Part shown: positions 1 through 64,000 of the stretch, piece after piece
How the letters are laid out: every line of letters starts with the position of its first letter
How positions within the stretch are numbered: the first letter of the stretch is position 1
From: Laetmonice hystrix
Lineage: Eukaryota
Direction of reading: 5' to 3'
DNA: 64,000 bases
NCBI GenBank assembly: GCA_965235115.1
Contig: OZ249440.1
Span: forward strand, 18,352,001-18,416,000
Position numbers and translations under genes: made by a program
The notes under the pieces: model-generated
Database searches by the model: none
What the model was told of the DNA's origin: nothing
The model's input: only the letters and a program-made list of their open reading frames with translations

Positions 1-1250
1 TTTCATCACCTTTTAATGTGGCGATACAGAGGCGAATCCAGGAACCTGAACGGTACGCTGGGAAAAGAGTCCGACCAAATCGGTAAAGGAATACCTAGCC
101 GAGGGTTACCCTCAATTAAGTTGTAACATAAATGTTTAATATCGGTTGTGTTTATAAGCGCAGACAAACAAATACATGTTTTGAGGGCATCCCCTGCGGT
201 GGTTCTATTATTAGGTACGAACACTGAATAATTCTCATCCACTGAGCAGTGCTGTTTTAACTTTAGCCTTTAGGACGCATAAAATAATCTTTTATCATGC
301 ATGTGTAGAGAACGGGAACTTATAGGTACGACAAATATGTTTTTCTTTATGCATCTATTTTTGTTTTTCTTGGTATCAAAAATGAAGATATAACGTGCAG
401 AAGGAGTTAAATATGGTTCACACTTCAGATAAATTGCTGTATCATTTAACATGTTTTCGCACCATTTGGGAAACCCGATTTATTTTTATCAGCCAAGAGC
501 AGCTCTTCGGTTTCAAGACCATCCCAGTGACGCCCCAGGAGTCTTAGTCAAACCATAAATATGATTTAGTACAATCCTGACCATCGTTTAATCGTATTTT
601 GTTCGCTCGTTCTTCAAACTGAGCGATGGAAAGTGACGGATCTCGACAGGACTGTGACCGATCTGGTTAATATTCATGTCTAGGCGAGGGACAGGTTGTC
701 AGTTGTAACCTCTGCTGGCTGGCAATGGATGCCAATTTAAAGACTTCAATAGTGGCCCGAGGCGTTTGTCATCAGGTACCTTCGATACGTGCATGTCGGG
801 CCGTGCTGTGACTGTCAGCACATACCGAACACTTTGAAGTCAATTAACAGTTATCCGCCGCCAACTCGCACCTACTGTCAACTAACTGCCACCGACACCG
901 TTATAGTCGTACTCTAGAGTCATATATCACTCAAGGCGACCCCTCCTACACCATTATACTTATCCAAAAGTTATTTCATGGCTGTGTCTGTCATTCTCTT
1001 CCGATAAATTTCATGTGGTCACGTATATCTTGATTTTAGTGTTCTTTTATACAGAAATTGCGACTGTCGGGATGTGGTGTTCAAGTAGATCTATTTGAAA
1101 CGATGATGTCCAGAAACACAATGAGAAAATGACCGATATATAACCAACTCAAAACTTTTTGGGGGGCTGGGGTGGAAGTTGGGGGGGGGGGTAAAAATGG
1201 CCACATTTTTGGGGGATTTTAAAACATTTCTAAATACACCATCACATTAC

Positions 1251-4200
1251 CTTTTTCGTCCATAGATGTCATGGAGATGGCCGTTCTGGTGAGGTCGTGA
1301 TCTATAAACTGTCCCCATATCATGAGGAGGAGGGTGTGTAGTTTACTCGGTCGGTCAACGTCAGCGAAGATGTGCAGACTGACATGGCGAGGTCCCGGCA
1401 GTGGTCCACCCAGCACAGAGTGACGCATACTGTCTATACCTGTACACATCAATGTCACCTTTACCGTCAAAACTCGCAATACTATTGTCATTATCAGAGC
1501 TAGTCAGTTCGGCTGGCCTATATACATGCCAGAAATGTCACAGGAAATGAGATGGGCGAATTGGCTTGTTGGCCTTTTCTTGTGCGACAAATGGAGCAAA
1601 CCTTACACGGTCGATACAAGGCGCCGGAAGGCAAACCTTACACGGTCGATACAAGGCGCCGGAAGGCAAACCTTACACGGTCGATACAAGGCGCCGGAAG
1701 GCAAACCTTACACGGTCGATACAAGGCGCCGGAAGAACAGGAGGAGGACGAGAAGATGGTGGTGAAGGAGGGAGAAAGGGGAGGAAGTTAAGGAGGTGGA
1801 AAAGGAGGGGGAGGAATTGAAGTGTTGGTATTACACTTACCGTCACCATACACGGCTGGTACAAGGCGCCGGTGGAGGAGGACGAGAAGATGGAGGAATA
1901 GGAGGAGGAGGAGGAGGAGGGGGAGGAGGAGGAGAAGGAGGGAGACGAGGAAGAATCGAAGTGTTGGTATTACACTTACCGTCACCATACACGGCTGGTA
2001 CAAGTCGCCGGTGGAGGAGGACGAGAAGATGGAGAAATAGGTTGTGGAGGAGGAGGAGGAGGATAAGGAGAAGGAGGAAGAGGAGGAAGAATCGAGGTGT
2101 TGGTATTACACTTACCGTCACCATACACGGCTGGTACAAGTCGCCGGTGGAGGAGGACGAGAAGATGGAGGAATAGGAGGAGGAGGAGGAGGAGGAGGAG
2201 GGGAGGAGGAGGAGGATAAGGAGAAGGAGGAAGAGTCGAAGTGTTGGTATTACACTTACCGTCACCATACACGGCTGGTACAAGCCGCCGGTGGAGGAGC
2301 ACAAGAAGATGGAGGAATAGGAGGAGGAGAAGGAGAAGGAGGAAGAGGAGGAAGAATCGAAGTGTTGTTATTACACTTACCGTCACCATACACGGCTGGT
2401 ACAAGGCGCCGGTGTGGCGTCATAGAACGACCCCACAAAGGTTCCACCAAGTTGTTACAGCTGCCGTCGATGGTCCGGTATCTGCCACAAGAATCCGATG
2501 TAAGCGATACCGGAAATCGTCTCATTCGGGTTGGGTGGAGTTAGTGGGTTGTATCATAGTATTATTGAGCTTTACGTAAGAATATAACTTGATTTTAAAA
2601 GTTCTTTTTTAAAAGGGTGTGCTAAGTACCTGTGACTATGCCGCCAGGCATAGATTGCTGAATTGATTGGTGCTCTTAATTTGATGCGCAGCCAAGAACT
2701 GGCTAAAACACCAAAGTTTTTTTTAACGAAATCGTCTCATTCGGGTTGGGTGGAGTTAGTGGGTTGTATCATAGTATTATTGAGCTTTACGTAAGAATAT
2801 AACTTGATTTTAAAAGTTCTTTTTTAAAAGGGTGTGCTAAGTACCTGTGACTATGCCGCCAGGCATAGATTGCTGAATTGATTGGTGCTCTTAATTTGAT
2901 GCGCAGCCAAGAACTGGCTAAAACACCAAAGTTTTTTTTAACAAGGTCGCGTAGCTGAATCGGCCTTTTCATCAATTATGTCAATCTATAATGCAGTCAT
3001 GTTTCACATTTCACAATAACTTTTTTTTTATAAGATTTGTTTTTTAGTCAAGGTTATTTGCTACGATTAATTATTTCAGATTTCATTGATAGTTAAACAT
3101 TTTACTAAAGTAACGAAGAGCTTGTGTTAATATCTCTGCATACAGCTGATATTATCATCAAATATAAGGTTTAACTGACATCACAACAAGTCATGACTTC
3201 TTGATGCTCAGGGAAACGCGGAGTTCTAAATATTTCTTGTAAATGATAGATTTTTCTGAAATACTTTTTTTGTTAATCGTAAGGGCGAGTAACGTTCTTT
3301 ACGAGGGCAGGTTTACAACGGAACCGTTTTCAAGCCGAGCGTCCTGTAGAGGTGGCAGCTCAGTATTAATTACAAACCCAGGAATGTGCTAAATGTCAGA
3401 TACAATGTCGTGATATGCTTGCATCCAATGGTCTATAGAAATGCTGACAACTCTGACACACGAAGACATCGAGCTGCCATGTGCACGAGTTAATTGTCAT
3501 TTCGGTTATTAACGATTCCGTTGACTTCCACGACACAGTTTACGTTTTATTTCGTTGACATATGTTTTATCTTTTATTTTCAATATCTAGCATAGAGCAA
3601 GGCTTGGGGGAAAATTGTAATAACCAGCTGAAGTCTTATGAATGGAGGGGACCCTGAAGCATACACATTGGCTATGGATGATACGTACCAATGATGACTA
3701 TAATCAGACTATTACAGATGGGTTGGGACAGAAATAAGTGTCGAAATACCCATGGTACTTACCTCCGATGGCTGTCACAGATGTAGTGGGTTGGGTATGG
3801 ACAGAAGTCAATATCGGAGGAAACCTATGGTACATACTTGTGATGGCTGTCACAGATGTAGTGGGTTGGGTATGGGCAGAAGTCAATATCGGAGGAAACC
3901 TATGGTACTTACCTCCGATGGCTGTCACAGATGTAGTGGGTTGGGTATGGGCAGAAGTCAATATCGGAGGAAACCTATGGTACATAGGCCTACTTGTGAT
4001 GGCTGCCACAGATGTAGTGGGTTGGGTATGGGCAGAAGTCAATATCGGAGGAAACCTATGGTACTTACCTCCGATGGCTGTCACAGATGTAGTGGGTTGG
4101 GTATGGACAGAAGTCAATATCGGAGGAAACCTATGGTACATACTTGTGATGGCTGTCACAGATGTAGTGGGTTGGGTATGGACAGAAGTCAATATCGGAG

Positions 4201-7200
4201 GAAACCTATGGTACATACTTGTGATGGCTGTCACAGATGTAGTGGGTTGGGTATGGACAGAAGTCAATATCGGAGGAAACCTATGGTACATAGGCCTACT
4301 TGTGATGGCTGTCACAGATGTAGTGGGTTGGGTATGGACAGAAGTCGATATCGGAGGAAACCTATGGTACATACTTGTGATGGCTGTCACAGATGTAGTG
4401 GGTTGGGTATGGACAGAAGTCAATATCGGAGGAAACCTATGGTACTTACCTCCGATGGCTGTCACAGATGTAGTGGGTTGGGTATGGACAGAAGTCAATT
4501 TCGGAGGAAACCTATGGTACATACTTGTGATGGCTGTCACAGATGTAGTGGGTTGGGTATGGACAGAAGTCAATATCGGAGGAAACCTTTGGTACATACT
4601 TGTGATGGCTGTCACAGATGTAGTGGGTTGGGTATGGACAGAAGTCAATATCGGAGGAAACCTATGGTACATACTTGTGATGGCTGTCACAGATGTAGTG
4701 GGTTGGGTATGGACAGAAGTCGATTTCGGAAGGAACCTCCATCCGAGTATCAGGAATTCCAGGTTTCAACATCGGTCGCAAGGATAAATGACTGGGAGGA
4801 TGTCCGCGGTACCTGCATTCAATAGATTTTAAATACTCATGTTCAAAAGGACAGGAATAAATAGCGCACGCTATTGTTGGTGAATGAGACAAGGTTACGG
4901 CAAGGGCACCACCAACATTGGCTATCATACAAAACGGCAATCACCAGGTTAATAGTTTAAATGTGTATATGGCGAATCCGTTTAACATGGCAGATATTTT
5001 ATATCGATCTCGTCTAATTATTGAGTAGTTAATCTCCAGAATATACGTATCACTGTTAATTTTAATTGTCGAGTTAATCACCAAGCGGAAATAATAATGG
5101 CCATTCCTTACGTTATTATGCTATAAATTAACCATGCAGTGCTAAATATAGACAAACCGTGTCCGATCTAAAGGTCGCCAAGCAAAATACTACTTCTTGC
5201 CTACTTCTTTCTCCCTAACCTTTATAGTAATTTACAAAAACGGCACATTTCCTTCCCCTTTTTTCTTTAATTGGCAATATTTATTTAATTTTTCCCACCT
5301 CAACCATTAAGTGACTGTTAAAGATATTATTAATTATCAGGACTTCCTCCCGAAGGCGTGCCAATCACGCAGAACTTGTACAATGCCTCACCTCTCTTTT
5401 AGAATTCTTGTGGCTTGGAGAATTGTCGCCCCAGCGTACGACAAGTACTTGGCGTACGGCTTGGCATACAAGAAGGCCGACACGTAACGATACGGCGCCG
5501 AATCAATAACATCTGTAAAAAGAACATTAATGGTGTAGGCGTGGCCATGTTCACTGCAAGGTTTGATAGCCGGATTATGAAATCCAAGTCCATAGCATAC
5601 TCTAGATAACTAAAGTTACTTTATCTCTTATACGTAATATTATACTGGACATGATGGATGACCCGGTACGTATCTATAAGGGACTTACTGTATCAATGAT
5701 ATGATACATTACGTCATTCTCCGTACAAGTACCCTCCATTATAACTGGTACCTCCCTCAAGGTCAGTACCACCTCTGAGAGTTGGTTGTACTTACTGTGC
5801 ATCTTCCGGGCCACGCCAGCTTCAATTCGTATCCGCTGATAAACGATGTTAACTGCACGCCTCAACGTGCCATGACCTCCACCTTCGAAATCAAAATAAT
5901 TAAACTAATTCAAAATGTCAAACGTAGCTAGCAAGTTTTTGTTTTATCTATTGATTAAATCTTTTGTAAATTCACCTGTTTAACAGTATTTCTTTCCGTA
6001 TCCTTAATTATCTAAATATCTACTCATACTGTAAATTGTCCTGCCTAAATATCTACTTATGCTGTAAAATGTCCTGACAAAATATCTACTCATGCTGTAA
6101 AATGTACTGCCTAAATATCTACTTATGCTGTAAAATGTCCTGACAAAATATCTACTCATGCTGTAAAATGTACTGCCTAAATATCTACTTATGCTGTAAA
6201 AATGTACTGCCTGAATATCTACGTATGCTGTAAAATGTACTGCCTAAATGCTGTAAAACGTACTGCCTAAATATCTACTGATGCTGTAAAACGTACTGAC
6301 CTGACCTGCGTCCATGTCCGTGTCCCGATCGGAAGGAGAAGGGTTCCCCATGATCGTGATGAGAGTTGAAAACTTTCGGAATCCTATTATCATGAAATCC
6401 GTATATGGTTTCAACATATTCATGATCGTGCAGAGCCTTCGGACCAAAGAAATCAGACACAATTCTTTTGGATTCGCTGGAAGGACCGGTCATCATCTCT
6501 TCTGTGAAAGTGAATACATCAATGTCTGCACTCTTTTTGGATCGACTGAGAGAATTCGTTCTTCGGTCTCCAAAGGGATCATATTGAAAGCTTTTCTTTG
6601 ATTTTGCGTGGCCTTTCTCTTTCTTGGCTTTCTTTCTCAGGTTATTGCTATGATGTTCATAGGGTCTGTCGCTAAGTGTCGTCCCTGATGGTACTGTTCC
6701 ATGATGTACGTGGTACACGTCTTGATGTACGTCTCTGTGTATACTTCTACGTGACCGACCGGAACGACCTCTAGCGGGTGATTTCACTTGGTCTGCACCA
6801 GGAGTATGCGCGGTGTCCTTCGTAACTTTCTCAGAATCTCCGTCATCACTCGGCTTTTGGTCACTGGCCACGCGATTGTCAGTGAAGTCATACTGCACCT
6901 CGCCATTATCGTCTAGACCGACATTTTTAACGCCCCCAAAACCACTGACTCCGCCACTGCCTCCAAATCCAGAGAATCCCATACTATCTCCAGAAAATAA
7001 CGGGCCCGTCAGATGTTTGGGAAGAAACGTATACGGGAAGTTGTCAAAGTCAGGTGGTTTCCGGCCGTGATGTTCGTGGTGTCCATCTTTTTTAGGCTCA
7101 TCTTTCTTGTCTTTGCGATCCTTACGTTTCTTTTGGCCACCTCCATTTTTACCGTGTCCACGGGGAGCCTGTCCTCGCTGGTAGTAAGGGTCTCTTTTAG

Positions 7201-10200
7201 TATTCTGCCGACGTTTTCCGTCTCTTGATTGGTCGTATGAATCTCGGTCTTGTTTCTGTGAGTTCCTGTTGTACGCCTGACGATCAGATCCCTGACTGTA
7301 ACCTCCCTGGTTGTAGTCTCGACTGTCATGATAATCGTTTCTGTCAGTGTCGTACTCTTGTCTACCTCTGTGGTCCACCCTTGTGTTGGTGTCCCGATGG
7401 CTGTACCTTTGGGGTTGATAATCACCATGCTCTCCACTCGACGGGTGGTAGCTCTCATGTCTACTGCTTGCAGACTCCTGATGATGAGAGTGTTGTGGTC
7501 GGGCTGAGTAATCATTAGTATAACCTCTGGAATAAACTGGACTGTGGGAAGTCTTGCCGGAGTTCAATCTACCTGAATACTCCTCTTCGATGTGGGGATG
7601 GCGTTTTCTATTATCGTGGTAGTGGCCAGATGAAAGCTGCAGCCCCGCATCAACATAGTTGTTACTGTTGTCAGGGGTTACTCGATCATGATAGCGGTAA
7701 GCCTCTTTTTGGGAGGTATAACGTTCTGGTACGTAATCCTGTTCGTACGCCATCTTTGTCACTTGCCAAGGGTCCTTTGATTTCTTTGAGTGTGTGGAAT
7801 ATGGATGTGTCGACTGAGAGGATGGCTGGTACTTATCCCCCTGGTGGTGGCTGCTTGTACGAGGTTTTGTGTACACTTCCTCGTTTTGGCGGTAAACAGA
7901 GTGTACCGGACTTTGGTTGACATGGTTTCCTTGGTATGTCTGCCTTTCTCGTGGACTTTGGTTCTGACCTCTTGTATAGTACAAGTGAGCGGCGTACGTT
8001 TGCGGTTTGTCTGAAGAGTGTATAGAATAGACATCTCTGGTGCTGCGCTTTCTTCGACTTTTTGTCACGGTTTTAGCACTATTACCTTTAGAATGTCTTG
8101 TTTGGTCACGATGACTAATTTTGTCACTTATTGATTGCGTTTTGCCTGTCTCAACTTTAGAAGGACTAGCGACACGATGGTCGGTGAAGTCATACTGCAC
8201 CTCGCCATTATCGTCCAGACCGACATTTTTAACGCCCCCAAAACCACTGACTCCGCCACTGCCTCCAAATCCAGAGAATCCCATACTATCTCCAGAAAAC
8301 AACGGGCCCGTCAGATGTTTGGGAAGAAACGTATACGGGAAGTTGTCAAAGTCGGGTGGTTTCCGACCGTGGTGTTCGTGGTGTCCATCTTTTTTAGGCT
8401 CATCTTTCTTGTCTTTGCGATCCTTACGTTTCTTTTGGCCACCTCCATTTTTACCGTCTCCACGGGGAGCCTGTCCTCGCTGGTAGTAAGGGTCTCTTTT
8501 AGTATTCTGCCGACGTTTTCTGTCTCTTGATTGGTCGTATGAATCTCGGTCTTGTTTCTGTGAGTTCCTGTTGTACGCCTGACGATCAGATCCCTGACTG
8601 TGACCTCCCTGGTTGTAGTCTCGACTGTCATGATAATCGTTTCTGTCAGTGTCGTACTCCTGTCTACCTCTGTGGTCCACCCTTCTGTTGGTGTCCCCAT
8701 GGCTGTACCTCTGGGGTTGATAATCACCATGCTCTCCACTCGACGGGTGGTAGCTCTCATGTCTATTGCTTGCAGACTCCTGATGATGGGAGTGTTGTGG
8801 TCGGGCTGAGTAATCATTAGTATAACCTTCACTGGAATAGACTGGACTGTGGGACGTCTTGCCGGAGTTCAAGCTATACTCTTGGGGTTGATAATCGTGG
8901 TATTCCCTCCTGGCCCGCTGGTAGCTCTCCTGTCTATTGGTTGCATATTGCTGACGTTGAGCATTGTTGTTGTAACCTCCACTTGCATAGACTGGACTCT
9001 CGAAACTCTTTCCAGAATAGGCCTCTTGATAGCGTGGAAAGTGCCCACGGCTATCGTGGTATTGACTTTCTGGATATGCCTTTGTGTGTTGTGGACTTTG
9101 GTTCTTGGTATTTGTATAATAGAAATGATCAGCATAGGTTTTTGGCTTTGCTGAGGAGTGTGAATAGGGATTGGCGTAGCTCCTCGCACTTCGCCTTCTG
9201 CGTCTCCCTGTGAAAGTATAAGAATCTGTATCATTTGTTTTTACAGGGACAGTCTGAAGAAGACTAGCTTGGCGATTGTCGGTAAAATCGTATTGCACCT
9301 CTCCATCATTGCTGCCATGACGTTTACCTAAACCTGAAACTCCAGCATTGTCACCGGAATACAGAGGTTCAGTAAAATGATCAGATTGGGAACTGTATGG
9401 GGGACGATAAAAGTGTGAACCATCTTGGAACGCACTTCTCTTACTACCTTCCTGTTTCTTTTGTACATAATTGAAACTAGAACGTTTGCCTTTTATGGAC
9501 GTCAGTTTTCTAAGTATTGCTCTTAAGAGTCCGATTTTCACGTCAGTGTTGCCGTCCGTATCATATCCGTCTCCACCCTCGGAATAATCCGAGTATGGGT
9601 CATTGTCCTTTGTATCCTGGTAAGTTTCCGAGTCGCTGTGGCCCCAAGAACCTCCCTTTGGTGAGGGATACGTAGTGGTTCGATGTGACCTCCCAAAGAA
9701 GGGAGACTGAGTCGTGGTTCTTGGTGCATACCCATGTTTAGCAGTCTGGCTTTCGCCGGATGGATATGTTGAATCTAAATATGGATAATAGTCTATGTCG
9801 TCGTCGAAGTCTGAGTACTTTTTAGAATGGCTTTCCTCGCCATTGTGAGGACCATCTATATCGTCTGCAGCGTACTTTTCGTCTGTATAGTCGGGATGGT
9901 TCAAATATGACGTGTCCGTGGTAGATTCTTGAGAGGGGAACCCGGAGTCGTAACTGTTCGGTTTTTGGTCATAATCCGCGTAGGACGCGGCAATATCGGC
10001 CGCCCGTAATTTCTCAAGGTCTTTGTCGGAAGCTCCGGACGTCGTCGACCGGCTGTCAGTGTAGTCAAAGTGGATCTGCCCAAGCATGTCACTGTCGAAT
10101 CCAGGGAAACTGCCCAATCCTTTGCGACCCTGAATTACAGGTTTAGTCAGGTGATTTGGTGGTAATATATCAAGGAATGCAGGCATATTGGATGAGGTAT

Positions 10201-12496
10201 ATTGGCGACGCCCCTGTGTATGCTTTGCATTGTAAAGAGGAAACTTCCTCTGGGAATGTCGCAGATTTGTTCCTTCTTGATAAGGAGTGTTTTTAATACC
10301 CTGGCGAGAGTAAAGACTCCGGACGGGTGAGGAATTATTAACGTAGCCTGGCAGGCTGTGAATCCCTGCAGAAAACGACTGAGACATATATGAAGGGGGA
10401 TTGTATGAGAACGGTTGAAGAGGCTTGTTTACCTGAACCGTCGGGTTTGAGAAACTGAAAGTTTTTGCTGATGGCATGTGCTGTTGTTGATAATATGGAT
10501 TATCTAACTGTTTTCTACCACCAAGAATTCTCTTGTACAGCTCCAGTTGATTGAACATAGTCTTATCGATCGACCCACTCTCCTCTTGATTAGCCTGACC
10601 CCATGAATTATAAAAAGATTGTTTAATGTCGCTTACAGAAGATCCCAAGTTAAACTCAGGTGAAGGCGTATAGTGGTATGTGTCCATAAGGTTACCAACC
10701 TTTCCACTTGAGAGTTTGTTGTCTGGGTTACCTTCTCCTGAGAGAATCCCCATCTCCCAATTTCTCATGTCCTCGTCAGCCTCCTCTTTCAGTTTGGAAA
10801 AGTGTGCCTCATTAGCCAGATTTTCCAGTGAGAAATGGTCGGATTTGAGCGGAGCAGGGGTGCTCACTCCTTTCACAAGAGGAGGTGCGACGATTTGCGG
10901 CGGTAGGTGGCCCTTGGATAGAGAAAAGACGGGCCCTGAACCCATGCTTGGCTCTCCGGGATAAAACCTCGAGCCGGGCATCCTCATGGTTGTCGGTGCT
11001 CGCTGTGTCAGTTGTTGGCGTGCTTTGGCAGCGAGCGGAATCCTCAGGTACCATGGTATAAGCACGCGTACAACAGTTTTCCTTCCCGTTGGGTCCTTGC
11101 GGGACAGTTCCACGTAAGGTTTGCCGCCTCTTGCCAGCTGCAGCTGTAGCCGCCGGAGGCGACTGTCATCATGTGAGGTGGCCGGGGGACGGGGCCTGGC
11201 CGTGTAACTGTCCATATTAATGGACCAATCCGGGAACAATCCACGGAATCCAGGTTTGCTCATCTCCTGTCGTGGAAGCTGGAGGGGTTCGAATGGGCTG
11301 GCACCCAAGGAAGGAACTCTGCTTTTAGTGACTACATTGGGGGACGAAAAGTACAGATGAGGCACAATACTGTAAGGCATTTTAACGAATGATGCAAGGA
11401 AACCTATTTTGCAAATTGGTTACGTATACGGATTGTATAAAGTATAAATTTAATTGGATTTTAACCTTGTATGTTCTTTCATTCTGTCATATGTCATGAG
11501 CATAAATTATTCACCATAATGAATTTGGCTACACGATTAATAATTGATTGCAGCTAAATTAATGGAATTGAACACATCCTCCTTTCTGTGTCATTGAATG
11601 ACATTTATAACGCACCCTAACAAGTGACACCGTACTGCTTCCTTTCACTTCCAAACCATACCCCTCATTATATTCATCTTCCTATCTATACCGGAAGTAC
11701 TGTTTCCGTACAATAATTGAAGATGGTGAGGAGACCAGAAGATAAATCAAGGTAAAGAAAACGTGAAGCAAACCTACAATACCTTGTTTTTGCCAACTGC
11801 CTATAGCGTTGATCCGTTGAATACAAGGTGATGGTGAGGATGCGTCACACTTTAACGCCACGCGGCTGAAGTAAGTACCAGTGGGGCAGCGCCTAGAAAA
11901 CGCCACCTGGTGCAGACATTCTATGTAGAACAGACATCCTCTCCTGTCAGGTATATTTCCATTTGGTCGACCAAGACATGGATTACTTGTGTCTGCATGT
12001 AGAAACAAGAGTTTTCAAATCAGGGACAGACAGTACTATAGTGCGTTTCATGCATATACAATGTACATTGTACAATATAATGATCAATGATTCATGATGT
12101 TGGAAAGGCCCGCGGTGGAAAGAATAGTTATCAAACCATCAATCTGATCAGAAAAAGATAATATTTAATGCATTACTATATGAATGCGGAGGTATCAAAC
12201 ATACTCAGACGTGGAGAGCGACTGTCTCCTGATTCGTATACTCTACAGTTCTTCAATCAAATCTCCTTGGGCCTATAATGTGTATTACAATCATCGACGT
12301 GCCACATCTTTATTCAAATGGATCAAAAGAACATGTAATTATTTCTCACCGCTACACGATTCAGCTGAGTAAAGGAGGCCAAGCATGATAAATCAAACCT
12401 TGAATGGTTTCCGCCAGCTGGGGAAGAAGGCCAACGAAAACCAACAGAAGTAGACGATGAATCCAGGGTGGATGGACACTGACCGCACCGCCGGAG
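1251..12496 (-). CDS. Giant secreted/anchored animal heme peroxidase (peroxidase-cyclooxygenase superfamily) with N-terminal chitin-binding domain and ~1,680-aa low-complexity spacer; 3' part lies outside the window
   Basis: Eight exons with AG/GT boundaries that join in a consistent phase: 12496-12399 (SSGGAVSVHPPWIHRLLLLVFVGLLPQLAETIQ), 11992-11783 (ChtBD2), 11331-6301 (giant exon), 5882-5796 (GGGHGTLRRAVNIVYQRIRIEAGVARKMH), 5512-5392 (NVIDSAPYRYVSAFLYAKPYAKYLSYAGATILQATRILKER), 4812-4675 (YRGHPP...EIDFCPYPTHYICDSHHK), 2481-2381 (YRTIDGSCNNLVEPLWGRSMTPHRRLVPAVYGD), 1439-1251 (GIDSMRHSVLGGPLPGPRHVS...LMIWGQFIDHDLTRT). YRTIDGSCNNL and WGQFIDHD (distal His motif) are hallmark animal peroxidase motifs. 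Start codon not established. Confidence 0.85.
1596..1735. repeat. 35-bp tandem repeat x4, a degenerate derivative of the peroxidase exon-end sequence
   Basis: Unit gcaaaccttacacggtcgatacaaggcgccggaag at 1596, 1631, 1666, 1701; resembles ccatacacggctggtacaaggcgccgg of exon 2381-2481. Confidence 0.9.
1736..2380 (-). repeat. Intronic array of exon-end + 5' splice-site cassettes separated by (GGA)n tracts
   Basis: On the minus strand ...CTTGTACCAGCCGTGTATGGTGACG|GTAAGTGTAATACCAACACTTC recurs with donor junctions at 2260, 2116, 1980 and 1841, downstream of the true donor at 2381. Confidence 0.9.
2513..2942. repeat. Near-perfect 215-bp direct tandem duplication (2 copies)
   Basis: gaaatcgtctcattcgggttggg...ccaaagttttttt(t)aac starts at 2513 and again at 2728. 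Confidence 0.9.
3752..4735 (-). repeat. 75/81-bp tandem array (13 units) made of a peroxidase exon 3' end plus its splice donor
   Basis: Unit (minus) GATATTGACTTCTGTCCATACCCAACCCACTACATCTGTGACAGCCATCACAA|GTATGTACCATAGGTTTCCTCC. The highest-coordinate unit is the real exon end (donor at 4675). Unit count taken from the 349-aa antisense ORF (11x25 + 2x27 aa). Confidence 0.95.
6014..6300. repeat. ~33-bp tandem repeat (~8-9 copies) beginning at the donor of the giant exon
   Basis: Unit aaatatctacttatgctgtaaaatgtactgcct; on the minus strand it repeats the first ~33 nt of the intron (GTCAGTACGTTTTACAGCATCAGTAGATATTTA). Confidence 0.85.
6301..11331 (-). CDS. 5,031-nt coding exon: intrinsically disordered Ser/Gly/His/Tyr/Gln/Arg-rich spacer with furin-type sites
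   Basis: Uninterrupted 1,701-codon ORF (6275-11380) trimmed by acceptor cccaatgtag|TC at 11331 and donor TCAG|gtcagt at 6301. Length 2+1676x3+1 matches phase-1 neighbours on both sides. No Cys seen in the translation. Confidence 0.85.
6866..8872 (-). repeat. ~700-bp intra-exonic duplication (copies ~6866-7567 and ~8169-8872; ~233 aa each)
   Basis: LNSGKTSHSPVYS...PPDFDNFPYTFLPKHLTGPLFSGDSMGFSGFGG...EVQYDFTD(H/N)RVAS appears twice, nearly identical, with one 3-nt indel. Confidence 0.95.
11783..11992 (-). CDS. Exon encoding a peritrophin-A / chitin-binding type-2 (ChtBD2, CBM14) domain
   Basis: C-LGRPNGNIPDRRG-C-LFYIE-C-LHQVAFSRR-C-PTGTYFSRVALK-C-DASSPSP-C = C-x13-C-x5-C-x9-C-x12-C-x7-C, canonical spacing with aromatics in the expected positions; phase-1/phase-1 exon (catgcag|AC ... 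CAAG|gtattg). Confidence 0.9.
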
Positions 12497-13877
12497 CTGT
12501 AACATTAGGACCACATCATCAGGACCACATCATACATAGCAGATTATGACACATCATCAGCATCCAGGACTCAGGTCCTTAGGACATAATTGTATTTTTT
12601 GACTATTTAATAATGGAAGCCCTGGCGTTTGGTATCCAGCCATGCTGTACTCGTGACATCGTGATGTGGTATTAATGATGGTGGTCTACGAGTTGTCTCT
12701 CGTCAATGTACTACATGTCGTTCTTTTCATGACAAGAATTTTGTAACCTGAGTGAACATAGGGAAGCTGTTTTGGTGGTCCGCCACCTGGAGGACTCTGG
12801 GCGTCTCCTGGGGAATGTTCGGAGTGATTATTATGGCAGGCAAACTGATGGAGGACAACCCGGCTCAACTTGTGAATTATGTTTACTGTTCACGGTGCCT
12901 GCGCCAGGGTGTGACAGGCATCCTCGTGGGCAGTCGGAACATTAAAATTGGCCATGCACCGTATGAGTTCCTTTGATTACTGCATGATGTCCTGAATGCA
13001 ATCCGAACAGCGCAATAAAAGTCAGTTACATGGCGAGGAGAACTTGTTTCATATATGATGTGCTTATTAAGAAGCCTTTTGACAGTGGTTATATAAGGTG
13101 TGTGCCTTTACGTCTAAAGGTTAAACTTCAACGCCGAAAAACTCCTAGAAACATGAGCTAAAATGAAACGTATTCACCCCACATTTTTAGCTGAGCATTT
13201 TCAGGGCTTCACGGAATCTACCGGAGTTCCGTTAATATTTTCTGGACGTACCATGATCGTCTACTCACAAGACTCCTATAACTTTCTGTCTCTATCCTTA
13301 TACTTAAAAACAAGGACCATAATCCTAGAAAGAACCCAATGTCCTGTTGAAACGCATTCCCACCGTCCTGGACAGTGAGTATATAGTTTGGGAAAATATC
13401 GTAGTGATCAAGGAGTGATGGTCGTTAAACAGAACCGAGCCTTGTTACAATGTGTGCGACAGATGTCGGTCTGGCGGGATCAGTCAGCATTATTTAGTCG
13501 TCAGTCTGCCTTACAAAGAATGTGATATGAGGAGTTGTGATACTTGCTATTTTAGGGAACCAGGGTTCATTACCATTCATGAGGTCCATAACCATAAATA
13601 AACAAAACACTATGCACATATTCAAACTAAAAGATGCCTTTCAGTATCACAGCCATTGTACCTGTTTATAACGTACAATAATTATTATGTAGTTCAATGT
13701 TCCCACTTACCGAACCCACAGGCCCATTGTTGGACAAATCAGCAATTGGTCCGTGGAGATCTTCTCAACGCTGGCAAAACGGGGCTCGTTGGAAGGACGT
13801 CAACTGCTCGAATCATGTGTTGTAGACATTCTCCCGATCGGCCTACAATAAGATAGTCGGGAGTTTTAATCTACCTA

Positions 13878-13978
13878 ATCGGTAGCCTTACTGATCCAAT
13901 CGGTCACCTTACTGATTCAATCGGTCACCTTACTGATCCAATCGGTCACCTTACTGATCCAATCGGTCACCTTATTGA
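13878..13978. repeat. 21-bp minisatellite, ~5 copies
   Basis: Unit aatcggtcaccttactgatcc. Confidence 0.85.
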
Positions 13979-15512
13979 GATAAGGACGGGACAACCACAG
14001 CAAGGCTGGCCTTTATACGTCACCGCCCTACTCGGGTATTTGTAGCTCACCGAATGTCCGGCGTGTGGCTGCGATGTGACTAGACTTCTCTGACAGGCAC
14101 GGTATTCACGCGAGCAGTATATCCGGTTTAAAACTTAATTCAAACCAGTAAAAGATTGGAGCGTCAACTAAAAAACAGCTGCAAACAAGTGCTCGTCCAT
14201 AACGTATGTGTCCTCGCCATTCTATAAGTATCCACACGTGGCTGAATTTACAAATGCGGGCCTTGGTCTCATCGTGGTGTATGTTTGCGGTTGTTTAAAG
14301 TACTCCAATGTGTCAGCTGACCGTCAATCAACAATATGTCACTCCCGCCTCAAGGCATCAGGGAAGGAGGACCACGTGATGTTAGCGCCTGCGTGCTAGG
14401 CTGGGCACCACGCCCGTGCCCCGGGACCCGTAGGGATGGCCTCTGTGTGAAACTGGCCGCCACCTAAACTCTGCCAACGTGGTCACAGGTGCGCCTAATG
14501 TCGAGATTCTACTCGAGTCGACTCCAGGCCTGGACACCAATAACTCCGTTAATGTCCTCAATCATGAAGAACCTCTCTTAAAACTCTCATGTCTACAGAT
14601 CAAAGTTTGGCCTAATTGACCGAGTATGCATGTTCCTACGGATGTTTTTAGTGAGATATAGATGGATCCTATAGATAAAAATATGCACACACACCAGGCT
14701 TACCCCAGTTAACTTTTCGAATGTTTCCCCTTTGAACGTATGACCGTATGTAGGCCTTAATGTGTACACATTTACGTCTAGGTACGTTTCTATATCATAT
14801 TATATAGGTCTATTGGTCCTTAATGTCAGAGTTCATCATTTACGCATATATAATTCGTTGACCGTGATTTTCGAAGTTACTCCGTTGGTAAATGACTGAG
14901 CGTACGTTTTTTAGACGGCCCAGGAAGTCGATGTGTTGTAATGGCTATAAACATACCCATGATTGTACGACTATACCTGCCCTAGACGTTCGCATGTTGC
15001 ATTAGCTTAGTCATATAAACACGACATTCTCATTAGTCCCAGACTCTTCCCACTGTTTCCAAATGATATATTTACGAACCTAATAAATTATCGTTTCATC
15101 AAATTCGAATACTGGCGTCACATATGCACGTAAAAGTTTCATGTCCCAGGTGGCAGGAGCAGTAAAATAGGCATATACGACATGGACTTTTTATCGATGT
15201 TAGTCTGTAGGGGTGGTGGGATGCTCGGTAGGGAGTTGGCTAAACAGATTGATTATGCCCGTGAGAGCATCTGACTGCGAAAAATGGCAAGGATGGCCGG
15301 GGGCGTTGGGTATGGTGTGCGTTTCATATCATGTTTTATATATAGGTTAGTCTAGCTGTAAAACAAAATTAGATAATAATTGGGAGGCATTTGCCCATCC
15401 CGCAGTCATGATGCTTGCCTCTATTTGCCACCCCCCCCCCTCCCAGTTTGGAAATCCTGGTTCTTGCAGTAATCACAGCTTGGCCCTGCAGTGGCGCATG
15501 GAGGAATGTAGG

Positions 15513-17046
15513 CTATGACGCGGAATTAGGGCCAAAACCGGGCGGAATTGACGCGCGGAACAATGAGGGCCGCGCGCCAATTTGTACCTCGGCGCGATCG
15601 TTTGTACCTCCGCGCGGACGTTTTCAATCAGGGTTTCCGCGCGGGGTATAATTTCCATTGTCTGGCACGTGTCAGGCACGTAGTCGTCATGGTAAACAAT
15701 CGTCACAATAGTATTGTCAATTGTGACGGGTACAATGCCTACAAATCCCAACCGAGTCGAATAATCAATCAACAAGGTCTGCATTACTTCAGTGTATCTT
15801 GCACATTTATTTTGTTGTCACAATTATCCAACACCTCCGTCTTCTATTATCATACATTATTGCAACCACTTGTGGACCTCACGTGTTTGTTTACAACTGA
15901 TGGGTGCGGATGTATAGACCTATAAGTAAAGAGAAGTGTAACTATATAAGTTACGGACCTCCTTACGTAGGCCTACCCCCGGCATAGGGCCTAAGTACCG
16001 GCCGATGATCCATATATAGTCTCAATCACATAAGTGGGACAGCATCATTTTCTTCTTCGTTTTTATTATTTACCCTTAAAAAACCTCCATGTCCAGGCAC
16101 GTAGCCAGGATTGTGCTTGGGGGGGGGGGGGGGGGTCCATCAGGACAAGAGGGCTGCCCGGGGGCTACCTGTGTTTTTGCACCAGTGGACCTGGGGACCG
16201 GAGGGGCCGGGGGGGGGTCCCGGAACCCCTGGAACCCCCCCCCCCCTGGGTACGTGCCTGATGTCCGTCCGGCCCACATTTCCCTAGACTAGTCCGAGTG
16301 ATGACGTGCTTCCAACGTCAATTAGGCCTACACTTTACACAGTAGGCCTACAGTCTACACAGGATAGGCCAGCTTCGGACTGACGTGTTATTCCTGGGCA
16401 TGTCTATGTCTCTGTACTTGCCTGGGCAAAAGTTACAGAAAAATTCTACCCTAAGACCTAGGCCTGACGTCACGACTCTCGTTTCTAAGCACCCGCAGCC
16501 AGAACTGGCAGAAGTAGGCCCTCTATTATACAGTTGGCTGACACAAAAAACAATGCATTGTAAACCGCAAAGCAACGCAACGCCGTGATATCACTCTTTG
16601 ATATCTTTTGACTCTGTATCTCCGCGTGGCTGTAACACAAAGGGCGTGTTTGTTTCACGCGCAGGTTCCGCGGACCCGGATCGCGACCACTGACCTAATT
16701 TACACGCCCAAACAAACGCTACTGCACCCAACCCGGCTCACTCTCAGTGAACCGACGGAAACAAACGGCCAGGTCAGTGATCGCGATCAGTTTCCGTTTG
16801 AACTGATCGTCCGCCATTTTGGATCCCGGGCTGACCCACCTCGCCAGAAGGATCAGCGGGTCCCGGATCCCGATCATTGAACCAACGAAAACAAACGGCC
16901 AGGTCAACGATCGCGGTCAAGTTCACGGAACCAGTGCGTGAAACAAACACGGCTGCAACCTGTTTGGTTGAAAACGTCCGCGCGGACGTACAAACTGGCG
17001 CGCGGCGTCAATTCCGCGCGGTTTTGACCCTGATTCCGCGTCATAG
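15513..17046. mobile_element. ~1.5-kb non-autonomous DNA transposon/foldback with long imperfect TIRs
   Basis: Left ctatgacgcggaattagggccaaaaccgggcggaattgacgc...ccgcgcggacgttttcaatc matches the reverse complement of the right end (gttgaaaacgtccgcgcgg...gcgtcaattccgcgcggttttgaccctgattccgcgtcatag); possible TA flanks; no transposase ORF. Confidence 0.7.
16094..16260. mobile_element. 167-bp MITE with CAG...CTG termini and 5-bp TSD (ATGTC)
   Basis: TIRs caggcacgtagccagg / cctgggtacgtgcctg; ATGTC at 16089-16093 and 16261-16265; poly-G in left arm, poly-C in right arm. Confidence 0.85.
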
Positions 17047-17201
17047 TCATGCATACGCTTACCGCGTGTAGCATGCACGCCTAGATGGCAACTTTACGTT
17101 TGCATGTTGTAATTCTACAGGCATATTTGCTACACAATTTATTTTGGTCTCTTAAATTATCATAATAGGGGCCTACTATCTTTTATATTGTCTGGTATCA
17201 C

Positions 17202-17357
17202 NNNNNNNNNNNNNNNNNNNNNNNNNNNNNNNNNNNNNNNNNNNNNNNNNNNNNNNNNNNNNNNNNNNNNNNNNNNNNNNNNNNNNNNNNNNNNNNNNNN
17301 NNNNNNNNNNNNNNNNNNNNNNNNNNNNNNNNNNNNNNNNNNNNNNNNNNNNNNNNN
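17202..17357. other. Assembly gap (156 N)
   Basis: Run of N. Confidence 1.
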
Positions 17358-17442
17358 AATGTTGTTTCCCGGCTCTCTCTCAGTGTAACCGTAATGTTTT
17401 TTCCCGGCTCTCTCTCAGTGTAACCGTAATGTTGTTTCCCGG

Positions 17443-17530
<88 letters not shown>

Positions 17531-17560
17531 GTAACCGTAATGTTGCGTCCCGGCTCTCTG

Positions 17561-17629
<69 letters not shown>

Positions 17630-17690
17630 GTAACCGTAATGTTGTTTCCCGGCTCTCTCTCTCAGTGTAACCGTCATGCTGTTTCCCGGG
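17358..17690. repeat. Minisatellite aatgttgtttcccggctctctctcagtgtaaccgt with internal (CT)n expansions
   Basis: About 5 units next to the gap; the CT tract varies from ~4 to >35 dinucleotides between units. Confidence 0.9.
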
Positions 17691-18520
17691 TTGGCCTTCA
17701 ACAAAGTACGAAGGTTGGGGGGGGGGGGGGGGCGTAGAATTCCCAAATCACCGTGTAATATATACGTCCTAATGCCCTTTTTATGTGGTTCTTCTGTAGT
17801 CCTCACGCTCCTTTTTAACGAGAACATTCCTTCAGGTGGACGCAATTGGTAAACGCAAGCCTGAGCTTTTCCCTTTTGTGAATGTTCTAAAATTGCTAAA
17901 GTATGCATCAACATTCAGAATTACCCCTCGGGAGGATGTGGGAATAAATATGAGATCCACCAACCAGAGCTGTGGATCAAATCACTGCCGTATAATTATG
18001 AGCGCTTAGGAGCCTGTAGTATGGACATTTATAATATAGCCTTAAGTCGACATAAATAATTCAAAACAGTGTGATACTCTGCCCCAAGATTGACTTGAAG
18101 CTATAATCACATTGTGCCTTTCTTCAATATGATTGTATTACATGTGCTGTATGTTTTTTACTTCTTCAGGCATAGGCCTACAGTAGGCTATAGTTTGTAT
18201 TACAAGTGGGCCTAATTATACGGTAGATTACGGTGTGAAATATAACATGGAACCTACTAAGTCCTGATGTTTAGATTTGTTCCTTTATTGAATTACGGAA
18301 GACTGGTTTACAAATCTCCTCTCCCAAAAATGGCTGTCACATCATTATGGCAGATATGAAAGACTTTTACATTGATAAAGTTCCTCGACTCTAACATTAT
18401 GGCAGATATGAAAAACTTTTATATTGATAAAATTCCTCAACTCTAAAAAGTTCTATGCGCCGATCTGTGCATGCGCTGCACTGAAGCCGACGTTACTGGC
18501 AACTTCCGGTGGGAAAGTTC

Positions 18521-18927
18521 ATCCCAGGCTGAAATCCTGTAGGGTTATACCTGAATTATCCCAGGCTGAAATCCTGTAGGGTTATACCTGAATTATCCCA
18601 GGCTGAAATCCTGTATGGTTATACCTGAATCATCCCAGGCTGAAATCCTGTAGGGTTATACCTGAATTATCCCAGGCTGAAATCCTGTAGGGTTATACCT
18701 GAATCATCCCAGGCTGAAATCCTGTAGGGTTATACCTGAATTATCCCAGGCTGAAATCCTGTATTGTTATACCTGAATCATCCCTGGCTGAAATCCTGTA
18801 GGGTTATACCTGAATCATCCCAGGCTGAAATCCTGTAGGGTTATACCTGAATTATCTCAGGCTGAAATCCTGTATGGTTATACCTGAATCATCCCAGGCT
18901 GAAATCCTGTAGGGTTATACCTGAATC
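18521..18927. repeat. 37-bp tandem repeat, ~11 copies
   Basis: Unit atcccaggctgaaatcctgtagggttatacctgaat(t/c); the minus strand of each unit contains TTCAG|GTATAA. Confidence 0.95.
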
Positions 18928-19015
18928 GAGATTGGGCAATTAGAGAATTCTCCGATCCACATACAGATGTAGTGTTGCCTCTCTTCCTTCTTTCGTCACT
19001 GTTTAGCCTGAACAT
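18921..19015 (-). CDS. Candidate first coding exon of the peroxidase gene (MFRLNSDERRKRGNTTSVCGSENSLIAQSRFS)
   Basis: ATG at 19015, open frame to donor TTCAG|gtataa at 18921. It ends in phase 2, which is what the 12496 exon needs. No in-frame ATG was found closer. A phase match alone is a 1-in-3 coincidence. Confidence 0.3.
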
Positions 19016-19499
19016 ATCCGCCGTCCTCAAGCAATGACCGTTTAGCAGTGTTTAGGGACCAAACGGCAGTCAGTGGGAACCAGTCGGTTTGACCAGCCGC
19101 TGAATAGTTGATACTGGACCGGATCGGTCTACAATAGGCCTACCAGCCTGTTATATGCTTACGTTATAGGCCTACGTCTACGTTATGATCTTACTAAAAT
19201 CATTTTAAATAACACACGCTTTATACATGCGTATTCTTGGTGTGGAAATGCACAATCAGTAAGCAGAATTGCACGCACCTGCAGATCTACCCAGTAAAAA
19301 ACAGAAAACAGGAGACCCCCCCCCCCCCCCGACCTCCTTGCACTCACTCATCTTTACCGAGTCTGTGTCTCTCGTAGACGGAGTATCGTCCCAGTAGGGA
19401 CGGACGGCGTTAACGCGAAAAACCCTACCTCCTATGTCAATCACTCGCTGTGCAAAATCCATCGTAACTGCCAGTTGAGGTGTCAATTCTAACGCAGCC

Positions 19500-19870
19500 C
19501 ATCTTCTGTTCCTCGGCTGCACACTTTTCCGCGGATTTTTGCCCAAAGTTTTAATAAATCAGACTTTCGAAATTCCGAATCGCGCTGGTTCACTGCCGTT
19601 AGCCGCCATACTGTTTGTTCTACTGCGCATGTTCAAAACATGCGCACTGGCGACCAGCAGGGGAGCATTCATTATTCTAGACCAAACAGCAATTCCTCCA
19701 TTATGGCGCCAAACTAATAGCCAACGTTTGAAATGACTGCTCCCTTCGTGACCTTGACCCCGGATGTGGGTTTAAAAAAATGGCGCCGGTTGTAAGACTA
19801 TGGAAAGTGGTCGCTTGGTTTGGAAAATGGGCCGAATCTGTTGCTTAGAGGAACACCAAGTAAGTTCATT
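19500..19870. promoter_or_regulatory. CpG-rich, housekeeping-type promoter-like region with a plus-strand first-exon donor
   Basis: NRF1-like TGCGCATG / CATGCGCA (~19624-19647), YY1-like AAAATGGCG (~19777) and CCGCCAT, donor CAAG|gtaagt at 19859/19860, and a minus-strand donor GA|gtgagt near 19345. Target genes not identified. Confidence 0.45.
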
Positions 19871-20767
19871 GGGCTCAGTAGCTGAAGGTAAAGGCAATCT
19901 TTTATTTGAAGTGATGGAAGAGGTGCGGGTGCACATTCAATCTGCGGGTTGAACGTTTGTTCTCGTAGCCGTTCGCTAGACGATAGGCCGTACGTACACG
20001 GCCTATGTGAGAGGCTATGTCTCTCGATACTATCGCCTTCAGCCTCCAGGTTCCCAAACTATCTGCTTATATTATTTGATAATATAAGGTATACTAAAAT
20101 AAAGTAAGTGTTTTTAAAGATGACTCCGGATAGAGTTTCACTTTCTAAAGTCGGCCTCGCGGGCCATTTTAACATGGCCTTAAGCTTATCTCTAATTGGT
20201 GACCTTCAAGACAATGTTGTTATCTTCTACATCTAGGGGCTGAAACAGAGCAACCCGTAGATTACCTCCTTTAACACGGTCTGCCATGGTTCAGGCTCGG
20301 GTATACACAGTCTTCTCCCCATTATAAACATACAAAAGAGATGTCGTGCAAAATGTAAATAACCCTTTCCGTTTAATTTCAACTTACATATACTTTCAAA
20401 TTGTTTTTTGAATGTTTACGATCACGACGCAGTCGGAAGATGGCTTATGGAACATTAATTATGGTACGTGTGAAGTTTGTAAATGACACGCCATGAAAAA
20501 ATACTTTCATAGGCCTAACTGTCTTATATTACTATATTGGTGGTAAACACAATATGAAATTAGAATAAAAGTACGATAACTCAAAGTGGTGCGTCAAGAT
20601 ACTATGTGACAACCCGACATTACATGTTGTATAATGTGCGTTTCACTTCTCAATATGGCATCCCAGGGAGGCCGATCAACACCACAGTACTGCTAATGGG
20701 ACGCACGAACTCTGTATGGGCCTATATAATGAAATATATATTCCCAATAAAATCTTTAGTATTATTA

Positions 20768-21680
20768 CAGTTGGTTCCACTTAACCCGAATTCGGTTAAC
20801 CCGAAATTTCGGTTAACCTGAACTGATTTATACATGTATTTCCAAAGAGTCATTTTTTCCGGTTAACCCGAACTTTCTGTTTACACAATCTCAGACTGGG
20901 TATACACAGGCAACCCGTTAACATCACACCTGCTGCTGTCTCTTGTACGTTATTCAATAGATCAAACATTCACAGTAAAGACGGTCTCCAGGTAGGCCTA
21001 CTAATCTTTGAATTCAGGTCTCACACCTTCTTAAGAAACTTGTGAATCTAATTTAGGACGTGTGAGGCACGAGAGTCATACCTATTCACTTTGTTGTTGA
21101 CGCTTCTTGCTATAAAACAAGCCAGAACCTTACCACCCCAGCTCATTCTTGCTACGGTACTGCCATACAGCTAGCATGCATGTCACAGAAACGGAAGCAA
21201 TCTTCGTACCCCTTGTCAGTAAAAGTTAGCATTTTGCAACGTCTTGACAATGGAGAGAAATCTAGTAAGCTTTCCAAGGAGTTAGGTATACCTCCTGCCA
21301 CTATTTCTCAGTGGAAGCAGCCGGCTAGTCGTGTTCAGATTTTTGCTGAGCGTGACCAAGGTTGCGGTGATTTGGCCCGTAAGAAAATCCGCCAGTCAGC
21401 CTACCCCGACATTGAAGAAGCCCTTTTATATATCGATATTTATGTTAAGCAGAACCAATGAAATGAGGTGAATTTTTCCAACTGTTTTTTTCTCTATCTA
21501 TTCACAATAAAGCACTCCCTATGTACTATTATAGAATACACAACATATTAAAATACATGTACAGCGGGTTGACTTTGACCTAGGCCTAATGGTTATGAGC
21601 CTAAATGGGGCCATTTCGGTTAACCCAAACTTTTTCCGATTTCCCCAAAAGTTCGGGTTAAGTGGAACTACGTGTAACTG
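20768..21680 (+). mobile_element. Internally deleted Tigger/pogo-type (Tc1/mariner superfamily) DNA transposon
   Basis: TA|CAGTTGGTTCCACTTAACCCGAA ... TTCGGGTTAAGTGGAACTACGTGTAACTG|TA. ORF 21180-21461 (MSQKRKQSSYPLSVKVSILQRLDNGEKSSKLSKELGIPPATISQWK...KKIRQSAYPDIEEALL) is a CENP-B-like N-terminal HTH pair, truncated before the DDE domain. Confidence 0.9.
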
Positions 21681-24600
21681 TATATCAATAAGCGTAATTA
21701 GCCATATCATTATCATCCACCAATAAAGTGGCATAGCTAAGTTTTAGGATTCTAACATGGGTTAAGTAGGCTACACGTAGCCTACATGCACGTATTAGCT
21801 TACCCCATGTGACGATCAACTCTAACATTTCCCGGCGGAAGAACAGGGATGAGTTAAGACGTCGCTGTGAAAATCTAAAGAAGTACAAATCTACTCACCT
21901 TCGCTTCTATCTCTTTGCCTATACTTGGCGTGAATCAGCGTCTGTCCACACAGGGCTTTGCGTCTGTCCTAGACGATGAAAGCTTCAGCTGATGATATAA
22001 TGATCACAACGTGTCACTAGGACTATACTCCTAGTTAGGACGTGAATGAAGTACTGGCGAACAATGCTCGAGAAATTTAGCATTGATGGAGTACAGCACC
22101 TGCGTTTGGTACGTCTTTTTAAGTCGGTGTCCTTGTGACCCGTCGATGAATGATATGACAAAACTTCTCAATGCACGAGTGTGTTGGCTCAAGGGTCGAC
22201 CAGTAATGACCTTCGTAACAGTATAACGGTGAAACCTGTCATGTGGGACGCGATATAACTTACAGAATGGGCAATTGCGAAAAAAGGGTATTTATCATAA
22301 CGGGACTTGCCTTGGAAGGCTTGCAACTGTGTGCCAATCACTGTCCAATGCAGAGTGCCTGCACAATTAGGGCCCTCCATGTAAACTGAAGGCCTTGTTG
22401 AACTGCGAATGCATGCAGGCCGTACATTACAGTGAATGTTAGATGCATAATGCATCGCGTTTTCACACAGGCCTACAATTTGTGGTCGCACTCATTCAAT
22501 GCTTTCCCTCGCTCTCTAGTATGTCTATATTATGTAATACATATTAATCATATACAAATACAGCTATACAGGCATAGCAAGGCAGGCATAGCATATCAAG
22601 TGTTTTATTCCTTATCTTTAAGAATTCTTTTTCTGCTTGAAAAGTTCAAACCAAACCTACACATCCCCACCCCTTGGCACCCACAATTCCCTCTTGCCCC
22701 CCCCCCCCCACCTCCCCCAGCGCAAACCTCGATCTGCTCCTGTAATTAGCCAATGGATACAACTTAGGACACACTGAAGATGCACATGCCAAATTGAATT
22801 AACTGATGAAAACCTTTCCCTCTGAGTCACTGTCAAATTCCTTGAGTTTTCCCTAATTTATAATCCCCCCCCCCCGATTCCCTGAATTTTCACTGATTGA
22901 AAAAATACCTCACTTTCAAGGGTTCCCCTGATTTCCAGAGTGGCTCGACCCCCTGGACTTCAGGTCTGCGACCAGGGATGTGTAGACACATAACGTCGAC
23001 ACGCATATGTCTGCTATAGCAGCTATATAAATCTTCGGATAATCTTTTCATCAAAGATAAAAATGGTCGTTTACGCCCCCGTTGACAGGTATGCCTACTT
23101 GAGTCTCTCGATCACATTCAGGTTATACAATGTCTAATTAAATCATGTCGTCAACCATGTGGATGTGGCACACGGATGGCTATGTTAATCAAACCACTGA
23201 TTGGGGCATTGATCAGCAGCTTAATCTGAACGTGCTTGAAAACGGAAAAATCGATGTGATGTACGTTATTATTCTCAGCACATGAGTGTGTCTAAAACAT
23301 CATACCGACTCGTGGACTGTAGACGAGTAGCCGGCACAGAACGCGATCTACTTCAAGATTCACAGTAGGTACAGACATGAGAACCGGAAGTCGATAAAAA
23401 AACACACTAGAATTTGGCTTCAGTTCGATGAGCGCATTGGACTTTGGCCTTGAAACTGGGTGTGTGTGTGGGGGGGGGGGGGGGGGGTAGGCCTACTCGC
23501 TTTAAATATTCTAGATGTTTATTAAGTCCAGATCTGTGTGTATGTACCTCTTTAGCCGTTTCAGATACATTTCTCTGCCAGACCATGAATGGGCCCTCGC
23601 ATGAAGGCTTAATTCCTTCATTTCTTAAAATAAACATAAAAATATAAAACCTGACTGATGAGAAAGCTGTAGAGGAGCCCTCCAAACGCCATTGTTTCAC
23701 ACAGATACTGACTTTCACGCTCTTTCAATTCAATATCCATTTTTCATGCAAGGAGCTGGGCCTGATCAGACGGAAGTACACATATTTCAAATTGATATCA
23801 ACAACTCTTTGTATCAATCATTGCATAAATAATGTTTATCAATGCTTACGTGTACTTCATACACACCACATAAAACTAAATCAATGTAATCGTGCCTTCA
23901 ATATTCCACTTAACATTCATCAGTTATTGAATAGGGGTCAAGATACAAAGTATCATCTAAGATATGTGCATGGTTTCAAATGGATGTAGCCTACTCGCTT
24001 TCTTGTCAATCAAGAAAAGGGTCTGGGTGGGAGGGGGCCCCCAAGAAGGTCACAAGTGTCACTTTCGTAATCAAAATACTGTGATCACAACAAGCAATAG
24101 AATCGCCCAGTATACAGCGAAAAAATACCATTTCTCTCCTCTTGCATATATCCGCCAACCGAGCGCCGTTTCACTATACCTGGTATACACATACACATTT
24201 ATAGGCCTATGCCATGCCGTACAGGGTCCTCACAACATGCAGTGTGCGCCGATCGGTTGGTTGGGATCAAAACAACTCCTGTTGAGGAGTCGTAACTGGA
24301 AGTTCTTTGTTCAGAGAAGTGACATTTCGTGACCTTGTAGAAGACGTCTTATTGATTTATGAATGACGTTGTTTACGTGGGTAGAAATGAATGGCAGGCT
24401 AATCGTTAATAAAGATTTCATCGAGTTGACTCATTTACTGCCAGGTAAGCAGTCTTTACAGTTAAATATAAACAACCAAAGATCTCTCTTTTGTATTTTT
24501 TAATTTCATGATAATGAAAATCGTATACAAGGCCGGGAGAATACATTGAAAGTGGAACCTATTATACTATATATCCTGAAACTGACGGTGGAAGGGTTTG

Positions 24601-25017
24601 TTCAATGCCGAGCCGAGACTAACTTTTCGCGGAGAGGATTTAATGTTACCCATCATCTACTGTACGAAGGCAACATTCTAAACGTTTGTCGTATGGTGTC
24701 GAGTATCATTTTCTATCATTACCCACCATGCAGTCCCATTGTCTTCGCGTGCATATCTTAACATAATATCTCCACGAGTCAGGCTGATCACTTTCTCGTA
24801 ACACCCAGCCGTGCCCGGCCCAAACAACACAGCCGCATAAAAGGACATATCATAGTCGTTGGCCCTTCAATACGCCTTCCTCTTCTGACAGACACACGAA
24901 ACAAGGGGCCTATTGTTTGAAAATATTACCTTTCCTGACAAGCTGCTTGAAACAAAAAAACCTTCATTGTTTCGCCCGGTTGCCTATAGGATTATAAATG
25001 ACACAAGTGCAATATTG

Positions 25018-28000
25018 CTATGGCACAAAGCGAGGTTTATTTTTAAGAAATGTGTAGTTAGGATTATGGGAAAGTTTGTGGTATGGAGCGTACGGATCGT
25101 CAGTGTAGAATTTTCTTTCCTTCCAGTAGCGGTTCACCATACGGTCTAGCAGCCGGCATTGGGTCTTATTACAGAAAACGTGTTGATCCAAACGATTTAA
25201 CCGAGCACCAGCTTTAATCCAACGCTTCTTGCCCCGTCCGGCACGGGGCCGAATCCATAATCCGTTGTGGAGGCGGAAAAATCTCTCGACGACCGCTTTC
25301 ACTGTTCGCGGCCCCTTGTTGGTCCGACTGAAGTAAATTTTACTTCTCGACTGTTGCTGGAGCACTGGGTTGTAGACATTTTGAAGGACACACCTGTCAA
25401 GACATCATGTTTACTTTTATTAATACCATAATTGTGTCTGCATGTCACACAATCCAATATAAATGCACTCACTTTGTCTTAAATGCCGACTTCTTAATTT
25501 CGGTGGGTATAAAATTACAACTGGTCAGTAACAAATTCATTCAGCTTGTGATAATGAACAGGGGAATCTAGTTAAGAGCTTATTGACCCATGGATAAATA
25601 AAACATTTATTTCAAAGATGGTTTAATGACCACTAGACTCTAACCGTCTGTCAATGTTACAAAGTGTACACAGGTCCACAAAAACATTTTACGATGGCAC
25701 ATAATACCTGTAACCCTGTTTCTGAGCATGACAGGGCAGAAATTATGATTGTTTTTATTATGAAGTTTTATATTCTTAAAAGAAAGTTAGAACACATTGA
25801 GACCCTAGTGAAAACAAAAGTCTCTGAATTAGATCTCAGGCTTGGCCGAACCTTACAGATCACAGTAGAAGCAAAACATGTTTTTCAAAATATTTGTTCT
25901 TATACAGAAAGTGAAAGAATTATGATTACCCTTTCTTTGACAGTAGTGATGAGACAGGTGCCACCTGGTGCGGTTGTTTCCAGAATGTGGCGAGAGAGCG
26001 CAGTGAGAGAGATGGTCCAAGTTTCAGTGCACCAGTTGAGAGAGGCCCACAAGTCGGTAGGCTAGACGTGGGTTGACCCCATGGTAACGCTGCATTCTTA
26101 AACAGTCTGCTTGACACGTCAAATGCTCCTGTAAACGAATGAAAAAACGAGAACCAAGCTACATTGCAGTAAAGTAAAACAGACTTCTATGGACAATGTA
26201 ATCAAGGGACACTATCAATAGTCCAGTACCCCCGGTACATGTACAAGGTGACTTTGCATACACTGGATACATTATTTTCATTCCCGATTCACCGTCATAG
26301 TATAGATTACTTGTCTTCTACACATTCTTTTTCTAAGAAAGTTACGGTAAGAGAGAACATAGACAAACTCATAATTCTGTTGACAAAACATTCTGGAAAT
26401 GGGCTTCTGGTTTGTAATTTAAAATATCTTTAGTACATGTGGCTGGTAGAATTTAGAAACAATTATTTGAGTAGAGGAAAGTCTGACCCCACAGACGTGC
26501 CTAACAACATACTGACTGATCTTTATGAAAGCTCCTCTGTGGGAATATCTCACTTCCTTATTATGTTACCGAATTTTAAAACACTGAACTTGTCTTGACC
26601 ATGTCCTTACAAACATGTTCGAAGTGGAATACAGAAATCACGTGTCCAACCTGCCCCCACCTGACTACTTTAGTTTGTGTCACCTAAAGTTAACACAGCT
26701 CTAGCCAGGTGTGCTGCTACTGGCGCTGTGCTACTCTGAGATTTCCTCCTATTATAATTCGGCTTTCGCACTATGCCTTATCTGTTCTTCATAATTTGTA
26801 AAGTCGGCTATGTGGTATACCAAGGTTCTGCAAGGTACCTGTTAGACTGAATAATTCAAAGGGGCAACTTCTTGTTGAAAAAAGGCAATTTTTCCAAAAT
26901 TATCAAGGTGAAAGCTACCCCGCCCCATGCTAATTGCAGTTTTGACGCCACTCTGAGAGAAAATCCTGGCTAGAACACCAATAACGATACCAGTACACAG
27001 TGAATTAAAATGGCATTCCGTCCAAATCTTGTTCTAGTCCATGTACATGTGAATTTGTAGGGATTGATTTGAGATGGTAGGATCTGCATTACTAGATCAA
27101 TGCTCCTACTGGGATAAGGATCAAGATCACCGAGCGCTGTGCCTGAGGATAAGAGCAAACAAGATAGAAAAGTCAGGATCCACGAGATGTTTCAAATAAG
27201 TCACATCAATCAACTTGACAAGACTTAGCTATCACTACGTAATACTAGTAGGAGCTACTGCTCCATATAGATAAGTAATTATGAAGTCTCTCTGGGATAT
27301 TTAAAGATATGAATAACATACACCACAACAGGGCACCAAGGCTCTTCTAGCTAAGACAAAGAAAGAAAATCATTAAAAGAGAGCAGAATTTTTTTTACCC
27401 AATTCAGGTCATGCGACTCTGTGCCTACAGGCATACTCATGTAACATGAATAATACAGAGATCCTAATTCCTTCATTCATATTGATATTGCAAATGTTCT
27501 AGTCCAGTCATTAATGCTACCGCTGTGACCTAACAGTACATCTAAACAGAGTTAGCCTCTCTTAGCCTTATTTTACAATATCATCAATTTGGACAGTCTC
27601 AACTTGAGTGCCTACAAAAACATCTTGAAGCTGCGAAGATGTCAAAAAGCCAGGACTGAAAAAGTTAATGCCTGTTCAGTGATAGTCCGTACTATAAGCG
27701 AACACTTTGTTGTGCCATATGTCACATCCAAATAATATGCTTCAAGTTCACTGGAGTTTCAGTGTCTCTTTAGAGCATAAGTGATTTCGTTTTAATTTAC
27801 AAGAAATTCTTTGTCAGAGCAATAATTAACACGATGGTCTAGGCATGAGACTTTTAGTAATCTGACAATCTCCCAGTGGAATGTAAAAGTAAGTGTGCAC
27901 TCGATATTTTTATACACATGGTAAAATGAATCATTGTGCAGCTGACACCACAGCACAAGTAGCGAGATTTATGGTTAGGGTTAGCGTTTTATTGCTCATT

Positions 28001-29240
28001 TTATGACTGATCTGTAGACTACTGACAAAACTAACAAAGTGTTCAAGTAGCTGATTTCAAGAGCGATTCTTCGCTCTACCCTTTACAGTTATGTAACATG
28101 ACTTCTATGATGAAATCAGGACTTTTTCGGGTCAGGATCCCATCCTACCAAATTATCTACCACCATGTGCGCTAATCCAAGAGGTGGCTCGTAAAAGTCT
28201 TGCTCGATCTGCATGGTGGCAGCACTGTTGCACTGGTCCTCACTTCAACAATGTAGCACAAGGTTAGATAGGATGATGATTGAGGGTGGAAGGAACAGAC
28301 CATGACACTCGAGTGGAAGCCAGGCGGAGAGCGATCATACTAATACGCACGGCAATGAGGGGCATCACCACTGACAGCTGAGCACTGCAGGCCCATTCAT
28401 AATTATCACCTCTCCCTTCATGTCAGCAGCCATGCCCATGGCCTTGATCATCACGCCCTCTGTTGGGATATGCCAGACAAGAGGGCCTTGACTGGTTTTT
28501 GTTTGTGAGTTGTAATGGTCCACGCCAGAATCTTGGCTACCCCCACAATGCATTGCTGCTGATCCCCTCCTCTGATCCGTCAGGACATCTAGTGAAAATT
28601 GAGTCAGGTTGGCACAGAGGAAGTCAAATAACGTCAGGGATGCTGTGAAATATGCCAAGGATTTAGTGAATCTACCTCTCCAAGTCGTACGGGGGGGGGG
28701 GGGGTGTTATTATTTTGCCAACTTGCCCAGGCAGCCCCAGCCCCAGGGCCAGTGGGGCTGGGGAGCTGCTCACTGATGTCGCTGACACCGGCGAGCGGCG
28801 AGGCCGGAGTGACTGTGACAGGTGTACTAATGCAGCCATCATCTGATCATCCCACAAAGTCTAAGAGCTCATTTACTGAACATTCACAGCCGGTAAACCG
28901 GTAAACAGAGTCAGAGATGTGTGAAAGTCGGGCGCCTTGTAGCCTTTCCAAGATTCAAGAGGAAAATAAATATAAATATGACCTAGCTCTAATTTAATTG
29001 GGTGACCCTAGCCTACGTAGTAAGCCATGCGCCGAGCCAGCAAGGCTTACAGGCAGTGGCTGAAATTCCTGGCGGGTCAGACCACACCCAGGCCAGACCA
29101 CCACCGCTTGCACTGATCAACTCACCGGCATCCATTTATCTCGACAGTAGGTGTGTGGGGTCATGAAGCAGTGTTTTTAATAGTACAACGTCAAATTCAT
29201 GTCTAGATCACCCGTTTAACGGCGTTTTACCGGCCGCCAT
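25018..29240 (-). CDS. MRPL35: Mitochondrial ribosomal protein L35 (bL35m), 3 coding exons, 194 aa
   Basis: Exons 29240-29231 (ATGGCGGCCG|gtaaaa), 26128-25930, 25393-25018; phases join. C-terminal KTVKAVVERF-like segment (RTVKAVVERFFRLHNGLWIRPRAG...FCNKTQCRLLDRM...DDPYAPYH) matches the recognised MRPL35 pattern. The 10-nt first exon is the least certain part. Confidence 0.92.
28078..28222 (-). mobile_element. Possible decayed transposase-associated fragment (LPPCRSS ... GW ... NCKG)
   Basis: Minus-strand LPPCRSS followed, after a frameshift, by PPLG...VGWILTRKSPDFIIEVMLHNCKG; resembles from memory the C-terminus of widespread uncharacterised invertebrate transposon ORFs; broken frames. Confidence 0.25.
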
Positions 29241-30413
29241 GTTGCCTTTGATCCCAGCATGCATCTCTCTGACGCACCCTCCTACGCAGAGACTCGCTTA
29301 GGCGTACTACTGTGTGAAGCGAAAGCGAAGCGGAAGTAGCTCTGCGGCACTTAACGAGCATTGAAATTTCTCGGTTCGAGAGATGTGACTGTCTTTATTT
29401 TGTCGCATCGTGCTTTTCCAGCTTGCAGATATGAGAGATAAGTTATTTTGAGTTTATTTATCACTATTTCATCAACATATAGAGACAAGGGAGGGCTTTT
29501 CATACAGAAGATTTGTCCGGGTACGCTCGGAAATTCTGAACAGCGACCTTCGGCTCTGTACAGAGCACAGAGCCGAATTCTTTGGCTAGGGTGACCCCAG
29601 CTTGACAGAATTCCCTCCTGCCACCTGGTGCTAACAACCGATAAACAGAAATCTTCCCAGTGTCTCATTTGAGAGACGGGCGCCCCATGCTTATGGCCAT
29701 GCAATGTGTGGGCGATAATAGGGGTTGTCATGTAAAAGTTAGTATTTTTCATGATTTATACGTCATGAGTAGGCATTACATTGCGTAGGAAAATTAACTT
29801 GACCAGCCATATGTCTGGTACAATAAAACTTTCTTTTTTCGATGAAAAACTTACCTTTTAGGATTCTTCCAAAACTCATCCTGCATGACCTTGTTTTGTG
29901 CTCCGTGTCTCGGTTCTCCGGCAGGCGGCGCCCTTACATAAGTGGTGCTTCCTGCGGGCGGCTAAAATATACAGTCTTATTCCCACTGTATGTCAGGATT
30001 TATGTTGTAACGAATAGATCTATTAGCTAGAGGCTTTATTTGACAGACATGCATATAATTCACCGACAATTTCCATGGATCCGAAAAGTTACATTAAATT
30101 TTATTGTGCTTATTTGAAGCGCCATCTCGTGTCAAATTAATAACCTTGTCTTGAGCGGTTGCCATACCTATATTAGCTCAAATATACCGAATATAGACAT
30201 GATAAACTGAAATTTGATCCAAGCTCTAAGTCTGACATGTTTCACAATATTATTGAATGATATACATTTTCCCCGTCAATTCATGCAATTCATGGTGTGA
30301 CGGCTAGGCCTAACTTGATCGACTTCGGTAGATTTCAGTATGTTTCGGTAATCTCAGGATTTACCTTGACCCCTCTGGATATATTGGAGGACACCGGCTG
30401 GTGAAGGTGAAAG
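29241..30413. promoter_or_regulatory. Shared divergent promoter region of MRPL35 and IMMT
   Basis: Start codons 1,173 bp apart on opposite strands; ETS/GABP-like GCGGAAGT at ~29329, YY1-like CCGCCATGTT over the MRPL35 ATG, TGACG half-site at ~29270. Confidence 0.7.
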
Positions 30414-33400
30414 ATGTGGAGAGCTTCAAGTCGACTCAATGTAAGCACGCGTAGAAAGCCCAGCTTTATATTGTTTATTTATGACTCTGTTAGTGAGAGA
30501 TGTTAGTTTACGTCGTGTAAAAGTGTATGGTTTGTACACTTGACCTGATCTTGGACTTGCCACTTGGACTAGTAAGTTGGAGTCATAAAATGAATGTGAT
30601 GGACATGGTCATGGAGAGTGGTTGCACTCGCCGGAGTGACACCTTTTCGGGTCAAGTTGTTAGTCTTTTGTTAGGCTTACTACTTACCGCTTACAATTAT
30701 TTCACACTAACATTTCACAGCTTGGAAAGTCAAAAGCCTAAATATTGCCTTATTATTAATTGGCGTCAGTTCCTTAATTGAAAATGTTCGATTCTGTGCA
30801 GGGTGTGTGTCCACGGTTGCAGAGCAGTGCTCTGCAACAGTGCAGATCCTGCACTCAGCCTCCCAAATCAACAGCTCCAGCCGCGGCGACAGCAGCAGCT
30901 AAGGGTTCTGCCCCACCCCTCACTGAGCCTCTTTCAGACTCTGCACCGCCACCTCCACCACCAAAGTGAGTTGAACAATTGCTCAGCCTCAGGTACCGGT
31001 ACAATTTCTATAAAATGTTAGACGTTATGGCTATCTCTAACCGTTAGGCTTATAAGATCTTTGTTAGGTTAGGAGACAGGTTATTTGTAGACCCCGATTT
31101 ATTCTAAGAAAAAATTCTGGCCGAATCTTTCAAAACTTCACTGCCAAACATTTGGGTAGATTGACTCCTCTTTTTGTTTTAACTTTAGGTCATCAATTGA
31201 TATGTTTCACCATTATCAAATCTATGCAGGTTGTCACTGCTAGAAACCTCCCACCAAAGTCATCCCGAGTAGACCTGACGAGGGGTGGAGATTAATGCTT
31301 GCCCGCTCGCCCGCGGCGAGTTAAACATGTGTTGGGCAACCTTGTCTGACCGCCCTGCAGGCAATGTCTACAGTACAATTAACGGTCGAGTGATTTTTTT
31401 CCTGTAATCACCTGCTCCCATGGCAGTCATGATGATACTACCACTGTACCAGATCCAGGTTACAGGCCTACCATAATTTGGCAGGTTGGCACTCGGAGGC
31501 AGAGAACTTAGAATGTTCTAAGTTCTCCAGTTGCACAAGTCCAGACCTTCTAGTGAAGGCAGCACACCTGGTGCTGTATAGATTTCTGTTGTTTGAATGG
31601 CTGTGCAGTGGTCACGTGGAGGGCGAGTAACCCCTCACCTGAACTCGCCCTGCTGGCTAGTTCATTTACAACAGGGCTAGTTAGATTTCTACCTAACTAG
31701 CCCTGCTGGCTAGTCGGCGATTTCTCCCAATTTCCATCCCTGCCTGACTGTTTGTTGTTGCAGGAGTGGAGGTGGGGCATTTTGGAAGTTGCTTGGGCTT
31801 GGAGTCATTGGCGCAGGAGGAGTAGTTGGCTATGCCTGGTATGATCCCAGTTTCCGCAAACAGGTAGAGGAAACTGTACCAGGAGGGAAGCCTGCCCTGG
31901 ATGCAGCCTTTGCCTACCTACCACCAGCCCCAGGGGCCGAGGTGACCCCAGCGAAACCAACCCCTCGGGCTGTCAGGTGAGTGAGAGACTCGACTCGAGG
32001 TACAAAATACTACCGATTCAAATCAGCCAGTTTCTGCACACAGTTGAAGATTCCATTTGTGTTTCAAAAGTCAAATAACTTTCTAAAAGGAACTTAAATA
32101 TCGTCTAAAGATGGGCTATTACCATAGTTGGAAATTATAAAATAATTTGCTTTAATTTTAACTGTGTGTGTTCTTATTGTTAAGACGACAGCAGATTTTT
32201 CTAACTTTTCTTTGAAATGTATAACTTGAAATTATCCATTTTGAAGATGGCTACATATTTTTTAAAGGCCCACTGTTAGCAGTACACCTGGTCCCATCAT
32301 CTCAGACAACAAGGAGGTGATGCAGAAAGGACTTGCAAAGATTATCAAAGTACCTGAACCTGAGCCCCAGGAAAAGGTAACAAAGCCACAAACCTTGCCG
32401 CCTTCAGAAGTAGGATTTCGTAGGCTTTTATTCTGATAATCGGATAATCCATAAACTAAACAGTTGCATGTGTCTGAAAGTGAAATTGTCAACATGGAAC
32501 CCACTTGAGTGCAGAGATGACTTCGTACAAACTAGACTTGAAACAGGTTTTTTCAAAACGTGTTCTCATTATATTTTAGGCAACAAAGAATGTGGAGAAA
32601 AAGAAGACAGATGTAAACAAAGTTGAGACTCTAAAGACTAAAGCGGATGAAGCCAAGAAAAAGGAAGCAGAGAAGAAAAAGGCAGAGGAGCAGGCAAAGG
32701 CAAAGGAAAAGTCAGACATGGTTCAGCGAGTTCTGCTAGAGAAGGAAGCAGAAGAAGCAGCTGAAAATGCTGGTAATTCCTTGCAAAGCTAATAGAAAAA
32801 AAGTTGATTAAATTTTGTTGATGTCCATAAATTATATTAACCAAATATGTTTTGTAATATTTCATTCCTACTTTTAACAGCTCTTGAGTCCATTTTGAAA
32901 GACATGGTTGGAGAAGTGGAAGAAGGTGCCAAGTCTGCCATTTCGGCTCTGGATGTCGCAGCTGATGCCACAAGAACCCACAGCCATAAACTCAAGTCTG
33001 CAATGGAGGTTTATACAGAGGTGGGGCACCAAACCTAGAATAACTTAATTAATATTTATTTGAGTGTTGTGACAGGTGCTGATGACATATATGGTAAGCT
33101 GGTCCTATAATAGAGGACTGAATAAATTCTGTCTCTTCTCCACTTATGCAAGATGCAGCAGTGTTTCAATAATGTTGCCTGTCTATGTTATATGGTAGGG
33201 AGAGAATAAGGACAAACAATGGCAGAGTGTGTGTGAATCATTTGAGGAACGCAGACGTGCAGCAGATAAGGCAGAATCACTCTTTAATGAGGCCAGGTAT
33301 GAAAATAGTTCCTACATTCAAACTTTATAAGAATCCTTTTTGGATACCCGCTCACAACTAGATTTGGTCATACTTTTTTTTTTGTGTTGTAAAAAAGGAA

Positions 33401-36351
33401 GAATACCAAAAACTTTACACGACACAGAAATGTATTATTCCAGAGAAATCAATTTAACACTTGCTTTGTCACTGGATTTGGTGGTTTTGTGACATAGTTA
33501 ATATTGCTATATAGGGAAAACCTGGAGAAGCTACGAGCAGCAATTAAGGAAGGGAAATCCAACAAAGTGACAAGAAAGAATGATGCATTACTCAGTGCTG
33601 AGGAGAGGCTGCTCACGCTGAACTATGACCTCAAACGAGCAGAAGCAGAGGTAATCCTTGTATATATATTACTTAGTACTGACTCTCATTACTATCAACT
33701 AATCAAGTAATCATGATCATAATGATTATGTTTTGATCTAGTTGTTTCAATAATTGTATTTTCGTGACTGTATGGGCCCATGCACTGTATCTCTGAAGCT
33801 ATGACACTATTCTAAATTAGGCAGGCAGCTGGCCTGGGGTAAGTAAAGCTGGCCAGGTTGATTAAATAGTTTATTTTTACTGTTTTAGTTATTTTGTAAG
33901 ATTCAGCTATTCTTTGTGTTGATGAATGAGTGAATTTTCAGTGGGACAATATCATCTAGTTGTCTTCTCACTAATCTCAACAGTCAAGTGTTGACCAGGC
34001 CTTGGACTTAAATGCAGAGAACTATTGTTAGAATTTGATATTGTATTCAACTGAATATTTATTCTACAGAATGACAGAGCAAATTCTGAGAGTCGACTAA
34101 TGGAGGACTACAGGGACCTCGTAAAGAAAGGACGTGAACAATTCCGGAAAGAGTTGGAAAGCATCAAACCCGATGTACGGATTGGACGCAGAGTGGGTGA
34201 GTGGAAGTCATACAGCTCACCAGCCACAGTGTGTTTTATTGGATGACCACAAAACGTTATCCGGATATCGTCTGTAAGTCTATAACATAGAAACCAAAGA
34301 AACAATGTCAGAAATGGATTTTTGCAGTGACAGCTTGGCTTGCAAAGCCACATTACAGTACCCATAGGATCAGCATAACTTTTGGTGTGTTGATGCACAT
34401 CAAAGTTGAATGCTTACCTTTTTCTACAAAAGACCTGTTCAGTTTTTGACTAAAAAGATGCTTTGTACCGTAGGTAGGGCCTCAACCAAAATGTACAGGC
34501 CTTTCCCTAGATTTCATGCACCTTATTTTCACCTTATTACAGCTGCCACAGTGCTGAATGAGTTGGTAAATGTATTACAGGTGGTCGTATGACTGAGGAA
34601 GAACTGAACTCGCTGATCGCTCATGCCCACCGACGTATTGAACAACTCCAGTGCCAGGTTGCTGAGCAACAAGCTTTGGAAGGTGAGAGAACAATGGCTG
34701 CTCTGGAACGTCAGAAAGATGCTGACCAGGCCGAGGCATGCAAACGTGTCGCACGGGAAGTGGAGAGACTCCGAGGAGAGTTTGAACTGGAGAAAAGAAG
34801 AATGGTGAGTTGTGAAGAACTAAATGTTGTCCAGAGGATGTGTTTTTAGAGGTTTTATTGGTACTAATTCAATACTTAAATTAAAATCCAACTTTTTATG
34901 TTTTCTTCTTTAAGCTGTGGATTACATGTGTATTGCCCTAGTAATAGAGAATATTTCAAGAAGAGTCCATTTTGTTGAGGCAGTCTGAATGTAAAAACCA
35001 AAGCCATTGTTCCTGTTTGTACTTGACAGGAAAATGCTGCCAGTGTGACGTGTGAGAAGGAGATCCGTACCCAGCTGACACGTCAAGCCGGCGCCCACTC
35101 CGACCATCTCACACAGGTCCTTGAGGTGCAGAAAGACACACTCCACCGGAAATACGAACAGCTCATCCATGACCGTGTGATCAGTGAGCGTGATGGCATG
35201 AGGCAGGAGATTGCTGGCTGGGTGACACGACTTAAGGGTATAGAGGCAGCTATTGAAGGTCTGTTGATGTTGGTTTGATAAACACTAGGTTTAGGTCAGG
35301 GCCCGGTTTCTCGAAAATACATAAGTCTGAGTTTCACTCAAATTTACTCAACTCAGGAATGGTGCCAAAATGGAATGAAATGGACGATTCACATTGGCTA
35401 AAAACGTTCTTTGGAACATCTCACTCTGAGACAAGTAGATTTGAGTGAAACTCGGGCTTATAAAGTTAAGTATTTTCGAGAAACCGGGCCTAGGTTTGCT
35501 GATAGTAGGCTCATGACAATATTTGGTACTCTTCAGTTGTGCTAGAAATTTGAGAAATATGTACGTAATGCAATCGCATTCCTGGGCGACCTGAAAAACT
35601 AGAACTAGGATTTTGTTTTTCCAAAAAAAATGTGAAAGTTTACTCGGGATATACCTTTCAAAGATTAAGTGCTCCTAGTAAGGAGCTATGATGGTGTGAG
35701 AAAGTCTAACGTTGGTAACTGTTAAATGTTTCAGGTCGTGCTGAGATGGAGAAGTTAGGTAGGAAGGCCCAGGAGTTGTGGCTGGCATGTCAGACTCTGG
35801 CCAATGTCATTGAGAATGGAAAGGAAGGGGCAGTGACCTGGGACGAAGCGTTGAAACCACTCGCCAGTGAACTTGATGCTGTTCGGGAAGCTGGTAATGA
35901 ACATCCGTTCGTCAGTGCTGTCCTCAAGGCTGTCCCTGACGAGGCCCTCACCCGTGGGGTGTGGACGCAAGACTCACTAATCCAACGTTTCGACAAAGTT
36001 CGGCGGATGTGTCGCCGAGTGGCCATGATTGATGAAACAAACACTTCGTTGTTCCGATACTTCCTGTCGTCAGTACAATCTTTCCTGATTGTCAAACACA
36101 GAGCGCTTGCAGACAGTGAGGATGTTGACTCAAGTCAGCTGACCACGTTTATGTTGGTGGATAACGCGGCTCATTGCTTGGAGCGGGGAGACCTCGAGCA
36201 AGCAGTGCGGTACATGAATCAGTTAACTGGCGAAGCACGCCGCATTGCCTCTGATTGGCTGACTGAGGCACGTCTGTTACTTGAAACAAAGCAAGCTGCA
36301 ACTGCTCTGTTAGCACATGCCTCGGCATCAGGACTCGGCTCTCTCTTCTAG
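30414..36351 (+). CDS. IMMT: MICOS complex subunit MIC60 (mitofilin), 12 exons, 754 aa
   Basis: Exons 30414-30440, 30802-30965, 31764-31976, 32268-32376, 32580-32772, 32881-33008, 33199-33296, 33515-33650, 34070-34196, 34581-34804, 35030-35258, 35735-36351; all phases join (2,265 nt). TM segment GVIGAGGVVGYAWYDPSFR, ELNSLIAHAHRRIEQL, coiled coils and mitofilin domain ERGDLEQAVRYMNQLTGEARRIASDWLTEARLLLETKQA. Confidence 0.97.
35300..35490. mobile_element. 191-bp MITE (PIF/Harbinger-like) in IMMT intron 11
   Basis: Perfect 21-bp TIR GGCCCGGTTTCTCGAAAATAC / GTATTTTCGAGAAACCGGGCC plus internal inverted gagtttcactcaaat; flanks CAG / TAG (3 bp, one mismatch). Confidence 0.8.
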
Positions 36352-36958
36352 ACTGCACTTTCAAATTGACGGGTGTTGGAATGAAGTAAATTCAGAAGGC
36401 AGAAATGAAATCTGGATTCCTCCTTTTTGGGGGTGGGGCTCGGGAAAACTTTATTGAATGCAGGCAGGAAGTAACATTTCACCAACATTGACGTAAAGCA
36501 ACATGTAGTTTCCCCTTATTTGAAATATTCTCAGCAGACAGAAGTCCTATCGAATCACTATATAACAGTTAGGTTTACAAATGTATAGGCTTTGGCACAG
36601 GTTTCATGCTTTAATCATGATTTAATGGATTTCAGTCCCCAAGGTGCTTCTGGGTAGAATCTAACATACACATTTGTTCAATACAAGTTGGTGACGCTTT
36701 AAAAAAATGTAGGGCCACTTGCATGGCACATGTTAATCTAGTTGGTGCTTGTGTGTGTGTTGAGCAACTGGTCACCGCAGTCGGTGATGTAGCCCATCAC
36801 GCACCATAGAAAAGGTTTTAACTGACAGAGACAAGTTTTCATACTATTTTCTCTCTAGGGGCCACTACCTTCTGTCTAGAAAATGGTCACCTGTACTTAT
36901 CAGTTGTCTACATTTGTATCATGGTTCCAAACTTGTACAATAAGTTGAATAACGCTGA

Positions 36959-36964
36959 AATAAA
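36959..36964 (+). terminator. Candidate poly(A) signal of IMMT
   Basis: AATAAA ~600 nt after the stop codon. Confidence 0.45.
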
Positions 36965-38214
36965 ATCATGTCAAAAAAGTTCTTAAATGCCTTAAACAAG
37001 TCCATCGAACGGAAGTAACTATAAATGATAAAAGCAGTTTGCGCAGTAAGTTTATTCGATAGTGACAATACAAGTTTTCATTTTCATGAAAAATTAATGT
37101 AGGTAATGAAGTGGTACTAAACCGTTTTGACATAGTGAGAGCTATGGTAGAAAGGCGACACGTTACGTTAGGTGATAAGGCCAGCAGTGCAGTGACCGTG
37201 TAGGAGGGCCCGATTATTTCTCTTTTTGCACTTCAATTTCTTTGAAACGGTCATTCTCTGTGCAGTACAAATTGAAGCACAGTTTTTATCATAACGATCA
37301 AACATGCTAGATCATCCTATTGTATACAGGCCTTGTCCTTTGAAAAGTCCAGGCGAGCAAGTACATATATACTCGGCTAAACATCAATTAGAACCTCTAG
37401 GCGAGCAGTTTTAATACTTGCCGATAAGTCCATCAATAAGGTTCATTGTAAGCTTATTGACTCTGACCTACCTCCGTACGCGGTACGAATGAGTTCCCGA
37501 TTATACCCAGTCTCGGTAACGCCAGACTCCCGGAGAGAGGGTCTGGATTATACCACGAGGCGCACAAGGCAAGAACCAGCCGGTAGGGGGACCTAGCACG
37601 GGCCTCGAGAGAAGGGGATCGCTCCGGAGACCGAGGATGTTGGCCTCGGCAGTTTTTTTGCGCGCCTCAAAAGCAAGCCCTGTGTATAAAATGCGCCCTT
37701 TGTTCCCCATGTTTAAGTGCATACATTTAGTTCCATAGAAAGCAACGAAATGAGGCCTGTAATGGCAGGCGGGTGAAAACCTGGGACCTCTCACTGGCCA
37801 AATCCTCCCTCATTATAATATACTATTATTAATGTATTAATAACAGTCCACTTTCCCCCCAAATAAAACCCCTTTCTTGGGCACATGCCTGAGTTATTAA
37901 TATTAATTGTGCTATTAAAGTACAGGTAAGGTGCCACTTGAACAACATCAATTAAAAGTTGGAAGTGTTAATTCATACAGAAGCGTTCAATCCCATGGTC
38001 GACGGCGATCTTGTGTCATCTGAAATGAAGCAGGATATAGAGTGTATTAACAACGTCAACGTGTAGGTATCTGTGGCTCTGTTTTCTTCAATGTAATCTT
38101 GATATATATAGAGCTTCTGAGTCTATGTTTACCTTCGTAATGTTTTACCCACCTGATATCATTTCTTCTAAAATAGGTGCCTTCCATTAAAATATTTGAC
38201 ATTTTGATCTGATC

Positions 38215-39186
38215 CTATTCTGCGAGGTCACGATCCCCATGGAGATCACGGAATTTATGAGCTTCGCGTTTTTCTTCCAGGTCACGATCCCCATGGAGAT
38301 CACGGAATTTATGAGCTTCGCGTTTTTCTTCCAGGTCACGATCCCCATGGAGATCACGGAATTTGTGAGCTTCACGTTTTTCTTGCAAGTCACGGTCACC
38401 ATGGAGATCACGGAACCTGTGCGCTTCACGTTTTTCTTGCAGGTCACTGTCACCATGGAGATCACGGAATTGATTAGCTTCACGCTTTTCTCCCGCATCG
38501 CGGTCACCATGGAGGTCAAGAAGCCCGTGTGCTTCACGTTTTTCTTCCAGGTCATGGTCACCATGGAGATCACGGAACCTGTGCGCTTCACGTTTTTCTT
38601 CCAGGTCACGGTCACCGTGGAGATCACGGAACCTGTGCGCTTCACGTTTTTCTTCCAGGTCACGGTCACCATGGAGATCACGGAACCTGTGCGCTTCACG
38701 TTTTTCTTCCAGGTCACGGTCACCATGGAGATCACGGAACCTGTGCGCTTCACGTTTTTCTTCCAGGTCACGGTCACCATGGAGATCACGGAACCTGTGC
38801 GCTTCACGTTTTTCTTCCAGGTCACGGTCACCATGGGGATGGAGGAGCATGTGGGCTTCACGTTTTTCCTTCAAGTCACGGTCTCCATGGGGATGAAGGA
38901 GCCTATGCGCATCCCGTTTTTCTTCCAAGTCACGGCTTCCATGAAGGCCACCTACCCTAGGGTCTTCACGTTTTCCTTCAAGGTGATGACTGCCATGCTG
39001 TTCCCGGACTTTAATATGAACCCCACGTTTCCCCTCTCGTACCTCTCCCCGTGATTGTGGGTCTTCCAGCAGAGCCCTCAACTCGCCACGAGACTCATCA
39101 AATGCCTTTGCCTCGGCCTTCTTTGGATTCACAACCAATAGACCTACCAAGACCAAAATAGTCAGGTAGGGAGTTTTCGTCAACAT
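38215..39186 (-). CDS. Secreted multi-copy peptide precursor (323 aa): signal peptide + pro-region + 15 KR-flanked His-containing peptides
   Basis: From Met15 of ORF 38215-39228: MLTKTPYLTILVLVGLLVVNPKKAEA (hydrophobic core, A-x-A cleavage), then 54-nt coding repeats giving KR|EAHRFRDLHGDRDLEE-type units. The last unit ends with TAG exactly where KR would be. Acceptors (tgcctacag|, tgttgcag|) lie just upstream of the ATG. Confidence 0.85.
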   Translation of the reverse strand: MLTKTPYLTILVLVGLLVVNPKKAEAKAFDESRGELRALLEDPQSRGEVREGKRGVHIKVREQHGSHHLEGKREDPRVGGLHGSRDLEEKRDAHRLLHPHGDRDLKEKREAHMLLHPHGDRDLEEKREAHRFRDLHGDRDLEEKREAHRFRDLHGDRDLEEKREAHRFRDLHGDRDLEEKREAHRFRDLHGDRDLEEKREAHRFRDLHGDHDLEEKREAHGLLDLHGDRDAGEKREANQFRDLHGDSDLQEKREAHRFRDLHGDRDLQEKREAHKFRDLHGDRDLEEKREAHKFRDLHGDRDLEEKREAHKFRDLHGDRDLAE

Positions 39187-39508
39187 ATTGTGAACCTGTA
39201 GGCACCTTTTCAACCTGCAACATGACACACCTAGTTGTGAGTATTCAATGTATATAATATATTTCTCCTGCTTATATTATAAAGACAACTTTTCAATTTT
39301 TTCTACAATACACTTTCCGGGGCTTTACCCCCCCCCCCCCCCCACGGATCCGCCACTGCATTCTCTAGATCTACTTTATAGCTGTTGGGCAGTGCAGTTT
39401 ACTTTAATGATTATTATAATGAATGAGTAGAGAGGCCAGCCGGGTCCCCAGCTCTGTTAAATCGCCTACAGTTAATGCCAGAATTCAAGCTCGAACCGAG
39501 GGCCTTAC

Positions 39509-39609
39509 CTTACGTTTTTCGTAGAGATATCAGTGCCAGTCGGTCTGTGTTTGGAATGATGCAGCTATCTTCTGATTGCTGTTTCCAACTGAATCAGTCC
39601 TCTTATATA
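39509..39609 (-). promoter_or_regulatory. TATA box and probable non-coding first exon of the peptide-precursor gene
   Basis: TATATAA at 39609-39603 on the minus strand, followed ~95 nt later by donor CGTAAG|gtaagg at 39509. Confidence 0.6.
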
Positions 39610-40583
39610 AACCAACATACCATAATCAGAACCCGCAGCCTATTAGAGGTCTAGTCTAGTCGTGTTGGAGCTCACTTTGGCCGGGGCAGGTGCTTGTTTG
39701 CCTCGCCCATATTCTATATAGCAGGTATTCCACCTGCCCTGACCATGCAGGCCCACATGAAGGTTTATCGGAATTCCAAACATGTACAAATTAGATTTTG
39801 AAAAAAAAATTAATGACCACTTGAATCAGAATGTACTTATACCTTTACTTGGCTCAAAAATTTGATTGCGAGTTTTATACTTTGCCCCCCCCCCCCCCCC
39901 CCCAGCTCAAAGGCAGTAGAAGAGTGTTTTAATGAACACTTGTGAGTACCTACAGGCCCGTGGCTATAGCTTGTAACGCCCCAGAAACTTGTATTATAGG
40001 CCCTATAGGCCTAATATAGGCCCCCTAGGCCTAAGGACTGGGACAAAACCTGGGGTTTTGTTCCCAGATGCCAGGAAAACGCGTATTTGGCACGGTAATT
40101 TCCCTTTTTTTCTGCCCAATTAAGGCTTCGCGCCTTCGGTGGAGGTGGGTGCCCCATTCCCATTAAGAAATGTCTAGCTACAGGAACACACTTGAAATTT
40201 ACGACTTACTGTATTTCACACTTTAGGAGTAGAAAAAGAGTTATTTGAACCCTTATCAGTTTGATTGATCACGTGTTGACTCTAAGCTATACCTGCCCCT
40301 TTCTTTGACTACCCCGCGAGTCATATGCCTACCTGTGACAGCCGGTTAACTAATGCAACCGTTTATCTTTTTTTGGGAGGGGGTTTCCAAGCAACCCGGA
40401 ACCGCCCCCCCCCTGGCTACACCCTTGCCCCCTCTCCTACCCGCCACTGCGTTGAGATTCAGGAATCTTTGAAGACAGCGTAACCAGCCATGGATAGTAA
40501 AATCTGTCGAGGCCTCCAGCGGATAACGGCCTAGACACTGGTGCTTCCACCTGTCGATAACCGAACGTATTAACATAATAAAC

Positions 40584-43500
40584 ATGGCGGTCTCCAGATG
40601 GGCAGGCGAAACTGGCTTTGCCGAAGTAGCGGCATCTCGGAGAAACATGACACAATATTTGAGCAAAAACGGAACAGATGAAGAGACTTTTGCATTAGAC
40701 ATTCAACAGGTCTATAGTCTAAGATTTTATATGAAAGATATAAACACGTTGTCGAGATGAAGCTATCTTTCTTACATTATCGCTCAGCCAAGTGAAGTGG
40801 GCGTTTCCTACCTTTGACTTTGTTAATAAGTTTCCCACCAAGCCGAGGTCTGCCCATAGACGTAGACCTGACGAAACTGAGATATCTTTATATTCCTAGT
40901 TACTACATAAAACCACCGAATATGAGTGGCTAATGGTAATGGTCCTTGTGTAGGAGATTGACAAAACGGATTGCTCTTGGGTCAAAGTAAAGTTTGCTTG
41001 TGCCATCAACGTTCTGTAATTTTCTTTCAGGCATTGTGCTTGGAAACTGTTCAAGAAGGAATAAAGATTCACCTGGTGACACTCCTGCAAGAGTATGCTT
41101 CAGTGCTTCTACCAACAGGCTCAAGGTAAACATTAAGAGTCACGTGTTTGCGGGATACCGTATCCCCGTCTCAGAAGAAATTTACATTTACATTTTTAAG
41201 AGCTGGTTCACCTAGGTGTGCATGTTTGGTAAGACTGTGATACTGACATGATGTGAAACTACTGGCTAGCTGTATGTTGATGGAATGTTAAACCAAGTGA
41301 CAAATTGCTGCCTGGTTATTGTAGTGCTGAGCAAGCGGTGGGATCATTACTGGGTATCTTCCATCAGCCGGCCATCTCAGAGAGAGCATACATACTGAGG
41401 GGACAGATCCTAGTGGCCACAACCAGTATTGCTGTCCAATATGATTTCCAGGTGAGGGACTAGCAGGCCTACCTCTTATTATAAAATTTGAGCACTAAGT
41501 CACTGAGAAGGAATCGCATTTAAGCATTAGGAGCCTACTTTGTTATGTGTGTTTTTTTTTAATTCTTCACACACTTGTGATTTGTGATTTGAGTATACAT
41601 TTGACTTATCTTCTCAATTAGAAATTCTGGAAATCTGAAATTGTTTTCATGTCTGATTACAGAGGGATCATGCAAGTTTATTTGCCCAGTTGGTTGAGAC
41701 CCTACTGGAGGTTATCTGCCATACAGGAAAGGCTTCAAGCTCCCACCTCCGAAAGACTGCTTGCTGCTGCCTTCAGGAGCTGGAAATAAATTTACCAGTA
41801 TGTGGACCCTGTGGCCAGAAGAACATGATGAAATTGGAAGATCACTACTTCTTTTCAGTAGATGGCTTGGCAGTGAATGCCTTCAAAAAATTTAAAAAGT
41901 GCTGCATCTATTCATAATATTGTTGAAGAAATGCATGTAAAAATCTTTTTTTCGACCTCTTTTTTCTATTGTATTATTTTGGGTTATAAAACAGGGACTT
42001 GATTTTTTGGTCTAATTAACCTGATGATACTTTGTTTGCAGTGTATGTTGCGTTACAAGATGGAGTACATTTACCAGTTGGCTCAGATGGAGACAGGGAC
42101 TTGTGGTCAGGGTTACCTGCTTCTCTTGGTCACAACACTACGTCACACACTCCAGCACCTCCAGCTTCAACACAGGTAGAGACAGCAATCCTAGATACTA
42201 CATCATGTAACTGTGCCATATCTTAGCCATTCAAAAATAATCTTTAAATAACATTTTCAATGCAGATTTAATAATTATTTTATTTTCAGTCAATCACCTG
42301 GCTGCCTAACTGATCTACTGTCTAATAGAACCGAACCACTGAAGCCTTACCTGATTCCCACAGACATCTATGACTGCACCTTGATGAACATGGTAACAAT
42401 ATAACATTTTACTTGGTACCCAAAACAACACCCACATAGCAAGAGATTTTTCACCACCACTAAAGTTAATCATAGAGGTACCTGGTAATAACACTTCTAT
42501 AAAGTGAAAATAAAGTGTTGAGAAAATGTGTCATATAGATAGTACCTTTTAATGATACATAGGCATAGCTAATATACGATGAGAAAATATTGTCTTTGAA
42601 AGGAAGGTGGACAATATAGTGGTACTTTAATCACTGTAATATTATAAATATGGTATTGTCAGATTCAGGATGGAAGTAAGCTGGGGGTGGTAGATGTTCG
42701 TGAGTTACGTCGTCTGGTGGCGTACGTGATGGACCATATTCACCTACTGACGACACCAGCACAGGCTCACCTCCTGGCCATGCTCGCACATGTCATTGAT
42801 GCTGTCCCTGATATTTCACCATCTGTATGTTAAATCTGTATTTTTTCTCTGTTTAAATATTAATAGAACTTTATTTGCCATGGTGCATTGTTACATGTCA
42901 CGATGTGCATTCCCTTTAACAGGGACTGCGGAACAGTTTGAACAGTGGGGGGGGGGGGGGGGGGGCTGCAGTTTGGGATGGCCCGCAAATACAATTGGAG
43001 ATTTAAAAAAAAGGGCTTTCAGAAAAAAGTGGGAGCATGAAGCCCCTCCAGCCCCCCCCCCCCCACACTTCTGCGGTCCCTCCCTGTTTAATAGTTTAAT
43101 ACAAGTTTTCCATATTTTCTTTGTGTCAGGTTAAGGGAATTTAAGAAGTCGTTCATACTAAGGTGACCTTGAAAATTTTATTCTAGCAATTGGGATGATG
43201 AACACAGGTTTAGTGAATGCATATGTCACGGTAATATATTTTTGCAGATTTTTAAATGGGCCATAATGAGAAACACCCGTTCATACAACGTCCAGATGCT
43301 GAGTCTTATGTTTGTGTTGAAGGTCAGTGAAAACATATTTCATGTTAAAGATTTAAGGCACCACTGGGCTTTATTTCCAGAGAATAATGTTCAGAAAGTG
43401 TAGTATCCATATCAATATACATGTATGTTTGTTTTAAATGAAAACTCCAAGGTGACTGCATTTGTATTGAAGTGTTTCACGTTTCTCCTGTTCAGGACTT

Positions 43501-46500
43501 GTTTGGTGAAGCTTTGGTCGGTGCAGATGATGAGTCAAGACTTTATCAGACAGTACTGGCTGGAATGAATCACCCTTTACTCACTTTGACTCAGAGAATG
43601 CTACTCACTGAGTGGCTCACTCAGAATACTCAGGTTAGCAAACAAAGTTATTTCTATTTTGTCATATTTATGTATGTGAGGTAATTCAAGATGTTCTGTA
43701 GTGTCACAAGTGAGCTTCATTACAACCACAGGCCTTGTACATTGTATTTATGTCAGTGCCAACACACATTTCTCTCTGCATACAGTTATCACAAACCCTG
43801 ACTTGGCCGGGTTTAATTAGTTCCGCCCAGCTTAATCAGATCTTTCCCAGAGTTTTTGATGGCACAGACACACAGCTGAAAAAATTATATCTCCTGAGCC
43901 GACTTCTGCCAAAGATCCTTCCAGAAGGTATTTTGAAAATTTTTTTCATCATTTGGTACAGAGTAGAGTATATTATAAAGACTGATGAAAGAATAGACAA
44001 TAGAAATAAAAAAAAAAACATAAAAATTGTAAAAGAGAGAATTAAACTTATTGTTAAAAATTCGTTCATAATTTAACCAAACCAGATTGGCAAGGCATAT
44101 TGTTTTATTCCAAGATGTTTGACTTACAATAAATATGGACATGAGAATGCTGTCACCTAAAGTTACAAAGCAACATTTCCAATCTACAGATGAGCTTGAA
44201 GAAGTGTCAGTCGGGTGTGTGGCAGGATTACATGAGTTTGTAGAGCGAGGTATGGGAGGTCGACACGCCACGGCACTGTTTCAATCTCTGTATGGTTTCT
44301 ATCAGAACCATCCTCATCCAGAGTCAGTCGATAACATCAAGTGGTATGTACACATTCACTGATCATGTCATACTCTCCACAGCTTGCTGAAAGGACAAAC
44401 TTTTCTACAATGTATAGGCAAACGCTTGGACTGGCACGGGTAGTTTACTTAGTAGGACATTAAGGTGAACATTCATGTTTATTAATGTTCAACTGATGAT
44501 TTAATGATCTCAGTACCGTCTCATGCAATTGGAAACTGTCACAGATACTGGGATATGAGTCAAAATACGTAAAACAATTGTGATCTGAACTAGCAGTACA
44601 AACAAATCAATAAAAAAACATCTGTTTAATAAAATTTTCTTTCAGGATCTTGATTCGACTAGGCCAGAATCATGGCCGACTTGCATTACGAGTTTTAAAC
44701 TTTGTGGAGGCGGTGCAGCTCCTTCATCCAGAGAGGTGGGTAACAACGATGTGTCTATGATAATTCGCCAAAAAAGAACAGCTCATAAAAAGTGATGAAA
44801 TTTCATTCCTCTTTACAGTGGTGCATTCCATAATAACGTTAGGTATTATGTAATATTATGTAAGTTGATCAGAGTAGATTGAAAGGTAAAACCAGTTGGG
44901 AACAGAAAAAGCAATTATTGATGGCAAGATTTTTTTTGTTGGGTGTCCTCTAGCTCTCTTGGATCCGAAGTGCTATCAAGTCTTGTGACTGCGATTACTG
45001 TGGAAAGTGTGTCCGCTAATAGTCTGACTCAGATACAACATCACCTTATGGTACTGCAGAGAATTGCCATGGAAACCAGTATACAACCTCAGGTATGTCT
45101 CAGTACCAAGTCCTAATAAGAAGAAAGATTTAGATTATCTGATACATAATTCCGCTATAATTGCCCAGATTATGTTTCTGTCAAGTAGGCCTATTACAAT
45201 AGGAAAAAATTTGCTTGGAGCACGTTGTACCTGTTATCATTTATAGTTCTGTATTAGGTAGATTCAATCGCCACAGGGCTACCCTAATCGTAGGTAGGCT
45301 TTGACAGATACCGGGTACCCAAATGTGATGTACACCTAGCTCTATCCCGCCAGATGGCGTAACGGGCGATAAGGTGGCGCCACCTAGTGGCTGGATGATA
45401 TTTAGGACCACGATATCCCCGCAGATGGCGCCACCTGCTGTCAGGGGTGTATCTCAGAACCGCAGGGTTTTTACACAGACCAAGTGGGACAGATAATATA
45501 CAGGGCATATCACTATTATCTTTGTTAACACTTGCTCAGCTAGATTATGGCCAGATCTGATCAACTTCACGGAAATGACACAAATAAGGAAAGCCAATAA
45601 TTAAACAAGAGATAAGATTAGAATGAGCATCTGGATGAGTGTAGATGGTTGTGTATTCTCCAGGTTGTAGTGAACTATCTCCAGACGTTACTGGACCAGG
45701 AGAACATGCTGGAGCAGGGAGACTGGCCGACTGGGACGCAGGTCCTGGCGGTGTGTCGGGCTCTCATACAGTACCACAACATCAACACCATCTTCGTCGG
45801 TTAGTGTTATCACAGTATAAGCAGGCCACGAGAATGGTGGTCTTTGTTTACAGTGTCACGTAACAACTGCTTCAACCATGGGCGTCCACAGGAAATATTT
45901 TACGGGGGGGGGGGGGGGGGGTAAAGTTGACGAAAATTATAGGTGAACTTAAGAAGGCAAAAGAAACGCAGGGTGGCAAATATCATTAGTTACATGACTT
46001 CAACTTTTATAGATCACCCAGGCTGAGAGTAGACTGTAGTAGGTCACGGGAATCAACTTTTGTTTATTTCTCACAATACAACGTGAATACCTATAAGTAT
46101 AATGGAAGCACGTATAACCTGAGCATTGATAAGGCTGAGTATGTTAGGTTAATGGAAGCACGTATAACCTGAGCATTGATAAGGCTGAGTATGTTAGGTT
46201 AATGGAAGCACGTATAACCTGAGCATTGATAAGGCTGAGTATGTTAGGTTAATGGAAGCACGTATAACCTGAGCATTGATAAGGCTGAGTATGTTAGGTT
46301 AATGGAAGCACGTATAACCTGAGCATTGATAAGGCTGAGTATGTTAGGTTAATGGAAGCACGTATAACCTGAGCATTGATAAGGCTGAGTATGTTAGGTT
46401 AATGGAAGCACGTATAACCTGAGCATTGATAAGGCTGAGTATGTTAGGTTAATGGAAGCACGTATAACCTGAGCATTGATAAGGCTGAGTATGTTAGGTT

Positions 46501-49500
46501 AATGGAAGCACAACCTGAGCATTGATAAGGCTGAGTATGTTAGGTTAATGGAAGCACGTATAACCTGAGCATTGATAAGGCTGAGTATGTTAGGTTAATG
46601 GAAGCACGTATAACCTGAGCATTGATAAGGCTGAGTATGTTAGGTTAATGGAAGCACGTATAACCTGAGCATTGATAAGGCTGAGTATGTTAGGTTAATG
46701 GAAGCACGTATAACCTGAGCATTGATAAGGCTGAGTATGTTAGGTTAATGGAAGCACGTATAACCTGAGCATTGATAAGGCTGAGTATGTTAGGTTAATG
46801 GAAGCACGTATAACCTGAGCATTGATAAGGCTGAGTATGTTAGGTTAATGGAAGCACGTATAACCTGAGCATTGATAAGGCTGAGTATGTTAGGTTAATG
46901 GAAGCACGTATTACCTGAGCATTGATAAGGCTGAGTATGTTAATGGAAGCACGTATAACCTGAGCATTGATAAGGCTGAGGTATGTTAGGTTAATGGAAG
47001 CACGTATAACCTGAGCATTGATAAGGCTGAGTATGTTAGGTTAATGTAAGCACGTATAACCTGAGCATTGATAAGGCTGAGTATGTTAGGTTAATGGAAG
47101 CACGTATAACCTGAGCATTGATAAGGCTGAGTATGTTAGGTTAATGTAAGCACGTATAACCTGAGCATTGATAAGGCTGAGTATGTTAGGTTAATGGAAG
47201 CACGTATAACCTGAGCATTGATAAGGCTGAGTATGTTAGGTTAATGGAAGCACGTATAACCTGAGCATTGATAAGGCTGAGTATGTTAGGTTAATGGAAG
47301 CACGTATAACCTGAGCATTGATAAGGCTGAGTTTAATGGAAGCACGTATAACCTGAGCATTGATAAGGCTGAGTATGTTAGGTTAATGGAAGCACGTATA
47401 ACCTGAGCATTGATAAGGCTGAGTATGTTAGGTTAATGGAAGCACGTATAACCTGAGCATTGATAAGGCTGAGTATGTTAGGTTAATGGAAGCACGTATA
47501 ACCTGAGCATTGATAAGGCTGAGTATGTTAGGTTAATGGAAGCACGTATAACCTGAGCATTGATAAGGCTGAGTATGTTAGGTTAATGGAAGCACGTATA
47601 ACCTGAGCATTGATAAGGCTGAGTATGTTAGGTTAATGGAAGCACGTATAACCTGAGCATTGATAAGGCTGAGTATGTTAGGTTAATGGAAACACGTATA
47701 ACCTGAGCATTGATAAGGCTGAGTATGTTAGGTTAATGGAAGCACGTATAACCTGAGCATTGATAAGGCTGAGTATGTTAGGTTAATGGAAGCACGTATA
47801 ACCTGAGCATTGATAAGGCTGAGTATGTTAGGTTAATGGAAGCACGTATAACCTGAGCATTGATAAGGCTGAGTATGTTAGGTTAATGGAAGCACGTATA
47901 ACCTGAGCATTGATAAGGCTGAGTATGTTAGGTTAATGGAAGCACGTATAACCTGAGCATTGATAAGGCTGAGTATGTTAGGTTAATGGAAGCACGTATA
48001 ACCTGAGCATTGATAAGGCTGAGTATGTTAGGTTAATGGAAGCACGTATAACCTGAGCATTGATAAGGCTGAGTATGTTAGGTAGAGGTTTATATCGTAC
48101 ACCACTGGTTATTTCTAAGGTCTCGGAGAGGTATTGTTCCAGTTCAGTCAAAAACATCGAGATATCGACATTCGAGACCGTGCAGCCTTCTACTACACAC
48201 TCATCACGTCACTGGCCCCGAACAAGGTTTAAACTCTAACATTCCCGATTTAAACTGCTTTTAGTACACTGATAGACTGTGTGGTAACAATAATCGTGCT
48301 TATTCAGCGTGTTTTAAAAAATTAAATACAGAAGGACGCACTACTGTTATGTTACTCTGGTGCTTATCTCTCTCAGTCTGCCTATGTCTGGTGCTAGGCG
48401 TGTAGTTCCCGTGTAGGCCGTAAGGGGGCTGTAGGTACAGTTTGCTCTATCCTCCACCAGGTGTCCTCACTGTTGAAGCAGCGTGCCACGATAACGAAGG
48501 ACACGGAGGGGTTGGCCAATTTTGTTATGAAGAACAACAAGTTTCCCGCCTGTCATTACGTCAACCGCGTTCAACAGCCGCTTCTCGCATTGACTAGGTA
48601 ACCTGCTTGTTTGTGTGGTGTTATTTCTACCTTATAAAATGTTATTTTATATAAAAGTCATACCATTAATAATTATTAAGATGCAGTAACTGATCAAATC
48701 ACGTCTGTCCAGGGCTCCTGTCAGTCACAAAGAAACCATGGAAACATCATTAGAACCCAGCATGGACGTAGAGGTCGCAGGTACGTTGCCCTGAAGGCAC
48801 GCCCACTACTGCTGCTACTGAATTAATGTTGTCAGGGTATTTTTACATCAATCTGGAAATAAATTAATGCTCTCGGGTGGCTATTGTGTTTGACTGGTGT
48901 TTAAGAAGGATCAAGGTCGAAATGCCTGGATGAGTCTGTTGAAGGGTCGTGTGAATTTGGATAAATCTGTATTAGTTCGTTTTCTTTACAGATATTCTGA
49001 CGAAATACAAGGAATATTTGAATAACGAAACAAAACTGCAGTATGTTGAATTGAAATTCAACCTCCATTTCGTGGTAGGTTTTTCTACTCATTGCATAAA
49101 GTTAATAATGATGATTAAGAAAAGAAAGCGATCTAAAGAACAAGGTTGTTATCAATATTTCGTCATTGCTGTACATTTATAAATAGAAAAAGGTCATATT
49201 GGTGGTCGATATTTTTGTTTGCATGACGTCTGCACTAGGATTTTGGACATCCAATAGTATACCAGTCACCTGCAGGAAACTGTTTTACACACACTGTATT
49301 CTTTAGTAATTATAGTCCTATACTTTGTGACTATTGATATTTAATGCAGCCAGAAGCTGACGACGCCTACAGGGAGCTGTTTGCCCTTGTCTTACACTTC
49401 CAGCCATCTCGCCACTATGAAAACGTTCCAGGTATCACCATTTTTCTACATTAATATATTATTATTTTAAATTGTAGTTCAATGAAATTCAAAGATACGT

Positions 49501-52089
49501 TCGCCGTACCTGTGCAAGATTTCAGTTTTGGTTGTGCTGTGCCATGTCCTGTTCATGCTCGGCCCTGTGTGCTTTGTTCTAAGTTTCACCCGTTTTTTTT
49601 TATTTTCACAGATATCAACGTGCCTTACCTGGATAGGTCAGAGGACGCCGGCCAGGACTGTTACCCCGTTAATGTCGTTCTGCAACCAAGGCAACCAGTG
49701 CCGACACAATTTAACGTCGAGTTAGTGTTGTATTTGTAGTAGCCTTGATAAATTTCAACAACAAATTCAAGGATCTCATTGGTCTAATTCAACAACTTGG
49801 TTTATGTTAGGATAAGATCCGAACGGCAATACTTGCGTGTCAGATGCTGTTCAGATACTCTTGATCAGATGCTCCGTCAAACTACCTCATTAATTTTTAA
49901 AACGAAAGTGTGATTAAATACGATTATAGTAGAGAATATATCTGACCCGTTTTCAGAGCCGTTTTCACAGGAAAGGAGAGTTTAACCTGGTCGACGGATG
50001 TGAAAGGTGTGAGCGTGGGTCTAGAGGACCTGTGGCGACCTCTACCGTTACCTGACACGTTACAGAGACACGATGAGAGTGAACTGTTTGATCAACTGTG
50101 GCAGTCACTAACCGACCCGAAACCTGACTCACGGTAAGTGAAACAGTACAGCGGACGTTCAATAGACCGTTTTGCGTTGCCGGTTGCTATGCTGCCTCGT
50201 TTTGAAACTCGGTGCAAGCGCCTAGTTGACGACCGATGTCCGCCATAGTTAACCTATGGACAATCACTCGAGAGAGCTAATTTTGAACTGCTCATAAAAC
50301 CTTGCAAAATGGAATATTTCGAAACTTGGACCGACCCCCGACTACGATCATCCCTCCAAGAACGCGGTGTGACTATTTCTGGGTATAATAAAGCGTCACT
50401 GGTAGAGTTATCAAGTTGTGTTTGGGACCTCGAACTGCCGATCGACAGCAGCCTGGCTGACATACACGGTCCGGCTGACTGGTCTGCCGGGGGTCAAGCG
50501 CCGCGGGTGGCCGGGGCGCTTGTTTAGGTGCAAGGCCAAGGGGTAGCCGTTCACCAGGAGCTTTTCGTTTGCGGCATGCCATCATGACCAAAACAAATTA
50601 TTAGTTTATTAATTTAAAATGTATTTTTATTGAGGCAGGAACCAGCTGTTTAAGGGGAGATATTTTACATAGGCCCCTACATATATTAGCCTATATACGG
50701 GTAAAAATCAATTTTACATAGCATACATTATAGGCAGAATGTTACATACTGGGAGAACGAAGATTTTTTACATACGGGCAGAATTTTTACACATTGCGGG
50801 AGATTTAGACGGGCAAATATTTTTAGGGCCTATTACGATAGTTTTACACATGTAGGCCTATAGGCTACATGAGGGGAATTTTAAATAGGGTAGAGATCTA
50901 CGGGTTGTATAGCCTAGCCCTCCTCTCTGTCGCACGGGTCCGGGGAAGGTAAAAAAAGTGACATCATCCATGGATGGCCTTGATTTACTGTTTCCTGCCC
51001 CATATTTACTGTGACTTGCACATGTTCCATACCAACAGTGCTTGTTACCTGGCATTAATGGTCAATATCGAAATGTTTTCGACTGTCAGGTGTCTCGATG
51101 TTGCTAATATCGCTCAAGTCAAAGTTCCGACCGTTCAACTTCACACCACGATTAAAACTTATTTCTGTCTGTTACCGAGATTCCAACTGACTGTATCGTA
51201 TCACCCCCATTGTTTTATTAATCTGGCCACCCCGAACTGCTCATATTGACACGGAAAAACTCAAAATCCCAGATTTGCTCAACACCCCTTTCTTCGTTGT
51301 TCGCTATTGCCCCAGCGCTAGCAACGCGGTGCGCTTGCACCGAGTTTGGCGTCGCTAGGGAGCTTGTAGGTGGCGCTAGTAGTAGTTCGGAAAATGGTCT
51401 ATTGTTAACATACCCTAGCCTATCCTAGCCGCTCAATGGTGATGCTACAGTATTTCGCTCTTTCTTTGGCGGCAAGTCTCTGGGCTTTTGAAAACGAAGG
51501 AATCTGTTAAGAATTTACGGAGCTTTAGGTACGCATGTCAAGGAGATATAGATAGCAGTAAGAGATATTAGTTTGAAGGGGCACGTGTTTCCTTTGTTAA
51601 TTAAGTAAAAATCATACTTGCCTTTTACTTTTTACATTGTGGGTGTCCATTTTTACGCCTTCCTACATGCGGCCGTAAACCCTGATATGTATGAAGTTTA
51701 CTTTGAACCATTATGTACCGCGTCGAGTGATGTTTACATGTGTATATCTGTATACTTTCAGTGGTGACGAGTCTCTCGAGAGTGTTTTCTGTCTCAATAT
51801 GACACCTTCCTACGTTAATGATCTTCTAAACACTCGCTGGAAGTGTTTGAAAGTCAGAAGAAAATCTACAAACGTCGAATCAGGTGACACGGAGAAGAAC
51901 ATTACGTCCATTGAGGAACGTGAAGTGGAACAGCTGGGCATCTTTCTCTCCCCGGACTGTCATTTGTTGATGAGGTTAAAAATGGAAGAAAAACGTGTTG
52001 TGGTTACTATGGTAACTGATCACTCCATGGTATTGCCACTCGTCTGTGACTATCTTCGAAAACTAGAAGACATTGCACGGACACAGTAA
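40584..52089 (+). CDS. AP5B1: AP-5 complex subunit beta-1, 22 exons, 948 aa
   Basis: Exons 40584-40709, 41031-41125, 41325-41451, 41663-41797, 42042-42175, 42290-42392, 42663-42824, 43248-43322, 43496-43633, 43786-43927, 44190-44343, 44646-44735, 44954-45092, 45664-45799, 48120-48226, 48461-48597, 48713-48780, 48992-49074, 49350-49431, 49612-49720, 49957-50133, 51762-52089; phases join (2,847 nt). Recognised motifs: TACCCLQELE, FGEALVGADDE, VLAVCRALIQ, DIDIRDRAAFYY, LQPRQPVP, GIFLSPDCHLL, TDHSMVLPLVCDYL. Confidence 0.93.
42920..43086. mobile_element. 167-bp MITE with CAG...CTG termini and 5-bp TSD (TTTAA), AP5B1 intron 7
   Basis: cagggactgcggaa ... ttctgcggtccctccctg; TTTAA at 42915-42919 and 43087-43091; poly-G left, poly-C right. 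Confidence 0.8.
45347..45441. promoter_or_regulatory. Cluster of CTCF-like motifs in AP5B1 intron 13
   Basis: CCGCCAGATGGCGT (45347+), GCCACTAGGTGGCGC (minus, 45391-45377), CCGCAGATGGCGC (45419+), ACAGCAGGTGGCGC (minus, 45441-45428); motif match only. Confidence 0.45.
46101..48083. repeat. Highly homogeneous 50-bp satellite, ~40 copies, AP5B1 intron 14
   Basis: Unit aatggaagcacgtataacctgagcattgataaggctgagtatgttaggtt with few variant copies; ends ~36 nt before the exon-15 acceptor. Confidence 0.98.
50164..51400. mobile_element. Internally deleted two-ORF DNA transposon (ISL2EU-like), AP5B1 intron 21
   Basis: AT|AGACCGTTTT ... AAAATGGTCT|AT; perfect subterminal inverted 17-mer aaactcggtgcaagcgc (50205-50221 / 51331-51347). 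Two convergent ORF stubs: plus MEYFETWTDPRLRSSLQERGVTISGYNKASLVEL (SAP-like start) and minus MPGNKHCWYGTCASHS...VTFFTFP (THAP-like start). Family assignment from remembered ISL2EU traits (AT TSD, THAP transposase plus YqaJ ORF). Confidence 0.7.
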
Positions 52090-52222
52090 CAGACACATAA
52101 CGAAAAATGGCGGGAACATTGGCTGTGCTGCTAGAAACGTATCGTGAAACAGATCAAAGTCTTAGAGGCGGTAGAAATACCGTCAGACATATTATGATGT
52201 CAAACGTTTTAATGATTCCCAG

Positions 52223-52228
52223 AATAAA
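52223..52228 (+). terminator. Candidate poly(A) signal of AP5B1
   Basis: AATAAA 134 nt after the stop codon. Confidence 0.55.
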
Positions 52229-53589
52229 ACTCATGACGAGAGATACTCTTACTCTCGACATATAGAAGACCTTTCGTCGCTTACAATTCCGGGTTACCGG
52301 CCAATGCTGTCTACTGCAGCCACAGGAATGGTTGGAACATCCAAGTATTTCGAATTTGAAGAGAATAAGTCTGTGACTGAGTAATGGCTGCTCTGACGCC
52401 CACCAACAGGTAATTCCACGCAGTATACTAAATATACATAATCATATCTTTTCGTGTACTACGTGAGTTAAGTCAACTAAAATGGTCGGCAGTCAATATT
52501 GACGCACTTAGAGCAGGGGTTCTGGGCGCCATATACATTAGCGTGCCTCGGTATTTTCAGTCTCAATCGCTATTCCATTGAGGCCATAATATTATGGGTT
52601 TCTCTTTTTTCAATAATTTTACAGTTCAGTGAAGTCGTGATAAAAGTTATTGCAGATGATGCAAGCAGCATATTTGTATTGTTGACCATCTTTTTTTTAA
52701 ATGACATTGGTACATATAATCGAAACAGTTAGAGTAGTAGGGGCCTACCTCATAAAGATTGCCGCTTTTACGACAAGTCCATTGGCCGGAAAAGTGGTCT
52801 TGTCTGCGTCCCCGGTGGAGGAGGGTATGGGGATCGAAGCCCCTTCGCTAGGGATCGATTTTTCTTTTCGTTTCCTGTAACTTTATGGTTTATCCCCACA
52901 TAGTCTTAGCCCCCCCCCCCCCTCCCATCTCTTTGTAAATTCTTCCCTTGGACCTCATTGCCTTTCCAAAATCCTTGATCTGGCGGCTGAAAATATGATT
53001 TAGGAAATGCACGCTTTGTCCTCGTGTAAAGAATGTATGGTATGTGTAGACACTACTCTGTGATCGTGTGTGTGTGTGGGGGGGGGGGGGTGAGGGGGCG
53101 GACGCGGGGGGATGGGAGGGGGGGGGGGGTAACGAGGACTGAATGGTTGTTTAACGTCGTAAAATATGTAAGTGCGCGGTACCTGCAGTGCATGCGCGAC
53201 AGTGGTACCGTCCAACAGCCACAAGTCGAAAACACTGTCACCGGGGAAGGCCTCCATTTCGGAATAGAGAAGACTTGCTCTTGTCATGATTGAGGCATGG
53301 CCGCTATTTGTGTTTTATATTTGCTTGCGACCAGCGCGACATTGTGTAAATAGAAGGAAAAGGTGAAAATACAAGGTTATATTAGGATGCGGTTTAGTTC
53401 TAGGCCCTGGGACTGAGCAGGTAGAATTACTCATGCAGGGACCCATGGCAGGACAGGACTGTGCGGGGGTTCCTGTAAATTTCAGACTTTTCCGGCATGT
53501 CCCCGGACTTCCCTAGCCTGTCCCCCCCCCCCCCCCCAAAAAAGGTGTTTACCCCCCAGGTGTCCAGGTGATCCATAGAGAGTCCAGGA

Positions 53590-54560
53590 TATGATAGAAC
53601 CAGGCAGTGGACCCATGGACAGGTCATGTGTACAGTAGGATAGAACCAGTGGACCCATAGACAGGTCATGTGTAGGATGGAACCAGTGGACCCGACAGGT
53701 CATGTGTAGGATAGAACCAGTGGACCCGACAGGTCATGTGTAGGATAGAACCAGTGGACCCATAGACAGGTCATGTGTAGGATAGAACCAGTGGACCCGA
53801 CAGGTCATGTGTAGGATGGAACCAGTGGACCCGACAGGTCATGTGTAGGATAAAACCAGTGGACCCGACAGGTCATGTGTAGGATAAAACCAGTGGACCC
53901 ATAGACAGGTCATGTGTAGGATAAAACCAGTGGACCCATAGACAGGTCATGTGTAGGATAAAACCAGTGGACCCATAGACAGGTCATGTGTAGGATAAAA
54001 CCAGTGGACCCATAGACAGGTCATGTGTAGGATAAAACCAGTGGACCCATAGACAGGTCATGTGTAGGATAGAACCAGTGGACCCATAGACAGGTCATGT
54101 GTAGGATAGAACCAGTGGACCCGACAGGTCATGTGTAGGATAAAACCAGTGGACCCATAAATAGGTCATGTGTAGGATAGAACCAGTGGACCCGACAGGT
54201 CATGTGTAGGATAAAACCAGTGGACCCATAGACAGGTCATACATGTGTAGGATAGAACCAGTGGACCCATAGACAGTCCATGTGTAGAATAGAGAGTCAG
54301 GGGATCTATAGTATAGAGTCCATGTGTAGGATAGAGAGTCAGGGGATCCATAGAGAGTCCATGATTGTGTAGGATAGAGTCAGGGGATCCATAGAGTCCA
54401 TGTGTAGGATAGAGAGTCAGGGGATCCATAGTCGGGCATAGATAGTCCATGTGTAGGATAGAGAGTCAGGGGATCCATAGATAGTCCATGTGTAGGATAG
54501 AGAGCCAGGGGAGCCATGGCATAGACAAGCCCAGCGTGTAGATAGAGTCGGGATCCATGT
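53590..54560. repeat. Compound minisatellite: 37/33-bp units grading into ~39-bp units
   Basis: gtcatgtgtaggatagaaccagtggaccc(ata)gacag to ~54270, then gtccatgtgtaggatagagagtcaggggatccatagaga decaying to ~54560. Confidence 0.92.
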
Positions 54561-54752
54561 AGTAGGCATACCACAGGAGTTTACTATACATCATGTACAG
54601 AGGCCTCTGACGTAGCGTAGGCTAATGTCTTCCGAAGGCAGCCTACAAGCGTCCTGTACTGCGGTGACCTACTTAACGTGAAGCAGGTCACCTGGCCGCT
54701 CCACAGGACATCCAATGTAGTTGGCGCGTTGCAGAACAAGTGCTACCGGGTA

Positions 54753-54864
54753 GCCACCGTGGCCCAATGGATAAGGCATCGGCCTCCTACGCCGGTGGGT
54801 TACAAACAATGAGTAACCTGTCTGAGTTAGCCGGGGATTGCGGGTTCGAGTCCCGCCGGTGGTT
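54753..54864 (+). tRNA. tRNA-Arg, anticodon CCT, with a 39-nt intron (54790-54828)
   Basis: Acceptor GCCACCG/CGGTGGT, D-arm TGGCCCAATGGATAAGGC (A box), anticodon stem TCGGC/GCCGG with loop CT-CCT-A^A, T-arm GCGGG-TTCGAGT-CCCGC (B box). Insertion lies after position 37, the canonical intron site. Confidence 0.9.
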
Positions 54865-54869
54865 CAAGC

Positions 54870-54874
54870 TTTTT
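54870..54874 (+). terminator. RNA polymerase III terminator of the tRNA
   Basis: TTTTT 6 nt after the discriminator base. Confidence 0.8.
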
Positions 54875-55479
54875 GTTCTTTCTAGCATATTTAACTAAGG
54901 TTATACTTTTCCTAGCCAAAGAACACGGTAATGACACGCGCCTTCATGGATTTGTTCGAGTACCGACTAAGCCTAGGTAGAGACTTGGGCATATGAATCT
55001 TAATTAGGCCTAGCCTAGACAGTAACAAAAATCCCCATTTTCAAGTAGTTTTTCAAGACGAATAAATTCCAATCAATTGGGCCAACTCGTATCGTAATGT
55101 GCGGCAACACAGACGTGTAGGCTAGGCCTATTGATCAAGTTTTAGCTGTTGACTGTGTGTTAAATATTATAGGCTATTTTATACCAAAAAAATGAAGTCT
55201 TTAAAGACTAGTAAAAAACAGTCAGAAAAAGTCTACAAAGTTAGGCCTCACAGGTTCTACTCATTTAATCGATGGATCTATTCTTAGCTATCGCAAGAAT
55301 GGTGGAGTATAGGCCCACACTAGGCTATAACGTTAGTATAATAGGCCAATATCAGGCTATAATTATTAAGTAGGCCTAGGCCTAATTAAATTTGGCAGTT
55401 TTACTTTTACCATAGGCATAAATGTCACTAAAACGCTGTTTCATTTTCTTTGAGACGCCCATGGTAGGCCTATAGGCCC

Positions 55480-56310
55480 GGGATCCAGGCATCCATGGTT
55501 TCCAAGACAGGCACTAAAAGTAAAACGCTCCTTTTTTTTCTAAGTAGGCTAGTAAATAAAGAGGAAGACGCCCAGTTTAGGCCAAGGATCCAGGCATCCA
55601 TGGTTGACAGTTAGAAAAGGCACTATAGGCCTAGGCCTAGGCCTACCTAAAACAGGTTTCGACGGGAGAAATTTCTAGGCTACTCTACAAAACTACAAGT
55701 CTACATGCAGTAGTGTAGGAAGGAAAAAAATATTTGGGGGGGGGGGGGGGGCAGAAGTGAAGTCATAATGACTTACGCCTATGCTTTTGCATTGAGCCAT
55801 GTGGTCATTTTATAAATATTGGGGGGGCAGTAGCCCCCTCTGCCCCCAGCTTCCTACGCCCCTGAGTCATGTTCAGAAAACACGTCTCCGACGTTCCTGA
55901 AAAAGGTCCCCAGGCCCCCCGAAAATGCGCCACGAAAAGGTGCCCCCCCCCCTCCCCTTTCTGAAATCCTGGATCCGCCACTGTCTATGGTTGTCAGGGG
56001 AGGCGGTGAAACTCTGATTTCATTTTCTCCAAGACGCCCATTGTAAGCCTGGTATCCAGGCATCCACATGGTTGTCGGGGGAGGCACTGAAGCTGATTTC
56101 ATTTTCTCGAAGACGCCCATTGAAGGCCTGTGATCCAGGCATCCATGGTTACCAGGGGATGCACTGAAACTGAATTCATTTTCTCCAAGACGCCCATTGT
56201 AAGCCTGGTATCCAGGCATCCATGGTTACCAGGGGAGGCACTGAAACTGATTTCATTTTCTCCAAGACGCCCATTGTACGCCTGTGATCCAGGCATCCAT
56301 GGTTGCCAGG
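55480..56310. repeat. Degenerate ~78-bp repeat (core gatccaggcatccatggtt), interrupted by poly-G/C MITE fragments
   Basis: Core at ~55480, ~55587, ~56052, ~56131, ~56210, ~56286; the last four are spaced ~78-79 bp. Confidence 0.8.
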
Positions 56311-59300
56311 GGAGAATCTACTTATGGAACGCACGTAAACCTGCGTTCCTTATAAACCAAGCCAGTTGATTATTATCTCAATCTGCAAAATGGTTCGTGC
56401 CTGAAAAAAGGGACGGGGGTGGGGAGCGCCGCACGAAGAGACCATATGGTATGTTAATTATTACATACTACATTAATTGGGCAGAGCAACACTTAACCTT
56501 ATCATTATAGGTGCCCCAGTTGTCTGGCTTTCTGGTTGTTTGAGTGTTGACTGTAGACCGGCCAGATTTATGCATGCACCTTGTAGCTAACCCAGGAATT
56601 TTTTGATCTGTATAAGCCCGAATGGACAGAGGCTCTGAGGGTAAGGCAAGGCACGTCGAGAGACAGCCATACCTTTAGTGTCGGAGGTCTATCTTTTATA
56701 ATGTATCGCATACTATGTTCATAGCCTGAGCCCTGGTGGAATTGTTGATTGATACTACTGAAATGTTGAGACCATACATGCAGGAAGATTTTTGGCGTGA
56801 TGGAGGGTCAGGTCGGATCGCAATAAGGGGATTTCTCAGCCCCGTCGGTTCGCCTGATGTTGCTGATATAGGCCTATACTAGAAGGCCTACTCCGTGTAC
56901 ATACCTGCCATAACAACCAAAAACTGTGGTTGCCCGCGGTATACCGGTAACCCAGGGTTCTGGCCACTCGTAGTGAAAAAAACACACACTCATTAAATAC
57001 CAGTAAGTAAGGTTAGAAAACCTACAGTAGACCTAGCATATTTAGATTGAAGGCGAAGTATACTTTGATTTCCCGCGACAGTCCCTGGAAGCCTTTGGAA
57101 GAAGGCCAAATATAAATAGTGGCTCCTGTTTTGCCCCAGTACGATAGGAAGCGCGGGAAGATAATCCCGCCTATATCGTGTAAACAATGAAAAACTGCAC
57201 TCAGACCATAAGCGGGAAATATAGGCGGGCAAAATCGTTGACGCAATAAAAGGACACGTATAACATATTGGCGGGAACGACATCAAGTGCTCGTTTTGAG
57301 CTGACTTGTTGGTAGAAGCTCCAGACGTGAAAGGCAAGGCATGGCAGGCCCATCAGTCCAGGCACAGTCTGATCTTTTGATAACAGGTATCATTATAGTT
57401 TGGACCTAGCCCGTGTAGACAAGGTGACCGTTAGAGCGATATATCTGCGATGCATTCTTCTCAGGCGAGCACTGATATGCAAAGCAGTTTCTTGTCAGCA
57501 ACAATAGAGAAAAGCATCCGCCAGACAAGGAGAGATATTGAGGAGGGTTGGAGTCGGGGCACGGGACGGTGAGCTTTCATCACGTGAACTGACTGCTGGC
57601 CTGGACGTTCAACACAAAGCATTCTTGCTGATATCTTTCTGCGAGCCGGTCTTTCCCAGGCGGGCAGTTTGCGCGTTACATATGCCCCTTGAACTCGCCG
57701 GCACCGAGGCGGCATACCTGACTTGACGACAGCGTGGCCATATGGTCCCCCCGCCCGTGTTCTCACACATACCAACCATCGCCTTGCGCTCAAACAGCGT
57801 AGCAGGAGATGATTGTATCTCGCCACCCTTCTTTCTCCTCAAAGTATGTAAGCACTTGAAGTCGTCAGGCGTCGACGACAATCAATTCTGGCCGGCGTTT
57901 GTCAACGCTGACAACTCGTCCTGACTTATTTGCTCACTGATGTGCCAAATGTGAGCGCTGCAGTGGGCTAGAGATGGGCAGTCAATGTGGGCGGGGATGT
58001 GCCGGACTTGGCCCGTGTCTGCCACCGTCAATAGCTTTTAAAGAAGTCCCCTATGAATCGATGATTGAAAGGGATCGGGATTTGATGTACTATCTACAAA
58101 CCACACATCGATCAATGGGAATAGCAGGGGAAACATAAGGCGTAAACGACGCACCCTTCCATCATTGAGGACCAAAGGTCGCGGGGGGTTATAAAGTGCA
58201 TCGCTGGACTTCAAAAGTAACACAATTTAAAAACAGAGAGAGAACTTTTGTAGGTCTACATTATTCTTGCATTTTACACAGAGGAATGCAAATTGTACCC
58301 ATATGTTGGTATTTCTTGTAATTCATAATGTGCAATTATCGCCTGAAAGCTATACGTGTATATAAATTGCTGGTATAGAAATGCGATATATAGTCAGGAC
58401 TCTTCCAACTCAGAGAGCCCCCATAGTGGGTGATGTTAGCGTAGTTTTCATTACATTAGTGTATAATATTAAGATTGCATAGATTCCATATACCAGAGAA
58501 CTATTTCACGCATGCCAACGTGTGAAAAGTTTGGTAAATGTACGATAAATGTTGCAGGGTCAACTGAAATCTGAATAGATATACGAAAGCATGACCACAG
58601 GAAGGTGGTTGATATCACATTAATGAACAGATGCGTGCTCTAAAACCTCACTGGAATTTAAACTTGCCGTCCCTTGCGTGCTTTATTGAAAAGGTTTTTA
58701 TTGCATGCATGATATGGCGGGACAGTTCGGTATTCGGTAGATATACTCAAGTATGCCGGTTTATTAACGGGCAGACCTTCCCGCTTCTCAATCCCTGGTT
58801 TATTTGTAGAGTTTTTAAAAAATTGTTGGTTTGTTTACATGGACAACCTTGCCTTCGTCACCACACAAGCACACTGTCAGGCTCACCCCTCCATACATCT
58901 GTGCATGGATATATAGAGCCATGGCTTTTTGTTGGCGCCAAAATTTATATAGTCTGCATTTTCATTGAATCCCCTCATGGCGACCCATCGGCCCATGGCA
59001 CTGAGGTTTACATTTTGTGACCGTGCACCTGTTTTTGGACTTACATTATGTACGGGATATTTACGGGATATTTATGGGTATGTTTTTTTAAGGATGGAGT
59101 AATAGGACACCTAAATGAGGACTCATGGTCGACAGTTGAACATATACCATGGCCACAGAGGCATGCAGGACAGACGAGACGCTGTTAACCTGGGCGGCTT
59201 TCTCAGAACGACACCGAACATTTAGAATTTGGGGCTCGCACGTATTATTTGGACGGTGTGTTATATTGAGAGTTTTCGTTAGAAGCTTTCAACGTTCTGT

Positions 59301-59674
59301 TTGTGATTTGTTGGTTACGAATAGAATTAATCGTGGTGTGTTTATAAAACACAAATTATCTGCTTGAATGAAAGATAGGACCGAGATAACAGGTTGGAGA
59401 CATGCCCCTACCACTGTATTTTTTGTGGCAAATTCGTCCAAGGTGGCTCTCGACCAACACAAGTATGGTAATTGGGAGCAGGTTGCGAGACTCCGTCTAT
59501 TTGTGACAACACGACCGTTATAGACAAAACCGCCATTCTCGGTGGCGGTAGATGGGTGGATTCGGAGTCGAACAATATTAGTTCATGGTTCAAAAACTAG
59601 GTGTCGCTCCAGTATGTTCTTAGATCCAAAATGGGATTGTGAAGGAGAAGGGCGGTCGGTCTTCGCCTCTGGGG

Positions 59675-60027
59675 GGTATTCCCCCATGATAACTTTCCCA
59701 CAAAATTTTTGGGCATGGGTTAAGGTCAGGGATAGGGATAGGATAAGGATATGTTTTTCGGAGGTGGGTGGACTGAGTTAGGCAGTAGCGTACCCAGGGG
59801 CGTGCTTGGGGTGCTCAAGCACTCCCCTCAATTTGCCAATTTTTGTTTGTTTGTTTTTTGGTGCGCTTGTTGCCATTTTGCAGCGCCTACGACGTTGGTT
59901 ATTTCCAGCACCCCCTTGATCCAGTTTCTGGTTACGCCACTGTTAGGGGTTAGGGATAAGGTCAGAGCTATGGATATTTACTTTCGACCAAATTTCTTGG
60001 GGGTTAAGTTATCATGGGCGATGTACC
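59675..60027. mobile_element. MITE with 9-bp TSD (Mutator-like) and internal GGGTTA-like repeats
   Basis: TSD CCTCTGGGG at 59666-59674 and 60028-60036; TIR ggtattcccccatgataactt vs reverse complement ggtacatcgcccatgataactt. Confidence 0.8.
59783..59942. mobile_element. 160-bp MITE with CAG...CTG termini and 5-bp TSD (TTAGG), nested in the 9-bp-TSD element
   Basis: cagtagcgtacccag ... ctggttacgccactg; TTAGG at 59778-59782 and 59943-59947. Confidence 0.8.
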
Positions 60028-63000
60028 CCTCTGGGGCATGGCCATTACCGTGCTTTATAAAATTAGAAAATATAATACTATGTATTTAAATGAACCCATC
60101 TTTTTAAGTGCAGTTTTACATTTAAATTAAGATAACGTGGATGCGGGATATAATCCAAGAATAACAGAAAAGGTAGAAGTAGCTATATATTATGAAGATT
60201 ATACAGAAACGAGAGAGTATGGGTCAGTAAAGCACAGATATGGAAAAAATAGGGAAGGGAGGAAAACAGGCGCGATAACCCCGTACCCCCCCCCCCTTCC
60301 TAAAAGGCCCCGAAACGATACAGATTGGAAAATTAAAAAATTTAGGTTGGACAATTTTTGTTTCACGCCGACCTTGAGGTGCTGAGATGTGTTAATTCTC
60401 AACTTTTTTTCTCGATATTCAAAGAAACTTACTCATTTTTTTCGAATGTGGGTACAGAGTGCAAAGGGCGCTGCATGGGCTTTTTTCGCTTTTTTTTGGT
60501 CAAGAATTCAGTTCCTTATCAGAAAAAAAGACATTTCGCGCGTCGGCGCCCTTTCCAAATATCTGCTTATTGAAAAGCAAGGTATAAAATCTTGATTATA
60601 GTCGGTATGAGTAAACTATGAACTATGTGATTACCAAAACATTCCGAATATTTGTCGCTATCGAATAAAGGGCCACGTGTGACGACATAAGGTGTCTATT
60701 TTCCCAATGACTTGCCCTTAGTGGAAAAAAGGCAATAAATGGGGTGTCATATTCAGGTACCCGCAGAGAGTTATTCTTTAGACATGTCGTGTCGAGTTTT
60801 CCAGGATTATTATTCACGTCACGGCTGTCGACTTCTTATGAATAAGAGTGGTTTGTGGTTTTTGCTATAATTTGGCGGGCTTTCTCCAGTCAGATACGGC
60901 AGGTGTCGGGAACACGACTTGGCAGAATTAAATCGATAGATTTATATGTACTCTGTGCCCCTATATGTATATACCCGCCCGTGAGATCCGGAGACTCTTC
61001 ACGCCTATGTGTTTCAGGGATAGGTCCACCAACTGACTGGAGATCCAGATAGCTGAAAAATAATGGCGACAAATTTGTCCATTTTCCGAGTAGCTTCTTG
61101 CTTAGCCGTGACGAGCCTAATTTGTGTTATTACCACATGGTTGCCTTCTATTCATCGTCGGACTATATTGGACAATTTAGACATGATCAAATACACACAG
61201 AGAATGACACGGTCAACTTTAAAAGTCCTCCATGTCAGAGGATGTTCTTTTCGTTGCACTTCCATGCACTGACTGAGATAGGGTGCATGGATAGGGCACC
61301 CTGGGGACGAGCCGAGTCGGCTGTCTTTATTCTCCACCTGGTTATGGCATAATCACGAGCACCGTGTGTCTGTACACCCCCTCCATGTCACCCACCCACC
61401 CACCTCCACCCTACCGCCGTCCTCCTCAACCTATAGCCAACAACGACCTGTCTGCCACCTCGTCCTCTCAACCACTCGTGGGCGGAGCTCGGCCTTGACG
61501 TTTGGCGGCAGACGACACCGTCCCAGGGTCCAAGTACAGGTGCTGCCACCTACATCTAAACATTCAATCGGCAATCTTTTATGTTGCAGCCAATGTGATG
61601 ACAGACATTTGCACAAGACGAGCGCGTTGGGCAAATCGAATAAGGTTGGTGCACAGACTTCCTGTTTGAATTCCATGCAGTTTCCGTCTGGCTTTGAATT
61701 TGAATAATGTTATTTCCTATGCGAAACACAATGTCAACTTTGAAATTACGATGGCTGTGAACGTGAAAAAGTCGGTGGGGATGAGCTGCAAATCTAAAAC
61801 GACAACCAAGGTACTTTCTTAGGATCATCCTACACTTATAGTCAATGGCAGTCGGTTTGTGTTATAATACTAACCAAATGATCGAATCCGATAATTGTTT
61901 GTTAATCGTTTGATTACGATGATCTATTGGCCTGCATGCGTCCATCGGTAGAGACTTGGTGTCTGCTACCATTCTTTACCTGTCGATAGATCAGCCGACT
62001 GCCATGTCTATAATCTGAATATGTGATGTCATCACAGAAAGCATGGAACCATAACGAATTTCACTACATGCACGTAGTCATACGTAACGTAGGGCGTTCT
62101 ATGTATACTAACGCTGCACTAGTATAGGTGTGCGCACACGGAGACAGGTATGTCAAATGTTACACTCATTCAATCATACAGACATACATTATGTACTTGT
62201 GTATGTGCATGCACAGGATGGGATTTCTGGATTCAACACGTACACAGCGTAGGCCTATACATAGAGTCTACACCTGCTATACACATAGACCTATACAGAA
62301 ACCTATCCTCATAATGCACCACGACACCCAGACACTGGGCCACCCACCAGCAGCGCCACCTGTTGTCGATTGCGTACATTGACACTTACCTATCAGTGAT
62401 TATTCAAACCTTAACGGATTCCTCGACTATTCTCAGAGGTGGCCAACAGTGCCCCTCCCCTCCCGAGGTTAAGGACTCTCAAATACTCAAAGTCAACATT
62501 GCCCTGCACTTTTTACGTCACCAGTACCTCTATCAAAAGTGCAGCCATATTTTGCGAGGACAGAAAAAAGAGCTTATCAGTTTCTAACGGAATCGTACGA
62601 TAGTAGTGCTGTCATTTGGAGATAAGCCTTTCTGTAGAGGAAGCTACCGACCAAATTCAAGAAAATACTACTTCCAACCAATGACCACCTATTCAACTTT
62701 TCCAGCCCATGCTCGCCTTTGTCATTTCTTTTCCTTTTTTTACTTTAAAGACCCCAAAAGTTAAAAATTCAAATTCAAATATGTCATAGAAGATTGAAAG
62801 GAAGTCATAAAAAGAGAAATACATGTATTTGGTGGTTGATTGCGTTTCGAGTAGGCCTCCTACAAGTCGCAAGGGACTATAGTCGATGGTGACCTTGATC
62901 TTAAAAGATTAACCTTGATTGTTTGATATTTATAATTCTTTTTTGATCACTAAGCCTTTCAAATAGTATTCATTTTCCATTTCGCCTGCGCATAAAGAAT

Positions 63001-63201
63001 TCCGCGATAAAACTATATTTCCCATTCTGTTCCAGGCAGAGTGGATACCATACCAAATGAACAAATAAAGAAAATGGATGGACGCGGGATTTTAGCATTT
63101 TAAGGAAGCATTAACAATTCAAGGGCAGAGATAACGTCGAGCACACAGGGAACGGATTACCACTCCCCAAACGGCAAGCACAGCACGAGCATTTAAACCG
63201 G

Positions 63202-63753
63202 GTCACGTGACTTAGGTAAGGCACCACGTATGTAAGTAAACAGGTAGGTGGCGGGGTGGGTGGCGGTCGGGGTGGTGCAGCCGAGCGAGACGGGGTGAGC
63301 TGAGAGAGAGAGCCCGCTGTCCCTTCTACCACAGCCTGGACGCCCCAGATAGCGTTAGCTCGGGCAAGGGGTAGGTTATCTTTAACGACACCTGTACGGG
63401 TCGTAGCGAGGCAGGCAGGCAGGTAGACGCACTGACACACGACCGCATGCCATCATACCAGCCAGGATTGATATCGCCACGCACGCTATCGAGCACGTCC
63501 GAGATTCCACACTGTCATACGAAAAAAAACCCTCAGTCCTACCTAGGAGGATCTACGTCATCACCCAGAACAGATAGGTCAATCATTCTGTGGTGCCAGC
63601 TACGCCAACTTACATACTTTGTGATGAATGATGCGACAAGACACTGCCCCTGAGTAACACCTGACTCAGTTTGGAGTATAACCCACTGTGTGACATACAT
63701 CAAACGATTTCTTCACCTCAATCTATCTACCCTGGCTTCTCTGCTAAGGAAAG
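63202..63753 (+). promoter_or_regulatory. Putative promoter and first (probably non-coding) exon of a gene continuing beyond the window
   Basis: Perfect palindrome GTCACGTGAC (E-box/CLEAR) at 63202-63211, GC-rich tract, strong donor GAAAG|gtaagt at 63753. Confidence 0.45.
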
Positions 63754-64000
63754 GTAAGTTGCCATCTACAGGTTAAGGAAACTGAAATAATTATGTTGAT
63801 GTTCTAGTTTACACCGATTGCTATGCCCCATGTGGAACGTGGAGGGCGATAAAATACACCTCTTTCAGCCCCTGATGTTTGTAGCACGGGGGTGTTCAGT
63901 GTGACTTGACATCTAGGGCAGGGTAGACTTTCTACGACGCTGCATACCTCAAGGCAAGGGGGCATGAAGGCGAGGCGACCGGGAAAAAGGTGAATGCGTG

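What the first reader, a model, noticed from the sequence alone, without database searches (positions are those of the whole stretch)
6301..11331. The giant spacer looks like a furin-processed polyprotein with a repeated module
Seen: a conserved block G-S/L/F-G...(D/N)GEVQYDFTD(N/H)R occurs three times (~9275-9310, ~8172-8210, ~6870-6910), with a degenerate GQIHFDYTDSR (~10050-10081). Each of the three is followed within ~20-50 aa by an R-x-(K/R)-R site: RRRRRSAR (~9182-9205), RRKRSTR (~8035-8056), RSRRS (~6742-6757). Two of these sites are followed by homologous starts (..YSHSSAKPKTYADHFYYT / ..YSIHSSDKPQTYAAHLYYT). Further sites are RLRR (~11150) and RKRR (~8510). No Cys seen in ~1,680 aa. 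Known: furin-type convertases cleave after R-x-K/R-R. Inference: maturation would release several Tyr/His-rich ~150-450-aa structural chains and free the peroxidase; the acidic-aromatic QYDFTD block may be an assembly or sorting motif.
Basis: partly seen in the sequence, partly recalled or inferred. Interest (0 to 1): 0.7.

Follow-up and report, generated by a model that had tools for sequence, protein, structure and literature searches.

The report
Annelid chitin-matrix polyprotein with furin sites
A huge, floppy, cysteine-free exon of a probable annelid worm gene belongs to an undescribed family of chitin-associated secreted proteins in which a strongly conserved 85-residue block is always followed by a conserved furin-type cutting site, so the protein is probably chopped into repeated tyrosine/histidine-rich chains, although no RNA or protein data yet show it.

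Summary
It is a real, single-copy coding exon. Reads of the same sample show no indels, and dN/dS between two internal copies is 0.19. It lies in splice phase behind a CBM14 chitin-binding exon. Only three other assemblies among 1.84 billion representative proteins hold relatives. All four relatives' loci I could read keep the CBM14 exon upstream.

The QYDFTD block is the tail of an ~85-residue block. That block is about 95% identical between this gene and its closest relative, where the rest is 35-45% identical.

Each full block is followed by R-x-K/R-R before Ser or His, mostly K-x-R-x-K-R, inside an otherwise unalignable linker. There are 3 such sites here, 6 in the closest relative (five near-identical 462-aa modules) and 1 in each distant lineage. 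The chance of such a site after the block there is 0.07 and 0.03. AlphaFold models the module as disordered, and the genome holds at least five convertase P-domain loci.

RLRR and RKRR are not conserved. Two of the three copies lie in a recently homogenised tract. The splice to the downstream peroxidase is unproven. Cleavage itself is untested. This is a new family, but a known kind of arrangement (compare Pif and nematode polyproteins).

The parts
12399..12496 (-). Signal-peptide-like exon: hydrophobic core RLLLLVFVGLL, then PQLAETIQ. It ends in phase 1. No in-frame ATG here, so the start codon was not found.
   Evidence: Read from the sequence. Phase matches the CBM14 exon. The relatives' loci L005 and L008 have an ATG-started equivalent (M..PLLLLLILV) about 2 kb upstream of their CBM14 exon.
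11783..11992 (-). CBM14 (peritrophin-A) chitin-binding exon; acceptor cag|AC, donor AAG|GTATTG, phase 1 at both ends.
   Evidence: Pfam PF01607, E 2e-10, 41 bits against a cut-off of 22. Sequence. A homologous exon lies 0.8-2 kb upstream of the giant exon in all four relatives' loci.
6301..11331 (-). Giant Cys-free, low-complexity coding exon (about 1677 codons). Phase-1 acceptor tgtag|TC at 11331. Donor CAG|GTCAGT at 6301 (phase 1) or CAG|GTCAGG at 6306 (phase 2).
   Evidence: 1701-codon open frame. No Pfam hit. Single copy in the genome. No indels in DNA contigs of the same sample. dN/dS 0.19 between internal copies. Relatives P0001-P0005.
11006..11128 (-). N-terminal conserved patch (..VVRVLIPWYLRIP..), shared with the closest relative.
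   Evidence: Pairwise alignment with P0001.
10040..10198 (-). Degenerate block copy M0 (..LPPNHLTKPV..GQIHFDYTDSR). No R-x-K/R-R site follows it.
   Evidence: The same site-less first copy exists in P0001.
9263..9400 (-). Block copy 1: an old, shortened paralogue that lacks the GFGG loop and the His/Lys lead-in.
9188..9205 (-). Site 1, RRRRR|S, 22 aa after block 1.
   Evidence: Aligned with the sites of the other modules.
8045..9190 (-). Predicted chain B (382 aa, pI 9.6, Tyr 8%, His 7%). Starts SARSYANPYSHSSAKPKTYA and ends at site 2.
8165..8416 (-). Block copy 2, full 84-aa form (KDKKDEP .. HEHHGRKPPDF .. PKHLTGPLF .. GFGG loop .. NGEVQYDFTDHRVA).
   Evidence: About 95% identical to P0001's blocks.
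8042..8062 (-). Site 2, KSRRKR|S, 40 aa after block 2.
   Evidence: P0001 has KNRKKR|S at the same place.
6746..8044 (-). Predicted chain C (433 aa, pI 9.3). Starts STRDVYSIHSSDKPQTYA and ends at site 3.
   Evidence: AlphaFold mean pLDDT 38.8.
6863..7114 (-). Block copy 3, full form.
6743..6763 (-). Site 3, GRSRR|S, 39 aa after block 3.
   Evidence: P0001 has SRSRR|S in an otherwise unalignable linker.
6302..6745 (-). C-terminal tail (148 aa, His 11%) with the family-wide ..ETI(H/Y)G.. patch. Conservation with P0001 stops at HGR(R)SG, which is at the proposed donor.
6854..7609 (-). Recently homogenised tract, copy B. Its partner is 8156-8908.
   Evidence: dS 0.114, dN 0.022. Contig depth roughly doubles over the repeat.
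1222..2540 (-). First two animal haem peroxidase exons on the same strand. The domain continues about 8.3 kb past the window start. Its link to the giant exon is unproven.
   Evidence: Pfam PF03098, E 8e-11 and 5.5e-12, with further exons in L004. Frames.

Best explanation
The 5-kb exon is the body of a secreted, intrinsically disordered, Cys-free matrix-protein precursor rich in Tyr, His, Ser, Asp and Arg. The precursor starts with one CBM14 chitin-binding domain. It belongs to a small, undescribed, probably annelid-restricted family.

The family's hallmark is an ~85-residue block: a Lys/Asp-rich lead-in, a His cluster, GRKPPDF, PKHLTGPLF, a Gly/Phe loop and NGEVQYDFTDNRVA. A variable linker follows and ends in a proprotein-convertase site, typically K-x-R-x-K-R before Ser or His.

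Inferred mechanism: furin-type convertases in the secretory pathway cut after each site. Here that would give four products:
- a CBM14-bearing N-terminal chain of about 714 aa plus CBM14;
- two free basic chains of 382 and 433 aa, each with a conserved start (YS.HSS.KP.TYA.H.YYT) and the conserved block near its C-terminus;
- a His-rich tail joined to whatever the downstream exons encode, possibly the haem peroxidase.

The modules multiplied by tandem duplication in register with the cut sites: 2 here and 5 in the closest relative. They are kept alike by conversion. The chains most likely become part of a chitin-based hard or barrier structure, where Tyr and His would allow oxidative or metal cross-linking.

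Shown: the coding status, the family, the architecture, the conservation of block and sites, the predicted disorder, and the presence of convertases. Inferred: the secretion start, the cleavage, the material role and the peroxidase link.
For: Coding and intact:
- 1701-codon frame, single copy, no indels in contigs of the same sample.
- dS 0.114 against dN 0.022 between internal copies, binomial P about 1e-4.

Secreted and chitin-linked:
- CBM14 exon in phase with the giant exon.
- That exon is conserved upstream in L005-L008.
- Signal-like exons.

Family: P0001 (44% identity, 3327 aa), P0002/4 and P0003/5 are the only hits among 1.84 billion representatives.

Block: 34 invariant columns across lineages. 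It is about 95% identical to P0001, where the rest of the module is 35-45% identical.

Sites:
- P0001 has 6 sites in 3327 aa, every one after a block and none elsewhere.
- Each distant lineage has one site after its block: KARNKR|H and KGRAKR|S. Chance of that is 0.068 and 0.028.
- In this gene: 6 against about 2 expected, and 3 of 4 blocks are followed by a site, P about 0.001.

Accessibility: module mean pLDDT 38.8, and linkers below 50.

Enzyme: at least 5 convertase P-domain loci.

Precedent: the mollusc CBM14 protein Pif is cut at RMKR into a chitin-binding part and a disordered part (PMC11291548).
Against: - There is no RNA run for this organism, so exon joins, expression and tissue are unknown.
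- No in-frame ATG precedes the signal-like core in this genome.
- The three sites here descend from one ancestral site, and two lie next to a recently homogenised tract. Independent support therefore comes mainly from the other species.
- Those species number only three assemblies of unknown taxonomy.
- Basic residues are common (R 7.7%, K 6.6%).
- Motif presence never proves cleavage.
- The block gives no confident fold (pLDDT 54) and no match to any known family, so its role is open.
Confidence: 0.6

Rival explanations
1. Uncleaved tether. The exon is a permanent disordered spacer between the chitin anchor and the downstream domain. The conserved basic hexamers would then serve another purpose, such as binding polyanions like sulfated glycans or phosphorylated partners, or acting only as rarely used regulatory cuts.
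For: No cleavage data exist. The chains are basic overall (pI 9.3-9.6) and hold further basic clusters just before each block. The downstream peroxidase exons lie on the same strand, with no ATG-started signal-like exon of their own in between.
Against: The conserved element is exactly the convertase consensus, with a basic P6 and a small P1' residue. It is kept in linkers that are otherwise unalignable. The modules duplicate in register with the sites, and each begins with a conserved start motif. The other basic clusters and the other R-x-K/R-R matches are not conserved.
Confidence: 0.22
2. Prohormone-like precursor. The real product is the conserved 85-residue block, or parts of it, released by cuts in the basic cluster upstream (KKRKDRKDKK) and at the R-x-K/R-R site downstream. 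It would act as a ligand or signalling peptide, and the Tyr/His-rich stretches would be spacers.
For: The block is by far the most conserved part. It is flanked by basic clusters on both sides. Multi-copy precursors are typical of peptide signals.
Against: The upstream basic cluster holds no conserved convertase consensus across lineages. A CBM14 anchor, chains with 6-10% Tyr and a 1200-3300-aa size are typical of matrix proteins, not hormone precursors. The post-site start motif and the mid-module Tyr positions are also conserved (34 and more invariant columns outside the block).
Confidence: 0.1
3. No function. The pattern is only the echo of tandem duplication inside a decaying or unexpressed low-complexity open frame.
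For: Two of the three copies are 94-97% identical. There is no RNA evidence. No start codon was found for the signal-like exon.
Against: A 5.1-kb open frame cannot survive by chance. dN/dS is 0.19. Relatives keep the same architecture at 20-44% identity. The frame is intact in reads.
Confidence: 0.04

Closest known systems
Pif / BMSP shell-matrix proteins of molluscs (Pif 177 cut into Pif 97 and Pif 80)
   Same: A lophotrochozoan secreted precursor. It carries a peritrophin-A type chitin-binding domain in the N-terminal part and a charged, low-complexity C-terminal part. It is cut at a single R-x-K-R site (RMKR) into two cooperating matrix proteins (PMC11291548).
   Different: Pif has VWA domains and an Asp-rich mineral-binding part. 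It has one cut and no repeated modules. The protein here has no VWA or any other Pfam domain in the giant exon. It has a family-specific 85-aa block and 3-6 cuts. No sequence similarity to Pif was found.
Nematode polyprotein allergens (ABA-1 type) and, from my own knowledge, profilaggrin
   Same: Large, tandemly repetitive precursors cleaved after translation into many near-identical units (PMC3079579 abstract). Copy number differs between species. From my own knowledge, profilaggrin units are also His-rich.
   Different: NPA units are folded helical lipid binders of about 15 kDa. Here the units are 380-460-aa disordered chains, and the precursor starts with a chitin-binding domain. There is no homology (Pfam blank).
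Single-CBM14 proteins with long disordered regions (arthropod peritrophins, CPAP1-type cuticle proteins) and pro-resilin (my own knowledge)
   Same: One chitin-binding domain plus a long Tyr-containing disordered region, which in resilin is cured by peroxidase-made dityrosine links. A haem peroxidase lies next to, or within, this gene.
   Different: Those families are not known to be convertase-processed polyproteins. None carries the conserved block. Resilin uses an R&R chitin-binding domain, not CBM14.

Membership tests
Furin-type proprotein convertase substrates | R-x-K/R-R motif | tested here: met
   Three conserved sites (RRRRR|S, RRKR|S, RSRR|S) and three non-conserved matches.
Furin-type proprotein convertase substrates | Entry into the secretory pathway (signal peptide) | tested here: inconclusive
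   A signal-like hydrophobic exon lies in phase with the CBM14 exon, but it has no in-frame ATG here. ATG-started equivalents exist in L005 and L008. CBM14 domains are extracellular (established knowledge).
Furin-type proprotein convertase substrates | Site exposed in a flexible region | tested here: met
   AlphaFold pLDDT is below 50 over the linkers, and the module mean is 38.8.
Furin-type proprotein convertase substrates | Site conserved in orthologues | tested here: met
   P0001 has 6 of 6 sites after blocks. L008 and L007 have one site each after the block, with chance 0.068 and 0.028.
Furin-type proprotein convertase substrates | Convertase present in the organism | tested here: met
   PF01483 P-domain matches at 5 or more loci, best E 3.8e-23.
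Furin-type proprotein convertase substrates | Cleavage observed | not testable with these tools
   No RNA or protein data. Only DNA contigs of one sample were available.
CBM14 / peritrophin-A chitin-binding proteins | CBM14 domain over Pfam's threshold | tested here: met
   PF01607, 41.1 bits against a cut-off of 22.1.
CBM14 / peritrophin-A chitin-binding proteins | Domain on the same transcript as the giant exon | tested here: inconclusive
   Donor and acceptor are both phase 1. The same exon order is kept in four relatives' loci. No RNA is available to confirm the join.
Pif / BMSP | VWA domain(s) next to the chitin-binding domain | tested here: not met
   No Pfam family in the giant exon or in P0001 and P0003. 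No VWA exon was seen between the signal-like and CBM14 exons.
Nematode polyprotein allergens | Sequence homology of the repeat unit | tested here: not met
   The Pfam scan is blank. The profile search against PDB is blank. The module is modelled as disordered.
   Peroxidase exons lie downstream on the same strand, with no signal-like ATG exon in between. A direct join is in frame only from the weaker donor at 6306. The distant relatives use a phase-1 donor and show no peroxidase within 10 kb.

The most novel reading that the evidence does not exclude
One gene may encode a complete self-curing kit for a chitin-based material: a chitin anchor, several convertase-released Tyr/His-rich substrate chains, and the haem peroxidase that cross-links them. 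The invariant 85-residue block would be a new docking or assembly element that brings each released chain to the enzyme, to chitin or to each other. Candidate features are a β-hairpin around DDNG-EVQYDF, a His cluster for metal binding and an FG-type loop.
Probability: 0.15. Interest if true: 0.75.

Novelty: new variant of a known kind. Interest (0 to 1): 0.5.

Why it matters
Annelid hard parts such as chaetae, jaws and tubes are model biomaterials, yet few of their proteins are known. This gene defines an unannotated family with no Pfam model, no paper and no named protein. It has an unusually clear built-in logic: an anchor, repeated chains, a nearly invariant block and conserved cutting sites. 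That logic gives directly testable predictions, namely the exact new N-termini, the chain sizes and the copy-number differences between species. If the peroxidase really is part of the same precursor, substrate and cross-linking enzyme would be delivered together in fixed proportion, which would be a new design principle. If not, this remains a useful new example of convertase-processed matrix polyproteins outside molluscs and nematodes.

Tried and rejected
- Word-indexed protein search with the whole frame: blank. The relatives appeared only with the exhaustive HMMER scan.
- Two further searches, one on the block region and one with a family profile, added no members.
- Pfam on the exon and on the relatives: blank.
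- Block profile against PDB sequences: only noise, E above 2.
- ESM Atlas feature search: best score 0.84 on unnamed clusters, which is at shuffled-sequence level.
- AlphaFold of the block (pLDDT 54) and of the module (38.8) gave no fold worth a fold search.
- Full-text search for the motif strings: no paper. Topic searches gave nothing specific.
- RNA evidence: no RNA run holds the stretch. The three listed runs are short-read DNA contigs of one sample. They confirm the sequence but say nothing on expression.
- tblastn and tblastx of the relatives' downstream 10 kb against our peroxidase exons and our downstream 26 kb: nothing.
- DNA of P0001's contig could not be fetched, so the best test of the peroxidase link in a close relative was not possible.
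- My first dN/dS run was misaligned by a 1-aa indel and was redone.
- Rejected: a transposon or viral polyprotein (single copy, CBM14 synteny), and a chance open frame.
Full report
**What is there**

The minus strand of 6275-11380 holds one open frame of 1701 codons. Its composition is S 11.9, G 8.5, D 8.1, R 7.7, P/Y/K 6.6, Q 6.1 and H 5.5 per cent, with no Cys. It has no Pfam match.

R-x-K/R-R occurs at 6 distinct places against 1.4-2.1 expected from global or local shuffles. Three of the four blocks have a site 10-60 residues downstream, with P about 0.001.

**Is it a real gene part?**

- The frame is single copy in the 627-Mb assembly.
- Short-read DNA contigs of the same sample cover it. 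They show only single-base differences and no indels. Depth roughly doubles over the internal repeat, as expected for a collapsed two-copy repeat.
- Residues 852-1075 and 1286-1509 differ at 26 of 672 bases. That gives dS 0.114, dN 0.022 and dN/dS 0.19. The excess of silent changes has binomial P about 1e-4. Both copies have therefore been under protein-level selection.

**Gene model upstream**

- 11783-11992 is a CBM14 chitin-binding exon (PF01607, E 2e-10). Its donor AAG|GTATTG is phase 1. The acceptor tgtag|TC at 11331 is also phase 1.
- 12399-12496 encodes a signal-like hydrophobic core in phase with the CBM14 exon, but no in-frame ATG precedes it.

**Gene model downstream**

- The last eight codons and the stop of the open frame lie inside a 33-bp minisatellite. 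Similarity to the closest relative stops at HGR(R)SG, which is at the proposed donor. The exon therefore very probably ends at 6301 (CAG|GTCAGT, phase 1) or at 6306 (CAG|GTCAGG, phase 2).
- Animal haem peroxidase exons follow on the same strand from 2540 to about 8.3 kb beyond the window start (PF03098; frames).
- The first of these exons starts at profile position 1. Its likely acceptor (gag|A) needs a phase-2 donor. A direct join is therefore in frame only from 6306.
- A simple scan found no ATG-started hydrophobic exon between the two. It also found no AATAAA within 1 kb of the frame's stop.
- I rate the fusion as about even odds and unproven.

**Internal anatomy**

A self-comparison and alignments show modules.

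- Each module begins just after a basic site with S.R..YS.HSS.KP.TYA.H.YYT..QSP.
- It continues with a variable stretch rich in Tyr, His, Gln and Arg.
- It then has an 84-residue block: KDKKDEP, a His cluster, GRKPPDF, FPYTFLPKHLTGPLF, a Gly/Phe loop and NGEVQYDFTD.RVA.
- It ends with a 20-40-residue linker that closes with the basic site.

There are two full modules (382 and 433 aa). There is also an older shortened block with site 1, and a degenerate first block with no site.

Residues 825-1075 and 1258-1509 are 94-97% identical, while the module heads are only about 35% identical. This is a recent conversion or unequal-crossover tract at the 1302-nt module period, not a simple fresh duplication.

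**Relatives**

The exhaustive scan of 1.84 billion representative proteins gave only three clusters.

| Protein | Length | Source | Locus |
|---|---|---|---|
| P0001 | 3327 aa, 44% identity | ENA assembly ERZ26222911 | DNA not retrievable |
| P0002 / P0004 | 1096 / 1186 aa | ENA assembly ERZ25767047 | L005, L008 |
| P0003 / P0005 | 1186 / 1198 aa | Logan runs ERR14368248 / ERR14368249 | L007, L006 |

- None carries a name or a Pfam domain. Two further searches added nothing.
- All are open-frame calls on unannotated eukaryotic contigs.
- In all four retrievable loci a CBM14 exon lies 0.8-2 kb upstream on the same strand.
- In all four the giant exon starts with a phase-1 acceptor.
- In L005 and L008 an ATG-started signal peptide exon lies further upstream.
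- In both distant lineages the exon ends at a conserved GTAAGT donor in phase 1, which explains their shared ..SSKW ending. Downstream exons must therefore exist there too.
- No peroxidase is seen within the 10 kb available.

- The block is conserved in every relative. There are 34 invariant columns across lineages. It is about 95% identical between this gene and P0001, whose remaining module sequence is 35-45% identical.
- P0001 has seven blocks and six R-x-K/R-R sites in 3327 residues. Each site follows a block and none lies elsewhere: KNRKKR|S five times and SRSRR|S once. Its first, degenerate block has no site, exactly as here.
- Its five modules are 462 aa each and 96-99.6% identical to one another.
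- The distant lineages have one block each. One site follows it: KARNKR|H or KTRSKR|H 88 aa later, and KGRAKR|S 236 aa later. Local shuffles give a site in that interval in 6.8% and 2.8% of trials.
- Across lineages the site reads K-x-R-x-K-R before a small or polar residue. From my own knowledge of furin specificity, this is the extended furin preference (basic P6, P4, P2 and P1).
- The linkers around the sites cannot be aligned between species, while the sites can.
- RLRR, RARR and RKRR are not conserved. RKRR is already RDGKRR in this gene's own sister copy.

**Structure and enzyme**

- AlphaFold with the family alignments gives mean pLDDT 54 for the block and 38.8 for a whole module. The only modelled element is a small low-confidence hairpin, VGL / EVQ, around the DDNG turn.
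- The chains are therefore best read as intrinsically disordered, and the sites as accessible.
- The genome has at least five loci with convertase P-domains.

**Interpretation**

The data fit a secreted, chitin-associated matrix precursor that furin-type convertases cut after each block-linker unit.

The products here would be:
- a CBM14-bearing chain of about 714 aa plus CBM14;
- two basic chains of 382 and 433 aa (pI 9.3-9.6, Tyr 8%, His 7%);
- a His-rich 148-aa tail that continues into the next exon.

The modules have multiplied in register with the cut sites, 2 here against 5 in P0001. That pattern is expected if the cleavage product is the functional unit.

What the block does is open. 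Possibilities are an assembly or docking element, metal binding by the His cluster, a cross-linking or sulfated Tyr in the acidic EVQYDFTD context, or a granule-sorting signal. No tool gave a lead.

The chitin anchor, the high Tyr/His content and the neighbouring peroxidase point to a cured chitin-protein material such as chaetae, jaws or a gut lining. That is inference.

**Comparison with known systems**

- Functionally closest is molluscan Pif. It is a CBM14-containing precursor cut at RMKR into a chitin-binding and a disordered matrix protein (PMC11291548). Pif has VWA domains and a single cut, so this protein is not a member of that family.
- The repeated-module logic matches nematode polyprotein allergens (PMC3079579) and profilaggrin. 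There is no homology, and the units here are disordered rather than folded.
- The family itself appears undescribed. It has no Pfam model, no named protein, and no paper with the motif.

**Verdict**

The polyprotein reading is supported as far as sequence comparison can carry it, and I put functional processing at about 0.6. The peroxidase-release part and the block's role are unproven.

Earlier notes of this scan supplied the gene-model lead and the 'probably annelid' label. I checked the former only in part, and I did not test the latter.

Noticed in passing
window 6012-6298: A 33-bp minisatellite (9 copies) abuts the giant exon's donor and supplies the open frame's last eight codons and its stop. 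The apparent C-terminus QYVLQHQ is therefore almost certainly intronic read-through.
   Followed up: partly
window 2513-2942 and 1740-2350: A perfect 215-bp x2 tandem duplication copies the acceptor and the first bases of the first peroxidase exon. A 136-bp x4.4 array repeats that exon's end plus its GTAAGT donor (..RRLVPAVYGDG|gtaagt), embedded in GGA-rich sequence. These are several competing splice-site copies around one exon.
   Followed up: no
window 3748-4738: A 75-bp x13 (306-bp x3.3) tandem array sits in the 3.7-kb gap between the giant exon and the peroxidase exons. It is open in several frames on both strands. I did not resolve whether an exon lies there. Such an exon could reconcile the phase-1 donor at 6301 with the phase-2 acceptor of the peroxidase exon.
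   Followed up: no
window 12399-12505: The signal-like exon has no in-frame ATG, and a TAA precedes it. The nearby ATG at 12505 is one base out of frame with the hydrophobic core. The cause is an upstream mini-exon, a real frameshift or an assembly slip. My one read-laying run was used elsewhere.
   Followed up: partly
L005:13270-13291, L006:9020-9040 (also L007, L008): Two distant lineages share a GTAAGTGG donor at the end of their giant exons, in phase 1. Open-frame callers read it as a conserved ..SSKW C-terminus. The exon that follows was not found within 10 kb.
   Followed up: partly
L005:8960-9000 / L008 equivalent (exon residue about 89): The P0002/P0004 lineage has a second site, GRVKR|S, about 90 residues into the giant exon, upstream of the called Met. 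It is followed by a long poly-Gln/His stretch that this window's gene lacks. It recalls, but does not align with, the RLRR here.
   Followed up: no
window 17202-17357: A run of 156 N (a gap or masked stretch). I left it untouched.
   Followed up: no
window 6674-10511: 27 single-base differences between the assembly and the contigs of runs X1-X3. Most are probably heterozygous alleles, and there are no indels. Those near contig ends at 6865 and 7396 may instead be cross-talk between the two repeat copies.
   Followed up: no

What the first reader, a model, noticed from the sequence alone, without database searches (positions are those of the whole stretch)
38215..39186. Secreted polyprotein releasing 13 latent ATCUN (Cu/Ni-binding) peptides
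Seen: after a signal peptide and 28-aa pro-region there are 15 peptides, each preceded by KR: GVHIKVREQHGSHHLEG, EDPRVGGLHGSRDLEE, DAHRLLHPHGDRDLKE, EAHMLLHPHGDRDLEE, 4x EAHRFRDLHGDRDLEE, EAHRFRDLHGDHDLEE, EAHGLLDLHGDRDAGE, EANQFRDLHGDSDLQE, EAHRFRDLHGDRDLQE, 2x EAHKFRDLHGDRDLEE, EAHKFRDLHGDRDLAE-stop. Thirteen have His at position 3 and all have a second His in an HG motif. Known: free NH2-Xaa-Xaa-His is the ATCUN site (serum albumin DAHK, histatin DSH) that binds Cu(II)/Ni(II) tightly and needs the free N-terminus; KR is the prohormone-convertase site. The main peptide has 6 acidic versus 3 Arg residues, so it is not a classical cationic antimicrobial peptide, and it matches no neuropeptide family I recognise. 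Inference: a cleavage-activated metal-chelator cassette (copper detoxification, nutritional immunity, redox defence or biomineral/adhesive chemistry), with ~13 sites unmasked per precursor.
Basis: partly seen in the sequence, partly recalled or inferred. Interest (0 to 1): 0.9.

Follow-up and report, generated by a model that had tools for sequence, protein, structure and literature searches.

The report
Orphan worm multi-copy His-peptide precursor
An annelid worm genome carries a probably real, single-copy gene with no known relatives. It should make a secreted protein cut at 15 Lys-Arg sites into small acidic peptides, most starting Glu-Ala-His, a start that would chemically bind copper or nickel, though no data yet show the gene is expressed or that metal binding is its job.

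Summary
On the minus strand, 38215-39186 encodes 323 aa: a signal peptide, a 28-aa pro-region, and 15 peptides each preceded by KR. Thirteen have His at position 3 and all 15 have an HG pair.

The array has 13.3 copies of a 54-bp unit. Differences between units give pN/pS 0.24 in this frame and about 1 in four of the other five. The fifth, an antisense frame full of stops, gives 0.34. The gene is therefore probably real.

It is a single-copy orphan:
- Three word-indexed protein searches, one exhaustive HMMER search, a metagenome scan, the genome itself and two literature motif searches found no relative.
- It is not FVamide. That orthologue lies on another contig, and BLASTP against it gives E = 3.7.
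- It does not fit the LXRX motif.

No RNA run exists for this species, so expression and cleavage are untested.

The ATCUN reading is chemically sound only if cleavage leaves a free Glu-Ala-His end. Several points weaken it:
- The 13 sites are recent duplicates, not independent evidence.
- The oldest conserved part is the C-terminal HG..DLEE-KR, not the N-terminus.
- Glu1 could cyclise.
- KR-Glu-Ala is the classic junction for X-Ala dipeptide trimming.
- True neuropeptides also carry ATCUN ends.

Best reading: a lineage-restricted, neuropeptide-like multi-copy peptide precursor. A metal-chelator function remains a minority hypothesis. Earlier notes of this scan on other DNA of this genome gave the annelid identity.

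The parts
38215..39186 (-). Complete coding sequence, 323 codons plus a TAG stop, apparently one coding exon
   Evidence: The ATG has A at -3 (CACAATATG).
39109..39186 (-). Predicted signal peptide, aa 1-26 (MLTKTPYLTILVLVGLLVVNPKKAEA), with predicted cleavage after A-E-A
   Evidence: Inspection of the translation. AlphaFold puts a helix at residues 6-19. No SignalP run was possible.
39025..39108 (-). Pro-region, aa 27-54 (KAFDES...VREGKR), ending in the first KR
38914..39024 (-). Two old, diverged units (GVHIKVREQHGSHHLEG-KR and EDPRVGGLHGSRDLEE-KR). Both keep HG and L-E-(E/G)-KR; only the first keeps His3.
38218..38913 (-). Thirteen 18-aa units with consensus EAHRFRDLHGDRDLEE-KR. The last ends ...DLAE-stop.
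   Evidence: Invariant in the 14 aligned 18-aa units (units 2-15): H9, G10, D13, E16, plus K17 and R18 wherever present (13 of 13; the last unit ends at the stop). Variable: positions 4-7, 12 and 15.
38215..38217 (-). TAG stop codon
39246..39283 (-). Two TATA-like boxes (TATAATATAA and TATATTATATA) 60-95 bp upstream of the ATG. Possible splice acceptors (ttgcag, cctacag) lie between them and the ATG.
   Evidence: Sequence inspection only. Neither a promoter nor a splice site was tested.

Best explanation
This is a lineage-restricted, single-copy annelid gene for a secreted multi-copy peptide precursor of the proneuropeptide/prohormone type. After the signal peptide is removed, subtilisin-like prohormone convertases would cut after each of the 15 Lys-Arg pairs, and a carboxypeptidase would trim the Lys-Arg. 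That would release a pro-peptide, two divergent peptides and 13 closely related anionic 16-mers. The main forms are EAHRFRDLHGDRDLEE x4 and EAHKFRDLHGDRDLEE x2. I judge the peptides most likely to be bioactive secreted signals or effectors (neuropeptide, hormone or pheromone-like). Their conserved core is L-H-G-D-R-D-L-E-E plus the Glu-Ala-His start. If the N-terminus stays free, the peptides will also bind Cu(II)/Ni(II) as a matter of chemistry. Whether selection acts on that property is open. Shown: the ORF, the repeats, coding constraint and the lack of relatives. Inferred: secretion, KR cleavage, peptide release and any biological activity.
For: The ORF and peptides are exactly as described, in a 54-bp array of 13.3 copies. 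Purifying selection is specific to this frame: pN/pS is 0.24, against about 1 in four other frames and 0.34 in a stop-filled antisense frame. Ala2 uses 4 codons, Gly10 uses 3, Leu14 uses 3, and His3, His9, Lys17 and Arg18 use 2 each within the 13 related units. The ORF runs beyond the array into a unique N-terminus with a canonical signal-peptide layout and an ATG with A at -3. KR is kept at all 15 junctions, including the old diverged units. The nearest ESM-Atlas clusters by features are all multi-copy peptide precursors: prothoracicostatic/MIP, tachykinin and apidaecin, at scores of 0.77-0.78, which makes them weak leads only. The genome is lophotrochozoan/annelid and carries typical multi-copy precursors such as an FVamide gene. 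Non-amidated acidic peptides that start with Glu or with X-Ala were detected intact by mass spectrometry in Platynereis: EDSFSDWLQRGHVA and AAEQVIFGNHQNNARV (PMC3890597 supplement).
Against: There is no transcript evidence. No RNA run exists for this species, and the three runs that hold the locus are whole-genome DNA. No orthologue or paralogue was found anywhere, and the exact protein is not in the 15-billion-protein collection. The third-codon-position excess is only marginally significant when counted as minimum mutations (p = 0.06). No canonical AATAAA lies close behind the stop. The peptides have no C-terminal Gly for amidation and no Cys, so they lack the commonest neuropeptide hallmarks. 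AlphaFold2 in single-sequence mode draws the repeats as one long helix (pLDDT 70-80, pTM 0.25).
Confidence: 0.5

Rival explanations
1. The precursor is a latent metal-chelator cassette. KR cleavage unmasks about 13 free NH2-Xaa-Ala-His (ATCUN) sites per molecule, and high-affinity Cu(II)/Ni(II) capture is the selected function, serving detoxification, nutritional immunity, redox defence or material chemistry. His9 and the six carboxylates would help.
For: His3 is present in 13 of 15 peptides with non-Pro residue 2. The His3 codon varies synonymously (CAC/CAT) and is kept in units that diverged at positions 4-7. DAHR and EAHK resemble albumin's DAHK, and X-X-His ends bind Cu(II) with log K of about 12-15 (PMC7701195). 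From general knowledge, dibasic cleavage also unmasks the ATCUN sites of proalbumin and prohepcidin. The peptides have net charge about -3 with a second invariant His, which is atypical for cationic antimicrobial peptides. Unchecked earlier notes say this genome has several secreted His-rich protein families.
Against: The copies are recent duplicates, so effective independent support is about three units. Old unit 2 (EDP) and young unit 11 (EAN) lack the site, while HG..DLEE-KR is kept in all units. ATCUN does not explain the conservation of Ala2. N-terminal Glu can cyclise, and an X-Ala start can be trimmed; either would abolish the site. Two His in 16 residues is not His-rich. True neuropeptides carry ATCUN too. 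His occurs at any given position in roughly 2% of peptides, so among about 100 precursors in an annelid (PMC3890597) one or two would show His3 by chance. There are no expression, induction or orthologue data.
Confidence: 0.17
2. The protein is secreted but not cut. It would be an intact acidic, charged repeat protein, helical or disordered, with a matrix, mucus, tube or mineral-associated role. The KR pairs would simply be part of the charge pattern.
For: AlphaFold2 predicts near-continuous helices over residues 119-221 and 236-322 at pLDDT 70-80. The 18-residue period equals five helical turns. 61% of residues are charged.
Against: The model is single-sequence with pTM 0.25, and such helices are a common artefact for charged repeats. 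Opposite-charge i/i+4 pairs are 0.11 per residue against 0.95 in an ideal ER/K single helix. Each unit also contains Gly and three Asp. The strict invariance of K-R, never RK, KK or RR, at all 15 junctions and through synonymous changes (AAA/AAG; CGT/CGC/CGG) fits a cleavage site better.
Confidence: 0.12
3. This is not a gene. A 54-bp minisatellite happens to be open in this frame and to abut an ATG followed by a hydrophobic stretch.
For: Three other frames of the same array are open for 143-271 aa. The genome is full of open satellite frames that match the query by period alone. There is no RNA, no homologue and no nearby polyadenylation signal. The codon-position test is only p = 0.06.
Against: pN/pS is 0.24 in this frame, about 1 in four others, and 0.34 only in a stop-filled antisense frame. 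Synonymous diversity is concentrated at Ala2, Gly10, Leu14 and Arg18. There are no indels in 13 copies. The diverged units 1-4 still keep the frame, KR and HG. A full signal peptide sits at the first ATG.
Confidence: 0.13
4. The gene is a strongly derived offshoot of a known lophotrochozoan precursor family. One route is from FVamide/fulicin-type units (KR-AHRFVG-KR-acidic spacer-KR) by loss of the internal Gly-Lys-Arg. The other is from LXRX (…EELHRF-KR, DRDLEEPELSRT).
For: Platynereis FVamide peptides AHRFVamide and AHMFVamide follow KR and precede acidic spacers, and ours read KR-E-AHRF… and KR-E-AHML…. The genome's own FVamide unit PHMFVGKRSDEEDDEKR lines up 18-for-18 with AHMLLHPHGDRDLEEKR. 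Platynereis LXRX contains DRDLEE and ELHRF.
Against: BLASTP against the genome's own FVamide precursor gives E = 3.7 at best, and E = 16 for the unit alignment. A genuine FVamide orthologue sits on contig C13. The Platynereis LXRX repeat block finds nothing in this genome, this locus included. The defining C-terminal motifs (F-V/I-Gly-KR; L-x-R-x-KR) are absent. The shared strings are short and rich in D/E/K/R.
Confidence: 0.05

Closest known systems
Multi-copy proneuropeptides of annelids (Platynereis catalogue, PMC3890597), e.g. FVamide, LXRX, PY
   Same: Signal peptide, pro-region and tandem short peptides delimited by Lys-Arg. Several of these families are also non-amidated and acidic. The repeat arrays evolve by local duplication.
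   Different: No sequence relation to any catalogued family. No amidation Gly. The peptides are longer (16 aa), with no separate acidic spacer. No expression or mass-spectrometry evidence.
Proalbumin / serum albumin N-terminus (RGVFRR|DAHK) and prohepcidin / hepcidin-25 (|DTHF)
   Same: A basic convertase site lies directly before Xaa-Xaa-His, so cleavage creates the ATCUN Cu/Ni site. Unit 3 (DAHR) nearly copies DAHK. The albumin and hepcidin ATCUN sites are in PMC7701195; their precursor cleavage is from general knowledge.
   Different: Those proteins have one site each. Here there are up to 13 per precursor, on small free peptides. There is no homology.
Neuromedin C (GNH…) and neuromedin K / neurokinin B (DMH…)
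   Same: Convertase-released peptides with a free X-X-His end that binds Cu(II)/Ni(II) (PMC7701195).
   Different: Those are amidated GPCR ligands of known families, with one copy per precursor. They show that an ATCUN end does not imply a chelator function.
Yeast alpha-factor and honeybee apidaecin precursors (general knowledge; apidaecin cluster also returned)
   Same: Tandem peptide copies with a dibasic site followed by Glu-Ala or Glu-Pro. The KR|Glu-Ala junction is the classic substrate for a convertase followed by an X-Ala/X-Pro dipeptidyl aminopeptidase.
   Different: In those precursors the Glu-Ala dipeptides are spacers that are removed. Here removal would leave His1 and abolish ATCUN. 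Whether annelids trim this way is unknown. Platynereis AAEQVIF… was detected untrimmed.
Histatin 5 (DSHAKRHHGY…)
   Same: A secreted small peptide with an ATCUN start and further His residues.
   Different: Histatin is strongly cationic and His-rich and is not made from a tandem polyprotein. The peptides here are anionic with two His.

Membership tests
ATCUN (amino-terminal Cu/Ni) site | His at position 3 of the mature chain | tested here: met
   13 of 15 KR-delimited peptides, assuming cleavage directly after KR.
ATCUN (amino-terminal Cu/Ni) site | Residue 2 is not Pro, so both intervening amide nitrogens are available | tested here: met
   Ala in 12 peptides and Val in 1.
ATCUN (amino-terminal Cu/Ni) site | Free, unmodified alpha-amino group (real cleavage, no pyroglutamate, no dipeptide trimming) | not testable with these tools
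   Needs peptidomics. Glu1 and an X-Ala start are both risk factors.
ATCUN (amino-terminal Cu/Ni) site | Measured high-affinity square-planar Cu(II)/Ni(II) binding | not testable with these tools
   Needs a synthetic peptide and spectroscopy or ITC.
Proneuropeptide / prohormone-type multi-copy precursor | N-terminal signal peptide | tested here: met
   An n/h/c layout with A-E-A, by inspection of the translation. No dedicated predictor was available.
Proneuropeptide / prohormone-type multi-copy precursor | Repeated peptides flanked by dibasic cleavage sites | tested here: met
   15 KR sites in strict register. K and R are kept through synonymous changes.
Proneuropeptide / prohormone-type multi-copy precursor | Expression in neurons or endocrine cells, and detection of the processed peptides | not testable with these tools
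   No RNA run for the species. The runs laid on the locus are DNA.
FVamide / fulicin family | Peptides ending F-V/I-Gly before KR (amidated FV/FI) | tested here: not met
   No such motif. BLASTP against the genome's own FVamide precursor gives E = 3.7. The orthologue lies at G000:C13, about 19.076 Mb.
LXRX family | Peptides ending L-x-R-x directly before KR | tested here: not met
   The peptides end D-L-E-E. The Platynereis LXRX repeat block finds no match in this genome.
ER/K single alpha-helix repeat protein | Dense i/i+4 Glu-Lys/Arg pairing with very few helix breakers | tested here: not met
   0.11 pairs per residue against 0.95 in the ideal case, with Gly and three Asp per unit, despite the helical AlphaFold model.
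Multi-copy antimicrobial polyprotein (apidaecin / baramicin type) | Released peptides are cationic host-defence peptides induced by infection | tested here: not met
   The main peptides have net charge -2 to -4 at pH 7.4. Induction is not testable.

The most novel reading that the evidence does not exclude
The gene is a purpose-built pro-chelator. One secreted precursor is cut at KR into about 13 free Glu-Ala-His peptides, and their ATCUN ends, helped by His9 and the carboxylates, capture Cu(II)/Ni(II) for detoxification, nutritional immunity or delivery of metal to a hardened tissue. I know of no natural multi-copy ATCUN polyprotein.
Probability: 0.15. Interest if true: 0.75.

Novelty: new variant of a known kind. 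Interest (0 to 1): 0.45.

Why it matters
If expressed, this is a new orphan peptide family in annelids, found in none of the protein collections, the metagenome scan or the open-access papers searched. It adds to the lineage-specific secreted-peptide genes this genome seems to hold. Its peptides also combine two properties rarely seen together: they are acidic, and nearly every copy has a convertase-unmasked X-Ala-His end. This gives a cheap and decisive test of whether animals use tandem polyproteins to deliver copper- or nickel-binding peptides, since a synthetic 16-mer, an H3A control and one peptidomics run would suffice. If the peptides turn out to be ordinary signals, the case still warns against reading function from an ATCUN motif multiplied by recent duplication.

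Tried and rejected
- **Pfam:** only sub-threshold noise. RVT_thumb scored 24.7 bits against a cut-off of 27.6, with no stretch passing on its own. Plasmodium_HRP gave E = 0.38.
- **Word-indexed protein searches:** the whole protein, residues 1-112 and a five-unit piece all found nothing.
- **Exhaustive HMMER search of 1.84 billion representatives:** 35 hits. All seven top hits I inspected were unrelated proteins that merely share an 18-residue repeat period.
- **Own genome:** 84 matches. Apart from the self-match, both loci inspected (C4:38.016 Mb and C3:38.013 Mb) are simple satellites such as (GEMWRD)n, and the rest score low with many containing stops. No paralogue was found.
- **Exact-sequence look-up:** not in the collection.
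- **Metagenome scan:** 258 pattern matches, none a relative.
- **Literature:** motif strings were found in no paper and not in the Platynereis proneuropeptide list.
- **Sequencing runs:** only three runs of one sample hold the locus. Laid on 37400-43300 they show even depth across intergenic DNA, so they are genomic and say nothing about expression. The repeat core at 38385-38581 is not assembled in them.
- **FVamide and LXRX kinship:** considered and rejected as membership.
- **ER/K single-helix reading:** considered after the AlphaFold model and rejected on charge-pair counts.
- **ESM-Atlas hits:** scores are below 0.8 and serve as leads only.
- **ATCUN plus annelid/mollusc paper search:** none of the 12 papers listed (of 8,621 matching any two terms) contained the term ATCUN.

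Full report
**What is there**

The minus strand of 38215-39186 is an uninterrupted 323-codon ORF ending in TAG. It reads as follows:
- MLTKTPYLTILVLVGLLVVNPKKAEA: a basic n-region, a 15-residue hydrophobic core and an A-E-A cleavage motif.
- A 28-residue pro-region ending in the first Lys-Arg.

Thirteen peptides have His at position 3 and all fifteen contain His-Gly. Tandem Repeats Finder reports one array at 38218-38935: period 54 bp, 13.3 copies, 89% matches, no indels.

**Is it a gene or an open satellite?**

Openness proves nothing here. Three other frames of the array are open for 143-271 aa, and the genome is full of open satellite frames. The frame-specific evidence is the pattern of differences between units.
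- Pairwise pN/pS is 0.24 in the ORF frame. It is 0.97-1.20 in four other frames. It is 0.34 in the one antisense frame whose third positions coincide with the ORF's, and that frame is full of stops.
- Minimum mutations per codon position are 10/8/19, with 17 synonymous against 17 amino-acid variants.
- Within the 13 related units, Ala2 is written with all four codons and Gly10 and Leu14 with three each. His3, His9, Asp11, Asp13, Lys17 and Arg18 each use two.
- The frame also continues out of the array into unique sequence with a textbook signal peptide. The ATG has A at -3.
- Two TATA-like boxes lie 60-95 bp upstream.

Points against a real gene:
- The codon-position test is only p = 0.06 when counted as minimum events.
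- No AATAAA follows the stop closely.
- There is no RNA evidence at all. The only three public runs holding the locus come from one sample and cover intergenic DNA evenly, so they are genomic.

I put the probability of a real protein-coding gene at about 0.8-0.85.

**What organism, and are there relatives?**

Earlier notes of this scan on other parts of the genome call it an annelid. I partly checked this. The genome holds an FVamide precursor whose peptide block is 82% identical to the Platynereis one, and that family is restricted to lophotrochozoans (PMC3890597).

For the gene itself I found no relative:
- Three word-indexed searches found nothing.
- An exhaustive HMMER scan of 1.84 billion representatives returned 35 hits, and the seven I inspected were unrelated proteins with an 18-residue repeat period.
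- The genome itself yielded only the self-match and hits that, where inspected, were simple satellites.
- A metagenome scan found nothing.
- The exact sequence is not in the 15-billion-protein collection.
- Neither the motif strings nor the whole peptide occur in any searchable paper or in the Platynereis precursor list.

The gene is a single-copy orphan as far as these collections reach. Annelid genome assemblies could not be searched directly.

**Two leads from the Platynereis catalogue**

Two resemblances came up and both fail as membership.
- FVamide peptides AHRFVamide and AHMFVamide follow KR and precede acidic spacers. The genome's own unit PHMFVGKRSDEEDDEKR can be laid 18-for-18 on AHMLLHPHGDRDLEEKR. 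However, BLASTP gives E = 3.7 at best, the defining F-V-Gly-KR is absent, and the true orthologue is on another contig.
- LXRX contains DRDLEE and ELHRF. However, our peptides end D-L-E-E rather than L-x-R-x, and the LXRX block finds nothing in this genome.

Descent from an FVamide-type unit by loss of the internal Gly-Lys-Arg remains a curiosity, at about 5%.

**How it most likely works**

The architecture is that of a multi-copy prohormone: signal peptide, pro-region and tandem peptides in strict register between invariant KR pairs. KR is never RK, KK or RR, and it is preserved through synonymous change. Weak feature-based neighbours in the ESM Atlas are all of this class: prothoracicostatic/MIP, tachykinin and apidaecin precursors, at scores of 0.77-0.78.

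The inferred steps are convertase cleavage after KR followed by carboxypeptidase trimming. That would release 16-mers of about 1.7-2.0 kDa with net charge about -2 to -4.

Conservation within the array is highest at L8-H9-G10-D11-x-D13-L14-x-E16-K-R-E1-A2-H3 and lowest at positions 4-7, 12 and 15. The two oldest units keep H-G…L-E-(E/G)-KR, but only one keeps X-X-His. The C-terminal half is therefore the most anciently conserved part.

AlphaFold2 in single-sequence mode draws the repeats as long helices (pLDDT 70-80, pTM 0.25). The charge pattern is far from an ER/K single helix, at 0.11 against 0.95 i/i+4 pairs, with Gly and three Asp per unit. I treat the helix as a probable artefact and give an uncut structural protein about 12%.

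**The ATCUN idea**

At the sequence level the rule is met: His3, a non-Pro residue 2, and a cleavage site directly before residue 1. Free X-X-His ends bind Cu(II) with log K of about 12-15 whatever the rest of the peptide is (PMC7701195). If the free Glu-Ala-His peptide exists, it will bind copper in a test tube. That does not make chelation the function.
- The 13 sites descend from a few recent duplications. Units 5-8 are nucleotide-identical apart from one synonymous change at His9 in unit 8, and units 13-15 are a second young group.
- With roughly 100 peptide precursors per annelid (PMC3890597) and His at about 2% of positions, one or two precursors with His3 are expected by chance.
- ATCUN does not need Ala2, yet Ala2 is the most clearly constrained residue. 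Convertase P1'/P2' preference explains Glu1-Ala2 better. So does X-Ala dipeptidyl-peptidase trimming, since the KR|Glu-Ala junction is that of yeast alpha-factor and bee apidaecin (general knowledge). Trimming would leave His1 and destroy the site.
- N-terminal Glu can cyclise to pyroglutamate.
- Neuromedin C and K are ordinary receptor ligands with ATCUN ends.

In mitigation, Platynereis peptides that start with Glu or Ala-Ala were detected untrimmed and uncyclised. I give the chelator-as-function reading about 0.15-0.17.

**Novelty and verdict**

The kind of system, a KR-delimited multi-copy secreted-peptide precursor, is well known. The peptide family is new, and I know of no natural precedent for a convertase-unmasked X-Ala-His end on almost every copy. 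I therefore class it as a new variant of a known kind.

Interest is moderate at 0.45. The gene is probably real and the hypothesis is cheap to test. Everything beyond the DNA sequence is inference, and the striking count of 13 sites is inflated by duplication.

Noticed in passing
window 35746-36351 (+): A large terminal exon encodes the C-terminal domain of Mic60/mitofilin (Pfam PF09731, E = 3.5e-57, profile positions 437-614 of 614). It ends about 1.9 kb from the stop codon of the peptide gene, and the two genes converge.
   Followed up: partly
window 25018-25365 (-) and 51691-52089 (+): The first exon-sized ORF matches ribosomal protein L35 (PF01632, E = 7.6e-11), probably mitochondrial MRPL35. 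The second matches the AP-5 beta subunit C-terminal domain (PF21590, E = 8.1e-11).
   Followed up: partly
window 39173-39369, 39764-40354, 42916-43112: In the genomic runs these stretches reach contig depths of 250 to about 29,000, against about 15-60 elsewhere, and many contigs join them to each other. They are high-copy interspersed repeats, including the homopolymer tracts near 39326-39345 and 39884-39903, just upstream of the gene.
   Followed up: no
L011:856-2379 (G000:C13:19075441-19076964, +): This is the genome's FVamide precursor: a 507-aa open frame with about 25 copies of x-x-(M/F)-F-V-Gly-K/R-R (ARMFVG, PHMFVG, SRMFVG, AHFFVG) separated by acidic spacers. The open frame has no ATG and no signal peptide at its start, so the first exon must lie upstream.
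   Followed up: partly
window 17198-17914: A (GA)n/(GAGA) microsatellite reads as RERERE… in one frame and abuts a run of N, which is an assembly gap or masked stretch.
   Followed up: no
L003 (G000:C4:38015442-38018990) and L005 (G000:C3:38012027-38015638): Kilobase-long satellites with 18- to 24-bp periods are open in several frames at once, for example (GEMWRD)n and (HLSIPP)n. They match any 18-residue-period query at E down to 1e-27, a trap for repeat-protein searches in this genome.
   Followed up: yes
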